Shown here: positions 1 to 64,000 of the stretch, in pieces
Position numbering within the stretch: position 1 is the stretch's first letter
Layout: every line of letters starts with the position of its first letter
Source of the DNA: Parasphingorhabdus sp.
GTDB lineage: Bacteria; Pseudomonadota; Alphaproteobacteria; Sphingomonadales; Sphingomonadaceae
DNA: 64,000 bases
Assembly: GCF_037621005.1 (NCBI RefSeq)
Contig: NZ_JASJLB010000001.1
Direction: 5' to 3' (one strand)
Translations under genes and position numbers: made by a program
The notes under the pieces: model-generated
What the model was told of the DNA's origin: nothing
Database searches by the model: none
What the model saw: the letters and a program-made list of their open reading frames with translations, nothing else

Positions 1-1051
1 CGGCCATATTGGGTCGCCGCATGATTCCGCGATAGCCCTCGAAACGTCCGGTTTCCTCGCTGAAACAGGGTATCGCGCTCATCCGCCAGTTGCCAGCGAC
101 GATCGCCGCTCCGCAGAGCCGCATCCGAGCATTTTCCATAGGCATGCGCTGACGAAATGCCGCCGCACCATAAGCGTCGGGGCCGGGTCCTTCATCAAAG
201 GCTGGCTGGGCTATGGTCACACCAACAATAGCCCCTTTCGGTGGCCCCTCAGTCCAGGTAATCGTGCCGGATTGATCGGTTTCGAATCGGATGGTCTCGA
301 GCGATTTGACAAAGAAACTTTTGTTGTCACCATCATTCATCGGTGGACGAAGCGTTTCGACTGGGCGATTCTTTTTAAAGTCAGCGATTTTTTCCACCAA
401 CGCTCTAATCTGTGATTCTGCCAGATGTTCGGCGGGATCGCCTGAACGGTCTGCTGGCGAATCCATCGCAGGTTGTTTAACCGAACTAAGACCGGGCGGT
501 GACGCATCTTGTCCAGCTTGCCCTTTTCGAGATTGCGGAGTCGACTCGTCCTGCTGGTCATCTGCGACCACAAAACCCTTTGATTGCAATCGTTGCTGAG
601 CGCGAGGCGAAAGCCTGGGGAATGCGTCCGCGCAGATTTCCGGGGTCAGGTCCGCGGCCGCCATCGCTGCATCACAGATTGTATCGGTATCGGCAGTCAA
701 ATAGACCAGCAAAGGAGCGGAGCGCAATCGACCGTTCAGTGATTGCACAGCGGCCAGACGGTCCTGTTCGGAAACCCGGTCATGCAGATCATGCAACCGG
801 GCAAATCCCGCCTGGACGTCCTGATTGCCCAAGTCCCTGGGTTTCTGCGCCAACAGATCAATCACTTGCCGCCATTGCGTAGCAGCGCCTGGGCCTTCCG
901 GCAGGCTTCCCTTGAGCACAGTGGTCAGACGGTCATCGAAGCGCAATATTAGATCCCGAAAATTATTAGTGTAGTCAATTGTTAACCGGGTGATAACCCT
1001 TTCAGGGGGCAACAGGAAGCGATGAAATTTTCGCGTCACAATGTGGGACAT
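1..1051 (-). CDS. Hypothetical protein, 5' part only (runs off the left edge); possibly the N-terminal sensory region of a sensor kinase
   Basis: Absent from the supplied ORF track because it is edge-truncated. Manual minus-strand translation from ATG (complement of 1049-1051) gives an uninterrupted ~350-codon frame to position 1: MSHIVTRKFHRFLLPPERVITRLTIDYTNNFRDLILRFDDRLTTVLKGSL...GNWRMSAIPCFSEETGRFEGYRGIMRRPNMA. Two in-frame TAA codons lie just upstream of the ATG. The function guess rests only on my recollection of similar N-termini in alphaproteobacterial PAS kinases. Confidence 0.6.
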   Translation of the reverse strand, partial: MSHIVTRKFHRFLLPPERVITRLTIDYTNNFRDLILRFDDRLTTVLKGSLPEGPGAATQWRQVIDLLAQKPRDLGNQDVQAGFARLHDLHDRVSEQDRLAAVQSLNGRLRSAPLLVYLTADTDTICDAAMAAADLTPEICADAFPRLSPRAQQRLQSKGFVVADDQQDESTPQSRKGQAGQDASPPGLSSVKQPAMDSPADRSGDPAEHLAESQIRALVEKIADFKKNRPVETLRPPMNDGDNKSFFVKSLETIRFETDQSGTITWTEGPPKGAIVGVTIAQPAFDEGPGPDAYGAAAFRQRMPMENARMRLCGAAIVAGNWRMSAIPCFSEETGRFEGYRGIMRRPNMA

Positions 1052-1124
1052 GGGAGAAAGCGTTGCTTGGTCTGCTTATTATATTATAACGATCGAATGA
1101 TTCGCGAACGGATATTACATTTCT

Positions 1125-1598
1125 ATGGCTGACACGAACTTAGATGAAATTGACCTGAAAATTCTGCAGCGGTTGCAAGATGATGGCCGGATTACCAATG
1201 TGGAACTAGCAAATAGCGTGGGTTTGACGGCCCCGCCCTGCCTTCGCCGCATGCGCGCATTGGAAGACCAAGGGGTGATCAACTCCTATCACGCAGCGAT
1301 TAATCCCACCAAAATGGGCTATACGATCACAGTATTCGCAATGGTCAGCCTGAAAAGCCAGGCAGAAACCGATTTGCAGGCGTTCGAAGAACATGTGCAA
1401 AAGCTCCCCGAAGTCCGCGAATGCTATATGCTCAATGGCGAAATCGATTTTATATTAAAGGTGGTCGCCAAAGACCTTCAGCAATTTCAAAGCTTTTTGA
1501 CCAGCCAGCTGACAGCAGCCCCGAATGTGGCCAGTGTAAAAACATCGCTCACTATCAGGTCGGCCAAACATTTGCCCGGCGTTCCGATCATGGAATAA
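1125..1598 (+). CDS. Lrp/AsnC family transcriptional regulator
   Basis: 157 aa. The N-terminal HTH (LDEIDLKILQRLQDDGRITNVELANSVGLTAPPCLRRMRALEDQGVI) is followed by an AsnC-type ligand-binding domain. It is divergent from the upstream gene and has an AT-rich 73-bp spacer. Confidence 0.9.
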   Translation: MADTNLDEIDLKILQRLQDDGRITNVELANSVGLTAPPCLRRMRALEDQGVINSYHAAINPTKMGYTITVFAMVSLKSQAETDLQAFEEHVQKLPEVRECYMLNGEIDFILKVVAKDLQQFQSFLTSQLTAAPNVASVKTSLTIRSAKHLPGVPIME

Positions 1599-1625
1599 AA
1601 AAGGGCGCCGATGGCGCCCTTTTTC
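1597..1625. terminator. Bidirectional rho-independent terminator between convergent genes
   Basis: Perfect 9-bp stem aagggcgcc / ggcgccctt (1601-1609 / 1613-1621) with a 3-nt loop. It is flanked by an A-run on the left and a T-run on the right. It sits between the Lrp stop (1598) and the stop of the minus-strand gene (1647). Confidence 0.8.
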
Positions 1626-1646
1626 AAACTTGCAAGTGGGGTTCGG

Positions 1647-2936
1647 CTAGCTTGCCGGTTCCGTTATAGCCGTTGCTGGGGCCGCTGCTTCAACTTGTTG
1701 CCCGATCCAGGTCTGCCACATGCTAGCAAGGGGCGAACGTGTTCCCGCAACCTTCGCAAAGGCCTGCTTTGCTGCTGCCAAGTCGCCGGCGAAGGCTTGG
1801 GCTGTACCTATCCCCATATAGCCGCGATTTATATCGGCTCCGGGTTTGGAGAGCCCTGCTTCGTAAAAGGCCACGGCCTTGCCGAAATCTTTGTAACCAA
1901 GCCAAACGTCGGCGAAGTTCATCATCACCGAACTGCTTCCGGATCCTCGTACGCCGGATGGTTGGGGCGGGAGTGACGCCCGGTCAGCCAACACTTCGCG
2001 CCGCGCTGGTACGAGAACTTCGGCGACCAGCGGACTAGTGGCGCTCACGATGCCTTTTTGTTGCCCTTCTTCCAGAACAGCAACCACTTCACCAAATAGA
2101 TTCTTGCGCTGCGCCTCTTCGGCAAACTCCTGATAGTCACGCGATGTTTTGAGCGCACCAGTGGCTTTCATAAACCGCAAGACCTCGAGATTCTGGACAC
2201 TGTCGGATTGCGATGTGCGGCGGCTCGCTGCCACGGCATCACCCCAGGAGTCTCCGGAAGGATAAGCGGAAGCCCATTTCGCTGCCCAAGTGGAATAAAG
2301 ATCCATATCTCCACTTGCCAGCCCGCGATCGCGGGCCAGTCGGTACCAGGATTCCGGTGCCTTAGTCGGCGAAGCATTGCCGTTGTTTAGAATTTCATCC
2401 CACTTTGCGAGACCTTCGACATACATGTTCCGTTTGAAAAAGCTCTCAGCCAGTAATGGTTCGATGTTGTTTGCACGATAGCCCAGATCATAGGCCGCCT
2501 GGAAAAATTTCCCCGCTTCTGCCCAGCGTTCAGCGCCATAAGCAAAATTTCCGGCAAAAAAGTTGAAGCCGGGCAATTGCTCCGCTCCGGTGCGCCCGCT
2601 GTCGAGCGAGGCAATGATGCCTTTCTCCTGCAATGCAGGATCTTTCATTGTACCGCCGAGTTGAATGGCCAACTGGCCCGCGACAAAACGATCGTCAGGT
2701 GCCAAATTTTCAGCCAGCAAGGCCTCGACCATCGGCTTAGCTGTTGCGGGCGTTTCGGTTGCCATGGCGGCTTGAATTGCAGCCACTTTTGGCATCACTT
2801 CTTTGCTGATCTTAATATCAGACTCTTGTTCTTTTTTCTTTTTCGCTGCCTGGGCTTCCTGCGGCAAGGCCGTTACTGCCAGCGTACCAGCAGTTGCCAA
2901 CGCGACAGCCATGGAAAAATGAGATAAAAAACGCAT
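1647..2936 (-). CDS. Secreted hypothetical protein, helical-repeat (TPR-like) composition
   Basis: The ORF track gives 1647..3020. I prefer the ATG at 2936 (MRFLSHFSMAVALATAGTLAVTALPQEAQA). It yields a classic signal peptide and is preceded by GGAGGA 6 nt upstream. No specific family recognised. Confidence 0.7.
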   Translation of the reverse strand: MRFLSHFSMAVALATAGTLAVTALPQEAQAAKKKKEQESDIKISKEVMPKVAAIQAAMATETPATAKPMVEALLAENLAPDDRFVAGQLAIQLGGTMKDPALQEKGIIASLDSGRTGAEQLPGFNFFAGNFAYGAERWAEAGKFFQAAYDLGYRANNIEPLLAESFFKRNMYVEGLAKWDEILNNGNASPTKAPESWYRLARDRGLASGDMDLYSTWAAKWASAYPSGDSWGDAVAASRRTSQSDSVQNLEVLRFMKATGALKTSRDYQEFAEEAQRKNLFGEVVAVLEEGQQKGIVSATSPLVAEVLVPARREVLADRASLPPQPSGVRGSGSSSVMMNFADVWLGYKDFGKAVAFYEAGLSKPGADINRGYMGIGTAQAFAGDLAAAKQAFAKVAGTRSPLASMWQTWIGQQVEAAAPATAITEPAS

Positions 2937-3123
2937 GAATATCCTCCGAACGATTATTATTTGGGGGAAACAGGTTCCCCGGAATATGGTTGCACCACAC
3001 ACTCTTGGCCCTATTACCAAGCTTTCATCGCTTTTCTAGGGTGAATCCGCTGAATAGAGGTTGAACGGTTGGTGTTCCGTGGCACTGTTGAGCATTCCCT
3101 ATGATATAATGAGGTAAAATCGC

Positions 3124-3882
3124 GTGCTTGCAATTATTTCTCCCGCCAAATCACTGGATTTTGAATCGATTATTCCGGCGATCCCGTCATCCGAAAACCG
3201 CTTCCCCGAGGAAACGGAAAGGTTGGCAAGCGCGATCGGGAATCTGACGACCAGCAAGCTGAAGGCGATCATGCCGGTTTCGGACAAGCTCATTGCTCTC
3301 AACCAGCAGCGGTATAGCAAATTTTTCGATCAGCCCGAAAGACCCGCGATTTTCGCGTATAATGGCGACGTCTATACCGGGTTCGCAGCGCGCAGCATCG
3401 GAGAGGAAGCAATGGGCTTTGCGCAGGATCATTTGCGCATCCTCTCTGGCCTTTATGGATTGCTCCGCCCCATGGATCCGATTCGTCCCCACCGACTGGA
3501 AATGGGCACGAAATGGGCACCCCGCTACAATAAGCTGACCGACTTCTGGAAGGACAAGATTGCCAAGGCACTGGCGGCGGATCTCGAACAAATCGGTAGC
3601 GACACCATCGTCAATCTGGCGAGCAATGAATATTGGGCATCGGTCAAACCCCATAGCGCAAATTTGCCCGGACGAATCATCGAAGTCGATTTTCGCAAGG
3701 ACGGCCCCGACGGCCCCAAGTTCATCAGCTTTGAAGCAAAACGCGCGCGCGGGATGATGGCCCGCTATATCTGCGAAAACCATCTGACTGATCCTGAGAT
3801 GCTCAAGGGCTTTGACCATGACGGTTACGGCTATGATGCGGAAGCCAGCACAGAAAACAGCCTTCGTTTCATTCGCACATGA
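3124..3882 (+). CDS. yaaA: Peroxide stress protein YaaA (DUF328/UPF0246)
   Basis: 252 aa with a GTG start. N-terminus MLAIISPAKSLDF and overall length are typical of YaaA. Confidence 0.85.
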   Translation: MLAIISPAKSLDFESIIPAIPSSENRFPEETERLASAIGNLTTSKLKAIMPVSDKLIALNQQRYSKFFDQPERPAIFAYNGDVYTGFAARSIGEEAMGFAQDHLRILSGLYGLLRPMDPIRPHRLEMGTKWAPRYNKLTDFWKDKIAKALAADLEQIGSDTIVNLASNEYWASVKPHSANLPGRIIEVDFRKDGPDGPKFISFEAKRARGMMARYICENHLTDPEMLKGFDHDGYGYDAEASTENSLRFIRT

Positions 3883-4583
3883 CCGGACAATCGGCAGTCA
3901 TTTTTGGCGCGACCGGGGGGATTGGCTCGGCGATCGCCGATGCCCTTGAAGCCGACAGCCGATTTGATAATATTATCCGGTTCTCCCGCGCCGGCGACAG
4001 CCCTGTCCCCGTCGACCTGACATCAGAGGCGAGCATCCGGGATGCAGCTGCTTGGATAACGGATAACAAGATTTCGCCGTCGATAGTGTTCGTCGCCACT
4101 GGCTTGCTGCATGATGATAATAGAGGACCAGAAAAAAGTATCCGGCAGCTGGATGCCAACTGGCTCTTGGAAAGCTATCAGGTGAACGCGATTGGTCCGG
4201 TATTGATCGCGAAATATTTTCTTTCGTTGATGGATCGAAAAGAGATTTTAAGATTCGCTGTCCTCTCGGCTAGAGTCGGCAGTATCTCGGATAACCGGCT
4301 CGGTGGTTGGTATGGCTACCGGGCAGCCAAGGCGGCGCTCAATATGATGATCCGCAACCTGTCAATTGAATGGTCCCGCAAGAATGACAGATCGATTATC
4401 GTGGCGCTGCACCCAGGCACTGTCGACACCACGCTGAGCCAGCCATTTCAGGGCAATGTTCCGTCAGCGAAACTGTTTGATTCCAATCGCGCCGCGCGGC
4501 AGCTTCTGGATGTTCTCGATGCGCTGGAACCTGCGGATAGCGGGAAAATTTTCGCGTGGGATGGAGCGGAAATCAAACCCTGA
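3879..4583 (+). CDS. SDR family NAD(P)-dependent oxidoreductase
   Basis: GATGGIGSA dinucleotide-binding motif near the N-terminus and a YRAAKAA (YxxxK) catalytic motif. ATGA overlap with yaaA. Confidence 0.85.
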   Translation: MTGQSAVIFGATGGIGSAIADALEADSRFDNIIRFSRAGDSPVPVDLTSEASIRDAAAWITDNKISPSIVFVATGLLHDDNRGPEKSIRQLDANWLLESYQVNAIGPVLIAKYFLSLMDRKEILRFAVLSARVGSISDNRLGGWYGYRAAKAALNMMIRNLSIEWSRKNDRSIIVALHPGTVDTTLSQPFQGNVPSAKLFDSNRAARQLLDVLDALEPADSGKIFAWDGAEIKP

Positions 4584-4689
4584 TTTTGGCACTGTATTAT
4601 TATTGTAAAACTGGGCCGAAAGACTGGCTTTTACTGGTCCGTTCCCCTAGAAGAACCCTAAAGAAAAAACCCATGGAAAAGGCCCGTTT

Positions 4690-7440
4690 GTGAACGAACA
4701 AACCACTCCACCGTCGCCGTCCAATATTGAAACGATAGACATCGTCGATGAGATGAAAACCAGCTACATGGATTATGCCATGTCGGTCATCGTCAGCCGC
4801 GCGTTACCTGACGTGCGCGATGGCCTGAAGCCGGTTCATCGTCGTATATTGTTCGCCGCGCAAGAAGGCGGCATGGTCGCCGGACGGCCCTATCGCAAAT
4901 GCGCGAAAATCGTCGGTGACGTGATGGGCAATTACCACCCCCATGGCGACAGCGCGATCTACATGGCGCTGGCACGGATGACCCAGGACTGGTCGATGCG
5001 CGTGCCTTTGATCGACGGACAGGGCAATTTTGGTTCGATGGACCCCGATATGCCGGCATCGATGCGTTACACCGAAGCGCGGCTGAACAAGGTTGCCAAT
5101 TTCCTGCTCAACGACCTCGACAAGGATACCGTCGATTTCGTACCCAATTATGATGGCAGCCGCGAAGAACCGAATGTTCTCCCCGCCCGCTTTCCAAACC
5201 TGCTGGTCAATGGTGCTGGCGGCATCGCGGTTGGCATGGCCACCAATATTCCGCCGCACAATCTCGGCGAGGTGATCAACGCCAGCCTTGCCTATATCGA
5301 AAATCCGGGAATCACGATTGACGAACTGATCGAAATTGTCCCCGGGCCAGATTTTCCGACTGCGCCCTTGATATTAGGTCAGTCCGGCGCCCGCGCTGCC
5401 TATAAGGATGGCCGCGGATCGATCATGATGCGCGCGCGTCATATCATCGAGGAAGGACGGGGCGACAAACGCTCCATCGTCCTGACATCGATTCCCTTTC
5501 AGGTCGGCAAATCCGGCCTAGTCGAAAAAATCGCCGAAGCCGCCAAGGACAAGCGTATCGAGGGCGTCTCCGACATTCGCGATGAATCCAGCCGCGCCGG
5601 TGTCCGGGTCGTTATCGAATTGAAGCGCGATGCGACCACTGATGTCGTGCTCAACCAGATTTGGCGCTTCACCCCTGCCCAGTCCAGCTTCCCGGCGAAT
5701 ATGCTTGCCATTCGCGGCGGCCGTCCCGAAGTTCTCACTTTGCGCGACATCATCGAATCCTTCGTCAAATTCCGCGAAGAAGTCATCACCCGGCGGACAA
5801 AATTTGAACTCAACAAGGCACGCGAACGGGCCCATATCTTGCTCGGCCTAGTGGTTGCGGTCACCAATATGGACGAGGTCGTCCGGATCATTCGTGGATC
5901 CTCAACCCCGGCAGAAGCCCGTGAATCGCTGCTGCATCGCGAGTGGCCGATTGCCGAGATCGCATCCTATATCCGTCTAGTCGAGGCGATTGAAACCGAG
6001 ATTGAGGGCGATAGCTACAAATTGTCCCAGGTTCAGGTGAAGGCGATTCTGGATCTGCGCCTGCAAAAGCTGACCGCGCTCGGCCGCGAAGAAATTGGCG
6101 ATGAACTGAAGCACCTAGCTGCTGCGATTGAGGAATATCTGGCAATATTGGCCGACCGCGAAAAACTTTATACCGTGATGCGCGAAGAGCTTGAAGAAGT
6201 GCGCGACGAATTTGCAACGCCGCGCCTGTCGGAAATCACCGCCGCCTGGGATGGTCTGGAAGATGAAGATCTGATGGAACGCTCGGAAATGGTCGTGACC
6301 GTTACCCATGGCGGCTATATCAAGCGGACGCCGCTTGACACATTCCGGGCCCAGCGCCGCGGTGGCAAAGGCCGCGCCGGCATGGCGACCAAGGATGAAG
6401 ATGCGATCACCGAGCTGTTCGTGACGTCAACACATACACCAGTCTTGTTCTTCTCGACCCATGGCAAAGTCTATCGACTCAAAGTCTGGAAACTCCCCGA
6501 AGGCGGACCACAAACCAAAGGCCGGCCTATGGTCAACCTGCTGCCACTGGCGGACGGGGAAGTAATTTCCACTGTCTTGCCATTGCCCGAAGACGAAGCG
6601 GAATGGGCCGCGCTGCATGTCATGTTTGCTACTGCCAAAGGCGGCGTCCGACGCAACAGCATGGACAGCTTCACCAATGTGCCGTCCAATGGCAAGTTTG
6701 CAATGAAATTTGACGAGGAAAGCGAGGATCGTCTGATCGGCGTGGAATTGCTGACCGACAATGATGATGTCTTGCTGGCGACCAGAAACGGCAAAGCCAT
6801 TCGCTTCGCTGGAGACGCCGTCCGCTCCTTCCAGAGCCGCACATCCACCGGTGTCCGCGGCATTGCCTTGAAGGGCGATGACGAGGTTATTTCGTTGTCG
6901 GTCTTGCGCGGTTTTGAAGCGTCGACCGAGGAACGCGACCAATATCTCAAGGCTGCACCCTGGAAAGACAATGAGAACGCACCGGAACTGTCCGCCGAGC
7001 GCATGACTGAATTTAGTGAAACCGAAGACTTCATCCTGACCGTCTGTGCCAATGGCTATGGCAAGCGCTCAAGCGCCTACGAATATCGCCAGTCCGGGCG
7101 CGGCGGTCAGGGTATATTGAATATCGACAATATCAAGCGCAATGGCACGGTTGTCGCCAGTTTCCGCGCAAGCAACGACGAGCAGGTCATGCTGGTCACC
7201 GACCAGGCCAAGCTCATTCGCATGAAGGTCGCGGATATGCGGGTGATTGGACGGAATAGCTCGGGCGTCAAATTGTTCGATGTCGCCAAAGGCGAACATG
7301 TCGTGGGCGCTGCCAAGATCGACGAAGAAGAAGAGCCAGAAAACGAAGCAGAAGATGCAGTGGTCGACGAAATGGTTGATCAGGGCATTTCTGATGGCGA
7401 AACGGCGACACCTGATGAGCCTGAAGATACAGCTGAATAA
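4690..7440 (+). CDS. gyrA: DNA gyrase subunit A
   Basis: 916 aa. It has the [13 protein letters not shown] region, the catalytic-Tyr context [11 protein letters not shown]-terminal beta-pinwheel repeats and an acidic tail. Confidence 0.97.
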
Positions 7441-7556
7441 TCTGTTTCCATTGGTCCGGAGCTTGTAGAACGACATGTTGGAAAAAGATGCTGCGGTTCG
7501 GGTAAAGGTGCTTCGGCGGGCTCAACACAAACGGAATTGAATCGAATGGGAAGCCA

Positions 7557-8393
7557 ATGAAAATCAATCCATCCCCCCAAGCTTGCGGAGCAGAGGTGAC
7601 GGGCGTTGACCTGACAAAGCCGCTTGCCGATGAGACCGTTGCTGCCATTCGATCCACATGGCTGGAACATCATGTTCTGTCCTTTCCGAACCAGGCGATG
7701 ACCGATGATGATCTCGAGCGGTTTACCCAATATTTTGGTGACTTCGGCCATGATCCGTTTTTTGATCCGATCGAAGGACGCAAACATATTGCCGCCATCC
7801 GGCGCGATTCTGATGAGAAAAGCCCTCTCTTTGCGGAAAACTGGCACAGCGACTGGAGCTTTCAGGCGCAGCCACCTTCCGGAACCTGCTTGTTGGGGAT
7901 CACCATCCCGCCGGTTGGCGGCAACACTTTATTCGCCAATCAACATGCTGCCCTCGTTGCGATGCCGTCCGAGATGCGTGCAAAATATGAAGGCTTGATC
8001 GCGATCCATAGCGCACAAATGGCTTATGCCCCCGATGGCGCTTATGGCGAAAGAGACGAGGGCCGCAGCATGGCGATCCGTCCCGATGAATCGGCCCGCG
8101 AGACCCAGACCCATCTCTTGATCCGCGAGCATCCGGAAACCGGTCGTCCCGGACTGTTCAGCTGCATGGGTTATATTATCGGCTTTGAAGGCATGGAACA
8201 GCAGGACGCCCTGCCCCTGCTCCAGCAACTATACGCCTGGCAAAGCCGCGATGAATTTGTCTATCGCCACCAGTGGCAGCCCGACATGCTGGTCATGTGG
8301 GACAATCGCTCGGTGTTGCACTGCGCGACCGGTGGCTATGACGGCCATGACCGATTATTGCACCGAACAACGATCGCCGCTTATCAGGCGTGA
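7557..8393 (+). CDS. TauD/TfdA family Fe(II)/2-oxoglutarate dioxygenase
   Basis: 278 aa. HSDWSF (HxD iron ligands), a distal His near the C-terminus (VLHCATG..HRLLHRTTI) and typical TauD-family length. Confidence 0.8.
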   Translation: MKINPSPQACGAEVTGVDLTKPLADETVAAIRSTWLEHHVLSFPNQAMTDDDLERFTQYFGDFGHDPFFDPIEGRKHIAAIRRDSDEKSPLFAENWHSDWSFQAQPPSGTCLLGITIPPVGGNTLFANQHAALVAMPSEMRAKYEGLIAIHSAQMAYAPDGAYGERDEGRSMAIRPDESARETQTHLLIREHPETGRPGLFSCMGYIIGFEGMEQQDALPLLQQLYAWQSRDEFVYRHQWQPDMLVMWDNRSVLHCATGGYDGHDRLLHRTTIAAYQA

Positions 8394-9064
8394 ACCGGAT
8401 CGGCGCTATCCGCCGCCATTTCGTGACGCAATGTCGCCACGATGCCGGTCGCGATCATGAACTGACCGAAATAATATAAGGGCCAGATCAGCATCTCCGG
8501 AATGTTGCCGGTGTCCAGCGGGCCCATTCGCGCAAATATCAGCAAGTCGGAGATCAGGAACATAATCGCACCAGCGCCAACCTGAAAACGCGAAAAGCGG
8601 CTCGTCCACGCCATCGCCGCCATCGCCGCAACCGACAGGCAATAGACTGCCACCACGACAGCGTCTGCCCGGTTAGAGGGCAAAGCCCAGGCGATCAGCA
8701 CCGACAGAGGCACGAGAATGATGGCAAAGGCCTTTTGACTGAACGCCAGTTTATGGCGGCGGAAGCGGGAATAAAACAGAATTGCGAGCAGATGCCCTGC
8801 CATAAACGCGCCAGCGCCCAAGATAAGGTCATATTCTAGGGCCATGTCACCGATCGCACCAACCGCCATGATCGCGCCAACAATCTTGCCGTCAAGACGG
8901 TGCAGGCGAATCAGCGCATAAATCGCAAGGAATCCGACACCAGCCCCTTTCCAGGTCATCAGATACACACCGGGGATATTGTTATCCTTGACGAAGAAAT
9001 AGCTGATCCCGAACAGCAGGCTGAGCAGCAGAAATGGTCTGGATTCGGCAAATGCGCTTTTCAT
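8384..9064 (-). CDS. YhhN/lysoplasmalogenase family membrane protein
   Basis: Polytopic membrane protein with the FLISDLLIF motif typical of YhhN. The ORF track starts at GTG 9103, and ATGs at 9091 and 9064 are alternatives. Its 3' end overlaps the convergent TauD-family gene by 10 nt. Confidence 0.7.
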   Translation of the reverse strand: MKSAFAESRPFLLLSLLFGISYFFVKDNNIPGVYLMTWKGAGVGFLAIYALIRLHRLDGKIVGAIMAVGAIGDMALEYDLILGAGAFMAGHLLAILFYSRFRRHKLAFSQKAFAIILVPLSVLIAWALPSNRADAVVVAVYCLSVAAMAAMAWTSRFSRFQVGAGAIMFLISDLLIFARMGPLDTGNIPEMLIWPLYYFGQFMIATGIVATLRHEMAADSADPVHA

Positions 9065-9160
9065 AGGAATAGATCGTCCCCTCTTCAACATCGCCTCTAT
9101 CACGCAACAGGCACGACTGCCAGATTGACATTATAGCCTTACCACAACACTAAGGCGCGC

Positions 9161-10513
9161 ATGACAGATATACATATTATCGGCGGCGGGCTCGCCGGAT
9201 CAGAAGCAGCATGGCAATTGGCGGAACAGGGCGTGAAAGTCCGCCTTTCCGAGATGCGGGGGAGCGGAGAGATGACCCCTGCCCATCAAACCGATGGTCT
9301 GGCCGAGCTCGTTTGCTCGAACAGCTTCCGGTCTGATGATGCGGAGAAAAATGCCGTCGGACTTTTGCATCAGGAAATGCGCGACCTCAACTCGATCATC
9401 ATCGGTGAAGGTGACGTACATCGCCTGCCCGCTGGATCAGCTCTTGCCGTCGACCGCGATCATTTCTCCGATGGAGTCACCAAGCGGCTGAGCGAACATC
9501 CCAATATTGAAATTGTGCGCGAACGTATCGATCAACTGCCAGACAGCGGATTGACCATCGTCGCCACCGGTCCGCTCACCGCGATGACTTTAGCAGAAAG
9601 TATTGGCGCCGCGACCGGCGAGGACTCCCTCGCCTTTTTCGACGCCATCGCGCCGATTGTCTATAAAGAGAGCATCGATATGGACATCGCCTGGATGCAG
9701 TCGCGCTGGGACAAGGTCGGCCCGGAAGGCGATGGCAAGGATTATATCAACTGCCCAATGGACCGCGACCAATATGAAGCGTTCATTCAAGGCCTGCTTG
9801 ACGGTGAAAAGACAGACTTCAAGCAATGGGAGAAGGACACACCCTATTTCGAGGGCTGCATGCCGATCGAAGTAATGGCCTCGCGCGGTCCGGAAACCCT
9901 TCGGTTCGGGCCGATGAAGCCGGTTGGCCTCACCAATTCCCACACCGGCGGAAAGGCCTATGCGGTGGTCCAGCTTCGGCAGGATAATGCACTCGGAACG
10001 CTCTGGAATATGGTGGGTTTTCAGACCAAGTTGAAATATGGTGCTCAGGCCGAGCTTCTCAAAACCATTCCCGGTCTGGAAAAGGCAGAGTTCGCCCGGA
10101 TGGGCGGTCTCCACCGCAACACATTCATCAACGCACCCAAATTGCTCGACAAGGAACTGCGCCTTAAAAAGGCCCCGCATATCCGCTTCGCCGGCCAGAT
10201 CACCGGCTGCGAAGGCTATGTCGAAAGCGCTGCGGTCGGACTGATGGTTGGCCGGATGATTGCAGCAGAAATTCGCGGCGAGCCCTTCACCCTGCCCCCG
10301 CAAACGACCGCCTTCGGGGCGCTGTTGGCACATATTACCGGCGGCGCCGACGCCCGCGACTATCAGCCGATGAATGTCAATTTCGGCCTTTTCCCCCCCT
10401 TTGAGGAGCGGGTGAAGAAGAATGAGCGGAAGGAAGCCTATACCTCCAGAGCCCGGAAAGATTTCGCCAACTGGCTGCAGCCCCTGTCAGCAAAAGGCCT
10501 GCAACTCGCCTAG
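9161..10513 (+). CDS. trmFO: Methylenetetrahydrofolate--tRNA-(uracil-5-)-methyltransferase TrmFO
   Basis: 450 aa. N-terminal FAD fold [16 protein letters not shown] and full-length resemblance to TrmFO/Gid. Confidence 0.93.
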
Positions 10514-10612
10514 ATCAAGACCCTAGTATTTACAACGGGGGCCGAACGCTCTGGGCGGTATCGCCGGCGCAGCACTGACCGTTTGCGGGCCCAGCTGAGC
10601 CTCCGGCAGGCT

Positions 10613-10747
10613 CTAGGTTTCGGACGGTTGTCGTGGCGGCGGTGCAGCGGGAATCGGAGCATCCTGTTCCTGTGCACCAATCCACAGGAACAGGCCCACA
10701 GTCAGCATCAGCAATATGACGGCGGCACCGGCGGAAAATTTCTTCAT
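10613..10747 (-). CDS. Possible small membrane protein (44 aa)
   Basis: Below the ORF-track length cut-off and found by manual translation: MKKFSAGAAVILLMLTVGLFLWIGAQEQDAPIPAAPPPRQPSET. It has one clear TM helix and lies 31 nt downstream of the preceding minus-strand gene. No convincing SD. Confidence 0.3.
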   Translation of the reverse strand: MKKFSAGAAVILLMLTVGLFLWIGAQEQDAPIPAAPPPRQPSET

Positions 10748-10778
10748 AAGCGAAATCCGCGGATCAGCGACTGTCGAT

Positions 10779-11450
10779 CTAGTGACCGGTAACCCCGTGC
10801 CAGATTATGCGCACAGCGTTAGCCGGACGATAGAGATTAGCAGTCAGTTGGTTTTTTTTAACATCGCGAATCATCAGCTTGCAAAGGATTGAGAGTGGTC
10901 GTCCGCTTCCGTTAAAATTGGGTTGCAGCTTAGATGACATGATTTCGGTGCAGCGGTCGAACGCAGACCGCCGCATGTTGGCATCAGAACAATGGCGAGC
11001 AAAATCCCATAACGCCCAGGCCATGCTCAGTTCGGTTTGACCTTCGCTCAGTGGTTTTCCACCCGCCAAACCAAATTCGAACAGTCCGCAACCGCGGGCA
11101 GTGGCATAATTGTCGAAGTTACGATCCTGCCAGGGAAAATCATCGAGCATCACTTCCCACCCATCGAGCAAATTTAAGAGCGGAGCGAGGTTTTCTCCGC
11201 GGTCTTCGAGCCGATTAATTTGCTCGACCAGCGGTTCGCCTGCCGGCCTTTCTGCCGCAGGTTTAGTTAAAATATCCCGCCACCATGTTAACCGTATCTG
11301 TCCGATCAATATTTCCGTTGTCGAGCGGACAATCTCTGCGAACCGCGCATCGAGCGAAAAAAGCAAAGCATAGCGATCACGGTCCTCAGACCCTGCATAG
11401 GCTACAATCAACCGTTGTAGCGGCTCCAGTTCTTGCAGCGCATCACTCAT
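10779..11450 (-). CDS. Squalene/phytoene synthase family protein (NDUFAF6-like, short form)
   Basis: 223 aa. ...LDARFAEIVRSTTEILIGQIRLTWWRDIL... matches my recollection of the conserved RLxWWRD helix of this family. No searchable confirmation. Confidence 0.55.
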   Translation of the reverse strand: MSDALQELEPLQRLIVAYAGSEDRDRYALLFSLDARFAEIVRSTTEILIGQIRLTWWRDILTKPAAERPAGEPLVEQINRLEDRGENLAPLLNLLDGWEVMLDDFPWQDRNFDNYATARGCGLFEFGLAGGKPLSEGQTELSMAWALWDFARHCSDANMRRSAFDRCTEIMSSKLQPNFNGSGRPLSILCKLMIRDVKKNQLTANLYRPANAVRIIWHGVTGH

Positions 11451-12212
11451 AACGCCGCGGTCGGGAGTTTTCTTGGCAAAATCAAGGTAAACTTCGCCTT
11501 AACCATAACTGTTTGGCCGCCTCTAACCCTTTTTCTCGTATCTGGCACATTCGAAATCGTCGATCGGCTCAGGAATCTTCCGATAGTCGAAGTCACAAGT
11601 GGTCTCGCACTGCTTGAGTTTGCTTTCACAGCACCGGCAATGCTGCTTATCGGCCTGACTGGAATGGAAACCGCGAATCTCGCCGTCGCCCATCTGCAAG
11701 TCAGCCAAATCGCAATGCTCGTCGAGGACAATGCATCGCGTGTGCGCTCCTCTATCGATGAGGCCGATATTCGTGAGATATTTAACGGCGCCCATCTGAC
11801 AGGCAAGGCGATCGATTTTTCTCCCAACGCATGCATCATTCTCTCCTATCTGGAGTAAAATGGCGAAAGCGGGTCCTCCGCGGACCAATGGATACGCTGG
11901 CAGCGCTGCTGCGGCGGCAATGCATGCTCTGTATCTTCCTATGGCGAGGAAAATGACGGAAAAAACGACTCCAGCCTGGCCGCGGGCATCGGACCGACCG
12001 GAAATAAAATATTGGCATCCGGATCGACTGCGGTCAATTTCGCCGAAGTCATTTACGATTATCAACCTCTGGTTTCAGACAGGTTTTTTGGGGATACGGT
12101 CATCCGCTATCAAAGCGCCTTTGTCGTGCGTGAGCGGAATGACCACGCGCTAAAAAATGCCAGTTCCATACCGAGCAGCGAGCTGTGGAAATGCAACGTC
12201 TATGGCAGATAG
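11433..12212 (+). pseudogene. TadE/TadG-like pseudopilin gene interrupted by an in-frame TAA (11856-11858)
   Basis: The plus frame contains SGLALLEFAFTAPAMLLIGLTGMETANL, the TadE-like signature G-x-A-x-x-EFA-x-x-x-P...G..E. After the single TAA the same frame stays open for ~117 more codons to TAG 12210-12212. It ends ...AEVIYDYQPLVSDRFFGDTVIRYQSAFVVRER, which resembles TadE-family C-termini. The only in-frame start before the motif is TTG 11433, which overlaps the divergent gene. Confidence 0.55.
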
Positions 12213-12268
12213 AAAATCCGCCCAGCTAAGCCGTCAGACCAGAAAGTAAGGCGTCATCCGTTTCCGAT

Positions 12269-13654
12269 CTATTTATAGCAGACCTTTTTTACAGCCGCGA
12301 TGATCCGCGCGCTGTCGATCAGCGCTGCTTTCTCCAGATTGGCCGCATAAGGCAGCGGGACATCTTCATTGGTCACCCGCAGCACCGGAGCGTCGAGATC
12401 ATCGAATCCGTGCTCCATGCATAAGGAAATGATCTCGCTCGAAATCGAACAGGTCGGCCAGCCTTCTTCGGCAATGACCATCCGGTTTGTTTTGGTCAGA
12501 CTCTGCAATATCGTTTCCCTATCCAGCGGTCGCAACGTGCGCAAATCGATGACTTCCGCTTCTATGCCTTCGCCGGCCAGACTATCTGCCGCTTCCAGCG
12601 CCAGACCGACGCCGATAGAATAGCTGACAATCGTAACATCGCCGCCTTCGCGCATAATCCGCGCCTTGCCAATCGGCAGAGTATAATCCTCAATCTCGGG
12701 CACTTCGAATGACCGGCCGTAGAGCAGTTCATTTTCCAGAAATACGACGGGATCGGAAGACTGAATCGCTGCTTTTAGCAAGCCTTTGGCATCCGCCGCA
12801 TCATAAGGCGCTATAACGATCAGGCCGGGAACCGCCGCATACCATGGGGCGTAATTCTGACTATGCTGCGCACCCACCCGGGAGGCTGCGCCATTGGGAC
12901 CACGGAAGACAATCGGACAGCGCATCTGGCCGCCGGACATATAATTGGTCTTGGCGGCCGAATTGATGATCTGGTCGATCGCCTGCATAGCAAAATTGAA
13001 GGTCATGAATTCGACAATCGGCTTCAGACCACCCATGGCCGCGCCGGCGCCAATGCCGGCGAAACCATGTTCGGTAATCGGCGTATCAATCACCCGTTTC
13101 GGGCCAAATTCGTCGAGCAGACCCTGGGTAACCTTGTAAGCGCCCTGATATTCCGCGACCTCTTCGCCCATCACAAAGACCGTGTCGTCCTTGCGCATTT
13201 CCTCAGCCATGGCATCGCGCAACGCTTCCCGAACGGTGACCGAGACCAAGGCGGTGCCAGCAGGCACGGACGGGTCATCGGCGCGGAAAATTGGAACCGG
13301 TGGTGAGGTTTCTATGATTTCAGGCTTCGCTTCTTCCGCCGGTTCGGGAGTGGCAATTTCCTTCGATGCGCTGGCGGATTCCGCATCAGCAGCTGGGCCA
13401 GTCTCCTCATCTTCTCCGACCATTTCGGCAATGACCGTGCCAACCGCAACTTCGTCAGTTCCCGCCGCAATCAAAATTTTCGTGATCACGCCTTCGTCGA
13501 TCGCTTCAAATTCCATCGTTGCCTTGTCGGTTTCGATTTCCGCCAATATGTCTCCGGAAGTGACTGTATCACCTTCCTTGACGAACCATTTGGCCAGCGT
13601 GCCTTCTTCCATGGTTGGCGACAGAGCGGGCATTTTTAGTTGGATCGCCATCAA
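12269..13654 (-). CDS. pdhB: Pyruvate dehydrogenase E1 component beta subunit with N-terminal lipoyl domain
   Basis: 461 aa. Lipoyl-attachment motif [13 protein letters not shown], an Ala/Pro/Glu linker, then the transketolase-like E1-beta core. 4-nt overlap with pdhA. Confidence 0.95.
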
Positions 13655-14736
13655 TATTGCTCCACCAGAACGTTGGTATAAAGTTCGGACAGCTCCGGTT
13701 CTGGAGATTCCTCGGCAAAGTCAGCCGCTTCCATCACCGTCTTGCGGACCTTTTTGTCCAGCGCTTTCAAATCCTCCTCTTTCACTCCTTCTTTCAGCAA
13801 GGCTGCTTTCAAACGTTCGATCGGATCGGATTTCTCACGCACATCCTGTACTTCGTCACGGCTGCGATATTTAGCCGGATCAGACATGGAGTGGCCGCGA
13901 TAGCGATAGGTTTTAAGCTCCATCAACACCGGGCCACCGCCGCCGCGCACATCCTTCAACACTTCTTCTACTGCAACGCGGACGGCCAGCACATCCATGC
14001 CATCCACTTGCACGCCGGGAATGCGAAAACTCTCGCCGCGCCGGTAAAGCTGATCTTCGGCGGAGGAGCGGTTGACGCTCGTGCCCATGGCATATTGGTT
14101 ATTCTCGATCACGAAGATCACCGGCAACTGCCAGAGCTCCGCCATGTTGAAACTTTCGTAGACCTGCCCCTGATTGGAAGCCCCGTCGCCGAAATAGGCC
14201 AGGCAGACGCCGCCATCTTCTTTATATTTATGGGCAAAGGCCAGACCGGTGCCAAGCGAGACCTGCGCGCCGACAATGCCGTGACCGCCATAAAAACCGT
14301 GGTCGACCGAGAACATGTGCATCGAACCGCCCTTGCCTTTCGAAATGCCGGACGCGCGGCCGGTAAGTTCCGCCATCACAATATTTGGGTCAATGCCGCA
14401 GGCCAGCATATGACCATGATCGCGATAGCCGGTGATCACGCTGTCCTTGCCGGGGTTGATCGCCGATTGCAGGCCTGTAACGACCGCTTCCTGACCGATA
14501 TAGAGATGACAAAATCCGCCGATCAGGCCAAGACCATAGAGCTGCCCCGCCTTTTCCTCGAAGCGGCGGATGAGCAGCATCTGCTCATAGAAGTCCAGCA
14601 TCTCTGCCTTGGTTGCATTGTAAATCGGCGCCTTAAGTCCGCCCGTGGAATGCACCACCGGCTTGACTTTGGCTGGTGCGCGCTTAGGCGCAGCAGGTTT
14701 TTTGGCTGGGGCGGTTTTCCGGGGAGCTTTTGCCAC
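13651..14736 (-). CDS. pdhA: Pyruvate dehydrogenase E1 component alpha subunit
   Basis: 361 aa with a GTG start. TPP-binding motif [17 protein letters not shown] and a Lys/Pro-rich N-terminus typical of alphaproteobacterial PdhA. Confidence 0.95.
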
Positions 14737-14853
14737 GCGAGCGGGATCCTTTTTTTAACGAGCCGATAGCATAGCCAAAACTGCTCCGTTACCCAAGCAC
14801 TTAGACTCAGTCAAAGACTGGAATTTGTGATCGTCGCTTGAAACAGCCGAACG

Positions 14854-15165
14854 CTATTTCAACGGAATGATAATCTCGTCAGGATGAACAACATTGACCT
14901 TATTGCGCAGAAGTTCACCGATCAAATCCGGATCAGCGCCCCGCGGATCCAGCAGCTCTACCCGGTTCTTCAAAGAATCGCGTTCGGATTCCAGCTTGGA
15001 TAGCTCGATCCCCCGCGTTTCCAGTTTTGCCTGATATTCGCCCCATGCCAAAACCCCGGTTGGTCCGAGCACGGCATAGCCCGCGATGCCAAGCAAAGTC
15101 ATTAATGCAAATCCGGGCCCGAGAGCAGCTCTTATCAAACCTGAAATTTTTTCGCGTTGCGCCAT
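14854..15165 (-). CDS. ftsB: Septum formation initiator FtsB/DivIC family protein
   Basis: 103 aa with one N-terminal TM helix followed by a coiled coil (LETRGIELSKLESERDSLKNRVELL). The position between eno and pdhA is a common alphaproteobacterial arrangement. Confidence 0.85.
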   Translation of the reverse strand: MAQREKISGLIRAALGPGFALMTLLGIAGYAVLGPTGVLAWGEYQAKLETRGIELSKLESERDSLKNRVELLDPRGADPDLIGELLRNKVNVVHPDEIIIPLK

Positions 15166-15266
15166 AGATTTACCTTGAATCAGAAAAATGATTCGCTGGC
15201 AAGAGCCTTAATAACCAATTTGGAAGTTCAGCACCCCAACACTCGCCAAAAACGAGGAGCTGGCGA

Positions 15267-16580
<1,314 letters not shown>

Positions 16581-16747
16581 TTATCGCGATGACCGGCTTC
16601 TTGCAATCCATTGCACCGCTTTTATCGTCGCCTTGCCTCTTGATTCAAAGCAAAATGATCCCATTTCGAGTATAAGTGGAGCCACAAATAGGGCGCCTTC
16701 CGCTTGTGGAATGTTGGCAAGAGACAAATTAAGAAGGAATATTGATC

Positions 16748-17284
16748 ATGGCAGAAGTCAAGAAACCAACCATAAAGTCGACGACAAAAGCCGCTGCAAA
16801 GAAACCGGCCGCGAAGAAAGCGGCAACCAAAAAGACTGCGCCCCAAAAAGACACATCGGAAACGCGCACAACAAAAGCGCAAAAAGCTGCTCCGCTGAAA
16901 GCCGGCGCGACCAAAGCTGCGGCAACGAAGAAAGACACCACGGGTGATTTCAAGGATCGCGCCCTGACAAAAGCAAAATCGGCCGCCAGCCAAGGCAAGG
17001 AACGCACAGGCAATGCGATCGAGAATCTGAGCAAGATAATCGAAGATAGTGCAAAAACCATCGACGACAATGTCGGCGAAAAATATGGCGACTATGCCCG
17101 TTCGGCAGCGGACGCCGTGTCCTCCTTTGCGGAGAAGCTCAACGCCAAAGAAATTGATGAAATGGTTGAAGACGCGCGCGGCTTTGTTCGGAAAAGTCCG
17201 GCAGTGGCCATCGGCGCAGCAGCCGTGGTAGGATTTCTGGTATCCCGACTTATCAAATCAGGGATGGATGATCGCGACGCATGA
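16748..17284 (+). CDS. YqjD/ElaB-like (DUF883) tail-anchored protein with Lys/Ala-rich N-terminal tail
   Basis: The C-terminus VRKSPAVAIGAAAVVGFLVSRLIK is the DUF883-type tail anchor. The N-terminal ~65 aa are AKKPAAKKAATKK-type repeats. ATG 16748 is preferred over track TTG 16742 because AAGGAA lies 8 nt upstream. Confidence 0.7.
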   Translation: MAEVKKPTIKSTTKAAAKKPAAKKAATKKTAPQKDTSETRTTKAQKAAPLKAGATKAAATKKDTTGDFKDRALTKAKSAASQGKERTGNAIENLSKIIEDSAKTIDDNVGEKYGDYARSAADAVSSFAEKLNAKEIDEMVEDARGFVRKSPAVAIGAAAVVGFLVSRLIKSGMDDRDA

Positions 17285-17319
17285 GTGTAGCATGGCGCCA
17301 CCATATCAGCGGGTGACGA

Positions 17320-17730
17320 ATGTTGCAGGACAATGATATTCCAGTTTTGGATGAAGAGCCTCTTCCCGGCGAGGCCGCAGCTTCTGTTGCGGGTGAAACG
17401 GAAGCCAAGTCTCTGACGTCACAGGTCACCAACCTGATTGAGGACGTGCGCATATTGGCCCATGCCGAAGTCGAATATTATGTTGCTAAACTTTCGATCA
17501 ATATGGCGGCGACCAAGCGCGTTTTAACACTCTTTGGGATGGCAATCTTGTTCGGATCAATGGCAATCATAGCCCTTATCCTGGGAGTATTACTGGTCCT
17601 GTCGGATTATCTTGGCCCGTCGGCGGCGACAGCAATCGTTACGGGGTCGGCCCTGCTGGTTGCCACGATCACGATGAGCATGGCAATCAAACGGGCGAGA
17701 AAGCTGCCACTGGACGAAAATGATATGTGA
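17320..17730 (+). CDS. YqjE-like / Holin-X family (phage holin superfamily III-like) membrane protein
   Basis: 136 aa. An amphipathic segment (LIEDVRILAHAEVEYYVAKL) is followed by two TM helices, matching the YqjE layout next to a YqjD-like gene. Confidence 0.65.
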   Translation: MLQDNDIPVLDEEPLPGEAAASVAGETEAKSLTSQVTNLIEDVRILAHAEVEYYVAKLSINMAATKRVLTLFGMAILFGSMAIIALILGVLLVLSDYLGPSAATAIVTGSALLVATITMSMAIKRARKLPLDENDM

Positions 17731-18053
17731 GAATGATGATGCCGAGAAAAAATGACAAGATATTAAACCTGCGCAACCTAGCGATCGACCGGGATCAGGC
17801 GCTCGCAAATCTGAGGAAGGATACGGCCGAGACCAGGAAGCGGTTGAAACCGGCCAATCTGATAACAGAAGCAAAGAGCAAATTCGCAAGGCGCGTCCAG
17901 AAAACCGGAGCACGCGCAATCAACGTAGTCCGGGTCAATCCGGGCCTCACCGCAACCGTAGCAGCGACCGCGACTCTGATCGCGATGCGCAAACCGATTG
18001 CCAAGCTTATAGCCAACCGCAAAATATCCGAGCCGAATCCAATCGAGGAATAG
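17727..18053 (+). CDS. Hypothetical small protein (YqjK-like position and architecture)
   Basis: 108 aa. GTGA start/stop overlap with the preceding gene. A basic coiled segment is followed by a hydrophobic stretch (GLTATVAATATLIAM). The call is positional only. Confidence 0.5.
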   Translation: MRMMMPRKNDKILNLRNLAIDRDQALANLRKDTAETRKRLKPANLITEAKSKFARRVQKTGARAINVVRVNPGLTATVAATATLIAMRKPIAKLIANRKISEPNPIEE

Positions 18054-18056
18054 ACT

Positions 18057-18596
18057 ATGAACAAACTGACCGACAATATTGACAAAGCCCGCGCCGCATC
18101 CCGGGAACGGCTCGAAACGGCTAGAGAAATTGCTACCGAAGGTTCTCTCGTCGCCCGCGAAAAAATGTCCGAAAGCAAAGCACGGGCTGCAGCCATGCTT
18201 GGTGAAGGACGTGAAAAAGCCGCTGAAAGCATTGCAGCCACCAAGGATGCGGCGAAAAAGGCCGTGGCCAAATCCGAAGAAACCATTTCCAACAGCCCGC
18301 TGGCGATTGTCGCCGGTGGTGCCGCCCTGGGTGTCCTGATCGGGATGCTGCTGCCGAAAAGCAAAACCGAAGAAAAGTATGTCGGCGGCGCCGGTCGCAA
18401 GGTCAACGAAACCGCAAAAACCGCTTATCAAGCCGCCAAGGATGCGAGTCGCGACCAGATCGGTGAACTGGGTCTGAGCAATGACAATATGCGCGCGCAG
18501 TTCAAAGATCTGTTTGGCAAAGCCATCGAGGCTGCTAAGGCCGCGATGACCGCAGCACAGGATGCGGTGAAAGAAGAACATCAGGGCAAAAAATGA
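18057..18596 (+). CDS. Hypothetical Ala/Lys/Glu-rich protein with a central TM helix
   Basis: 179 aa. Helical low-complexity sequence flanks SPLAIVAGGAALGVLIGMLL. It starts 3 nt after the previous stop. Confidence 0.55.
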   Translation: MNKLTDNIDKARAASRERLETAREIATEGSLVAREKMSESKARAAAMLGEGREKAAESIAATKDAAKKAVAKSEETISNSPLAIVAGGAALGVLIGMLLPKSKTEEKYVGGAGRKVNETAKTAYQAAKDASRDQIGELGLSNDNMRAQFKDLFGKAIEAAKAAMTAAQDAVKEEHQGKK

Positions 18597-18829
18597 GCGA
18601 ACAACGCAGCAAAATTCATCTGGTGATGGGCGGACGGGTCAAGGATCCACGCGGAGTGGAGTTCGTCAACCTCGACAAGATGGATCTGGTCGGAGTCTAT
18701 CCTGACTATGATGCAGCCGAGGATGCCTGGCGTTCAAAAGCCCAGATGACGGTCGATGATGCCGAGATGAAATATGTTGTCGTCCATTTACACAGGCTGC
18801 TCGAACCCGACCTTCCGGACGAAGCCTAG
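18593..18829 (+). CDS. DUF4170-like small protein
   Basis: 78 aa. HLVMGGRVKDPRGVEF...VGVYPDYDAAEDAWRSKAQMTVDDAEMKYVVVHLHRLLEP matches my recollection of the DUF4170 family, which is restricted to alphaproteobacteria. ATGA overlap with the preceding gene. Confidence 0.6.
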   Translation: MSEQRSKIHLVMGGRVKDPRGVEFVNLDKMDLVGVYPDYDAAEDAWRSKAQMTVDDAEMKYVVVHLHRLLEPDLPDEA

Positions 18830-19467
18830 GCGCTCCTAAAACGCCATCCGAGCAATGGTCTGGTGAGCAGCAGCCCCGCAACAAATCCGCCAATATGCGC
18901 GAATATTGCGATACCCTGGAGGTTCCCGCTGGTGGCCACACCGATCATCAGCTGAATGCCGATCCATGCGAGGGTCAGCCAAACGATGCGCACGACATAG
19001 CCCGGAATCGGCCCGACAGCATCAACCCGGTTGCGCGCGAATAGCAGCGCATAGGCGCCCAATATCGCAGAAATCGCGCCGCTCGCGCCGACCATCGGAA
19101 TCATGGAACCGCTGTCGACAGCATATTGCGCAAAGGCCGCCGCATAGGCGCCGACGACATAGAGGATCGCCATCAGCCCCGGCCCCATCGCCTGCTCGAC
19201 AAACCGACCGCAAAACAAAAGTATTAGCATGTTGAAACTGATGTGGAGCAGCCCGCTGTGCAAAAAAGCCGAGGAAAGCGGTGTCAACCAGGCGGGCACC
19301 AGCCAGCCATAGGCTGTCAGATCAAGTGCTTCTCCGCTCAGCCGGATTGGGAACATACCGCCGCGCAGCAGCGCTTCCTGCTGCCAGCCGAAAATCCAGA
19401 TTACCATAAAGATTGCGACATTGACGATGATCAGCCCGTTGGACAGTTTTCCAGCTGGCATATTCAT
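18826..19467 (-). CDS. Rhomboid family intramembrane serine protease
   Basis: 213 aa, polytopic. Catalytic GASGAISAILGAY and the HIGGFVAG His motif. Confidence 0.88.
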   Translation of the reverse strand: MNMPAGKLSNGLIIVNVAIFMVIWIFGWQQEALLRGGMFPIRLSGEALDLTAYGWLVPAWLTPLSSAFLHSGLLHISFNMLILLFCGRFVEQAMGPGLMAILYVVGAYAAAFAQYAVDSGSMIPMVGASGAISAILGAYALLFARNRVDAVGPIPGYVVRIVWLTLAWIGIQLMIGVATSGNLQGIAIFAHIGGFVAGLLLTRPLLGWRFRSA

Positions 19468-19472
19468 CCGAT

Positions 19473-19946
19473 CTAGATGAACTCGATCTTCTCGAGCAGG
19501 AAATATTTGTCGCCAGACGGCACGGTCACTTCGATATCGTCGCCGACACTGCGGCCGATCAAAGCCCGGCCTATAGGTGAATTATAGCTGATCATGCCCG
19601 CCTTGGCATCGGCTTCGGCCTGACCCACCAGCTGATATTTTACCGCCTTGTCATTTTCGTCGCGCAAGGTCAGCGTCGCGCCAAATACAGCCTTGTCCCC
19701 GGACAATGTCTTGGGGTCAATGACCTGGGCGCGGGACAGCTTGTCTTCGAGATCGCCGATTGTTGCCTCTACCTGGCCTTGCCGTTCCTTGGCGGCATGA
19801 TATTCGGCATTTTCCGACAGATCACCATGGGCACGCGCGGTTTCGATCGCGTCGACAATGATCGGACGCTCCAGTTTTAGCGCCTTGAGTTCGGCTTCCA
19901 TCTTTACATGGCCTTCGGCCAGCATTGGTACTTTTTCAACAGCCAT
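19473..19946 (-). CDS. greA: Transcription elongation factor GreA
   Basis: 157 aa. Coiled-coil N-domain with the [16 protein letters not shown] motif and a GreA C-domain. Confidence 0.96.
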
Positions 19947-20061
19947 TAGATTGGCCCTTCCTTACTGATACGCTACCGATTTCAGCCGTGCAGCGTCAAA
20001 AACAGTTTTCCGGCGTCCCCTTTTGCAAAGGCCGCCCGCAGTGTGACAAAATGTCGGAAAA

Positions 20062-23000
20062 TTAAGTCTGCGAAGCCTTATAATAGGACTGTAACGCGCG
20101 AACTTCAAGAGTCTGATCGCGCAGGGCCTCAATCGCCTGCATCGCGGCATTGCTGGCGGTGGCGGTTGTATAGATAGGAATTTTGCCAACCAGCGCCGCC
20201 GCCCGGATCGATTTGGAATCCTTGAGCGACTGCCAGCCTTCGGTTGTATTGAAGATCAGATTGACATCGCCATCCTTGATCCGGTCGACGATATGGGGGC
20301 GTCCCTCGGCGACCTTGTTGACTTTCTCGACCTTGATCCCCCGTTCGGTCAGATAAGCCGCAGTTCCGGACGTAGCGATCAGACGGAAGCCAAGCTTCTC
20401 GGCCAGACGCGCTGCCGGTTCGATCACCTTCTTGTCGGTTTCCTTGACCGAAATGAAGATCGTCCCGCTATCGGGCAATATATTGCTCGCACCCAGTTGC
20501 GCCTTGGCAAAGGCAATCGGGAAATTCTGGTCGATGCCCATGACTTCGCCGGTCGATTTCATTTCCGGCGACAGCACCGGATCGACACCGGGGAAACGGT
20601 TGAACGGGAAGACCGCCTCCTTGACCGCGATATAGTCGATATGCCGGTTGATCACCGGCAAGTCCTTGAGCTTCTCTCCGGCCATCACCCGCGATGCGAT
20701 CTTGGCAATCGGAACGCCGATCGCCTTGGCGACAAAAGGCACCGTTCGGCTGGCACGGGGATTGACCTCGATCAGATAGACTTCGCCGTCCTTGACCGCG
20801 AACTGGATGTTCATCAGCCCCTTGACCTTCAGACCGAAAGCCAGCGCTTCGGTCTGCCGCTCCATTTCGGCGATGATGTCATCGCTAAGATTATAAGGCG
20901 GAATCGTGCACGCGCTGTCGCCCGAGTGGACCCCAGCTTCCTCTATATGCTGGAGCACGCCGCAAACCACGACTTCGTCGCCGTCGCAGATCGCATCGAC
21001 ATCGACTTCGATCGCATCGCGCAGATATTTGTCGACCAGCACCGGACTGTCACCCGACACCTGTACCGCGGTATTGATATAATCTTCCAGCTGGGCCGGG
21101 CCGTCGACAATTTCCATCGCCCGCCCGCCAAGCACGAAACTTGGCCGGATCAATACCGGATAGCCGATACGTTCGGCGATTTTCACCGCTTCGTCGCGGG
21201 TCCGGGCCATGCCATTTTCCGGCTGCTTGAGTTTCAACTTGTGGACCAGCTTGGCAAAACGCTCGCGGTCTTCGGCCAGATCGATCGCATCCGGCGAGGT
21301 GCCGAGGATCGGAATGCCGGCATCTTCCAGCGCCTGCGCCAGTTTCAGCGGGGTTTGCCCGCCAAATTGAACAACCACGCCAACCAGTTCGCCCGATTGC
21401 TTTTCGACATGCAAGATTTCCAGCACATCTTCGGCAGTCAGCGGCTCGAAATAGAGCCGGTCAGATGTGTCATAATCGGTCGACACGGTTTCCGGATTGC
21501 AGTTGACCATGATCGTTTCATAGCCCGCTTCCGAAAGCGCATAGCAGGCGTGGCAACAGCAATAATCGAACTCAATCCCCTGCCCGATCCGGTTTGGACC
21601 GCCGCCGAGAATGATGATTTTCTTGCGATCCGATGGCTGCGCCTCGCATTCCGGCGCGCCGAAAATCGGCGCTTCATAGGTCGAGTACATATAAGGCGTC
21701 TTGGCTTCAAATTCTGCTGCACAAGTGTCGATCCGTTTGTACACCGGCCGCACACCCAGCTTGTGACGCAAGGTCCGGACATCGGATTCGGTCGTTGCCC
21801 CCGCCATGGCGGCAAGCGCGTCATGAACCAGCCCGCGTCCGCCAGCGACGGCTCGCCCGGCTCCGCCGGCAATATGGACCGAATCAATCGCCAGTTTGGC
21901 CAGTCGCTGATCGGAAAAGCCCATGGATTTCAGCTTGCGCAAGGCTTGCGCATCATTCGGCAGACCATTGTCTATCACGCCCTGCTCGGCATCGACGATT
22001 TCGCGAATTCTGGCCAGAAACCAGGGATCGAAACCGGCAATGGCATGGATTTCCGCATCAGTAAAACCTTCGCGCATCGCTTGGGCGGCAACTAGCAGAC
22101 GGTCCGGGGTCGCCCGGGCAAGAGCGGCGGCGATATCGTCGCGGTCCGCCCCTTCGAGCTCCACTACACGGTTGAAGCCGTCCAGCCCGGTTTCCAGCCC
22201 ACGCAGCGCTTTCTGCATCGATTCATGGATATTGCGGCCAATCGCCATGACTTCACCGACTGACTTCATCGCGGTCGACAGCAATGGCTCTGCGCCCTTG
22301 AACTTCTCGAAGGCAAAGCGCGGAATCTTGGTGACTATATAATCAATCGTCGGCTCGAACGACGCCGGGGTGGCGCCGGTAATGTCATTCTCGATCTCGT
22401 CGAGCGTATAGCCAACCGCCAGTTTCGCGGCGACGCTGGCGATCGGGAAGCCGGTCGCCTTGGACGCCAGCGCAGAGGAGCGCGACACCCGCGGGTTCAT
22501 TTCGATAACGACCAGCCGGCCATCCTTCGGATTGACCGCAAACTGCACGTTCGATCCACCGGTTTCGACACCAATTTCACGCAGCACCGCAATGCTGGCG
22601 TTGCGCATGATCTGATATTCCTTGTCGGTCAGGGTCAGCGCCGGCGCAACGGTGATGCTGTCCCCGGTATGCACGCCCATCGGATCAACATTTTCGATCG
22701 AGCAGATGATGATGCAATTATCCTTCTTGTCGCGGACAACCTCCATCTCATATTCTTTCCAGCCGATAATCGATTCCTCGATCAGCACCTCGTTGGTCGG
22801 CGAGGCTTCAAGGCCCGTACCGACAATATGCATGAATTCTTCTTTATTATAGGCAACGCCGCCGCCAGCCCCGCCCATGGTGAAGCTCGGCCGCATGATC
22901 GCTGGCAGACCAATTTCTTCCAGCGCCTTCATGGCGTCTTCCATATTATGGGCAATCGCCGAACACGGGCTTTCTAGACCGATCTTGGTCATCGCGGTCT

Positions 23001-23397
23001 TGAATTTCTCGCGGTCCTCGGCCTTGTCGATCGCCTCGGCATCAGCCCCAATCATCTGCACGCCATATTTTTCGAGCACGCCCATTTTGTTGAGCGTCAG
23101 TGCCGTGTTCAGCGCCGTCTGCCCACCCATGGTCGGCAGGATCGCGTCGGGGCGTTCCTTCTCGATAATCTTGGCGACTATCTCGGGTGTAATCGGTTCA
23201 ATATAGGTCGCATCAGCCATTTCCGGGTCGGTCATGATCGTCGCCGGATTCGAGTTAACCAGGATGATCCGGTAACCCTCCTCCTTCAGCGCCTTGCACG
23301 CCTGCGTGCCGCTATAGTCAAACTCGCAGGCCTGGCCGATGATGATCGGGCCAGCGCCTATGATAAGGATGGATTTTATGTCAGTTCTTTTGGGCAT
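20062..23397 (-). CDS. carB: Carbamoyl-phosphate synthase large subunit
   Basis: 1111 aa. Starts [30 protein letters not shown] and has duplicated ATP-grasp halves plus a C-terminal MGS-like domain. Confidence 0.98.
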
Positions 23398-24029
23398 TAA
23401 TGTTCATCCAAGTTGGCGCTTTCGGCCACTACGACTCGAACGTCTTCGTTCGGACCGTGTTTGAGAAGGCCAAGAAAGACTTTGCCTCCGATTCCAATGA
23501 GGTTTTGAAGCAGCCAATCCCATATCTTGGGAAGGTCAGACAAGAGTTCAGCTTTGCTTTTCTCAAAATCCCGACCGAAACTCTCCAAATAGGGGTTCCA
23601 TTCATGAAGCCACTTGTGAGACCGGCGATAAATCGCTCGCACATCATCAACCGTTAAATTTATTTCCAGCCTCTTCACTATGTGATTTGAAACTCTAGGA
23701 TCACTGCCTAAAGGTGGGTTGTCTCTTCTGAATGACCTTGGGAAAACCAACTCTTTTTGCTTCGGCAGCTTAGCAAATTTTTTATCGGCATTCCATTGAC
23801 CGCGAGCATCTCTCGGGATCTTCTTTAAACCGTTATCCAACGCTACTAAACAACCGAATGCGAAACGCTCTATGGATTTCCGTATATGAAAAGCACTGGT
23901 TTCGAGGACTGCAAAGTCAGAATTAGCCTCTCGATGCAGGTTGTCTATTATTTCGTATCTAGCTCTAATATTTATTAACAACGATTGATACTTCCGATGC
24001 GGGGAAGGTTTTTCGACCATAGCCATCAC
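23397..24029 (-). CDS. Hypothetical protein (low-GC orphan between the RraB-like gene and carB)
   Basis: 210 aa (GTG 24029, or ATG 24026). My hand count gives ~44% G+C over 23401-24000. Net basic (18 R + 17 K vs 14 D + 14 E). No TM segment and no family recognised. Contains [12 protein letters not shown] (R-x5-H). Its stop overlaps the carB start (TAATG) and its start overlaps the upstream stop. Confidence 0.65.
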
Positions 24030-24403
24030 GCCGGATTCTCGTCAGAAATCTCGCCATTTTCGTTGCATGCAAAACAACCCCAACCATCATGGTCGATGTC
24101 ATATTCGGTTTCGATCTCGAGGCATTTGCGCGTCAGTTCTCGGATCGTTTCCCGCTTGGTATCCAGATCAATCTGCAGCTCGATCACCCACTCGTCATCC
24201 TCATTGGTGACCAGCGCCGAGCGGAAGCCCCATTTTGCCGCGTCATTCTTCAGCTTGTTGAGATCGGAAACCGCACCGACAAATTGCACGTTAATCTCGC
24301 GCACAACATGAGAAAAATCGCCGCCTGCGGCCATATTTTGCAGGATTTCGTCATCAATCGCCCATTCTTCGGCAAGATGTTCAGGATCAATTGCGCCGCT
24401 CAT
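24026..24403 (-). CDS. RraB-like protein (regulator of ribonuclease activity B family)
   Basis: I use ATG 24403 (MSGAIDPEHL...), giving 125 aa, rather than the track start 24520, which lies inside carA. The layout GDFSHVVREINVQFVG...AAKWGF...WVIELQ...YDIDHDGWG parallels E. coli RraB (...YDGWGTYF). Strongly acidic (30 D+E vs 10 K+R). ATGA overlap with the carA stop. Confidence 0.65.
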   Translation of the reverse strand: MSGAIDPEHLAEEWAIDDEILQNMAAGGDFSHVVREINVQFVGAVSDLNKLKNDAAKWGFRSALVTNEDDEWVIELQIDLDTKRETIRELTRKCLEIETEYDIDHDGWGCFACNENGEISDENPA

Positions 24404-25596
24404 TGGCTCAGCCCCCCCACAAATTTCTCGAACAGATAGAAACTGTCCTGCGGTCCAGGACTCGCCTCGGGGTGATATTGCACGCCAAAGGCGCGTTTGC
24501 CGATGATTTCGATGCCGCAATTGCTGCCGTCGAACAGGCTTTTGTGGGTCTCGTGAATATTGTCGGGCAGCGTTTCGCTGTCCACCGCAAAACCATGATT
24601 CATGCTGGTAATCTCGACCAGACCTTCGGTCTCGTCCCAGCCGCCGCCGATCCGCTGCACCGGATGATTGGCGCCGCGATGGCCCTGGTGCATTTTCACC
24701 GTCTTGGCGCCCGCCGCCAGCGCCAGCATCTGATGACCAAGACAGATGCCGAACAGCGGGATATCCGCTTCCAGCAATTGTTTGATCACTGGAACCGCAT
24801 AGACGCCAGTCGCCGCCGGATCGCCGGGGCCATTGGAGAGAAATACCCCTGCCGGTTCCAACTTCATGATTTCTTCAAACGAAGATTCGGCTTTAACTAC
24901 AGTGATTTTTGCTCCAGCATTCACAATATTTCTAAAGATATTGCGCTTCGCGCCATAATCAATCGCCACGACATGCGGACGGGTCGAAGATGCTTCCATC
25001 TCTTCCAGCGGCGCATAGCCATGACCCAGCCGCCACAGACCACCCTTGTCCCACAATTGGGTCTGGTGCCCGGTCACTTCCTTGGCCAGATCCATGCCTT
25101 CCAGCCCGGCCCAGGCCCGCGCCTTGCCGAGCAATTCGTCAATATCAAACTGGCCATCGGGATCATAAGCGATCACCGCATTGGGCGCTCCCGCTTCGCG
25201 GATCCGCCGGGTCAAAGCGCGGGTATCAACGCCGCTGATCCCGATCCGGCCATTTTCCGCCATCCACTGGTCAAACGGCTTCTGGTCGCGGAAATTGGAT
25301 GGCGCGGTAATATCCTCGCGGACGATGCAGCCCAGAGCATGCGGGCTGTCGGCCTCTACATCCTCGTCATTGGTTCCGGTATTGCCGATATGCGGGAAGG
25401 TGAAGGTCACGATCTGCCCGGCATAGCTAGGGTCGGTCATCACCTCCTGATAGCCGGTCATCGCGGTGTTGAAGCAGACTTCGCCAACCGCACTGCCCGT
25501 CGCGCCAAAGCCCCTGCCCCACACAATCGTACCATCGGCCAATACCAATATCCCTGTTGCACCCGCGGGAGCGTCGGGATTATGGGCATTGGTCAT
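24400..25596 (-). CDS. carA: Carbamoyl-phosphate synthase small (glutaminase) subunit
   Basis: 398 aa with the class-I amidotransferase nucleophile context PLFGICLGHQMLA. Confidence 0.97.
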   Translation of the reverse strand: MTNAHNPDAPAGATGILVLADGTIVWGRGFGATGSAVGEVCFNTAMTGYQEVMTDPSYAGQIVTFTFPHIGNTGTNDEDVEADSPHALGCIVREDITAPSNFRDQKPFDQWMAENGRIGISGVDTRALTRRIREAGAPNAVIAYDPDGQFDIDELLGKARAWAGLEGMDLAKEVTGHQTQLWDKGGLWRLGHGYAPLEEMEASSTRPHVVAIDYGAKRNIFRNIVNAGAKITVVKAESSFEEIMKLEPAGVFLSNGPGDPAATGVYAVPVIKQLLEADIPLFGICLGHQMLALAAGAKTVKMHQGHRGANHPVQRIGGGWDETEGLVEITSMNHGFAVDSETLPDNIHETHKSLFDGSNCGIEIIGKRAFGVQYHPEASPGPQDSFYLFEKFVGGLSQ

Positions 25597-25730
25597 GGGC
25601 TGTTCCTTTGGGTCTGGCGTATGCGCAAAATTTCATGGGACCTAGAACCAGATTTCTGGCGTCACAATCTATGAAAAAAATTATCTTCCCGCTATACGTG
25701 GTCACTTACTCCAAAAATATGAGGAACGCC

Positions 25731-26183
25731 ATGATTCGCGATACCGTGAAAGCCGCGCAAATTGCCGCCATGAAGGCCGGTGACAAGGACCGCACCGCCG
25801 CCACACGCAGCATCCTGGCGAAGATCAAGGACAAGGATATCGAACTGCGCACCAAGGAAGATGGTCGCGATGACGATACCATTCTCGTCGATGTGCTGCA
25901 GAAAATGGCCAAGCAACGACGCGAATCGATCGACATGTTCGAAACAGGCGGCCGCACCGAACTGGCCGCAGCGGAGAAAATGGAACTGTCGGTGATCGAG
26001 GAATTCCTCCCCGCGCAGCTGAGCGATGAAGATACCGCGGCGCTGATCAATGGCATCAAGACGGAACTCGGCGCCGACGGCATGAAAGACATGGGCCGGC
26101 TAATGGGCGAACTCAAAAAGCGCCACGGCACCGAAATCGACATGAGCAAAGCCAGCGCGCTGGTGAAGGCGGCGCTGAGCTGA
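25731..26183 (+). CDS. GatB/YqeY domain-containing protein
   Basis: The track ORF starts at 25557. I prefer ATG 25731 (MIRDTVKAAQIAAMKAGDKDR), which has GAGGA 5 nt upstream and gives the usual ~150-aa YqeY length. Confidence 0.85.
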   Translation: MIRDTVKAAQIAAMKAGDKDRTAATRSILAKIKDKDIELRTKEDGRDDDTILVDVLQKMAKQRRESIDMFETGGRTELAAAEKMELSVIEEFLPAQLSDEDTAALINGIKTELGADGMKDMGRLMGELKKRHGTEIDMSKASALVKAALS

Positions 26184-26187
26184 ACCC

Positions 26188-28056
26188 ATGACCCTTTCCC
26201 CGCAATGGCTTGAAGAACTTCGATCGCGTGTCACTTTATCGACACTGATCGGGCGTACGGTGAAGATCCAGAAGGCGGGGCGGGAATATAAGGCATGCTG
26301 CCCGTTTCATAACGAGAAATCGCCCAGCTTCACGATCAACGACGAAAAGGGCTTTTATCACTGCTTCGGCTGCGGCGCGCATGGCGATGCCATCAGCTGG
26401 ATGACCGAACAGCGCGGGCTGGGCTTCATGGACGCGGTCAAGGATCTCGCCGCCGAAGCGCAAATGGAAGTCCCTGCACCCGATCCCCGAGCGGCGCAGC
26501 GGCAGGAGACCCGTGCCACCCTGCATGACGTAATGGCGGCAGCGCAGGACTGGTTTGTCGCCCAATTCAACGGCACAGAGGGCGCTCCGGCGCGCGAATA
26601 TCTGAAAAACCGAGGCATTGCCGAGAATACTATCCGCGAGTTCGGCTTTGGCTTCGCCCCGGATTCGCGCGGACGGCTCAAGGAAGCACTCTCAAAACAC
26701 GGCATGGACCAGCTGATCGAGGCCGGCCTGCTGATCAAGGTTGACGACAAGGAACCCTATGACCGGTTCCGCGGTCGACTGATGATCCCGATCCGCGATC
26801 CGCGCGGCCGGGTTATTGCCTTTGGTGGTCGAATTTTGGGCGATGGCGAACCCAAATATCTCAATTCCCCCGACACGCCGTTGTTCGACAAAGGCCGTAC
26901 GCTCTACAATCTCGACAAGGCCTCGCCCGCCTCCCGCCAAACCGGGCGGGTTTTGGTAGTCGAGGGCTATATGGATGCCATCGCTCTGGCGCAGGCTGGC
27001 TTCAACGACGTCGTCGCCCCGCTCGGAACAGCGCTGACCGAGCACCAGATCGAACGCATCTGGAAAATGGTCGAAGCCCCGATCCTCTGCTTCGACGGGG
27101 ACAATGCCGGTCAAAAGGCGTCCATGCGCGCAGCCTTGCGCGCCCTGCCGATATTGCGCCCCTCGCACAGCCTGAACTTCATTTCTCTTCCCGCAGGACA
27201 AGACCCCGATGACCTGATCCGCTCCGACGGCGCCTATGCCTTCGCTGCCCTGATCGCGCAACCGCAGATGCTCGACGACAAAATCTGGCAGGTGGAATAT
27301 GACGCAGAGCCGCTGAACACGCCGGAAACCAAGGCCGGCCTGAAAAAACGTCTGTCCGATCATGTCCGCGATATTGCCGATCAGGATATTGCCCAGCATT
27401 ACCGGCAGGAATTTTACGAACGCTATCAAGCCGCCTTTTTTCCTCAAAAGGACAGTCGGCCTGAAGGCATGCGCTTCCAAAACAACAACCGCAAATTCCC
27501 AACGAAATTTGTCTCCTTCAAACCGATGGATGACACCAAGACCTTTTTGATCGAGGGATATGACCTACAGATTGCCAAGGGCATATTGGGCGGCCTGATC
27601 CGTCATCCGTGCCGGATTTCCAAGCATTTTGAAGAGCTCAACGCCATCAAATTGGCCGATTCGCAATTGCAGGCATTGCTCGGCGAATTGATCAATGCCG
27701 CGATGAGCAAAGAAACGCTTGATATGCAGGGCCTTCTTACCATATTGAAAAAGACAGATTGTTATAATATCGCAAAAGGGCTGTTACGGGCCGACGCGCT
27801 GAATTTCACTTTCAACCGCAAGCTGCCAGACGATGCCCCTTCGCTTTTGATCGAACGGGCGTATCGGGATTTGGCAGAAGCGATTAAAGTGGTGACAGCA
27901 CGCCCCGGACTAGAAGCGGCTCTCGCAGAGGCAACACAGCGAGTGCAGGATGATCTTACGGAAGAAAGTTATGCCGAGCAGCAGCGCCTTCGCGAAGCGA
28001 AGCAGTTATTTCACGAGCGGTTGGTCGACCTGACCCAGATCGACGACATAATATAG
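26188..28056 (+). CDS. dnaG: DNA primase
   Basis: 622 aa. Zinc-binding motif CPFHNEKSPSFTINDEKGFYHCFGCGAHGD and a Toprim domain (VVEGYMDAIAL). Confidence 0.97.
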   Translation: MTLSPQWLEELRSRVTLSTLIGRTVKIQKAGREYKACCPFHNEKSPSFTINDEKGFYHCFGCGAHGDAISWMTEQRGLGFMDAVKDLAAEAQMEVPAPDPRAAQRQETRATLHDVMAAAQDWFVAQFNGTEGAPAREYLKNRGIAENTIREFGFGFAPDSRGRLKEALSKHGMDQLIEAGLLIKVDDKEPYDRFRGRLMIPIRDPRGRVIAFGGRILGDGEPKYLNSPDTPLFDKGRTLYNLDKASPASRQTGRVLVVEGYMDAIALAQAGFNDVVAPLGTALTEHQIERIWKMVEAPILCFDGDNAGQKASMRAALRALPILRPSHSLNFISLPAGQDPDDLIRSDGAYAFAALIAQPQMLDDKIWQVEYDAEPLNTPETKAGLKKRLSDHVRDIADQDIAQHYRQEFYERYQAAFFPQKDSRPEGMRFQNNNRKFPTKFVSFKPMDDTKTFLIEGYDLQIAKGILGGLIRHPCRISKHFEELNAIKLADSQLQALLGELINAAMSKETLDMQGLLTILKKTDCYNIAKGLLRADALNFTFNRKLPDDAPSLLIERAYRDLAEAIKVVTARPGLEAALAEATQRVQDDLTEESYAEQQRLREAKQLFHERLVDLTQIDDII

Positions 28057-28079
28057 TTTCAAATTAGGGGCCTCAGCCA

Positions 28080-30089
<2,010 letters not shown>

Positions 30090-30167
30090 TCTCGCGGCTG
30101 CGAACCTGATTGCCATGGTTTGTAAATCCCTAACAGCGGGTAAACCTGCTCTTTAGGTATCGCCTGT

Positions 30168-30893
30168 ATGCTTGAAGGTAGACGAAAATGTTCAATGCAT
30201 TTTCGCAACCATTTTCGGGATATCGGAAACGCGATGCTAGTACAAAATGCACAATCGGCGATTCATCCAGGTTTCGCTAGACACGTCGGCGCACATGGCA
30301 GCGATACGGTGCCCTATGTCCGGCTTATCGCCGAAGATTTTTCGATCCTATCTGGTGCAGATATCGCGGACATCGCCCATTTCATGTGCGTTTTGTATGG
30401 ACCCCATCCTGGCGTAATCGATCATGCCGCGACCAAAACCGTAGATGATGCAGCCCGGGAATGGTTGATTGAGGCGACTGATGGCTTTGCTGCTGAACGC
30501 GCTTTTCTAACCAAGTTGACCGTGGCTGCAGGACCGATTTCAGGCGTTAGCGTAGACGACCAGAGCAACACCGCCGTGCATGGTCAACGCAAGGCCCTGG
30601 AGATGCTGTCCCAGTCCGATCGCAGCGGATGCGCCATTGGTGCAGCCATAGCATTGATTGCAGATTGGCATTTCATCAGAAACATTCTGGAACGGATCGC
30701 CTTGCGTGTCGGCGTTGAAGCCCGCTCGTCCATTCTGCCAAGTATCGATAAAACTTCTGTCCTCAACAGCCGTCTAGCGGAAACTCCCGCTTTGGAACGG
30801 GCGTTGAATTTTGGAGCGGAACAGCTGCTCAACCAGCATCGCGGTCTCTGGCAACTCCTGGAAGCTCGCCGAAATATGCGCCTTTCTCGTTAA
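30168..30893 (+). CDS. Hypothetical protein
   Basis: 241-aa ORF. ATG 30234 (MLVQNAQ...) is an equally plausible start. Soluble and helical by composition (IADIAHFMCVLYGPHPGVIDHAA...). No family I can name with confidence. Confidence 0.6.
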   Translation: MLEGRRKCSMHFRNHFRDIGNAMLVQNAQSAIHPGFARHVGAHGSDTVPYVRLIAEDFSILSGADIADIAHFMCVLYGPHPGVIDHAATKTVDDAAREWLIEATDGFAAERAFLTKLTVAAGPISGVSVDDQSNTAVHGQRKALEMLSQSDRSGCAIGAAIALIADWHFIRNILERIALRVGVEARSSILPSIDKTSVLNSRLAETPALERALNFGAEQLLNQHRGLWQLLEARRNMRLSR

Positions 30894-30999
30894 ATTCTCC
30901 GTTAGGCCCCGCGGAACTTAACTAAATGATTAACTTGCCTAGAATGCTAGCTTTCCCTATCGCCTGTGCTTTGACTTTCATGGCAAGGAATAGGAAATT

Positions 31000-31845
31000 A
31001 TGCGTTTTGACGGTACCAAGGACTACGTTGCAACCGATGATCTGAAGGTTGCTGTCAACGCCGCCATGACCCTCCGGCGCCCTCTCCTCGTCAAAGGCGA
31101 ACCCGGCACGGGCAAAACGGTTCTGGCCTATGAAATTGCCAAAGCGATGGGCACTCCGCTGATCGAGTGGAACGTTAAATCAACCACCAAAGCACATCAG
31201 GGCCTTTATGAATATGATGCGGTGGCGCGTCTTCGTGACGGGCAATTGGGCGATGAACGCGTGCACGATATCTCCAATTACATCCGCAAGGGAAAGCTAT
31301 GGGAGGCATTCACCGCTCCCGAACTGCCAGTGCTGCTGATTGACGAGATCGACAAAGCAGACATTGAGTTTCCAAACGACCTTCTGCAAGAACTCGACCG
31401 CATGGAGTTTCATGTCTACGAGACGAAAGAGACGATCAAGGCGGTCGAACGGCCAATCGTGATTATTACCTCGAATAATGAGAAGGAACTGCCCGACGCC
31501 TTCCTGCGCCGTTGTTTCTTTCACTATATCAAATTTCCTGACCGGCAGACTATGCAGGAAATCATCAACGTCCATTTTCCCGATATTCAGGGCATCCTTG
31601 TTAAAAAGGCAATGGACATCTTCTACGATGTCCGAGACGTCCCGGGACTCAAGAAGAAACCCAGCACTAGCGAATTGCTCGACTGGCTGAAATTGATTCT
31701 CAACGAGGATATGCCGCTCGAAGTGTTGCAGTCGAAAGACTCTACCAAGGCGATCCCGCCATTACACGGTGCGCTGCTCAAGAATGAGCAAGACGTGATG
31801 CTGTTCGAACGCCTCGCCTTCATGGCGAAACGCGAAGCGCGCTAA
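31000..31845 (+). CDS. MoxR-family AAA+ ATPase
   Basis: 281 aa. Walker A GEPGTGKT, Walker B VLLIDEIDKA, sensor region IITSNNEKELPDAFLRRCF. It is followed by a VWA partner, as is typical for MoxR. Confidence 0.88.
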   Translation: MRFDGTKDYVATDDLKVAVNAAMTLRRPLLVKGEPGTGKTVLAYEIAKAMGTPLIEWNVKSTTKAHQGLYEYDAVARLRDGQLGDERVHDISNYIRKGKLWEAFTAPELPVLLIDEIDKADIEFPNDLLQELDRMEFHVYETKETIKAVERPIVIITSNNEKELPDAFLRRCFFHYIKFPDRQTMQEIINVHFPDIQGILVKKAMDIFYDVRDVPGLKKKPSTSELLDWLKLILNEDMPLEVLQSKDSTKAIPPLHGALLKNEQDVMLFERLAFMAKREAR

Positions 31846-31860
31846 GCAGAGGCACAGACG

Positions 31861-33042
31861 ATGTTCTTTAACTTCATGGACGAACTCAGGGCCGCTGGTA
31901 TTACAGCGTCACTCAAGGAACATTTGGTTCTGCTCGAGGCGCTCCAAAAGGAGGTTATCCGGCGGAGTCCGGAGGAATTTTATTATCTCTCCCGCGCCAC
32001 TTTTGTGAAAGATGAAGGCCTTCTGGATCGATTTGATCAGGTTTTTTCAAAAGTCTTTAAAGGCATAGAAACCTCCTACGGGACGCAGGAAGAAGAAATT
32101 CCTCTCGACTGGCTGAAAGCGGTCGCGGAGAAATATCTGTCCAAAGAGGAAATGGAGAAAATCAATTCTCTCGGTACTTGGGATGAGATTATGGAGACGC
32201 TGAAAGAGCGTCTCGAAGAACAGCAAAAACGGCATGAAGGTGGCAGCAAATGGATCGGCACCGGCGGCACCTCGCCTTACGGCAATTCCGGCTATAATCC
32301 CGAAGGAGTCCGGATTGGCGGTGAAGGCGGTCAGAAAAAGGCGGTCAAGGTCTGGGACAAGCGCGAGTTTCAAAATCTCGACAACAGCAAGATGCTGGGA
32401 ACGCGCAATATCAAGGTTGCGCTCCGGCGCCTGCGCAAATTTGCTCGCGAAGGCGCAGCCGATGAGCTGGATATTGACCGGACGATCAATGGCACAGCAA
32501 AAAAGGGCTGGCTTGATATCCACATGCGGGCCGAACGGCACAATGCGGTAAAATTGCTACTGTTTCTGGATGTTGGCGGCTCGATGGATCCGTTCATCAA
32601 ACTCTGCGAAGAACTGTTCAGCGCGGCAACCACCGAGTTCAAGAATCTCGAATTTTTCTATTTCCACAACTGCCCATACGAAGGCCTGTGGAAGGATAAT
32701 CGTCGCCGCTTTTCCGAGCGCACCAATACCTGGGATGTACTCCACAAATATGGCCATGACTATAAGCTGATCTTCGTCGGGGACGCGTCAATGAGTCCCT
32801 ATGAAATCACTCATCCGGGCGGTTCGGTCGAACATTTCAATGAGGAAGCCGGGGTGACGTGGATGCACCGGCTGACCAACACCTATCCCGCTGCGGCCTG
32901 GCTCAATCCGGTACCGGAAAAACAATGGGGCTATTCACAAAGCGTCAAAATCATGCGCGAACTGATGAATGACCGGATGTACCCGCTGACGGTCGACGGC
33001 CTGAGTGATGCGATGAAGCAATTGACCCGCAAACAGGGCTAG
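31861..33042 (+). CDS. VWA domain-containing protein (CoxE-like partner of MoxR)
   Basis: 393 aa. The N-terminus MFFNFMDELRAAGITASLKEHLVLLEAL is typical of this family as I recall it. MIDAS-like LFLDVGGSMDP in the C-terminal half. Confidence 0.8.
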   Translation: MFFNFMDELRAAGITASLKEHLVLLEALQKEVIRRSPEEFYYLSRATFVKDEGLLDRFDQVFSKVFKGIETSYGTQEEEIPLDWLKAVAEKYLSKEEMEKINSLGTWDEIMETLKERLEEQQKRHEGGSKWIGTGGTSPYGNSGYNPEGVRIGGEGGQKKAVKVWDKREFQNLDNSKMLGTRNIKVALRRLRKFAREGAADELDIDRTINGTAKKGWLDIHMRAERHNAVKLLLFLDVGGSMDPFIKLCEELFSAATTEFKNLEFFYFHNCPYEGLWKDNRRRFSERTNTWDVLHKYGHDYKLIFVGDASMSPYEITHPGGSVEHFNEEAGVTWMHRLTNTYPAAAWLNPVPEKQWGYSQSVKIMRELMNDRMYPLTVDGLSDAMKQLTRKQG

Positions 33043-33045
33043 GCC

Positions 33046-33348
33046 TCAGCCTTCGACCGCCAACAAGGTTGTGCCTTCATATTTATCGGCTGCCGGTTCG
33101 AAGATTTCGCACATTTCGAAATGCAGGTCTTCCACACGAACGTCTTTCAGGCCGGAAAGCTTGAACGTTCCGATCTTGATTTGCTTCGGCGGTTGACCGT
33201 CTTTTTCAAGTGGCACGGCATCGACATACATCTCATCATGTCGGGTATAGAGAATATGCGGCGCCAGCTTGAAAATCGTATTGTTATAGGTTGCGGCCAC
33301 ACATTTTTTTAGTGCGACGCCTTCAAAAATTTCTTTGCTCGGTAACAT
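33046..33348 (-). CDS. Hypothetical small protein (possible stand-alone WYL-like beta-barrel)
   Basis: 100 aa, visibly lower GC than its neighbours. The pattern CVAATYNNTIFKLAPHILY...EMYVDAV...GTFKLSGLKDVRVEDLHFE loosely follows the WYL-domain layout. Weak call. Confidence 0.5.
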   Translation of the reverse strand: MLPSKEIFEGVALKKCVAATYNNTIFKLAPHILYTRHDEMYVDAVPLEKDGQPPKQIKIGTFKLSGLKDVRVEDLHFEMCEIFEPAADKYEGTTLLAVEG

Positions 33349-33405
33349 GTATACAAATTATCAGATTTGACACCAATTGCAATAAGTATGTTGCAGTGCA
33401 GCATA

Positions 33406-34605
33406 TCAATAGAGGAGATGGTCTCTCAGCATCTGGCCCCACGCCTGCTCGCCTGCCGCTGCTATCGCCTCCAGATCATTCGCGTTCGAAGATGAATTCT
33501 CAATCCACTCCCGCAAGACCGGTCCACCGTTGATCACATCGAAAGCCAATCTGCCCTCTTCATATTCATAGGGAAAATCCCGCCACAGTTCATATTCGGG
33601 ATAGAGTGTTCCGATGGCTTTCAGTCCCAGGGCCTGAAGCCGCCAGGGCCGAAAAGATGCGTGATCATAAGATGGACCCTCAGCATGAATCTGCAAACCG
33701 TTGCACAATTGGCCCTGATGTTTGTGAAAAGTTGGTTCGAACCAGATTTCTCTCAGCACGCAGCCGTTCAGCCATTGCGGCGCCGTTCGCTGCATTTCCG
33801 CAATGACCGCTCGCGCATCAATATCCGGCGCACCAAATAGCTCCAAGGGTCGGGTGGTCCCGCGCCCTTCGGAAAGCGTGGTCCCTTCCAAAATCACAGT
33901 TCCTGCATAGGCACGCGCCATATTGATATTGGGTGCGTTAGGACTGGGATTTATCCAGATGCGATCTTCCGGCCAACCAAAACCGGGGCCTTCCGGCTGC
34001 CATCCCTGCATCGGGATGACCTTGTAATCTACATTCAGGTCAAAATGGCTGATCAGCCAACGCCCCATTTCCCCCATGGTCAGCCCATGCCTCATCGGCA
34101 TCGGAGCCGCGCCAACGAAACTTTCCCATCCTTCTTCGAGGAGCGTACCCTCGATCGGCCTGCCCGCTGGATTGGGTCGGTCCAGCACCCAGACCGACTT
34201 GCCATGCTCAGCAGCGGCTTCCAGCATATATCGCAATGTCGTGATGAATGTGTAGATTCGGCAACCCAGATCCTGAAGATCTATCAAGATGACGTCGAAT
34301 GTTTCCATCGATTGAGCCGTCGGCCGTCGGACTTCGCCATAGAGGCTGAAAACCGGAATATTGTGAACCGGGTCAAGATAGTCCGCAGTTTCGATCATAT
34401 TGTCCTGCTTGTCGCCGCGCAGACCATGTTGGGGACCAAATGCAGCGGTCAGGTTGATGTCATCAAGGGCTGACAACGCATCCAGACTGTGCACAAGATC
34501 GCGCGTCACCGAAGCTGGGTGCGCAAGCAACGCGACCCGTTTTCCCGCCAATGGCCTGCGCAGATCCGCATCTTCCATGAGCCTATCTATTCCAAATTTC
34601 ATCAA
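33406..34605 (-). CDS. DUF1343 family protein (NamZ-like exo-beta-N-acetylmuramidase)
   Basis: 399 aa. MMKFGIDRL...LAGKRVALLAHPASV... and overall similarity to DUF1343 as I recall it. The start is TTG 34605 or ATG 34602. Either one overlaps the stop of the upstream gene. Confidence 0.8.
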   Translation of the reverse strand: MMKFGIDRLMEDADLRRPLAGKRVALLAHPASVTRDLVHSLDALSALDDINLTAAFGPQHGLRGDKQDNMIETADYLDPVHNIPVFSLYGEVRRPTAQSMETFDVILIDLQDLGCRIYTFITTLRYMLEAAAEHGKSVWVLDRPNPAGRPIEGTLLEEGWESFVGAAPMPMRHGLTMGEMGRWLISHFDLNVDYKVIPMQGWQPEGPGFGWPEDRIWINPSPNAPNINMARAYAGTVILEGTTLSEGRGTTRPLELFGAPDIDARAVIAEMQRTAPQWLNGCVLREIWFEPTFHKHQGQLCNGLQIHAEGPSYDHASFRPWRLQALGLKAIGTLYPEYELWRDFPYEYEEGRLAFDVINGGPVLREWIENSSSNANDLEAIAAAGEQAWGQMLRDHLLY

Positions 34606-35147
34606 CGTCCTGCTGCCTCCATTTTAAACACAAAACAATCTCGATGGTGGAAATCGGGGCTATCTGCGGGATGCCGTAAAGCCCAGAGAGATTTCTTTCC
34701 ATTTCGCATTTCGATGACCGCAGACAGGCCCGCATCAAGTTCGTCGTGCATCCAGATATCCGGTAATCTAATGGTCACTTCAATAGCCATATGTGTGTCA
34801 CTGAAATCCATAAATATTTCAGGTGAATGAGCCAGTGCAACCTGATCCATTCCGTCGCGATAGCTATGGAAGCTATACGCCGCCCAGTTACCCGATGGAG
34901 AAAAGTTAAATTCGCAGTAGCGCTGTTTTCCTTTTTCGCTGAGAAATAATTCGAAGCAAGTATTTTGCCACAAATTATCCATGCGCTGGGACTGGCCCAG
35001 ATTGTCTGGCAGTTTGACTTCTTCAACATTCCCAACTGCATGATATCTCAGCCATATGGTTCCAGCTTTGGTCATCGACCATTCGACCGTGATTTGCTCG
35101 ATGGCAGATACCGGAGTTAATGGATGGCATTGCAAGTTCAAACGCAT
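34602..35147 (-). CDS. Hypothetical protein, DOMON/CBM9-like
   Basis: I prefer ATG 35147 ([10 protein letters not shown]...), giving 181 aa. The track start 35264 would run into the divergent tyrS. NTCFELFL...[15 protein letters not shown] resembles the CBM9/DOMON-like signature. Confidence 0.5.
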
Positions 35148-35185
35148 ATTGCGACTTTCGTTGTCCCCATGTAACGGACCAATCC

Positions 35186-36415
35186 ATGACCAATTATCAA
35201 TCTGATCTCCTGCGTCTACTGAATGATCGCGGCTATATCCACCAGTTAACCGATGCTGACACATTGGATTCTCTTGCCACGAAAAGCATTATTCCCGGCT
35301 ATATCGGATTTGATGCTACCGCCGATTCGCTCCACGTCGGCAATCTCGTGTCGATCATGTTGCTTCGCCGTCTGCAGCAGGCCGGACATAAGCCGATCGT
35401 TGTGATGGGCGGCGGCACGACCAAGGTTGGCGACCCTTCCGGCAAGGATGAAGTCCGTAAATTGCTCGATGATGAGCGGATCGAGGCCAATATTGCATCC
35501 ATTCGAACCTGTTTTGAACGCTTTCTAACCTTTGGCGACGGCCCAACCGATGCCATACTTGTCAACAATGCCGAGTGGCTGGACAAGCTGGAATACATAC
35601 CCTTTTTGCGGGAGGTCGGGCAGCATTTCACGATCAACCGAATGCTGACCTTTGACTCGGTCAAGCTGAGGCTGGAACGAGAACAACCGCTGACCTTTCT
35701 TGAATTCAACTATATGATTCTTCAAGCTTATGACTTTCTGGAATTGTCGCGCCAATATGGTTGCGCATTGCAGCTAGGTGGTTCTGATCAATGGGGTAAT
35801 ATCGTCAATGGCATCGAACTCGGCCGGCGTATCGACGGCGCAGAGCTGTTCGGCATAACGACACCGCTGATCACGAAATCCGATGGCGCAAAAATGGGCA
35901 AATCGGTCGATGGCGCCATCTGGTTGAACGCCGATCGACTAAGCCCATATGATTATTGGCAGTTTTGGCGAAACACCGATGACCGGGATGTTGGCAAATT
36001 CATGTGCTTGTTCACCGATCTGGATTTGAATGAAATTACTCGTCTGGAATCGATGCAGGGATCTGAGATCAACGAGGCCAAAAAGATTCTAGCGAATGCT
36101 GCGACGCGCTTAGCCCATGGCGAGAAAGCGGCAAAAGAGGCTGCGGATACCGCCCAGAAAACTTTTGAGCAAGGCGGTGCCGGGGGTGAATTGCCGGTCT
36201 ATTTGGTTGGCTCGGAAGATATATCCATAATCGACGCCTTGGTTGGCATCGGTTTTTGTGCATCCAATGGGGAAGCAAAACGACTTGTCGCCGGCGGTGG
36301 CGCCCGTGTGGATGATGAACCCATAAAGGCCCCAGGGCATATGATTCCCATTACCGATTTGGATGTAAAAATTTCGGCAGGAAAAAAGAAGCACGGCTTG
36401 CTCCGCAAATCCTGA
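35186..36415 (+). CDS. tyrS: Tyrosine--tRNA ligase
   Basis: Starts at ATG 35186 ([20 protein letters not shown]). Class-I motifs SLHVGNL (HIGH-like) and KMGKS (KMSKS-like), plus a C-terminal S4-like domain. Confidence 0.96.
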
Positions 36416-36509
36416 AACCTTCTTGAGGCCTGTCGTTTACCAACATTTACTTTTTATTCTTGATCATTGGCTATTGTCGCGATGAACCATTTTACGGAGT
36501 TCGTGGGAC

Positions 36510-36827
36510 ATGAGGAGTGCATCGCCTGAGACATCGCCAGATTTGCGACGTGCGACGCGTTTTCCGGTCGATTTTGAAACCATTTGCGAATTTCATCCTC
36601 ATCAGGAAATCCGGGTACGCATTTCCAATATTTCCGCAAATGGCATGATGCTGGCCGATCCGATCGACATGGTAAAGGGCGATCGGTTGGTTGTTCGCTT
36701 GCCAATTGTCGGGCGCATCGAAGCCTATCTTGTATGGTCCCATCAGGAACGCCAAGGCTTCAAATTCGAGCGTGTGATTCGAGAGCCAGATTTCGTGGCA
36801 ATGCTGTACAAGATCAATAGTCTCTAA
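36510..36827 (+). CDS. PilZ domain-containing protein
   Basis: 105 aa. RRATRFPV...(RxxxR-type) and ISNISANGMML (D/NxSxxG) c-di-GMP-binding motifs. Confidence 0.75.
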   Translation: MRSASPETSPDLRRATRFPVDFETICEFHPHQEIRVRISNISANGMMLADPIDMVKGDRLVVRLPIVGRIEAYLVWSHQERQGFKFERVIREPDFVAMLYKINSL

Positions 36828-36830
36828 ACG

Positions 36831-38888
36831 CTATCCGCTCCGCAACAGACTAACACCCCAATCACGCTCGAACAGGTAAAGCGCTATCCTCGCTGCCTGC
36901 CCTCTTTCGCTCGCCAACCCACCATCCCGGTCGAGCAACAATCGGGCATCATCGGTGGCCGCCCCGATAAGCTCGTTAACCTGCGCTGGCGTGGCGACAC
37001 GAAAGCCCGCGTCGCCAGATTGCCGCGTACCCAATAATTCGCCTGCCCCGCGCAAACGAAGGTCTTCTTCCGCAATCCGGAAACCATCATTTGTCTCGCG
37101 CATTAGTGTGAGTCGGGCGCGAGCCGTTTCACTTAACGTTTCGCCGCGAATCAACAAGCAGTTGGATTTGACACTCCCCCGGCCTACTCGCCCCCGGAGC
37201 TGATGCAATTGGGCCAGACCGAAACGATCCGCAGCTTCAATGATCATCAGGCTGGCGTTTGGTACATCCACACCGACTTCTATAACCGTGGTGGCGACAA
37301 GGACCTTGATTTCGTCGCGCTGAAAACGACTCATAACGAGGTCTTTTTCAGGCCCCTTCATCCGACCATGCACCAAACCCACCTGGTCACCAAATCGAGC
37401 TTTCAGGCGGGCAGCCCGGTCTTCCGCCGCCGCGAGATCGCTTTTTTCGCTTTCTTCGATCAAGGGACAAACCCAGTAAGCTTGGCCGCCTGCAGCTATA
37501 TGCCGGGCCAGGCCATCAACCACGTCCGGCAAACGTCCATCAGAAATCACGCTGGTATTGATGGCTTGCCGCCCCGGAGGGAGCTCATCAATACGCGAGA
37601 CATCCATTTCACCATATTGACTGAGCGTCAGTGTTCGCGGAATGGGTGTAGCGGTCATGGCCAGCAAATGCGGCGTCCGTTCGGCCTTTTGGGTGAGCAG
37701 GAGACGTTGGGAAACTCCGAATTTATGCTGCTCGTCAATGATCGCAAGGGCGAGGTTCTTATATTGGACGTGCTCCTGAAAAATCGCGTGGGTTCCGATC
37801 AATATATTGATTGACCCATCCATCAGCCCCATTAGGGTCGCTTCTCGCACCTTGCCTTTGTCGCGCCCGGTCAATATCGCAAGACTAACAGGAAGGCCCG
37901 TCAGCAATTTCTGCAGACTTTCAAAATGCTGACGCGCCAAAATTTCGGTCGGCGCTAGAAAGGCACCCTGATATCCTGCTTCAACCGCCGATAGCAAAGC
38001 CATCAAAGCTACCAGAGTCTTCCCCGAGCCGACATCACCCTGAAGCAACCGCAGCATCGGAGCGCTTTGTGCGAGATCGCCTTCTATCTCGGCAATACAG
38101 CGCTTCTGGGCATTGGTTAGTTCAAACGGCAACTCCATCTGGTCGCGAAGCCTGCCGTCACCTCGAATGGAAATCCCCTTCTTGCTTCGGTTGCTGGCGC
38201 GCACCAGCATGAAGGCCAACTGATTGGCAAAAACCTCATCATAGGCGAGCCTGTCGCTGGCATCCTCACTTTCGGTGCAGTGGAGCGCCAGAATACTGTC
38301 CTTCCAGCTTTTCCAGCTTTTCGCAGCAAGTTGGCTTGGCTCGACCCATTCCGACAGTGATGGAGCAAGCTCCAATGCTTGCTCGATCAATTGCCGCATG
38401 CGCAAATTGCTAAGCCCGTCGGCCAAAGGATAAATGGGTTCAAATAGCGCGATAGCCTCGGCCTTCCCCGGTTCGAGCACCTGATCGGGGTGGACGATCT
38501 GGAGTTCGTCACCGTAACGCTCGAGTTTGCCGGAAATAATTTTTGGCTCCCCGAGAGGCAGTAATTTCTTGGGCCAGCCCGGATTGCGCCCGAAAAAGGT
38601 CAGGCTGATATAATTTCCCGCCTTGTCCGTTGCATTAACCCGCAGGGGACTGCGCGGTCCGCCGGTGCGATAGTCAACCGGAGTCACCTCAACGATAATC
38701 GTCTCGCCAACATTGATTTCATCCAGCTCATCGACGCGTTTTCGGTGCATCCAATAACTGGGTTGATGATACAGCAAATCCTTGACCCGAGTCAGCCGCA
38801 GCTTTTCTAGTGGCTTGGCCAGCACCTTGCCGACGCCCTTGAGCGACTGGGTTTCGCCAAATAATGGATTGAGTATCTCGGGCCGCAT
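36831..38888 (-). CDS. recG: ATP-dependent DNA helicase RecG
   Basis: 685 aa. Wedge domain, helicase motif I GDVGSGKT and motif II IIDEQHKFG. Confidence 0.96.
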   Translation of the reverse strand: MRPEILNPLFGETQSLKGVGKVLAKPLEKLRLTRVKDLLYHQPSYWMHRKRVDELDEINVGETIIVEVTPVDYRTGGPRSPLRVNATDKAGNYISLTFFGRNPGWPKKLLPLGEPKIISGKLERYGDELQIVHPDQVLEPGKAEAIALFEPIYPLADGLSNLRMRQLIEQALELAPSLSEWVEPSQLAAKSWKSWKDSILALHCTESEDASDRLAYDEVFANQLAFMLVRASNRSKKGISIRGDGRLRDQMELPFELTNAQKRCIAEIEGDLAQSAPMLRLLQGDVGSGKTLVALMALLSAVEAGYQGAFLAPTEILARQHFESLQKLLTGLPVSLAILTGRDKGKVREATLMGLMDGSINILIGTHAIFQEHVQYKNLALAIIDEQHKFGVSQRLLLTQKAERTPHLLAMTATPIPRTLTLSQYGEMDVSRIDELPPGRQAINTSVISDGRLPDVVDGLARHIAAGGQAYWVCPLIEESEKSDLAAAEDRAARLKARFGDQVGLVHGRMKGPEKDLVMSRFQRDEIKVLVATTVIEVGVDVPNASLMIIEAADRFGLAQLHQLRGRVGRGSVKSNCLLIRGETLSETARARLTLMRETNDGFRIAEEDLRLRGAGELLGTRQSGDAGFRVATPAQVNELIGAATDDARLLLDRDGGLASERGQAARIALYLFERDWGVSLLRSG

Positions 38889-38947
38889 GTCTATCCGCCT
38901 TTATACCCTAGCTGGCCCAATATGCCAGCCAAGTTGGAGCAGCAAAT

Positions 38948-39214
38948 ATGGATCGCGAAACAAGGCTGAAACGGCTGCAATTTCGCGCCTGGCATCGTGG
39001 TACCCGCGAAGCCGACTTTTTGATTGGCGGTTTTTTTGATCGCTATAGCCATGACTGGTCAGAAAAAGAGATGGACTGGTTCGAAAAGCTGCTCGTGGAA
39101 GATGATGTGGATGTCATGGCCTGGGCGATTGGAACATTGCCCGTTCCCCAAGAGTTTGGAGGTCCGCAAATGGACGCCATGCAGAAGCTCGACTATATCG
39201 ACGCAACAAATTAA
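38948..39214 (+). CDS. sdhE: Succinate dehydrogenase assembly factor 2 / FAD assembly factor SdhE
   Basis: 88 aa. RLKRLQFRAWHRGTREADFLIGGFFD contains the conserved RGxxE motif. Its position between recG and mfd is a common alphaproteobacterial arrangement. Confidence 0.88.
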   Translation: MDRETRLKRLQFRAWHRGTREADFLIGGFFDRYSHDWSEKEMDWFEKLLVEDDVDVMAWAIGTLPVPQEFGGPQMDAMQKLDYIDATN

Positions 39215-39246
39215 TATTCGTGTCCTTTATCCAGAAGCGATTGTAA

Positions 39247-42200
39247 GTGTTTCATCTAGATAGATTATTGTCATCCGAAAAAAGCATGGCGCTGGCTGGT
39301 GTGCCGGCTGGCTATCGCCCTCTTTTTCTGTCAGAAATTGCGGTCAAGTCAGGGCGGCACACGATGTTTATCGCCACCGATGACGCGGCGATGAGTGCGG
39401 TTGTGGAAGCCGCCCGTTTTTTTGAACCAGGTTTGGAGATTATTGAATTTCCCGCCTGGGACTGCCTGCCCTATGACCGTGCATCCCCCGCGCTGCACAC
39501 CACTTCGGACCGGCTTGCCGCGCTGGCCAAGCTGGCGCGCCCCTTCACAGGCTCGCAGCTGTTGGTCACGACTGTCAACGCGGTAACCCAACGGGTACTT
39601 GCGCCATCGCGAATCAAGGAATTTGTCACCCGCCTCGCGCCCGGCACGATTGTCGAACAGGAAAAACTGATCTCTTTTCTCTATGCCAACGGCTTTGTGC
39701 GGGTGGATACCGTGGCCGACAGCGGCGAATTTGCGGCCCGTGGTGGCTTGATCGATCTATTTCCACCTGGTGCCGAGCTACCAATCCGAATCGATCTTTT
39801 TGGCGACGAGGTAGAGACTTTGCGGCAGTTCGACCCTGCCGACCAGCGCACCGTTGGCAATATCGACAGTCTTGATTTACTTCCGGTATCGGAGTTTCTG
39901 TTGGATGCTGATAGCATAACCCGCTTCCGCACCCGCTATCGTGATCTATTTGGCGCCGTTTCGACGAGCGATGCCTTATATCAATCGATCTCGGAGGGCC
40001 GCAGACTGGCGGGAATGGAACATTGGCTGCCGCTGCTCGAAGAACGGCTTGCGACAATTTTCGATTATATCGAAGATGATTGCATAATTTTGCGGGATGC
40101 AGCCGGTTCAGCCGCAGCAGATGCGCAATTTGTGGCCATTGCGGACTATCACAAGAACCGGGTTGAAGCCGACAAGGCCAATTTGTCAAGCTACCGCCCG
40201 CTGCCACCTGAGATGCTTTATCTGACGCGGGAGGAATGGCGGTCGCAAGAGAATGATGCGCCAATCCATGTTCTGAGCGAGTTTGACGAACCAGAATCTG
40301 AAACTGTCATGTCGATGTCGGTGTCGTCGCCCCGCGATTTTTCTCCGGAGCGGGCGCGCAACGAGAATATTTATCAGGCATTGGGTACCCATCTCAACAG
40401 TCTGGCAAAGTCGGGAACCACTGCCATTGTCGCGAGCTATAGCAAGGGGTCGCGCGCGCGCATCTTTGATCTGCTAAAAGACCATGACGTCAAGACGGCA
40501 GTGCTCTGTGATGACTGGAACTCCTGCCTCTTAGCCAGCACCGGGGTCGCCCTGACAATATTGCCGCTGGCGTCGGGTTTTCGGACAGACAGCCTGTCTT
40601 TACTCACCGAACAGGATATTTTTGGAGACCGACTGGTCCGCAAATCCAAGCGCCGCAAGAGCAGCGATGCCTTTATCGAAGAGCTGTCAGCGCTGAGTCC
40701 GGGCGATCTGGTTGTGCATCTTGAGCATGGCGTCGGCCTGTATGAAGGCATCGTGTCCATTCCGGTTGGCACCAGCCCGCATGATTGTGTCCATCTCAAA
40801 TATGCCGGTGGCGACAAGCTTTATGTTCCGGTCGAGAATATTGATGTTCTCAGCCGCTATGGCGAAGGCGGCGAGAGTGTTGTGCTCGACCGTCTCGGCG
40901 GAGAAGGCTGGCAACGGCGCAAATCAAAACTGAAAGAACGCATCCGGGCCATTGCCCATGAGTTGCTGAGAACCGCCGCCGCACGCGCTTTGCAGCCCGC
41001 GACGCCTGCCCGCGTTGAAGCCACCGAAATGGCCGGTTTCTTGGATCGTTTCCCCTATCAGGAAACCGATGATCAACAACAGGCGATCGAGGAAGTGCTC
41101 GCCGACATGGCATCGGGCAAGGCGATGGACCGTCTAGTCTGTGGTGATGTCGGCTTTGGCAAGACCGAGGTCGCGATGCGCGCCGCTTTTGCAGCAGCAA
41201 TGGCCGGGATGCAGGTTGCCATAATCGCACCCACGACCCTGCTTGCCCGTCAGCATTTCAACAATTTCGAAGAGCGTTTTCGACCCTTCCCGATAAAAAT
41301 CAGGCGGCTATCACGTCTGGTTCCCGCCGCAGAGGCCAAAAAAACTAAGGAAGGTCTGACTAGCGGCGAAGTCGACATTGTCATAGGCACTCATGCCTTG
41401 CTCGCCAAATCCATCGAGTTTCAGCGGCTCGGCCTGATCATTATCGATGAAGAGCAACGTTTCGGAGTGACCCACAAGGAACGCCTCAAGGCAATGAAGG
41501 CCGATGTCCATGTATTGACTCTCACCGCCACGCCTATCCCCCGTACATTGCAGATGGCAATGACCGGCATGCGCGAACTATCCGTTATCCAGACTCCTCC
41601 CGTCGACCGGCTGGCCGTGCGTACCTACGTCATGCCGTGGGACCCCATCCCGCTCCGCGAGGCGCTGCTGCGTGAACATTATCGCGGAGGCCAGTCATTC
41701 ATTGTCGTCCCCAGAATCGCCGATCTCCCCTACATCGAAGATTTTCTCAAGAAACATGCGCCCGAATTGACCTATGTCGTGGCGCATGGACAAATGGCCC
41801 CAGCGACCGTGGAAGAACGGATGTCCGCCTTTTATGACCGCAAATATGATGTTCTGCTCTCGACCACGATTGTCGAAAGCGGCCTAGACATTCCCAGCGC
41901 CAACACACTGATCATTCACCGCGCCGATCGGTTTGGCCTTGCCCAGCTCTATCAACTCAGAGGCCGTGTCGGGCGTTCCAAAACGCGAGCTTATGCCTAT
42001 ATGGTCACACCAAAAGACCGGATTATCACCGAAAAGGCAGAGAAAAGGCTAAAAATTCTGGGCGATCTTGATAGCTTGGGTGCCGGTTTTGAACTCGCCA
42101 GCCATGATCTCGATATTCGCGGAGCCGGCAACCTGCTGGGGGACGAACAATCGGGGCATATTAAAGAAGTGGGCTTCGAACTATACCAATCTATGCTGGA

Positions 42201-42717
42201 AGATGCGATTCTCGAAGCCAAAGCCAAAGGCTCTGGCTTACCAGCCCAAACCGACAGTTTCTCGCCCCAGATCACGGTTGATGCTCCGATTTTGATACCG
42301 GAAGCCTATGTGCCCGATCTTTCGCTCAGAATGGGGCTTTATCGCCGGATGAACGGGCTCAAAACGCTACCGGAAATCGAATCCTTTGCTGCGGAAATGA
42401 TCGATAGATTCGGCGACCTGCCGATCCAGACCGACAATCTGCTCAAGCTCATGCATATCAAAATGAATTGCGTGAACGCACAGATAGCGAAAATCGAAAT
42501 GGGACCACGCGGCGCATTGGTCACCTTCCACAACGATAGTTTTCCGAATGTTCAGGGTCTACTCGACTATGTCGATCGCCTCAAGGGAACCGCACGGATT
42601 CGGCCCGACAATAAATTGTTCATTGAACGCAAATGGCGCGATCCCAAATCCCGCCTGCATGGCCTGACCCAATTGACCACGGGACTATCGAAACTCGCAC
42701 AACGCGTTTCTGCCTAG
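39247..42717 (+). CDS. mfd: Transcription-repair coupling factor Mfd
   Basis: 1156 aa (GTG start; ATG 39286 is an alternative). UvrB-homology N-domain, GDVGFGKTEVA and IIDEEQRFG helicase motifs, and a TRCF C-domain. Confidence 0.97.
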   Translation: MFHLDRLLSSEKSMALAGVPAGYRPLFLSEIAVKSGRHTMFIATDDAAMSAVVEAARFFEPGLEIIEFPAWDCLPYDRASPALHTTSDRLAALAKLARPFTGSQLLVTTVNAVTQRVLAPSRIKEFVTRLAPGTIVEQEKLISFLYANGFVRVDTVADSGEFAARGGLIDLFPPGAELPIRIDLFGDEVETLRQFDPADQRTVGNIDSLDLLPVSEFLLDADSITRFRTRYRDLFGAVSTSDALYQSISEGRRLAGMEHWLPLLEERLATIFDYIEDDCIILRDAAGSAAADAQFVAIADYHKNRVEADKANLSSYRPLPPEMLYLTREEWRSQENDAPIHVLSEFDEPESETVMSMSVSSPRDFSPERARNENIYQALGTHLNSLAKSGTTAIVASYSKGSRARIFDLLKDHDVKTAVLCDDWNSCLLASTGVALTILPLASGFRTDSLSLLTEQDIFGDRLVRKSKRRKSSDAFIEELSALSPGDLVVHLEHGVGLYEGIVSIPVGTSPHDCVHLKYAGGDKLYVPVENIDVLSRYGEGGESVVLDRLGGEGWQRRKSKLKERIRAIAHELLRTAAARALQPATPARVEATEMAGFLDRFPYQETDDQQQAIEEVLADMASGKAMDRLVCGDVGFGKTEVAMRAAFAAAMAGMQVAIIAPTTLLARQHFNNFEERFRPFPIKIRRLSRLVPAAEAKKTKEGLTSGEVDIVIGTHALLAKSIEFQRLGLIIIDEEQRFGVTHKERLKAMKADVHVLTLTATPIPRTLQMAMTGMRELSVIQTPPVDRLAVRTYVMPWDPIPLREALLREHYRGGQSFIVVPRIADLPYIEDFLKKHAPELTYVVAHGQMAPATVEERMSAFYDRKYDVLLSTTIVESGLDIPSANTLIIHRADRFGLAQLYQLRGRVGRSKTRAYAYMVTPKDRIITEKAEKRLKILGDLDSLGAGFELASHDLDIRGAGNLLGDEQSGHIKEVGFELYQSMLEDAILEAKAKGSGLPAQTDSFSPQITVDAPILIPEAYVPDLSLRMGLYRRMNGLKTLPEIESFAAEMIDRFGDLPIQTDNLLKLMHIKMNCVNAQIAKIEMGPRGALVTFHNDSFPNVQGLLDYVDRLKGTARIRPDNKLFIERKWRDPKSRLHGLTQLTTGLSKLAQRVSA

Positions 42718-44702
42718 TTGCTGCGCAAACCGAAGGCTTCAAACTCGTCAGGCGAAAGCGGTCCGGAACGCAAGAAGCCCTGGAAATATTCGCAGCCCTG
42801 TTCCGCCAGAGTCTTGAGCTGAGCTTCCGTTTCAACGCCTTCGGCTATCACGCTGAGATGCAGGCTGTGCGCCATGTCTATTATCGACCGCACCACAATC
42901 TGATCTTTTGCCGAGCCGCTAATGTTACCGGTCAGGCCACTGTCGATCTTCAAATAGTCGACCGGCAGTTCTTTGAGATAAGACAAGCTGCTGTACCCGG
43001 TTCCGAAATCGTCAATCGCTATGCAAATGCCAGCCCTCCGCAATCGGTGCAATTTGTCCGCGGAAGTCGCCAAATTACCAATTAATTCGGATTCTGTGAT
43101 TTCGAGAGTCAGATTGCGCGAATCGAAACCGGCAGTGTCGACTTGCCTCAGCATATCATCGACAAATGCGGCTGCCGCCAAATCACCTGCCGTTACATTG
43201 ATTGAAAGCCGCAAGAAACCAAGGCTTGCTGGCCAGTTGGCGGCCAGTGTTAACGCCTGCTTGTGAATTTGAGTCGAGAGAGACTCCATCACTCCGGCCC
43301 GTTCCGCGACGGCGAACAAGGTTGAAGCGCCCAACAACCCATATTCGGGATGCTCCCATCGTGCCAAGGCTTCAGCGCCAACAAGTTGCCCCGTATCGAT
43401 TCTTATCTGCGGTTGAAAGGCGATGATAATCTCCCCCCGTCCCATCGCTCCTGCCAGTTGATCCTCCAGCACCTCTTCCAGATGCACATCCGCTTCCGAA
43501 ACGTTGCTGAAATTGATCGGCATAGCGTCCGCTGCGGTCGCTTCTGCAAGCGCCAGCACCGCCTTTCTGATCAATGTCTTTTCGCTGGAATCGCTATTCC
43601 CAATCGCGACCCCGGCCCGCGCAACGGGGCTGATCGGCCGCCCTTCCAGCTGCAGGTCGTCAAAGATGCTGCCCATCAGATCATTGGCAAAATCCGAAAT
43701 CTCGTTTTTCTGGATATTAGCGAGCGCGATCAGAAAATTCTGACCATCCAGGCCCGCAACCAAGTGCGGACCTGCATATTGGCGCTGCGTGTGATCAATC
43801 AACCTGTGCCCGACAATCCGCAGCAGTTGATCCCCCGCGCTACGTCCAAAAGCGGCGTTGATCATCCGGAAGTTTTTGATACCGATCGCAATCAGTGTTA
43901 ATTGACTTCCCGCCTCCAACTTCTGTCGAATCCATGAGCGAGCTGCTGCCGTATTCCGTAACCCGGACAGCAGATCCCGCCCGGTCCAGTCATCCTCTTC
44001 CTCGTTGTTCGCGAGATATTCAATTCTGCCAAAAATGCGGCCATCTGCTTCGTGCAGGTGATGGATGACGGGGCGGCCATTGAACTGGTGAGGCACCGCC
44101 GCCTGTCTGGCACCATCGCGCAGACGTCCCATGGCCCCTCGCACGCGCTTCTGTTCCTTGCGCGATAGCGCGCGGTAGATACCGGTCACGGGATATTTTC
44201 TAAAATCAATCTCACCAGCTGCTGCCAACAGACTATCGCTTATCCAATATTCGTTGACGGAGCCCAAGGTCAGCGACCATTGTAAATACGCAAATGTCAG
44301 CAACGACTGCTCATGGCTCGCGCGTTCGGCGCCGCCTCTAAGGTTTTCGACATAGCGATAGGCATATTTGATCGACTGGGCGAGATCCGCACCAGCATAG
44401 GCAAAATCGAGATAATAAGTTGCACCGGAATCAAAGCATTTCCCAATGATTCCTTGGCTTTTTTTGCTATTGACCAACGCCAATATCGCAATCCCGCCTT
44501 CTGTTGCGGTCCTTGACAGCTCTGCAATCGCCTTCAAGCCTTCGTCTTCGGCTCGGCGAGCATCGATCACCGCTATCATCGCACCGGCTGAAAAAAAACG
44601 GGTCCTCAGATTATCCAGCCTGCGAGCAGAATGGACCCGCCAGCCAAAAGACGCAATTTCTGCGGCCAGAGGATCACGGTCGTGGAACGAAAGCAGGAAC
44701 AA
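42714..44702 (-). CDS. EAL phosphodiesterase with degenerate GGDEF domain and receiver-like N-terminus
   Basis: 662 aa. The EAL domain (QPQIRIDTGQLVGAEALARWEHPEYG ... DDFGTGYSSLSYLK) looks intact. In the GGDEF domain, LDGQNF (43734-43751) replaces GGDEF and IAIGIKNF replaces the metal-binding D. Confidence 0.88.
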   Translation of the reverse strand: MFLLSFHDRDPLAAEIASFGWRVHSARRLDNLRTRFFSAGAMIAVIDARRAEDEGLKAIAELSRTATEGGIAILALVNSKKSQGIIGKCFDSGATYYLDFAYAGADLAQSIKYAYRYVENLRGGAERASHEQSLLTFAYLQWSLTLGSVNEYWISDSLLAAAGEIDFRKYPVTGIYRALSRKEQKRVRGAMGRLRDGARQAAVPHQFNGRPVIHHLHEADGRIFGRIEYLANNEEEDDWTGRDLLSGLRNTAAARSWIRQKLEAGSQLTLIAIGIKNFRMINAAFGRSAGDQLLRIVGHRLIDHTQRQYAGPHLVAGLDGQNFLIALANIQKNEISDFANDLMGSIFDDLQLEGRPISPVARAGVAIGNSDSSEKTLIRKAVLALAEATAADAMPINFSNVSEADVHLEEVLEDQLAGAMGRGEIIIAFQPQIRIDTGQLVGAEALARWEHPEYGLLGASTLFAVAERAGVMESLSTQIHKQALTLAANWPASLGFLRLSINVTAGDLAAAAFVDDMLRQVDTAGFDSRNLTLEITESELIGNLATSADKLHRLRRAGICIAIDDFGTGYSSLSYLKELPVDYLKIDSGLTGNISGSAKDQIVVRSIIDMAHSLHLSVIAEGVETEAQLKTLAEQGCEYFQGFLRSGPLSPDEFEAFGLRSN

Positions 44703-44884
44703 GTTCCTGAATTCAACCGGATGCGCAGTCGAGATGGATGATATTTGGACCTAAGAACTCCTTAACTAGGATGGCAGGAACGCCGATTTGCGTGCGAGCG
44801 ACTATCTTTTTCCGTAGCATGAAAACCTTTATAGGGCGTTGCCTGCCTATATAGAAAACGCTAGTTCTATCCCTTTGGATCAAC

Positions 44885-45883
44885 ATGAGGCGTCTAATGC
44901 AAGACAGTTTCGGACGCAAAATTGATTACCTGCGGATTTCGGTCACTGACCGATGCAATTTCCGCTGCCAATATTGCATGTCCGAAAAGATGACCTTCAT
45001 GCCGAAGTCAGAGCTGCTGACACTGGAAGAGATTACCCTAATTGCTGAACGGTTCATCGGCCACGGAATCCGCAAAATCCGGCTAACCGGCGGCGAACCG
45101 CTGGTTAGAAGGGATATGAAAGACGTTATCAAGCGCCTTGGCAGAAAAGTGGCATCCGGCGAACTAGAAGAATTGACGCTGACCACCAACGGGTCATTGC
45201 TGACCGAATATGCCGACCATCTCGCAGCCCATGGCATGCGGCGGATTAATGTCAGCATGGATACGCTCAACCCCGACCGCTTTGCCGAAATCACACGTGG
45301 CGCCGATGTGAACGTTGTGTTGGCTGGCATAACGGCAGCCCAGTCGGCGGGTATCCGGGTCAAGATCAACATGGTGGCCCTGCGTGATTTCAACGAAACC
45401 GATCTTTTGCCCATGGCCGAATATTGCGCGGCAAACGTCCATGATCTGACGATTATTGAGACCATGCCCTTGGGTGATGTCGGTGCGGATCGAAAACTCG
45501 CCCATATTCCCGCCGATGAATTTTTAACTCCCTTGAGGGATCATTACTCAATCACCCCAATTCCGCATCGGAGCTCTGGTCCGGCGCGTTATGTGTCTGT
45601 CGAACCGCTAGGACTGCGCTTGGGCATGATCACACCGCTGAGCAATAATTTCTGCGATGACTGCAACCGGCTCCGCCTCACCACCGATGGCAAAATATTC
45701 ATGTGCCTCGGTCACAGTACGCATGTCGATTTGCGCGCGGCGGTTCGCAAGGATGGCATCGCTGCCGTTGACCAACTGCTCCAACAGGCTCTAAAGCTCA
45801 AGCCGCTGCGGCATGATTTCAATGCCCAGCTCGATGGGTCCGCAGAGATATTGGAGCGTCACATGAACGTCACGGGCGGATGA
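44885..45883 (+). CDS. moaA: GTP 3',8-cyclase MoaA
   Basis: 332 aa. Radical-SAM cluster motif CNFRCQYC, second cluster CDDCNRLRLTTDGKIFMC, C-terminal GG. Confidence 0.95.
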   Translation: MRRLMQDSFGRKIDYLRISVTDRCNFRCQYCMSEKMTFMPKSELLTLEEITLIAERFIGHGIRKIRLTGGEPLVRRDMKDVIKRLGRKVASGELEELTLTTNGSLLTEYADHLAAHGMRRINVSMDTLNPDRFAEITRGADVNVVLAGITAAQSAGIRVKINMVALRDFNETDLLPMAEYCAANVHDLTIIETMPLGDVGADRKLAHIPADEFLTPLRDHYSITPIPHRSSGPARYVSVEPLGLRLGMITPLSNNFCDDCNRLRLTTDGKIFMCLGHSTHVDLRAAVRKDGIAAVDQLLQQALKLKPLRHDFNAQLDGSAEILERHMNVTGG

Positions 45884-46653
45884 ACAAGAAGAAATGGGCA
45901 CTGATCGTGTCACCTACGCAGCCAGCGCAGGAAGCCGCCGAAAAGCTGAAACCAATGATCGACTGGGTTCCACCTGAAGAGGCCGATCAGGCTGTTGTTC
46001 TGGGCGGTGACGGTTTCATGCTGCAAACCCTGCATCAGATGCTCAATCGCCGCAAAATCATGCCGGTATATGGCATGAACCTGGGCACCGTCGGCTTCCT
46101 GATGAACAACTGGCATCTGGAAGACCTGAGGGAGCGGCTGACCAATGCCCGGGCCTTCAAGGTAAAACCCCTCAAGATGGAGGTAGAGACCATTTCCGGG
46201 GCCAGCTTCACCCTGCCCGCGATCAACGAAGTGTCGCTGCTGCGGGAAACCCGGCAAACGGCGAAGCTGGAGATCGAAATCAATGGCCGGGTAATGATGG
46301 AGGAACTTGTCTGCGACGGCGTGCTGATCGCCACGCCGGCTGGCTCCACCGCCTATAATCTGTCCGCCAATGGCCCGATTCTGCCGCTGACCTGCAATCT
46401 CCTGGCGTTGACCCCGATCAGCCCGTTCCGGCCGCGACGCTGGAAAGGGGCGATTTTGCCGGACAAAATGGAAATCAGCATCCGCGTGCTTAACCCCGAA
46501 AAACGGCCTGTCAGCGCTGTCGGCGACCAGCAGGAAGTCCGCGACGTCAGCCGTGTCAAAGTGGCCATCGACCGCAGCCAGTCTCTGACCATGCTATTCG
46601 ATCCGGAACATGCGCTCGATGATCGCATCGCCATGGAACAATTTGTCGTTTGA
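45880..46653 (+). CDS. nadK: NAD kinase
   Basis: 257 aa. VVLGGDGFML (GGDG) motif and a TPAGSTAYNLSANGPIL segment. ATGA overlap with moaA. Confidence 0.9.
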   Translation: MNKKKWALIVSPTQPAQEAAEKLKPMIDWVPPEEADQAVVLGGDGFMLQTLHQMLNRRKIMPVYGMNLGTVGFLMNNWHLEDLRERLTNARAFKVKPLKMEVETISGASFTLPAINEVSLLRETRQTAKLEIEINGRVMMEELVCDGVLIATPAGSTAYNLSANGPILPLTCNLLALTPISPFRPRRWKGAILPDKMEISIRVLNPEKRPVSAVGDQQEVRDVSRVKVAIDRSQSLTMLFDPEHALDDRIAMEQFVV

Positions 46654-46727
46654 TGGCTTGCGGCCCGCAAATGTCGTTGCTATAGGCTCGCTTCACCAAC
46701 AAAGGCTCGGTCCAAAATCGAGCTTGT

Positions 46728-46802
46728 TCCCTGATAGCTCAGCGGTAGAGCGTTCGACTGTTAATCGAAATGTCGTAGGTTCGAATCCTACTCGGGGAGC
46801 CA
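46728..46802 (+). tRNA. tRNA-Asn (anticodon GTT), CCA encoded
   Basis: Hand-folded cloverleaf. Acceptor tccctga/tcgggga (one G-U pair). D arm gctc..gagc. Anticodon stem ttcga/tcgaa with loop ctGTTaa. T arm gtagg-ttcgaat-cctac. Discriminator g, then cca, followed by TTTTTT. Confidence 0.93.
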
Positions 46803-46872
46803 TTTTTTAGCTGCAAGTTAATGTAATAACGGTGATAAAAAGCCGTGTGTCTCTCGCGTGAATATGGCGTAA

Positions 46873-46931
46873 GCACTATCCTCCAGAAAATGACTTCGCC
46901 TGCGAGCCGGTTATTTTCTGGGGGATAGTGC
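46873..46931. repeat. Long inverted repeat / hairpin (19-bp stem, 21-nt loop)
   Basis: Arm 46873-46891 (gcactatcctccagaaaat) pairs with arm 46913-46931 (attttctgggggatagtgc). That gives 18 Watson-Crick pairs plus one T-G, which is a wobble only in a plus-strand transcript. Confidence 0.8.
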
Positions 46932-47062
46932 GGGGCAAAAAAAACGGCTTAAGCCTGCTACGAGCTAAAAGCTGGTGGGTTTACTCCAAAGGTGAGACAC
47001 TAAATAGGCGCTGATAAAGGCTTTTTCGTAGGGATTCCAGCCACAGCTCCGATCCCACCAAC

Positions 47063-47830
47063 TCAAACCCACAAGATCCGCACGGCCACATAGAGTATTA
47101 GCAAGGCGGTCAACCGCCTGATCCAGATTTCGGGTAAGGCCTTACTCGCCAATAGGCTGCCGATCTGGCCGCCAAACAGCACGCCGAGGAATAAAGGCCA
47201 ATAGGCAATAACCGCCTCTGCGCCACTGCTGAACCCCGATTTCATCAACTGCCCGCCGAGGCCAGCGATCGAATTGACCAGGATGAAGACGCTTGCGGTC
47301 GCGGCAATGCGGCGGCTGTCAGCCCAGCGGGTCAGCAGCAGTATCGGGGCGAGGAAAATGCCGCCGCCGATGCCCACCATGCCGGACAGGAAGCCGATTC
47401 CAGTGCCGATGCCGGGGGCGAACAGCCGGTGGCCGGTCCATCGCCGGCTGTCAGACCCGGCCCCTGCCCGCTTGAGAAATGGCTCGATAATTAGCAAAAG
47501 GCCCGCTGCAGCCAGCGAAAGGCCGAGCAGCAGCATGAAGCTATCCTGTTCCAGCAGCATGCGCCCGCCCAGCCATGCCGCCGGCACCGACAGCAGCAGG
47601 ATCGGCCAGATTTTTGGCCAGTCGATAAGGCCGCGGGACTGAAAGCGGAGGGTACCGCCAGTCACAACAATGATATTGCACAACAAAGCAATGACCGGCA
47701 GCGCTCGATAATCGAGGTCCGCCAGCGCCAGCAGCGCGATATAGGTGGACCCGCCGCCAAATCCGACGCTGGCGTATAGCGCCGCGGTCAATGCAAATAA
47801 TATTGCCAGGCCGGTTATGCCGAACACCAT
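47063..47830 (-). CDS. Sulfite exporter TauE/SafE family membrane protein
   Basis: 255 aa, ~8 TM helices. The Gly-rich GFLSGMVGIGGGIFLAPILL segment is typical of TauE/SafE. Confidence 0.82.
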   Translation of the reverse strand: MVFGITGLAILFALTAALYASVGFGGGSTYIALLALADLDYRALPVIALLCNIIVVTGGTLRFQSRGLIDWPKIWPILLLSVPAAWLGGRMLLEQDSFMLLLGLSLAAAGLLLIIEPFLKRAGAGSDSRRWTGHRLFAPGIGTGIGFLSGMVGIGGGIFLAPILLLTRWADSRRIAATASVFILVNSIAGLGGQLMKSGFSSGAEAVIAYWPLFLGVLFGGQIGSLLASKALPEIWIRRLTALLILYVAVRILWV

Positions 47831-47862
47831 CTTAGTTCCCGCCCGCCCGCCGGCGGTTCAGA

Positions 47863-50604
47863 TCAAAATTTCCCGTGGCAATGCTTATATTTGCGTCCCG
47901 AACCACAGGGGCATGGCGCGTTGCGGCTGACCTTGCTGCCATCGAACGGATCTCCCGGATTATCCAGCTGTCCCGATTGCCGTGGCGGCAAGGATGTCGA
48001 TACCGCCCCCAATGTGCCACCGTCGATATCATTACTATTATCTTCCCCGGTCAGCGGATCGATATGCGTGGTCAGGAAGTCAGGCAAGTCAGGCAAGTCA
48101 GGCACTACAAGTTCTTCCTGCTGGTGGAACTGGCTGATTGCGATCGTCTTGGTCACGCCTTCGCGGATAATTTCCAGCATCCGCTCGAACAGGCCAAAGG
48201 CTTCCTGCTTATATTCGTCGAGTGGCTTCTTCTGGGCATAGGCGCGCAGGAACACGACCTGACGCAGGGCATCCAGCGTGGCCAGATGCTCTTTCCAGTG
48301 ATGGTCGAGCAATTCGAGCAGGATCGATTTTTCAATCTGCTGCCAGACCCCGGGATTTTCGGCTTCTACCGCTGCCATTTTGGCTTCGAAATCGGCATCG
48401 GCCATATCGGAGATACGGGTTTCGATAATTTCCGGTTCGAGCGCATCCTCACGCATCCAGCTGTCGAAATCGGGTGTGAGGGTCAACACTTCCTGAACCC
48501 GGGCCTTCAGGCCCTCGATATCCCATTGCTCGGGATAGCTGCCCGGCGGGCAGGCATCGGCGACCATCGCATTAACGGTTTCGTGCCGCATGTCCTCGAC
48601 CACGTCACCGACCGTATCCGCATCCATGATTTCAGAGCGCTGCTCGTAGATCACCTTGCGCTGGTCGTTCATCACATCATCATATTCAACAACCTGCTTG
48701 CGCGCTTCATAATTGCGCGCCTCGACCTTTTTCTGAGCCGTTTCAATGGCTTTCGACAACCATTTGCCACCGATTGCTTCGCCGTCCTCGAGATTTTTGT
48801 TCATCATCTTGGCGAACATCGTTTCGGTTCCAAAGATGCGCAGCAGATCATCTTCGAGGCAGAGGTAAAAGCGACTCAGTCCGGGATCGCCCTGACGACC
48901 GGAGCGGCCGCGCAGCTGGTTATCGATCCGGCGGCTTTCGTGCCGCTCGGTACCGAGAACGAACAGGCCGCCCGCCTCTCTCACCCGCGCGCGCAGCGCC
49001 CGGACTTCTTCTTCGATCTTGGCAATCGCCTTGTCTCTCTCCGGACCGGCTTCCATCTCGCCAAGCTCTGCTTCGATCCGAAAATCGATATTGCCGCCCA
49101 ATTGAATATCGGTTCCGCGGCCAGCCATGTTGGTCGCGATCGTTACCGCACCGGGTGCGCCGGCTTGCGCCACGATAAGCGCTTCCTGCTCATGGAACCG
49201 GGCGTTCAGCACGCTATGCTCGACATTTTCCTTGTTGAGAAAATCCGAGAGCAGTTCGGATTTTTCGATCGAAACGGTGCCGACCAATACCGGCTGACCC
49301 TTTTCACTATGTTCCTTGACGGTTTTTGCAATGGCGGCAAATTTGTCGAGCGTATTTTTGTAAAACTCGTCATTCTCGTCGATCCGCAACACCGGCTTGT
49401 TGGTCGGAATGGTGACGACGTTCATCTTGTAGATTTCAAAAAATTCGGCGGCTTCCGTCTCCGCGGTGCCGGTCATACCGGACAGCTTCGGATACATACG
49501 GAAATAATTCTGGAAGGTGATCGACGCCATCGTCTGGTTTTCGGGCTCGATCTGGACCCCTTCCTTGGCCTCCACCGCCTGGTGCAGACCATTGGACCAG
49601 CGCCGTCCTTCCATCATCCGGCCGGTAAATTCATCGATGATGATGATCTTGCCATCCTTGACGATATAGTCGGTGTCACGCTTACGCATGACATTGGCCA
49701 TCAAAGCCTGGTTCAGATGGTGGACGACCTGGGTATTTTCATAGTCATAGAGATTGCTGCCGACCAGCAGACCTGCCTCTTCGAGCAGGCGTTCCGCTTT
49801 TTCCGTACCATCTTCGGTCAGCGAGATATTTCTCGATTTTTCGTCTTTTTCATAATCTTCTTCGGTGATGAACTGAACAACCGCGTTGACCGTCAAATAT
49901 AGGTCAGACTTGTCATCGGTCGGTCCGGAGATGATCAGCGGCGTCCGGGCTTCATCGATCAGAATCGAGTCGACCTCATCGACAATCGCGAAGTTGAAGG
50001 GCCGTTGCACCATCTTGCTACGCTCGTGCTTCATATTGTCGCGCAGATAGTCGAAGCCAAATTCATTATTGGTGCCGTAGGTGATATCCGCCGCATAGGC
50101 CGCCCGGCGCTTGCCCTCGTCGAGGTTTGGAACGATCACCCCGACTTTCAGCCCGAGAAAATTATAGACCTGACTCATCCATTCCGCGTCGCGGCGGGCG
50201 AGATAGTCGTTGACGGTGACGACGTGCACGCCCTTGCCGTCAATCGCATTGAGATAACAGGCCAGCGTCGCGACCAGGGTCTTGCCTTCACCGGTCCGCA
50301 TTTCGGCGATTTCTCCGCGATGTAGCACGATGCCGCCAATCAGCTGCACATCATAATGGCGCTGGCCCAGGGTCCGCTTTGCTGCTTCACGCACGACCGC
50401 AAAGGCTTCCGGCAAAATATCGTCCAGCAATTCACCGCCAGCGACACGTTCCTTAAAATAGGGTGTTTTTGCTGCCAGCTCTTCATCCGAAAGAACTTCC
50501 ACTGCTGTTTCAAACGCATTGACCGCATCGACCACTTTTTGCATTGATTTTACATAGCGGTCATTGGCTGACCCGAAGATGGATTTGGCTAAATCGCCGA
50601 ACAT
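47863..50604 (-). CDS. secA: Preprotein translocase ATPase SecA
   Basis: I use ATG 50604 ([19 protein letters not shown]), giving 913 aa, rather than track start 50694. DEAD-like motor motifs and the C-terminal zinc motif [14 protein letters not shown]. Confidence 0.97.
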
Positions 50605-50708
50605 GACATTTTCCAATTTGTAGATTTTTCCGGCCAGTAAAAGCCGCGAACAGGATGAATTTAGAGAGAGTTTCTTGCCGTTCAATAATGGCAAGGCAGA
50701 GAATGGCG

Positions 50709-51035
50709 CTAGGGCGCGCCTTCTTCATGTTCCAGCTTGTCGCCGGCTTGCACGCGCATCGCAACGACGGCCCAAACATGGGTTCTGCTGGCAATTTTTT
50801 CGACGGCATGTGGCTCAGAAAAGCAACCTTCTACCATAGCGCAGAATTGATGATCCGATGATTCCAATCTTGCCGCTTCGACAACAGAAGATGGATCCGC
50901 AACCGTGACTTCCGACAGGTTGGCGGCGCTTCCCATTTCGGGTATCATGCGCTCTTCTGCCGCTGCCGACGCAGGCACGGCCAGGCCGACGGCGTTGAAT
51001 AGCAGCAACATAAAACTTGCAATATATGCGTTCAT
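50709..51035 (-). CDS. Hypothetical secreted protein
   Basis: ATG 51035 gives [27 protein letters not shown], a signal peptide with an AxA site, and 108 aa. No family recognised. Confidence 0.5.
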
Positions 51036-51095
51036 GGACAAGGCACCCGTCAATATCAGCGCGTTCTATCAAAACATTGAATAAAGGCAAGTTAA

Positions 51096-52325
51096 GTGTC
51101 GGACAAACTTTCGCCTCTGGCGCCATCACAATCGCCAGCATTACCCGATATTGCAGGCGTCACCCGCCGCATTGCCCGCGCACAATATAAGGATTGGGAT
51201 CGCTGCGATCTGACCTTTGTGGAATTGGCAACGGGAACAGCGGTTGCCGGTGTGCTTACCAATAGCAAATGCCCCTCGCCGGAGGTCGAATATTGTCGGG
51301 AAGCACTTAAGGACGGCAAGGCACGCGGCCTGGTCGTCAATGCCGGCAATGCCAATGCCTTTACCGGCGCGCGCGGCATGGCGGCGGTACAAAAGATAGT
51401 GTCAATGGCGTCAGCCCATCTCGGATGTACGGAGGACGAAATATTCGTTTCTTCTACCGGCGTGATCGGCGTGCCTCTGCCGCAGGACAAGGCCGAAGCA
51501 GGTCTGAAAGCTGTGTTTGAAGCGCAGCCCTGCAATTGGGAAGCCGCGGCTGCGACGATCATGACCACTGATACTTTCCCGAAAATGGCAACGACAAGCG
51601 CCATCATTGGCGGCAGCACAGTCCATCTCAACGGGATTATAAAGGGTTCAGGCATGATCGCCCCAGACATGGCGACCATGCTCGGCTATATTTTCACCGA
51701 TGCGACGGTCGAGGCCGGCTTCTTGCAGGAAATGTTGAGCGCAGCGACAGCCAAAAGCTTCAATTGCATCACCGTCGACAGCGACACCTCGACCAGCGAT
51801 ATGGTGCTTGCCTTTGCCACCGGTCAGCACGCAACCCTTGCCCTGAACTCGTTCGATGACGACGGCGCAGATGCGTTTCAAGCCGCGCTGAACGATATGT
51901 GCATGCAATTGGCACATCTGGTGGTGCGCGACGGCGAAGGGGCGAGCAAATTTATCGAAATTGCGGTGACCGGCGCGGACAGCGATGACAGCGCGAAACG
52001 CATTGCACTGTCGATCGCCAATTCTCCTCTGGTCAAAACCGCCATTGCCGGTGAAGATGCCAATTGGGGCCGGGTGGTCATGGCCGTCGGCAAGGCTGGC
52101 GAACCGGCCGATCGCGACCGGCTGGCGATCAGCTTTGGCGGTGTAACCGTCGCACGCGACGGTCTTGTTGTGCCGGATTATGATGAAGCACCGGTGGCGG
52201 CGCATCTTCAGGGCAGCACAATCGATATTGCAGTCGATATCGGCCTTGGCAATGGCAAGGCAACTGTCTGGACTTGTGACCTGACCCACGGATATATTGA
52301 TATCAACGCCGATTACAGGAGCTGA
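51096..52325 (+). CDS. argJ: Bifunctional glutamate N-acetyltransferase / amino-acid acetyltransferase ArgJ
   Basis: 409 aa with a GTG start. Autoproteolytic site context MIAPDMATMLGYIFTDA and an ArgJ-type C-terminus ([10 protein letters not shown]). Confidence 0.95.
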   Translation: MSDKLSPLAPSQSPALPDIAGVTRRIARAQYKDWDRCDLTFVELATGTAVAGVLTNSKCPSPEVEYCREALKDGKARGLVVNAGNANAFTGARGMAAVQKIVSMASAHLGCTEDEIFVSSTGVIGVPLPQDKAEAGLKAVFEAQPCNWEAAAATIMTTDTFPKMATTSAIIGGSTVHLNGIIKGSGMIAPDMATMLGYIFTDATVEAGFLQEMLSAATAKSFNCITVDSDTSTSDMVLAFATGQHATLALNSFDDDGADAFQAALNDMCMQLAHLVVRDGEGASKFIEIAVTGADSDDSAKRIALSIANSPLVKTAIAGEDANWGRVVMAVGKAGEPADRDRLAISFGGVTVARDGLVVPDYDEAPVAAHLQGSTIDIAVDIGLGNGKATVWTCDLTHGYIDINADYRS

Positions 52326-53136
52326 ATCTTTGCATCAGCTCTATCAGTCCGTTCTGGAAATATTGGAGCAAGCGTCGCGAGACATCGTGATGCCTTATTA
52401 CAAGAATCTGCAAGCCCACCAGATCGACGAGAAGACTCTCGGTGACCTAGTGACCGTCGCCGACAAGCTCAGCGAAGAATATATTGCTGAGGCGCTTGCG
52501 GCGCTGTTGCCGGAATCAAAAATTGTTGGTGAAGAAGCCTTCGCCGCCGATGAGGCGGTTGTGGATCAATTGGCCGATGATCAGGTCTGGATCATCGATC
52601 CGATCGACGGCACCGGCAATTATGCGGCCGGACAGCCGCCCTTCGGCATCATGATTGCCCTGGCCGAGCAGAATGAAACCTTAGCCGGCTGGCTCTATGA
52701 CCCGCTCACCTCGCGTATCTGCCATGCGGTTAAAAATGGCGGGGCCTTTGTGAATGGCAAGCCGGTTACCGTGCCGGAGGATCATCCGGACAGACCGGTT
52801 GCCGCTTTGGCGACCGGTTTTATGACCACGGACGAACGAGAAGCTTTGGTTGCCGCTGCGGAACCTTATTATGAGATTGTCGACATACCGCGCTGCGCCG
52901 CCGAGCAATATCCGCGGCTGGTGAAGGGAACCAACCATATTTCGGTATTTCAGCGCACCCTGCCCTGGGACCATGCCGCGGGTCTATTATTCCTCAACGA
53001 AGCGGGAGGGAAATGCGCGCGCTGGGATGGTTCGGCCTATCGCCCTGCGGACAGCATAAAAGGACTGCTCGGCGCTTCGTCACCGAAACTCTGGGACGAA
53101 GCAGCCGAGCGGTTCGGGGATATTTTCAGACCTTAA
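52297..53136 (+). CDS. Inositol monophosphatase family protein
   Basis: Metal-binding motifs GEE (VGEEAF) and [12 protein letters not shown]. The start is uncertain: TTG 52297 overlaps argJ by 29 nt, and TTG 52330 lies 4 nt after the argJ stop. Confidence 0.85.
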
Positions 53137-53459
53137 GCGGGTAGGCTGGACTCAAGCCAAGATTTGAGCTGGCTTTTTGGAGCCGCGCCAACCTTGGTTT
53201 CAACCGCGACACCGTTGTGGAACAGGATCATAGTAGGAATACCGCGCACGCCATATTTTGCGGGCGCGTCGGGACTGTCGTCGATGTTGAGCTTGGCAAT
53301 CGTAACCTTACCAACCAGTTCATCGCTGATTTCTTCGAGTGCGGGACCGATCATTTTGCATGGGCCGCACCATTCTGCCCAGAAGTCGACGAGCACGGGG
53401 CCGTCCGCCTTCAGGACATCGCCTTCAAAACTTGCGTCAGTAATTGCCTTGGTAGCCAT
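53133..53459 (-). CDS. trxA: Thioredoxin
   Basis: 108 aa with the WAEWCGPCK active site. Confidence 0.97.
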
Positions 53460-53534
53460 GACGAATCTCCAATTGTTTAAACTCTATTTAGGTATGGTGG
53501 GGTCTGCGCTCAAGCGCATTTGCGGAAAGGATTT

Positions 53535-56500
53535 TCATATCGGCTCAAAGCCGGGCTTGTTCTGCTCGATCAGACTGGTGGAAAGCTCCAGCATTTCCGG
53601 GCCATGCGAGTATAAAAGTCCTGCCCGGATCGGCCGCGCCGGAAAAATCTTTTCCAGTGCAGCGACATAGGCTGCCATCTGCCGGAGATAGGCGACGGGG
53701 GCTTGTTCTGCATTGGCGGGTACCCGGCGGCCAGTTTTGAAATCCACGACATAAATATATTCATCGGTGATTAGCAGCCGGTCCACCGTACCGGATATGA
53801 CATGTTCTCCGACAACCGCAGCGATTGGCGCTTCTGCAAGGCTATCCGGTGCGAACAAGGCGGACCATTGCGGATTATCCATGATCGCGAGAGCCGTCTT
53901 TATAATATCCGTACGCCGGGCCGGATCGGCTATTTGCTTTTGTTTTGCCAGCCACCGGTCGGCGACTTCTACGCGGCGTTCGGGTTCAATATTCGGCAAT
54001 CGCTGAAACAGGCTGTGCAGCAATATTCCTCGTTCGGCAGCGGAGCGCATGGGCAGGTCGGGAGGCGGATTGCTGGCATCGTCGGGGCCGAGATGCGAGG
54101 GAGTCAAGGGTCGCGGTGGTCGCGATTCTTCCGGTGCCGGTCGGAACAACCAATCCGGCAACGGCGCTTCTCCTTCCTGCTGATCAATCGCTCCTTCGGC
54201 AGCAGACGGCAAGGAAGGCGGTTTTCGGCTTTCGGTCCGATATTCCCGCATCGAAACCCAGTCCGGGTCTTCCCGCCAGTCCGAGCCCAATGCCATCAGC
54301 CCGCGTTCCATGGCGCTAAACCAGCTTAGTTCCGGGACTTCGCCTTTCGCTCTTGGTCCCAGGACGCCGGCAACGACGAGATGTTCTTCCGCTCGGGTCA
54401 TCGCGACGTACAGCAGCCGCCAATGTTCTTCCATCGCGACCCTGTCGGCATGGGCGGCATGTTCGGCCAATATGCCTACTCGCTCCGACTTGCGGACCGG
54501 GACAACCGGATATTCGAGTTCAAGACCGCCCCCCCCATCCAGCTTGATGGCAAAGCCGCCGCTTTTTCTGCTCGCCGGATCGAAAGTCGCATTGGCCAAT
54601 ATCACCAAGGGCGCCTGCAATCCCTTTGCGCCATGCACCGTCATCAGGCGTACTTCATTGCCGCCCTCGACCTGCTCGCGTTTGATTTCGACATCGCCCC
54701 GGTCAAACCAGTCAAGAAACCCCTGCAATGTCGGGATATGATCCCGCTCAAAGGCGAGAGCCGTCGCCAGCAACTCATCGAGCGGATCCACCGCCGCATG
54801 GCTGAGGCGGGCCAACAATTTGCGCCTGCCTTGCATCGGGCCGGACAATATGGTCTCGAGAAACTGATAAGGCGTGTTGAAATCGGCCATCGCCAGCAAT
54901 TGCATCAGCGGCTTGATTTGCTGGTCCAGTGCATCCTGTCGGCGCAAAAACTCCCAAAGGCTTTTCTCGGCCTGTTTCGGCCCGCGATAGCCACGCGCTA
55001 GCAAACCCTCTTGTGTCCAACCGAGCAGCGGTGAAACCAGCAGGCTGGCGAGATTGAGATCATCATTCGGCTGCAGGACGAAGCGAATGGCCGCCAGCAG
55101 ATCCTGAACAACCAGCGGCTGGTTCAGGCGGATACGGTCGATTCCGGCCACAGGTACTTTCTCAGCAAACAGACGGGCGACGATGAGAGCGCTCAGCTCA
55201 TCGCGCTTGCTCACCAATATCAATATATCCTTTGGTTGCAGCGCCCGGTTTTGCCGATCCAGCCAGAGAGGGTTTTTCGGCGACAGCCATCGCTTGATCT
55301 GTACCGCGAGCTGCTGAGCAAAGACCCGCTTCTCTTCGCTAGCCCAGGATTCCTCATCCTCGTCATCGGCATCGCCGCCATTGGCAATCGGCTTCCAAAG
55401 AGTCACGCTGCCGCTCGCACCCTCATAATTGCTGCGATGTTCGGGGACCCTCTGCTTGAGTCCCAATTGCTCGTGACCAAGCTGTTCCAGCGTTGCATCG
55501 ACAACCTTCAATATTGGCGGTGTCGAGCGAAAACTACGGTCCAGCGACAGATCTCCAAACGGCTGTTCCGACGCCTCTGCCAGGGCAAAAAATTCGGTTC
55601 TCGCGTTGGCATAATTATGCGGGCTGGTGCCCTGAAAACCGAATATCGCCTGCTTGAAGTCGCCAACCGTGAACAAGGTCCGGTGCCGTCCCGGATCAGC
55701 ACCCATGCCGGCAAAAAACTCGCCAGCAAGCGCGCGGACAATCTCCCATTGCGCAAGATTGGTATCCTGCGCTTCGTCGATCAATATATGATCGGTGCGC
55801 TGATCGAGTTTATAGCGAATCCACGCGGCCATATCGCTTTTCTGTAACAGGCTGGCCGTCATCCGGATCATGTCGTCAAAATCGACAACGCCTTGCAGTT
55901 TCTTGGCGTCGCGATAGCGATAGTAAAAGGCGCGCCCGGCTTCCAGTGCGCCTGCGAACAGATCGGCATATTCAAACAAGGCCGCTTTTTCGAGCAGGCC
56001 GCTGCTCCATTTAAGTAGTGATCCGGCAATGAAATCGTAATCTGGTAGCGCCTTCAGCAGCCCCTTGGTGGGTACGCGTGGCTCGTCTTTCTTAGTGCTC
56101 CATGCCAGATAGACATCCGGCAAAGCGGCGGCGCGCTCTTGCGAATTGAGGGTCAGCCACAGCCGAATCGCCAATTGGCGTTCCTTCTCCTGCTTGCCGC
56201 CGAATTCCGCCATCGCGTCGCGCAATATTTTGATCGAGCGGAGATCTATCGCTTCGTCGGTGCAACGATCCGCCAGCCATGTTTCGGCATCACCTTCGAT
56301 GGGAAGGGCCAGCAGTCCCCGGACAAAGGGCAGCACGCCGCTTGCGAGATGTTCCATCGCATCGGCTTTGGCTGCACAGGCCATCAGAAATTGTTCGGTT
56401 GCCTCTTCGCCCATCCGGACACTCAGACGCTGGATCGCTTCGATGATCTGGGAACGCCCTGCCCGCTCTTCTTCAAGCAGCAGAACACCTAAGGCGTCGC

Positions 56501-56990
56501 GCGCCAAAATTTTCTGGTCGCGCGCCTCGATCGGTTTGAACATCGAGGCAATACCGGCCTCTTCCGGAAAAGAGGCGAGCAAGGACTGGCAGAAGCCGTG
56601 GATCGTCATGATCCGCAAACCGCCGCCCTCCGCATCCAGGACGCGGGCAAATAAAGTCCGTGCGCGGTCTCTGGTTTCTGGCCCGGTTGATGCGCCAATT
56701 GCAGCAAGGTCACTCGCCAGTCTGGCATCGTCCATTCGAACCCAGGCCGCCAGCTGGCGATTAATCCGTTCCGCCATTTCGGCGGCGCCCGCCTTGGTGA
56801 AGGTCAGGCACAGAATATGCTCGGGATCGACTCTTTCCGTAAGCAACAGGCGAAAAACCCTTGCCGTCAACACCTGGGTTTTCCCGGTACCGGCAGAGGC
56901 GCTGAGCCAGATATTGGTTTCGGGCTCGACCGCATCGATCTGCCGGTCCTTGAGCGGAAATATTTTTGGCTTGTCGCTACTCATCCTCAA
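53535..56990 (-). CDS. addA: Double-strand break repair helicase AddA
   Basis: 1151 aa. UvrD-type motif I SASAGTGKTQVL and a C-terminal RecB-type nuclease motif GTVDRLLITDEYIYVVDFKTG. Confidence 0.92.
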   Translation of the reverse strand: MRMSSDKPKIFPLKDRQIDAVEPETNIWLSASAGTGKTQVLTARVFRLLLTERVDPEHILCLTFTKAGAAEMAERINRQLAAWVRMDDARLASDLAAIGASTGPETRDRARTLFARVLDAEGGGLRIMTIHGFCQSLLASFPEEAGIASMFKPIEARDQKILARDALGVLLLEEERAGRSQIIEAIQRLSVRMGEEATEQFLMACAAKADAMEHLASGVLPFVRGLLALPIEGDAETWLADRCTDEAIDLRSIKILRDAMAEFGGKQEKERQLAIRLWLTLNSQERAAALPDVYLAWSTKKDEPRVPTKGLLKALPDYDFIAGSLLKWSSGLLEKAALFEYADLFAGALEAGRAFYYRYRDAKKLQGVVDFDDMIRMTASLLQKSDMAAWIRYKLDQRTDHILIDEAQDTNLAQWEIVRALAGEFFAGMGADPGRHRTLFTVGDFKQAIFGFQGTSPHNYANARTEFFALAEASEQPFGDLSLDRSFRSTPPILKVVDATLEQLGHEQLGLKQRVPEHRSNYEGASGSVTLWKPIANGGDADDEDEESWASEEKRVFAQQLAVQIKRWLSPKNPLWLDRQNRALQPKDILILVSKRDELSALIVARLFAEKVPVAGIDRIRLNQPLVVQDLLAAIRFVLQPNDDLNLASLLVSPLLGWTQEGLLARGYRGPKQAEKSLWEFLRRQDALDQQIKPLMQLLAMADFNTPYQFLETILSGPMQGRRKLLARLSHAAVDPLDELLATALAFERDHIPTLQGFLDWFDRGDVEIKREQVEGGNEVRLMTVHGAKGLQAPLVILANATFDPASRKSGGFAIKLDGGGGLELEYPVVPVRKSERVGILAEHAAHADRVAMEEHWRLLYVAMTRAEEHLVVAGVLGPRAKGEVPELSWFSAMERGLMALGSDWREDPDWVSMREYRTESRKPPSLPSAAEGAIDQQEGEAPLPDWLFRPAPEESRPPRPLTPSHLGPDDASNPPPDLPMRSAAERGILLHSLFQRLPNIEPERRVEVADRWLAKQKQIADPARRTDIIKTALAIMDNPQWSALFAPDSLAEAPIAAVVGEHVISGTVDRLLITDEYIYVVDFKTGRRVPANAEQAPVAYLRQMAAYVAALEKIFPARPIRAGLLYSHGPEMLELSTSLIEQNKPGFEPI

Positions 56991-59976
56991 CCATTTCTGA
57001 CGGCGTGCGCCCGTACCATTCTTCGAGCCGCATCAACTGGTCATAGTCGGCGAAGCGGGCATATTCCGGGTGCAGCTTGGCAGTCATCGGTGCCGTGCCC
57101 TTTAGATATTGATCGGCCGCCGCGTTGAACCGTGCCACGGCATGGTCGACCATCGCATCCGGCGCGATGATATTGTCGCCGCGGCCTTGCGTCGGCGAGC
57201 GGACATGGCCGAAACTGTCGGTACCTCCCTTTTTCGCCAGCGACCAATATTCGAAGGCCACCGCCTCACCTTCAATGTCCTTGAATCCACCAAGCTCGGC
57301 AATTGCGGCGAGCAGGCCAAGTTGCAGATTATAGCCTTCGATCACCGCCTTGTTGGTGGGTGCGCCGCCGGTCTTGTAATCGACAATGGCGAGACCGCCA
57401 TCCGGCATCCGGTCGATGCGATCGGCGATGCCAGAGAGTTCGACGCCGGCAATCTCGGCCTTGCCGAAGATCTCCGAAACAATGGGCTCGCGGGCCGCCT
57501 TGCCACTTTCCGCGAGAGTATCGGCGATCCAGGCCAGGCCCTCGAGCAGACGCGGCGCCCACAGGCTGCGCATAAGCGGGTGCAAACCAGGATTGTTGAG
57601 AAACGCCTGCGCCCTTTCGCGCAGTGCCGCAGGGGCATAATAGTCCTGCTTGGCCCATTGATCGAGAATGTCGTGAATGATCGTTCCGCGCCAAGCAGCG
57701 CTCGGGTCCGCGTCGATCATATCTAGCGATGCAAAGCCCATGATCTTTTTCGCATAAAATGAATAAGGATCGGCGATCAGGCCATCAACCTGGGTGACCG
57801 AAATAGGGATATGGCGCTGCGCTGCACTCGGCAAAGGAGCCGGCCGTTCATAGGGCGGGGATTCTATTTCCGGCTGGTCGATGGCAGATGTCCATGCGCG
57901 GGCTTGCGGATGTTGCTTCAGATTATCGCCGCACATGCCTTTCAGACGGAGCAGGAAGCGCGAGGCAATGGCTGGCCCGGAATCATCTCGCCGCGCACGG
58001 GACAGGATGACCTTCTTCGCCCCCATCGCTCCGACCAGATCATGGGCAGAAAGGCCGATCTGCCGTTCCTGGGCCGGCAGGCCGAGCGATTTGCGGATCA
58101 TCGGCGCGAGCCACGGATCGGGTGTTATCGTTTGCGGCCAGCTGCCCTCGTTGAGGCCGCAGCAGATGACCAATTCGGACTGTTGCAGGCGCGCTTCCAG
58201 CAAACCGTAAAGCGCAATGCGCGGATGGCCGCCATAAGGCGGGCGCACCGATATTTCAGACATCAATGTCTCAAAATAGCCGGCGAGCTCATTCGCCGCG
58301 ATGCGGACGGGACCCATTTCAGCCCGGACTTGCAATTTCGTCAGCAATTCGGCCAGTTCCCGGCCAGCCGCGCCAGCCCAGATCGCGCCATTGGTCAATG
58401 TCCCGGCCAATCGCCGCAACTGATCCAGAAGATGTGGCCAGTCCAGCGGCGGCGCGAACAGATTTTCCATCGGCTCGAACATCGTGCGAACCGATTTCCA
58501 CCACGGCGTGACTGCTTCGCGCAGTTTTCGCGTCCGGTGATTGTCGCCCTTTAGCAGCGCGTCGATGGCCGCCAGTCCCGGCGCCGGGCGCGGGCCGCGC
58601 AACACCAGGTCCAGTTTGCGGACATGGTTCAGCCATGGGAGCCGCCCTTCGCCGCGCTGCACCAGCGGATGCTTGAGCAAGGCAAGAAGTTCAGCCGGCG
58701 GAAAACCGTCGGCGACCGCCGCCAGCAGGTTTAAAAAAAACACCCCTTCCGGCAACTTCGCCAGGGGCTCGCCTGCGGTATCATCGACCTGAATATCCCA
58801 GCGCTTCAAATGGGAGGAAATCCGGGTCGCCAAGGAGCGGTCGGGTGTGACAATCGCAACCCGTTGATACGGATCTTCCAGAGCCTCGCGGGCAAGAAGC
58901 GCAATGATCTGGGCTTCCTCGGCGCTATTGCACGCCTCGACTGTCTGCACCCCGGCCAGGCTGCGTTCACTGCTTTCCAGTGTCTGCCAGCGCACGGTCA
59001 GTTTCGGGATCGCGAAGGCATTGCTTAGCGCCCGGCTGCGCTTGGCCGCCGCGCCGCTTTCGCCGGTGCGCGGCCAGCACATGATTTCGCCGCGCGCGAT
59101 CGACATCCGGTCGAGCAGCAATTTCATATGATATTGCGGATGGGTTTCCTGCGCCCGCGACACATAGCCGCTTTCCGGATCCGGCTGGAACGGACCCAGT
59201 AAATCCCATTCTTCATCCGCCATGATCAGGTCGAGGTCAGGCAGGACCACCAGACCCAAAGGCATGAAGGATATGGTTTCCAGAAAGCGGGCAATGGCGG
59301 GAGCAGAGGTGGTGACGCCCGCCGCGACGACGAAATGATCGGGTGGCGATGTTTTCCAGCTTTTCGCGATATGGTCGAACAAAGCATTGCGGCGCACCGC
59401 CTGATCAACCCGCTGCCATTTTTCCAGCTGCTGTCGCCATTTCTCGGCGATGATCAGGAAGAAGCGATAAGAATCCTGCCAGTGACTGGACAGGTCGAGG
59501 CTGTCCGGCTCCGTCTTCATCAGGTCAGACAGCGAAATTTCTTCGATATTCAACTGGTCGAGCGTCCGGGCGAATTCGCGCGCCAGCCGCAGCGCATCTT
59601 TTGCCAATATGGCATCCTCGCGCAGCCTGATTTCCTTCTGGATCAGTTGCGCCAGGGTGAGCAGACGATCCATCGGATCGACGGCGGCCGGAATATCGAG
59701 CGCCAATTCCCCGGAATCAAGCGCAACACCGATCGATTCATCCAGATCAAGATCGCCGATTACCGCCATTTGAGGCAGCAAAAGCCCGTTTTCACTTAGC
59801 CGGACGAAGGCTTCCTGCACTGCGCGCTGCGCGCGGTTATTCGGCAATATGACGAGACCGCGGGCCAGGCCAAACGCATCTTTGGCAAAGCGATCGATCA
59901 GTCCTTGAGCCAGCGCATCGGCAAAGCCGCCGTGCGCGCCGATATTGTAAATGGATGGCCGGCGGCGGTCAGACAC
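56977..59976 (-). CDS. addB: Double-strand break repair protein AddB
   Basis: 999 aa. C-terminal PD-(D/E)XK-type motif GIADRIDRMPDGGLAIVDYKTG. Its 3' end overlaps the addA start by 14 nt. Confidence 0.9.
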   Translation of the reverse strand: MSDRRRPSIYNIGAHGGFADALAQGLIDRFAKDAFGLARGLVILPNNRAQRAVQEAFVRLSENGLLLPQMAVIGDLDLDESIGVALDSGELALDIPAAVDPMDRLLTLAQLIQKEIRLREDAILAKDALRLAREFARTLDQLNIEEISLSDLMKTEPDSLDLSSHWQDSYRFFLIIAEKWRQQLEKWQRVDQAVRRNALFDHIAKSWKTSPPDHFVVAAGVTTSAPAIARFLETISFMPLGLVVLPDLDLIMADEEWDLLGPFQPDPESGYVSRAQETHPQYHMKLLLDRMSIARGEIMCWPRTGESGAAAKRSRALSNAFAIPKLTVRWQTLESSERSLAGVQTVEACNSAEEAQIIALLAREALEDPYQRVAIVTPDRSLATRISSHLKRWDIQVDDTAGEPLAKLPEGVFFLNLLAAVADGFPPAELLALLKHPLVQRGEGRLPWLNHVRKLDLVLRGPRPAPGLAAIDALLKGDNHRTRKLREAVTPWWKSVRTMFEPMENLFAPPLDWPHLLDQLRRLAGTLTNGAIWAGAAGRELAELLTKLQVRAEMGPVRIAANELAGYFETLMSEISVRPPYGGHPRIALYGLLEARLQQSELVICCGLNEGSWPQTITPDPWLAPMIRKSLGLPAQERQIGLSAHDLVGAMGAKKVILSRARRDDSGPAIASRFLLRLKGMCGDNLKQHPQARAWTSAIDQPEIESPPYERPAPLPSAAQRHIPISVTQVDGLIADPYSFYAKKIMGFASLDMIDADPSAAWRGTIIHDILDQWAKQDYYAPAALRERAQAFLNNPGLHPLMRSLWAPRLLEGLAWIADTLAESGKAAREPIVSEIFGKAEIAGVELSGIADRIDRMPDGGLAIVDYKTGGAPTNKAVIEGYNLQLGLLAAIAELGGFKDIEGEAVAFEYWSLAKKGGTDSFGHVRSPTQGRGDNIIAPDAMVDHAVARFNAAADQYLKGTAPMTAKLHPEYARFADYDQLMRLEEWYGRTPSEMVEDE

Positions 59977-60685
59977 GCGCCAGCGCAGCTTCTGTTGGCG
60001 CTATTGCTTCCGGCGAGCCAACCTCGAACCATTCACCTTGGTGAACCATGCCAAATAGGCGACCCTCTCCAATGGCCCGTTCCCAAAAAATATTGGTCGA
60101 AAAAGGACCGGTGGGCGAGTCACGCAAAAGGCGTTTCGAAATTAGCTGGATACCGGAATAGATCAACGGTGCCTGTTGCTGTGGAATCTTGCGGGAAATC
60201 CGGCCCTCGTCATCTAGATGAAAATCACCCGTGCCCTGATAATTATGAGCCGAGATTCGCGGCACCAGAAGCAGCAGTGCATCCATCTCGTCCTCGTGCC
60301 ATACCTGCGCCAATTGAAGCAGGCTATTGGTCGGCCCATCGGTCCACAGATTGTCGCTGTTGATGCAGAAAAATGTTGATTCCTCAATCATCGGCTCTGC
60401 CTTAACCAATCCTCCGCCGGTCTCAAGCAGCTGAGCCCGCTCGTCAGAAACCCTGATATCGATCGGATATCGCAAGGCGGAAAAATGTGCTTCCATCGCG
60501 TCAGCAAGATAATGCACGTTGACCACGGCCTTCCCTATGCCCGCTTCGACGAGCTGTTCAAAACAATGGTCAATCATCGCCTTGCCAGCCACCTCAATCA
60601 ACGGCTTCGGCCGCGTTTCGGTTAGCGGGCGCATGCGTTTGCCCAGCCCAGCCGCCATGATCATCGCGGTTTCGATCCTGGTCAT
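59969..60685 (-). CDS. murU: Nucleotidyltransferase family protein, MurU-like (N-acetylmuramate alpha-1-phosphate uridylyltransferase)
   Basis: 238 aa. The N-terminus AMIMAAGLGKRMRPLTETRPKPLIEVAGKAMIDH aligns by eye with Pseudomonas MurU. It is paired with an AmgK-like kinase gene upstream. Confidence 0.75.
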   Translation of the reverse strand: MTRIETAMIMAAGLGKRMRPLTETRPKPLIEVAGKAMIDHCFEQLVEAGIGKAVVNVHYLADAMEAHFSALRYPIDIRVSDERAQLLETGGGLVKAEPMIEESTFFCINSDNLWTDGPTNSLLQLAQVWHEDEMDALLLLVPRISAHNYQGTGDFHLDDEGRISRKIPQQQAPLIYSGIQLISKRLLRDSPTGPFSTNIFWERAIGEGRLFGMVHQGEWFEVGSPEAIAPTEAALARV

Positions 60686-61692
60686 GTGGCTTTTTTTGGC
60701 ACCGGAATGGGCCGGCGCCGTACTTCACCGGGAATATTCTGGTTAAACCATTTGGTCACCGGTTCAAGCGCAGGATGGCGCAGGTCTCTCTCCAGCAGAC
60801 GCCACATTCTGGGCAGAAAATCGAGATAGCGCTGCTTGCCGTCCCGCACAGAAAGCCGGGTGAATATACCGATAATCTTGGTGTTTCGCTGCGCCCCCAA
60901 AATGGCATAATGGCTGCGAAATATTTCTGCCGCATCTTTGTCATGATCGGCCAGATAATATGCGAGCATATTCTCCTCAAGCTCATCCGACACGTCGCGG
61001 CGGGCATCCTGCAACATCGAAACAAGATCATAGGCGCGATTACCGATCAGAGCATCCTGAAAATCCAGCAAGCCGAGCCGACCGTCTTCAAGCAACATGA
61101 TATTTTCGGCATGATAATCGCGCATCACCGTAACCGGCTGTTCTTCCGCAGCGATTACGGGTTCAAGAATTTTCCGCCAGCAGGCCGCAAAACTCTCTAC
61201 TTCCACGTCCAGTTTTTGCGCCGGACAATAATATTCGGTCAGCAAATTGGCTTCCCGTAAATATTGCGTTTCGTCATAAACCGATATCGAGGCTGCCGGC
61301 ACCTTATGCAGTTCGCGAAGCAGATCGACGGCCTGCCGATAAATTGCATCCTCATCCTCTGGATGGTGATCGAGATGCTCGCGCATCCTCTCTTCGCCAA
61401 AATCCTCCAGCAGAACCAAGCCGTGGTTCAAGTCGCGAGCGAAAATCTCGGGAGCAGCAAAGCCGGATTTTTTCAGATATTCGGCAATCATGATGAACGG
61501 TGTGGGATCTTCATGCGGCGGAGGCGCATCCATCAGGATAGCTCGGCGGTCGCCATCCCGGACGCGGAAATAGCGGCGAAAAGACGCGTCTCCCGCCACC
61601 GGCGACAACTGTGCATCGCCCCACCCATATTGTTTCAAAAAATCTGCCGCTGCTACTGGCGGTTTCATGTCAGTGTCCATCGATCTTTCCAA
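60682..61692 (-). CDS. amgK: Aminoglycoside phosphotransferase family kinase, AmgK-like (anomeric MurNAc/GlcNAc kinase)
   Basis: 336 aa with APH-type catalytic motifs VMRDYHAENIMLL and LLDFQDAL. 4-nt overlap with the MurU-like gene. Confidence 0.72.
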   Translation of the reverse strand: MERSMDTDMKPPVAAADFLKQYGWGDAQLSPVAGDASFRRYFRVRDGDRRAILMDAPPPHEDPTPFIMIAEYLKKSGFAAPEIFARDLNHGLVLLEDFGEERMREHLDHHPEDEDAIYRQAVDLLRELHKVPAASISVYDETQYLREANLLTEYYCPAQKLDVEVESFAACWRKILEPVIAAEEQPVTVMRDYHAENIMLLEDGRLGLLDFQDALIGNRAYDLVSMLQDARRDVSDELEENMLAYYLADHDKDAAEIFRSHYAILGAQRNTKIIGIFTRLSVRDGKQRYLDFLPRMWRLLERDLRHPALEPVTKWFNQNIPGEVRRRPIPVPKKAT

Positions 61693-62111
61693 GCGTTACC
61701 GGCGTTCCAAGTCAACCAGCGATTGCCGCCGCCGGTTATTTCCAGCTCAATCTTGAGCGCATCCTTCCAGAAACTGTCGGGCATCCGGCCTGGCCATTCG
61801 ACTATCATCGCGCCATCTATCAGCGTGTCGTCCAGACCGAGCTCGGGAATTTCCTCCGGGCCTTCAATTCGGTACAGATCAACATGGGCGACCGGGATTC
61901 TGGTTTCGGGCGGTTCATAGGGCTGGACGATCGCGAATGTAGGACTTGGCACTTCGCCGCGATAGCCCAGCCCTTCCAATATACCTCTCGCCAATGTTGT
62001 TTTTCCGGCCCCAAGCGTGCCTCTCAGCGCAATTTTGTCTCCTACACGCAGCAAGCCGCCCAATTCTCGCCCAACATTCAGGGTCGCTTGCACATCCTCC
62101 AGAATCAACAT
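61665..62111 (-). CDS. tsaE: tRNA threonylcarbamoyladenosine biosynthesis ATPase TsaE
   Basis: 148 aa. P-loop GTLGAGKTTLARGIL, plus SPTFAIVQPY and HVDLYR motifs. Confidence 0.92.
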   Translation of the reverse strand: MLILEDVQATLNVGRELGGLLRVGDKIALRGTLGAGKTTLARGILEGLGYRGEVPSPTFAIVQPYEPPETRIPVAHVDLYRIEGPEEIPELGLDDTLIDGAMIVEWPGRMPDSFWKDALKIELEITGGGNRWLTWNAGNAWKDRWTLT

Positions 62112-62115
62112 TGTG

Positions 62116-64000
62116 TCATTGCCTCGGCAGATACAAGGTTACCAGCGTGCCCTGACCCGGTTCGGACGTCAGGGTCAGGTCACCGCCATGGGCCCGGACC
62201 AATTGACGCGCCAATGGCAGTCCAAGGCCTCCCGATTTCTCTTTTGTTTTTTGATCGCGTGAGCGTGCGAAACTGTCAAATACCTTGGACTGCTCGCCAG
62301 CGGTCATCCCGGGGCCATCGTCGGATATGTGGATCAGAGCCTGCTTCACATTCCCGGATCCATGAATGAGCACTCTGCCCCCTTGGCCGGTATATTTGAT
62401 CGCATTGTCTACGATCTGGGAAATAGCCTGACTTAGCCGCTTCTTGTCGGCCATCGCCGATCCGAGTTTTTCGTCCAGCTGCAGTTCCATCCCGATTTCC
62501 TTGGCTGCAGCATCGTCGGAGAAATGGCCCGCTATATCCTCAATCATTTTATTCAGATTGACCTTCTCCTTGGCTATTGGCAGCGCGCCGGCTTCGCTTT
62601 GGCTCAGGTCGAGAACATTTTCGATCTGGCTCCCCAGACGTTTGACAGACTGCAGGATGGCGCGCACATATTCATGGCCGCGGTCGGTCAGCGGTCCGGC
62701 AATGCCCTGATCCAGAAGCTCCGCAAACCCGCCTATGGAAGTAAGCGGAGTGCGGAATTCGTAACTCATGTTGGACAGGAAACTGCCCTTTATCGAGTCC
62801 GCTTCGACCAGCGCCTCATTGCGTTCCCGCAGCGCCTGCTCAATCCGGTAGCTATCCGAAATGTCGAGCATGGTGAACAATGCATTGCCATCTGGCAGCG
62901 GAATGGCGGCAAATTCATACCGCCGTCCATCGGCGAAGTTAAGACGTCCGCCTTTCTGTTGGCGATCGGTCGTCGCGCTGCGCAGCATTTCGCGCACTTC
63001 CGAGATGCGCGCGGGCTGTTTCAACTGGACGGCCATTCTTTGCGTCAGTGAATCCACGCGCGGATGCTTGCCGAGATCCTCTTCATCAAGACCCCAGTTA
63101 TTTGCGAATTGATGGTTCCAGATATTCAATTTTCCATCGGCTGAAAAAACGGCGAGCGATTCAAACAGATTGTCAAAAGTCGCGGTCCTGACCCTGAGCA
63201 GGGTATCGCGGGCGCTCGCCAGTTGAACCTGTTCGGTGCGGTCTTCGAAAATTACCAGCAACCCGCCGTCCGGAGTCGGATTCGCCAGCACCCTCAGATG
63301 GGTTCCGTCGGCCAGCAGCCAGTTTTCTTCAATCGCCTTAGAGGACTGAAACCAGCCGGTTCGTTCCTCGCGCCATTCCGGAAAATCACGGACTTCCGGG
63401 ATACGATTCATTTCGCGCATACGATCCAGCACACGAGGGAATTCGGGCCGCTCCGCTATCCATTGCTGGCGCATGGAAAAAATACGCTGAAATGGAATGT
63501 TGCAGAATTTCAGCGATTTATCCGCACCGAAATGGGCCACACCGGCGGAAATCTTGTCGAGCATATCACGCTGCGATTCACCGAAACGTCGCTGCTCCCG
63601 CCGGGCGTCTTCCAGTTCCTGAATGTCAATCGCATAGCCGGCAATACCAGACCTGCCAAGCGGCACATCGACCACCTGTGTCATGCGTCGTTCGCCGCCT
63701 ACCGTTGTCGCAACGACCCGCTCAAATGGCTCGCCTTTCTCCCTTGCCCGGACAGCGGCATCTACCGGACTAAACCCGTCGATCGTTTCCACCAGTTCAA
63801 TGCCATCGGCAATTACCTGTTCACCATTTTCGGCATCGACGGCGGCAACATAGGCGCTGTTGACCAATGTCAGACGCAGGTCGGGAGACCGGTGCCACAT
63901 CGGAACCGGGGCAGCTTGGATCAAGGTGGAAAGTGCATCAAATGCCGCTCGCGCCACTTCGTTTTCATCGCGCAGTTTTGCGATTTTCCCTTCGCTGTCA
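62116..64000 (-). CDS. PAS domain-containing sensor histidine kinase (N-terminus probably beyond the right edge)
   Basis: H-box FLSNMSYEFRTPL, N-box DNAIKYT, G-boxes DDGPGM and GGLGLPLAR. The track starts it at GTG 63957. The frame stays open through 64000 (...DSEGKIAKLRDENEV...), so the true start is likely outside the window. Confidence 0.9.
   Translation of the reverse strand, partial: DSEGKIAKLRDENEVARAAFDALSTLIQAAPVPMWHRSPDLRLTLVNSAYVAAVDAENGEQVIADGIELVETIDGFSPVDAAVRAREKGEPFERVVATTVGGERRMTQVVDVPLGRSGIAGYAIDIQELEDARREQRRFGESQRDMLDKISAGVAHFGADKSLKFCNIPFQRIFSMRQQWIAERPEFPRVLDRMREMNRIPEVRDFPEWREERTGWFQSSKAIEENWLLADGTHLRVLANPTPDGGLLVIFEDRTEQVQLASARDTLLRVRTATFDNLFESLAVFSADGKLNIWNHQFANNWGLDEEDLGKHPRVDSLTQRMAVQLKQPARISEVREMLRSATTDRQQKGGRLNFADGRRYEFAAIPLPDGNALFTMLDISDSYRIEQALRERNEALVEADSIKGSFLSNMSYEFRTPLTSIGGFAELLDQGIAGPLTDRGHEYVRAILQSVKRLGSQIENVLDLSQSEAGALPIAKEKVNLNKMIEDIAGHFSDDAAAKEIGMELQLDEKLGSAMADKKRLSQAISQIVDNAIKYTGQGGRVLIHGSGNVKQALIHISDDGPGMTAGEQSKVFDSFARSRDQKTKEKSGGLGLPLARQLVRAHGGDLTLTSEPGQGTLVTLYLPRQ

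Follow-up and report, generated by a model that had tools for sequence, protein, structure and literature searches.

Variable DNA between carA and carB, the genes for the two subunits of carbamoyl-phosphate synthase, is found in other bacteria: Neisseria carries an intervening region at this place, and Pseudomonas aeruginosa has an extra open reading frame (ORF) there. 'Replacement' flexible genomic islands are likewise flanked by conserved genes. Among defence proteins, the single-gene HEPN abortive-infection (Abi) proteins are soluble, approximately 200–350 amino acids long and encoded by solitary AT-rich genes of plasmids and prophages, which are sporadically distributed and have no antitoxin. 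In HEPN RNases, two motifs brought together where the subunits of a dimer meet make up a composite site. HEPN domains carry a conserved acidic residue in helix 2 near the active site, often as E-x3-[KR], and a polar residue (Asn, Asp or His) directly after the Arg of the Rx4–6H motif (PMC3710099). At least one HEPN family retains the His but lacks the Arg, whose role passes to other basic residues that are conserved; AbiV and Parep1/8 lose one residue of the motif and recruit a replacement, and in many cases a HEPN domain serves for binding and has no catalytic role (PMC3710099). Here we describe a gene, X2, that lies between carA and carB in a 64-kb stretch of Parasphingorhabdus DNA (hereafter, the window). 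Our best explanation, which we hold tentatively as quite possible, is that X2 encodes a stand-alone HEPN-like effector of the defence type and is carried as a swappable cassette within the operon.

X2 occupies positions 23397–24029 on the minus strand and comprises 210 codons when read from the GTG at 24029; gene callers choose the ATG at 24026 (209 amino acids), so that residue numbers in the GTG frame exceed those in the ATG frame by one (R136/H142 = R135/H141). Residues are given below in ATG numbering unless stated. An earlier note, made from the letters alone, had described a 210-codon, low-GC, net-basic ORF with an R-SHKWL-H motif, and this description was reproduced throughout: its hand count of about 265 G+C in 600 nt over 23401–24000 is exactly 265/600 (44.2%), the charged residues are 18 R + 17 K against 14 D + 14 E (pI 9.5), RSHKWLH spans residues 136–142 in GTG numbering (nt 23624..23604), and both carA (58.0% GC) and carB (57.4%) are richer in GC. 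The windowed calculation that the note had proposed identified X2 as the lowest-GC 633-nt stretch of the whole window (0.439–0.449, against a mean of 0.549 and s.d. of 0.031). At third codon positions, GC (GC3) is 0.445 in X2 compared with 0.67–0.70 in carA and carB, and it lies about 0.27–0.45 under that of the flanks in all seven sphingomonad loci examined (for example, 0.49 compared with 0.87).

The gene does sit inside the carA–carB operon, as the note had stated, but not alone there. On the minus strand, carA (glutamine amidotransferase subunit; 24400..25596) is followed by a second small gene, X1 (24026..24403; 125 amino acids, acidic, pI 4.15; Pfam RraB, E = 2.9e-11), which lies upstream of X2, and then by X2 and carB (large subunit; 20062..23397). 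All four genes are joined by overlaps of stop and start codons—ATGA between carA and X1, GTGA/TGATG between X1 and X2 (an overlap of 4 nt) and TAATG between X2 and carB—and searches around X2 revealed neither an internal promoter or terminator nor repeats at its flanks. Given these junctions, X2 is most simply regarded as co-transcribed and translationally coupled within a carA–X1–X2–carB unit. X2 is under purifying selection that is weaker than that on its neighbours (dN/dS against the orthologues of Sphingorhabdus YGSMI21: 0.28 for X2, 0.13 for carA, and 0.07 for both X1 and carB). Because it also has 22 homologues at 50–86% identity, X2 is a real gene.

X2 is patchily distributed. A metagenome scan with X1 recovered 43 marine loci from one genus-level population (carB 88–97% identical). 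The earlier note had recognized that a horizontally acquired gene should not have an orthologue at this exact position in essentially all relatives, and X2 was indeed absent from 38 of the 39 related loci in which the slot between X1 and carB was readable (carA and carB 85–97% identical). The single locus that bears X2 has an allele only 52% identical to that of the window, between flanks that are 97% identical. This pattern indicates an accessory cassette that is swapped horizontally, and, in the relatives examined, exchange of X2 at the carA–carB site is strongly supported. The note's proposal that X2 is an accessory gene, acquired horizontally and placed within an essential operon, is borne out by this survey of the spacers, by the low GC3 and by the relatives on mobile elements described below.

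Beyond this population, the close relatives (≥50% identity) for which the neighbourhood was examined are all located in a Sphingomonadales carA–carB spacer (12/12 loci), in several arrangements: carA–orf138–X1–X2–carB in Sphingorhabdus YGSMI21; carA–X2–carB in Erythrobacter, in Sphingomonas dw_22 and in a metagenome-assembled genome; and carA–X2–carB and carA–X2–DUF559–carB in two further metagenome lineages (with the DUF559 gene reversed in one). A search of 185,579 species genomes yielded five X2 loci, three of them from sphingomonads. The identity of X2 roughly tracks that of carA and carB (r = 0.67 and 0.42), with discordant cases. Two simple histories were rejected. A recent single transfer into the window genome does not fit the same X2 clade filling the spacer in several sphingomonad genera and roughly tracking its flanks, and pure vertical descent is contradicted by two discordant loci (L039 and L011).

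The constancy of this position in several sphingomonad genera, the translational coupling of X2 to carB and the presence of one distant family member directly after pyrF could point to a housekeeping function specific to this lineage, in which X2 would assist or regulate carbamoyl-phosphate synthase or pyrimidine metabolism. We consider this extremely unlikely, given that X2 is missing from nearly all close relatives while these keep highly similar carA and carB genes, that only three sphingomonad loci were found among the species genomes, that distant members reside in phage, plasmids and unrelated neighbourhoods, that the composition of the gene is foreign in every host and that many unrelated genes fill the same slot. 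X2 is a functional accessory gene rather than a component of carAB.

X1 behaves differently. It is 78–98% identical across the 43 metagenome loci (window X1 as query), in which it is always located between carA and carB, and it evolves like a core gene at the dN/dS given above; X1 is a conserved resident of the spacer in the window's lineage, not a partner of X2. The two genes could be read as a toxin–antitoxin or RNase–inhibitor pair in which the acidic, RraB-like X1 neutralizes the RNase activity of the basic X2, given their adjacency with a 4-nt overlap, their opposite charges (pI 4.15 and 9.5), the role of RraB as a protein inhibitor of RNase E (as implied by the family name) and the recurrence of the pair in Sphingorhabdus YGSMI21. 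Their distribution nevertheless rules against such a pair and makes it very unlikely: X1 is found without X2 in 42 of the 43 related loci (38 of which have a fully readable slot between X1 and carB), X2 is found without X1 in six loci from five other sphingomonad sources (L001–L003, L008/L009 and L011), and the wider X2 family has no X1 in any of its distant contexts. Co-occurrence is not obligate on either side, and we regard both this pairing and the housekeeping role as essentially excluded.

In the related metagenome loci, the junction on each side of X1 is hypervariable. Slot A, between carA and X1, contains nothing, a few bases of spacer (−4 to +5 nt) or an insert of 347–1107 nt; slot B, between X1 and carB, can likewise be empty (TAATG overlap; three loci) and is otherwise 32 nt long or filled with 124–1438 nt. 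The usual cargo is a single co-oriented ORF that fills the slot, with a GC content of mostly 0.39–0.47 compared with 0.58–0.62 for carB in most loci. At least 25 unrelated cargo families occur across the slots, two of which were found in both; they include RraB paralogues, putative lipoproteins, minus-strand VapC/PIN toxins, DUF559 endonuclease-like genes and proteins of about 200–260 amino acids with a C-terminal membrane helix, and 17 of 20 cargo representatives had no match in Pfam. The fit of the cargo is tight: in 22 of the 32 non-redundant occupied slot-B junctions the cargo ATG overlaps the stop codon of X1, and in 22 of the 32 the cargo stop codon overlaps or abuts the ATG of carB.

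The borders of the cassettes carry remnants of the flanking genes. An 88-nt copy of the 3′ end of carA lies upstream of X1 in Sphingorhabdus YGSMI21 (E = 1e-26), and shorter carA 3′ remnants follow X1 in association with three cargo types. Degenerate copies of the 5′ end of carB (45–68 nt) are found after slot-A cargo and inside compound slot-B inserts, and one also follows X2 in locus L011. From these flank-derived scars we infer that a cassette would be gained by recombination anchored in the conserved carA 3′ or carB 5′ end and joined illegitimately at its opposite side, and that later swaps would proceed through double crossovers in the flanks. The carA 3′ end appears to be the left recombination anchor of the hotspot and the carB 5′ end the right one, as judged from the placement of these copies.

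We further characterized the protein family. The 22 close homologues are all annotated as 'hypothetical' and contain no Pfam domain; their alignment has three near-invariant blocks, ETxAFHxRKxxE, PRDAxGQWNAD and YRRxHKWxHEWNPY. When 1.84 billion cluster representatives were searched with a profile, 439 proteins were retrieved at E ≤ 1e-3, nearly all of which are stand-alone and about 200 amino acids long; a second search retrieved 211 clusters, all unnamed. The sole library family that matches X2 is phrog_13799 (E = 3.3e-10), to which no function is assigned. Scans of X2 against Pfam, NCBIfam and PADLOC gave no match, and PADLOC-DB v2.0.0 gave none at E ≤ 1 for X2, X1 and seven further family members. 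A Pfam scan of 94 members of the X2 family returned only scattered noise (RiboL-PSP once, at E = 0.07), and sequence searches of the PDB with both X2 profiles were empty.

Because Rx4–6H occurs in 88% of shuffles of X2, the presence of the motif is by itself uninformative, and any weight it has comes from its conservation and its place in the structure. Across 94 diverse family members (approximately 20% identity to X2), R49, E53, P96 and H141 are invariant, Y13, R23, E42, P145 and H175 are near-invariant (91–93/94) and N144 is kept in 83/94. The two ends of the motif (R136-S-H138-K-W-L-H142 in GTG numbering, that is, R135/H137/H141; 23604..23624, minus strand) are conserved to very different extents: the His is present in 94/94 members, whereas R135 is invariant only within the 22-member sphingomonad clade and is replaced widely elsewhere (R 33, K 24, other 37; R/K in 57/94). 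Helix 2 presents a conserved face, E43-x6-R50-K51-x2-E54 in GTG numbering (23868..23903, minus strand; E42/R49/K50/E53), in which R49 and E53 are each found in 94/94 members, E42 in 91/94 and K50 in 81/94. H175 is His in 91/94 members and, without exception, in the 21 other close relatives; at the aligned position (23502..23504, minus strand) the window copy has an Asn codon, and it alone in the 22-member alignment carries this H175N substitution.

An AlphaFold2 (AF2) model of the X2 family built from the 94-sequence alignment (pLDDT 91.7, pTM 0.87) has helices at residues 9–32, 38–65, 126–138 and 150–173, an insert at 66–125, a loop at 139–149 and a three-stranded sheet at 174–202, C-terminal to the helices. 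H141-E-W-N-P forms the part of the loop directly after helix 3, and in the model the invariant His would be placed exactly at the position of the HEPN catalytic His, following the position rule of PMC3710099. When the model was compared with the PDB using Foldseek, the top six matches were HepT HEPN toxins (7bxo, 5yep, 6m6w and 6m6u; probability 0.57–0.90, TM score 0.52–0.59 normalized to the target). The weak matches of this model also included nigerythrin (1yux), a diiron four-helix protein. An earlier, weaker model of X2 gave the same HepT cluster together with Csm6 and HI0074. Helical bundles align easily, and all E-values were ≥0.26 (0.3–1 for the HepT matches). Foldseek against BFVD gave nothing useful, with one 'HEPN domain-containing' phage protein at rank 41 (E = 3.3).

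The HEPN-type RNase suggested by the earlier note, which had proposed these structural comparisons, therefore stands in part: it is consistent with the predicted topology, with where the His lies and with the closest structural neighbours, but none of the matches is significant and the motif Arg is not family-wide. The profile–profile comparison proposed alongside went against it: hhalign of the X2-family alignment with 45 real DUF86/HepT proteins, gathered with a synthetic consensus bait, gave a probability of 0.2%, HepT being the one HEPN family compared in this way, and Pfam HEPN models matched none of the 94 family members. The residue after the motif Arg is not Asn, Asp or His but Ser in X2, and at this position the family has Cys (44), Leu (16), Thr (11) or Ser (6) (n = 94). 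The pattern in helix 2 is E-x6-R-K-x2-E rather than E-x3-[KR], and its nearness to H141 is assumed. Taken together, a HEPN-like fold of X2 is likely on the basis of the model, membership of the HEPN superfamily is unproven, and the HEPN/RNase reading, at first a motif that could arise by chance, is now a hypothesis that is coherent in structural terms but statistically unproven. It hinges on the His and on the Arg/Glu pair of helix 2 rather than on R-x5-H as such. Other chemistry, possibly metal-dependent, could be accommodated by H175 and the two invariant Glu residues.

The main rival to a HEPN-like effector is accordingly a non-RNase function on the same fold, or on a generic helical bundle: X2 might bind ligands or nucleotides, or act in a metal-dependent manner through E42, E53, H141 and H175, and its role on mobile elements may be, for example, counter-defence, exclusion or regulation. 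The invariant set (R49, E53, P96 and H141, with E42 and H175 near-invariant) departs from a canonical Rx4–6H, no significant similarity to any nuclease was found in Pfam, in the PDB sequence searches or by hhalign against HepT, binding modules are common among HEPN domains (PMC3710099), and the diiron protein nigerythrin is among the weak Foldseek matches. The six top structural neighbours are nonetheless catalytic HepT toxins and not DinB-like or ferritin-like bundles, and the invariant His coincides with the catalytic His of HEPN domains. The window copy, which is under purifying selection, tolerates H175N, and this argues against H175 as an essential metal ligand. On balance, we consider a non-RNase function rather unlikely, and the RNase activity of X2 is itself putative.

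Distant members of the X2 family are found on mobile elements. One is gp03 of the Peduovirus vB_YpM_50, located between gpA (with DUF3850) and the portal gene gpQ, and an identical gene (WP_021519103.1) occupies the same site in P2-like prophages of 21 of 5,426 complete E. coli genomes. The P2 gpA–gpQ interval is described in the available parts of Rousset et al. 2022 (PMC9122126) as a validated anti-phage hotspot; these parts include Table S5, in which the gene is entered as 'DUF3850/ASCH + hypothetical', and contain no record of its having been tested. For the P4 hotspot, a sister site, a 2026 preprint reports that most unknown loci picked at random are functional defences. WP_021519103.1 is 34% identical to a central family member, P0172, and its tie to X2 runs only through phrog_13799. 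In tblastn against plasmids and phages, P0172 gave matches and X2 itself gave none. Two further members are located on plasmids, one of 6.6 kb (MobQ) that carries a RelE/ParE module and one from Halomonas on which the gene adjoins a Dcm methylase; another has a large serine recombinase as a neighbour, and X2 itself shares its carA–carB slots with VapC/PIN and DUF559 genes. No known defence genes were found near the distant members, and most of the chromosomal ones are solitary among housekeeping genes; PADLOC on ten neighbours gave one marginal 2TM match only, and no conserved partner gene or paralogue adjoins the family members. The recurrence of the family in a validated defence hotspot and on mobile elements is an association, not proof of a defence role.

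This recurrence also bears on the possibility that X2 is an ORFan passenger, selfish or neutral and of no benefit to its host, kept by an insertion-tolerant carA–carB junction and reseeded by recombination. The slots are full of ORFans, as seen from the 17 of 20 representatives without a Pfam match, selfish elements (VapC and DUF559) use the same site, and the window copy has lost an otherwise conserved His at position 175. Against this, specific residues are strongly conserved across a family with pairwise identities of approximately 20%, X2 is constrained (dN/dS 0.28) and the family recurs in a phage defence hotspot; together, these observations imply a selected biochemical function, and we regard a mere passenger as distinctly unlikely.

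In the HEPN-like effector reading, X2 would be a soluble, basic protein of about 200 amino acids from a widespread unannotated family, in which the invariant His at the junction of helix 3 and the following loop would face the invariant Arg/Glu face of helix 2. We infer that it would work alone as an RNase-type effector in defence or abortive infection, independent of metal and held inactive until triggered, comparable to the single-gene HEPN Abi proteins, and that it would ride as one cassette of the hypervariable hotspot in the carA–X1–carB operon. A broader joint reading, which is possible but doubtful, is that the X2 family represents a new, elaborated HEPN-like single-gene anti-phage effector and that carA–carB constitutes an operon-embedded cassette hotspot. 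On the effector side, the family may have spread from marine sphingomonads to P2 prophages of E. coli, and, according to the model, its active site may be re-wired, combining the His at the end of helix 3 with an Arg/Glu pair donated by helix 2. On the hotspot side, unrelated small genes may be inserted stop-to-start and expressed through an essential operon without breaking it, and they may pass between species through recombination that is anchored by homology on one side and deposits scars of the carA 3′ and carB 5′ ends.

If this is true, accessory genes could be hosted with neither an integrase nor a promoter being required. If the X2 family is an RNase-type defence effector, it would exemplify an unannotated single-gene system that is missed by Pfam and PADLOC, and WP_021519103.1 in the P2 hotspot would be an immediately testable representative in E. 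coli. The genomic setting may matter more than the protein: dozens of unrelated low-GC genes are swapped at two coupled carAB slots, which provide a compact natural example of accessory genes parked in, and expressed from, core operons. The conserved ends of carA and carB could serve as a bait locus for mining accessory, defence or ORFan genes from metagenomes.

Compared with known systems, the phrog_13799 member (WP_021519103.1, or gp03 of vB_YpM_50) resembles the cargo of the P2 gpA–gpQ interval, such as old, tin and DUF4238 (Rousset et al. 2022), in occupying that hotspot, and differs in being entered as 'hypothetical' in PMC9122126. X2 shares the traits of single-gene HEPN Abi proteins with AbiD/AbiF (Abi_2), AbiV, AbiU2 and stand-alone HEPN families (Anantharaman et al. 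2013), although the Pfam models of the Abi families match neither X2 nor its 93 relatives. The structures closest to the X2 model are those of HepT proteins (DUF86, PF01934) of the type VII HepT–MntA systems, such as Shewanella SO_3166 (5yep, 6m6w and 7bxo). X2 is about 80 amino acids longer than HepT, with a 60-residue insert between helices 2 and 3 and the C-terminal β-sheet, and profile similarity between HepT and the X2 family is absent. Unlike HepT, X2 has neither an adjacent MntA nucleotidyltransferase nor the RxxxxHxY motif that carries the AMPylated Tyr.

The locus as a whole resembles the Neisseria, P. aeruginosa and replacement-island precedents in that accessory DNA is tolerated between the carbamoyl-phosphate synthase genes and variants are exchanged via conserved flanks. 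It differs from them in the form of its inserts, which are single ORFs in the orientation of the operon that join the adjacent genes stop-to-start, and in having two slots that flank a conserved RraB-like gene and for which one genus-level population offers more than 25 alternatives.

The carA-carB spacer of the window consists of two genes, one of which, X1, was overlooked in the earlier note. X1 (window 24026-24403, minus strand) lies between carA and the gene under study, X2, and encodes an acidic RraB-domain protein of 125 aa. The gene was kept at the same position in 43/43 related marine metagenome loci (L021-L063; 78-98% identity), with a dN/dS of 0.07. Across these loci, both junctions flanking X1 (carA-X1, slot A; X1-carB, slot B) are hypervariable cassette slots, whose contents range from nothing to approximately 1.4 kb (for example, L031:4322-5000 and 5379-6037, L033:3894-5000 and L039:649-2086). 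Cargo across the two slots comprises at least 25 unrelated ORF types—mostly low-GC, single and co-oriented—that are joined stop-to-start with adjoining genes, and two cargo families occur in slots A and B alike. RraB-domain paralogues are themselves among the variable cargo next to X1 (L044:5203-5571 and L029:5375-5821, one with a lipoprotein signal).

Part of the slot-B inserts run antisense to the operon. They comprise genes for VapC/PIN toxins (matching Pfam PIN at E = 3e-9; L041:5703-6113, L037:3660-4079 and L047:5487-5906, all (-)), for which a VapB partner is presumed, and DUF559 genes encoding a Vsr-like endonuclease (L048:5606-6067, L030:1770-2150 and L011:6580-6921, all (-)). The yqeY-dnaG interval of related genomes (L007, L008 and L009) also holds a DUF559 or GIY-YIG gene.

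Cassette borders carry degenerate duplicates of the carA 3' end and carB 5' end (ATGCCCAAAAGAACTGACAT...), which were located at L007:5540-5627, L030:1538-1605, L041:5627-5679, L042:5378-5426, L043:5418-5454 and L011:6375-6393, and on the upstream side of X1 in L031, L033, L035, L046, L047, L060 and L063. Some duplicates create mini-ORFs that terminate in an ATGA overlap with X1. The duplicates look like scars left by flank-anchored recombination.

The X2 copy in the window has an Asn codon (23502-23504, minus strand) at position H175, which is His in 91/94 family members and in all 21 other close relatives; this copy may be a functional variant or partly disabled. The second-lowest-GC stretch of the window (34602-35264, minus strand; GC of approximately 0.46) is a 220-aa ORF, possibly a further accessory insert, squeezed in with a 399-aa gene on one side and a tyrosyl-tRNA-synthetase-like gene on the other.

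Distant X2 homologues (38-39% identity) were found in two soil MAGs, each convergent with a conserved unknown gene (approximately 170-197 aa) and less than 3 kb from a large serine recombinase, followed by more unknown genes (L005:800-1393, L004:1064-1805 and L005:5457-6233 (-)); these unknown neighbours had no Pfam or PADLOC match. In a Sulfuricurvum MAG (L013:5009-6615), an X2-family member (GC 0.26, GC3 0.19) follows pyrF, which like carA and carB belongs to the pyrimidine pathway, and precedes a 201-aa protein with a marginal match to the PADLOC '2TM effector' (E = 0.003), an arrangement that is probably coincidental.
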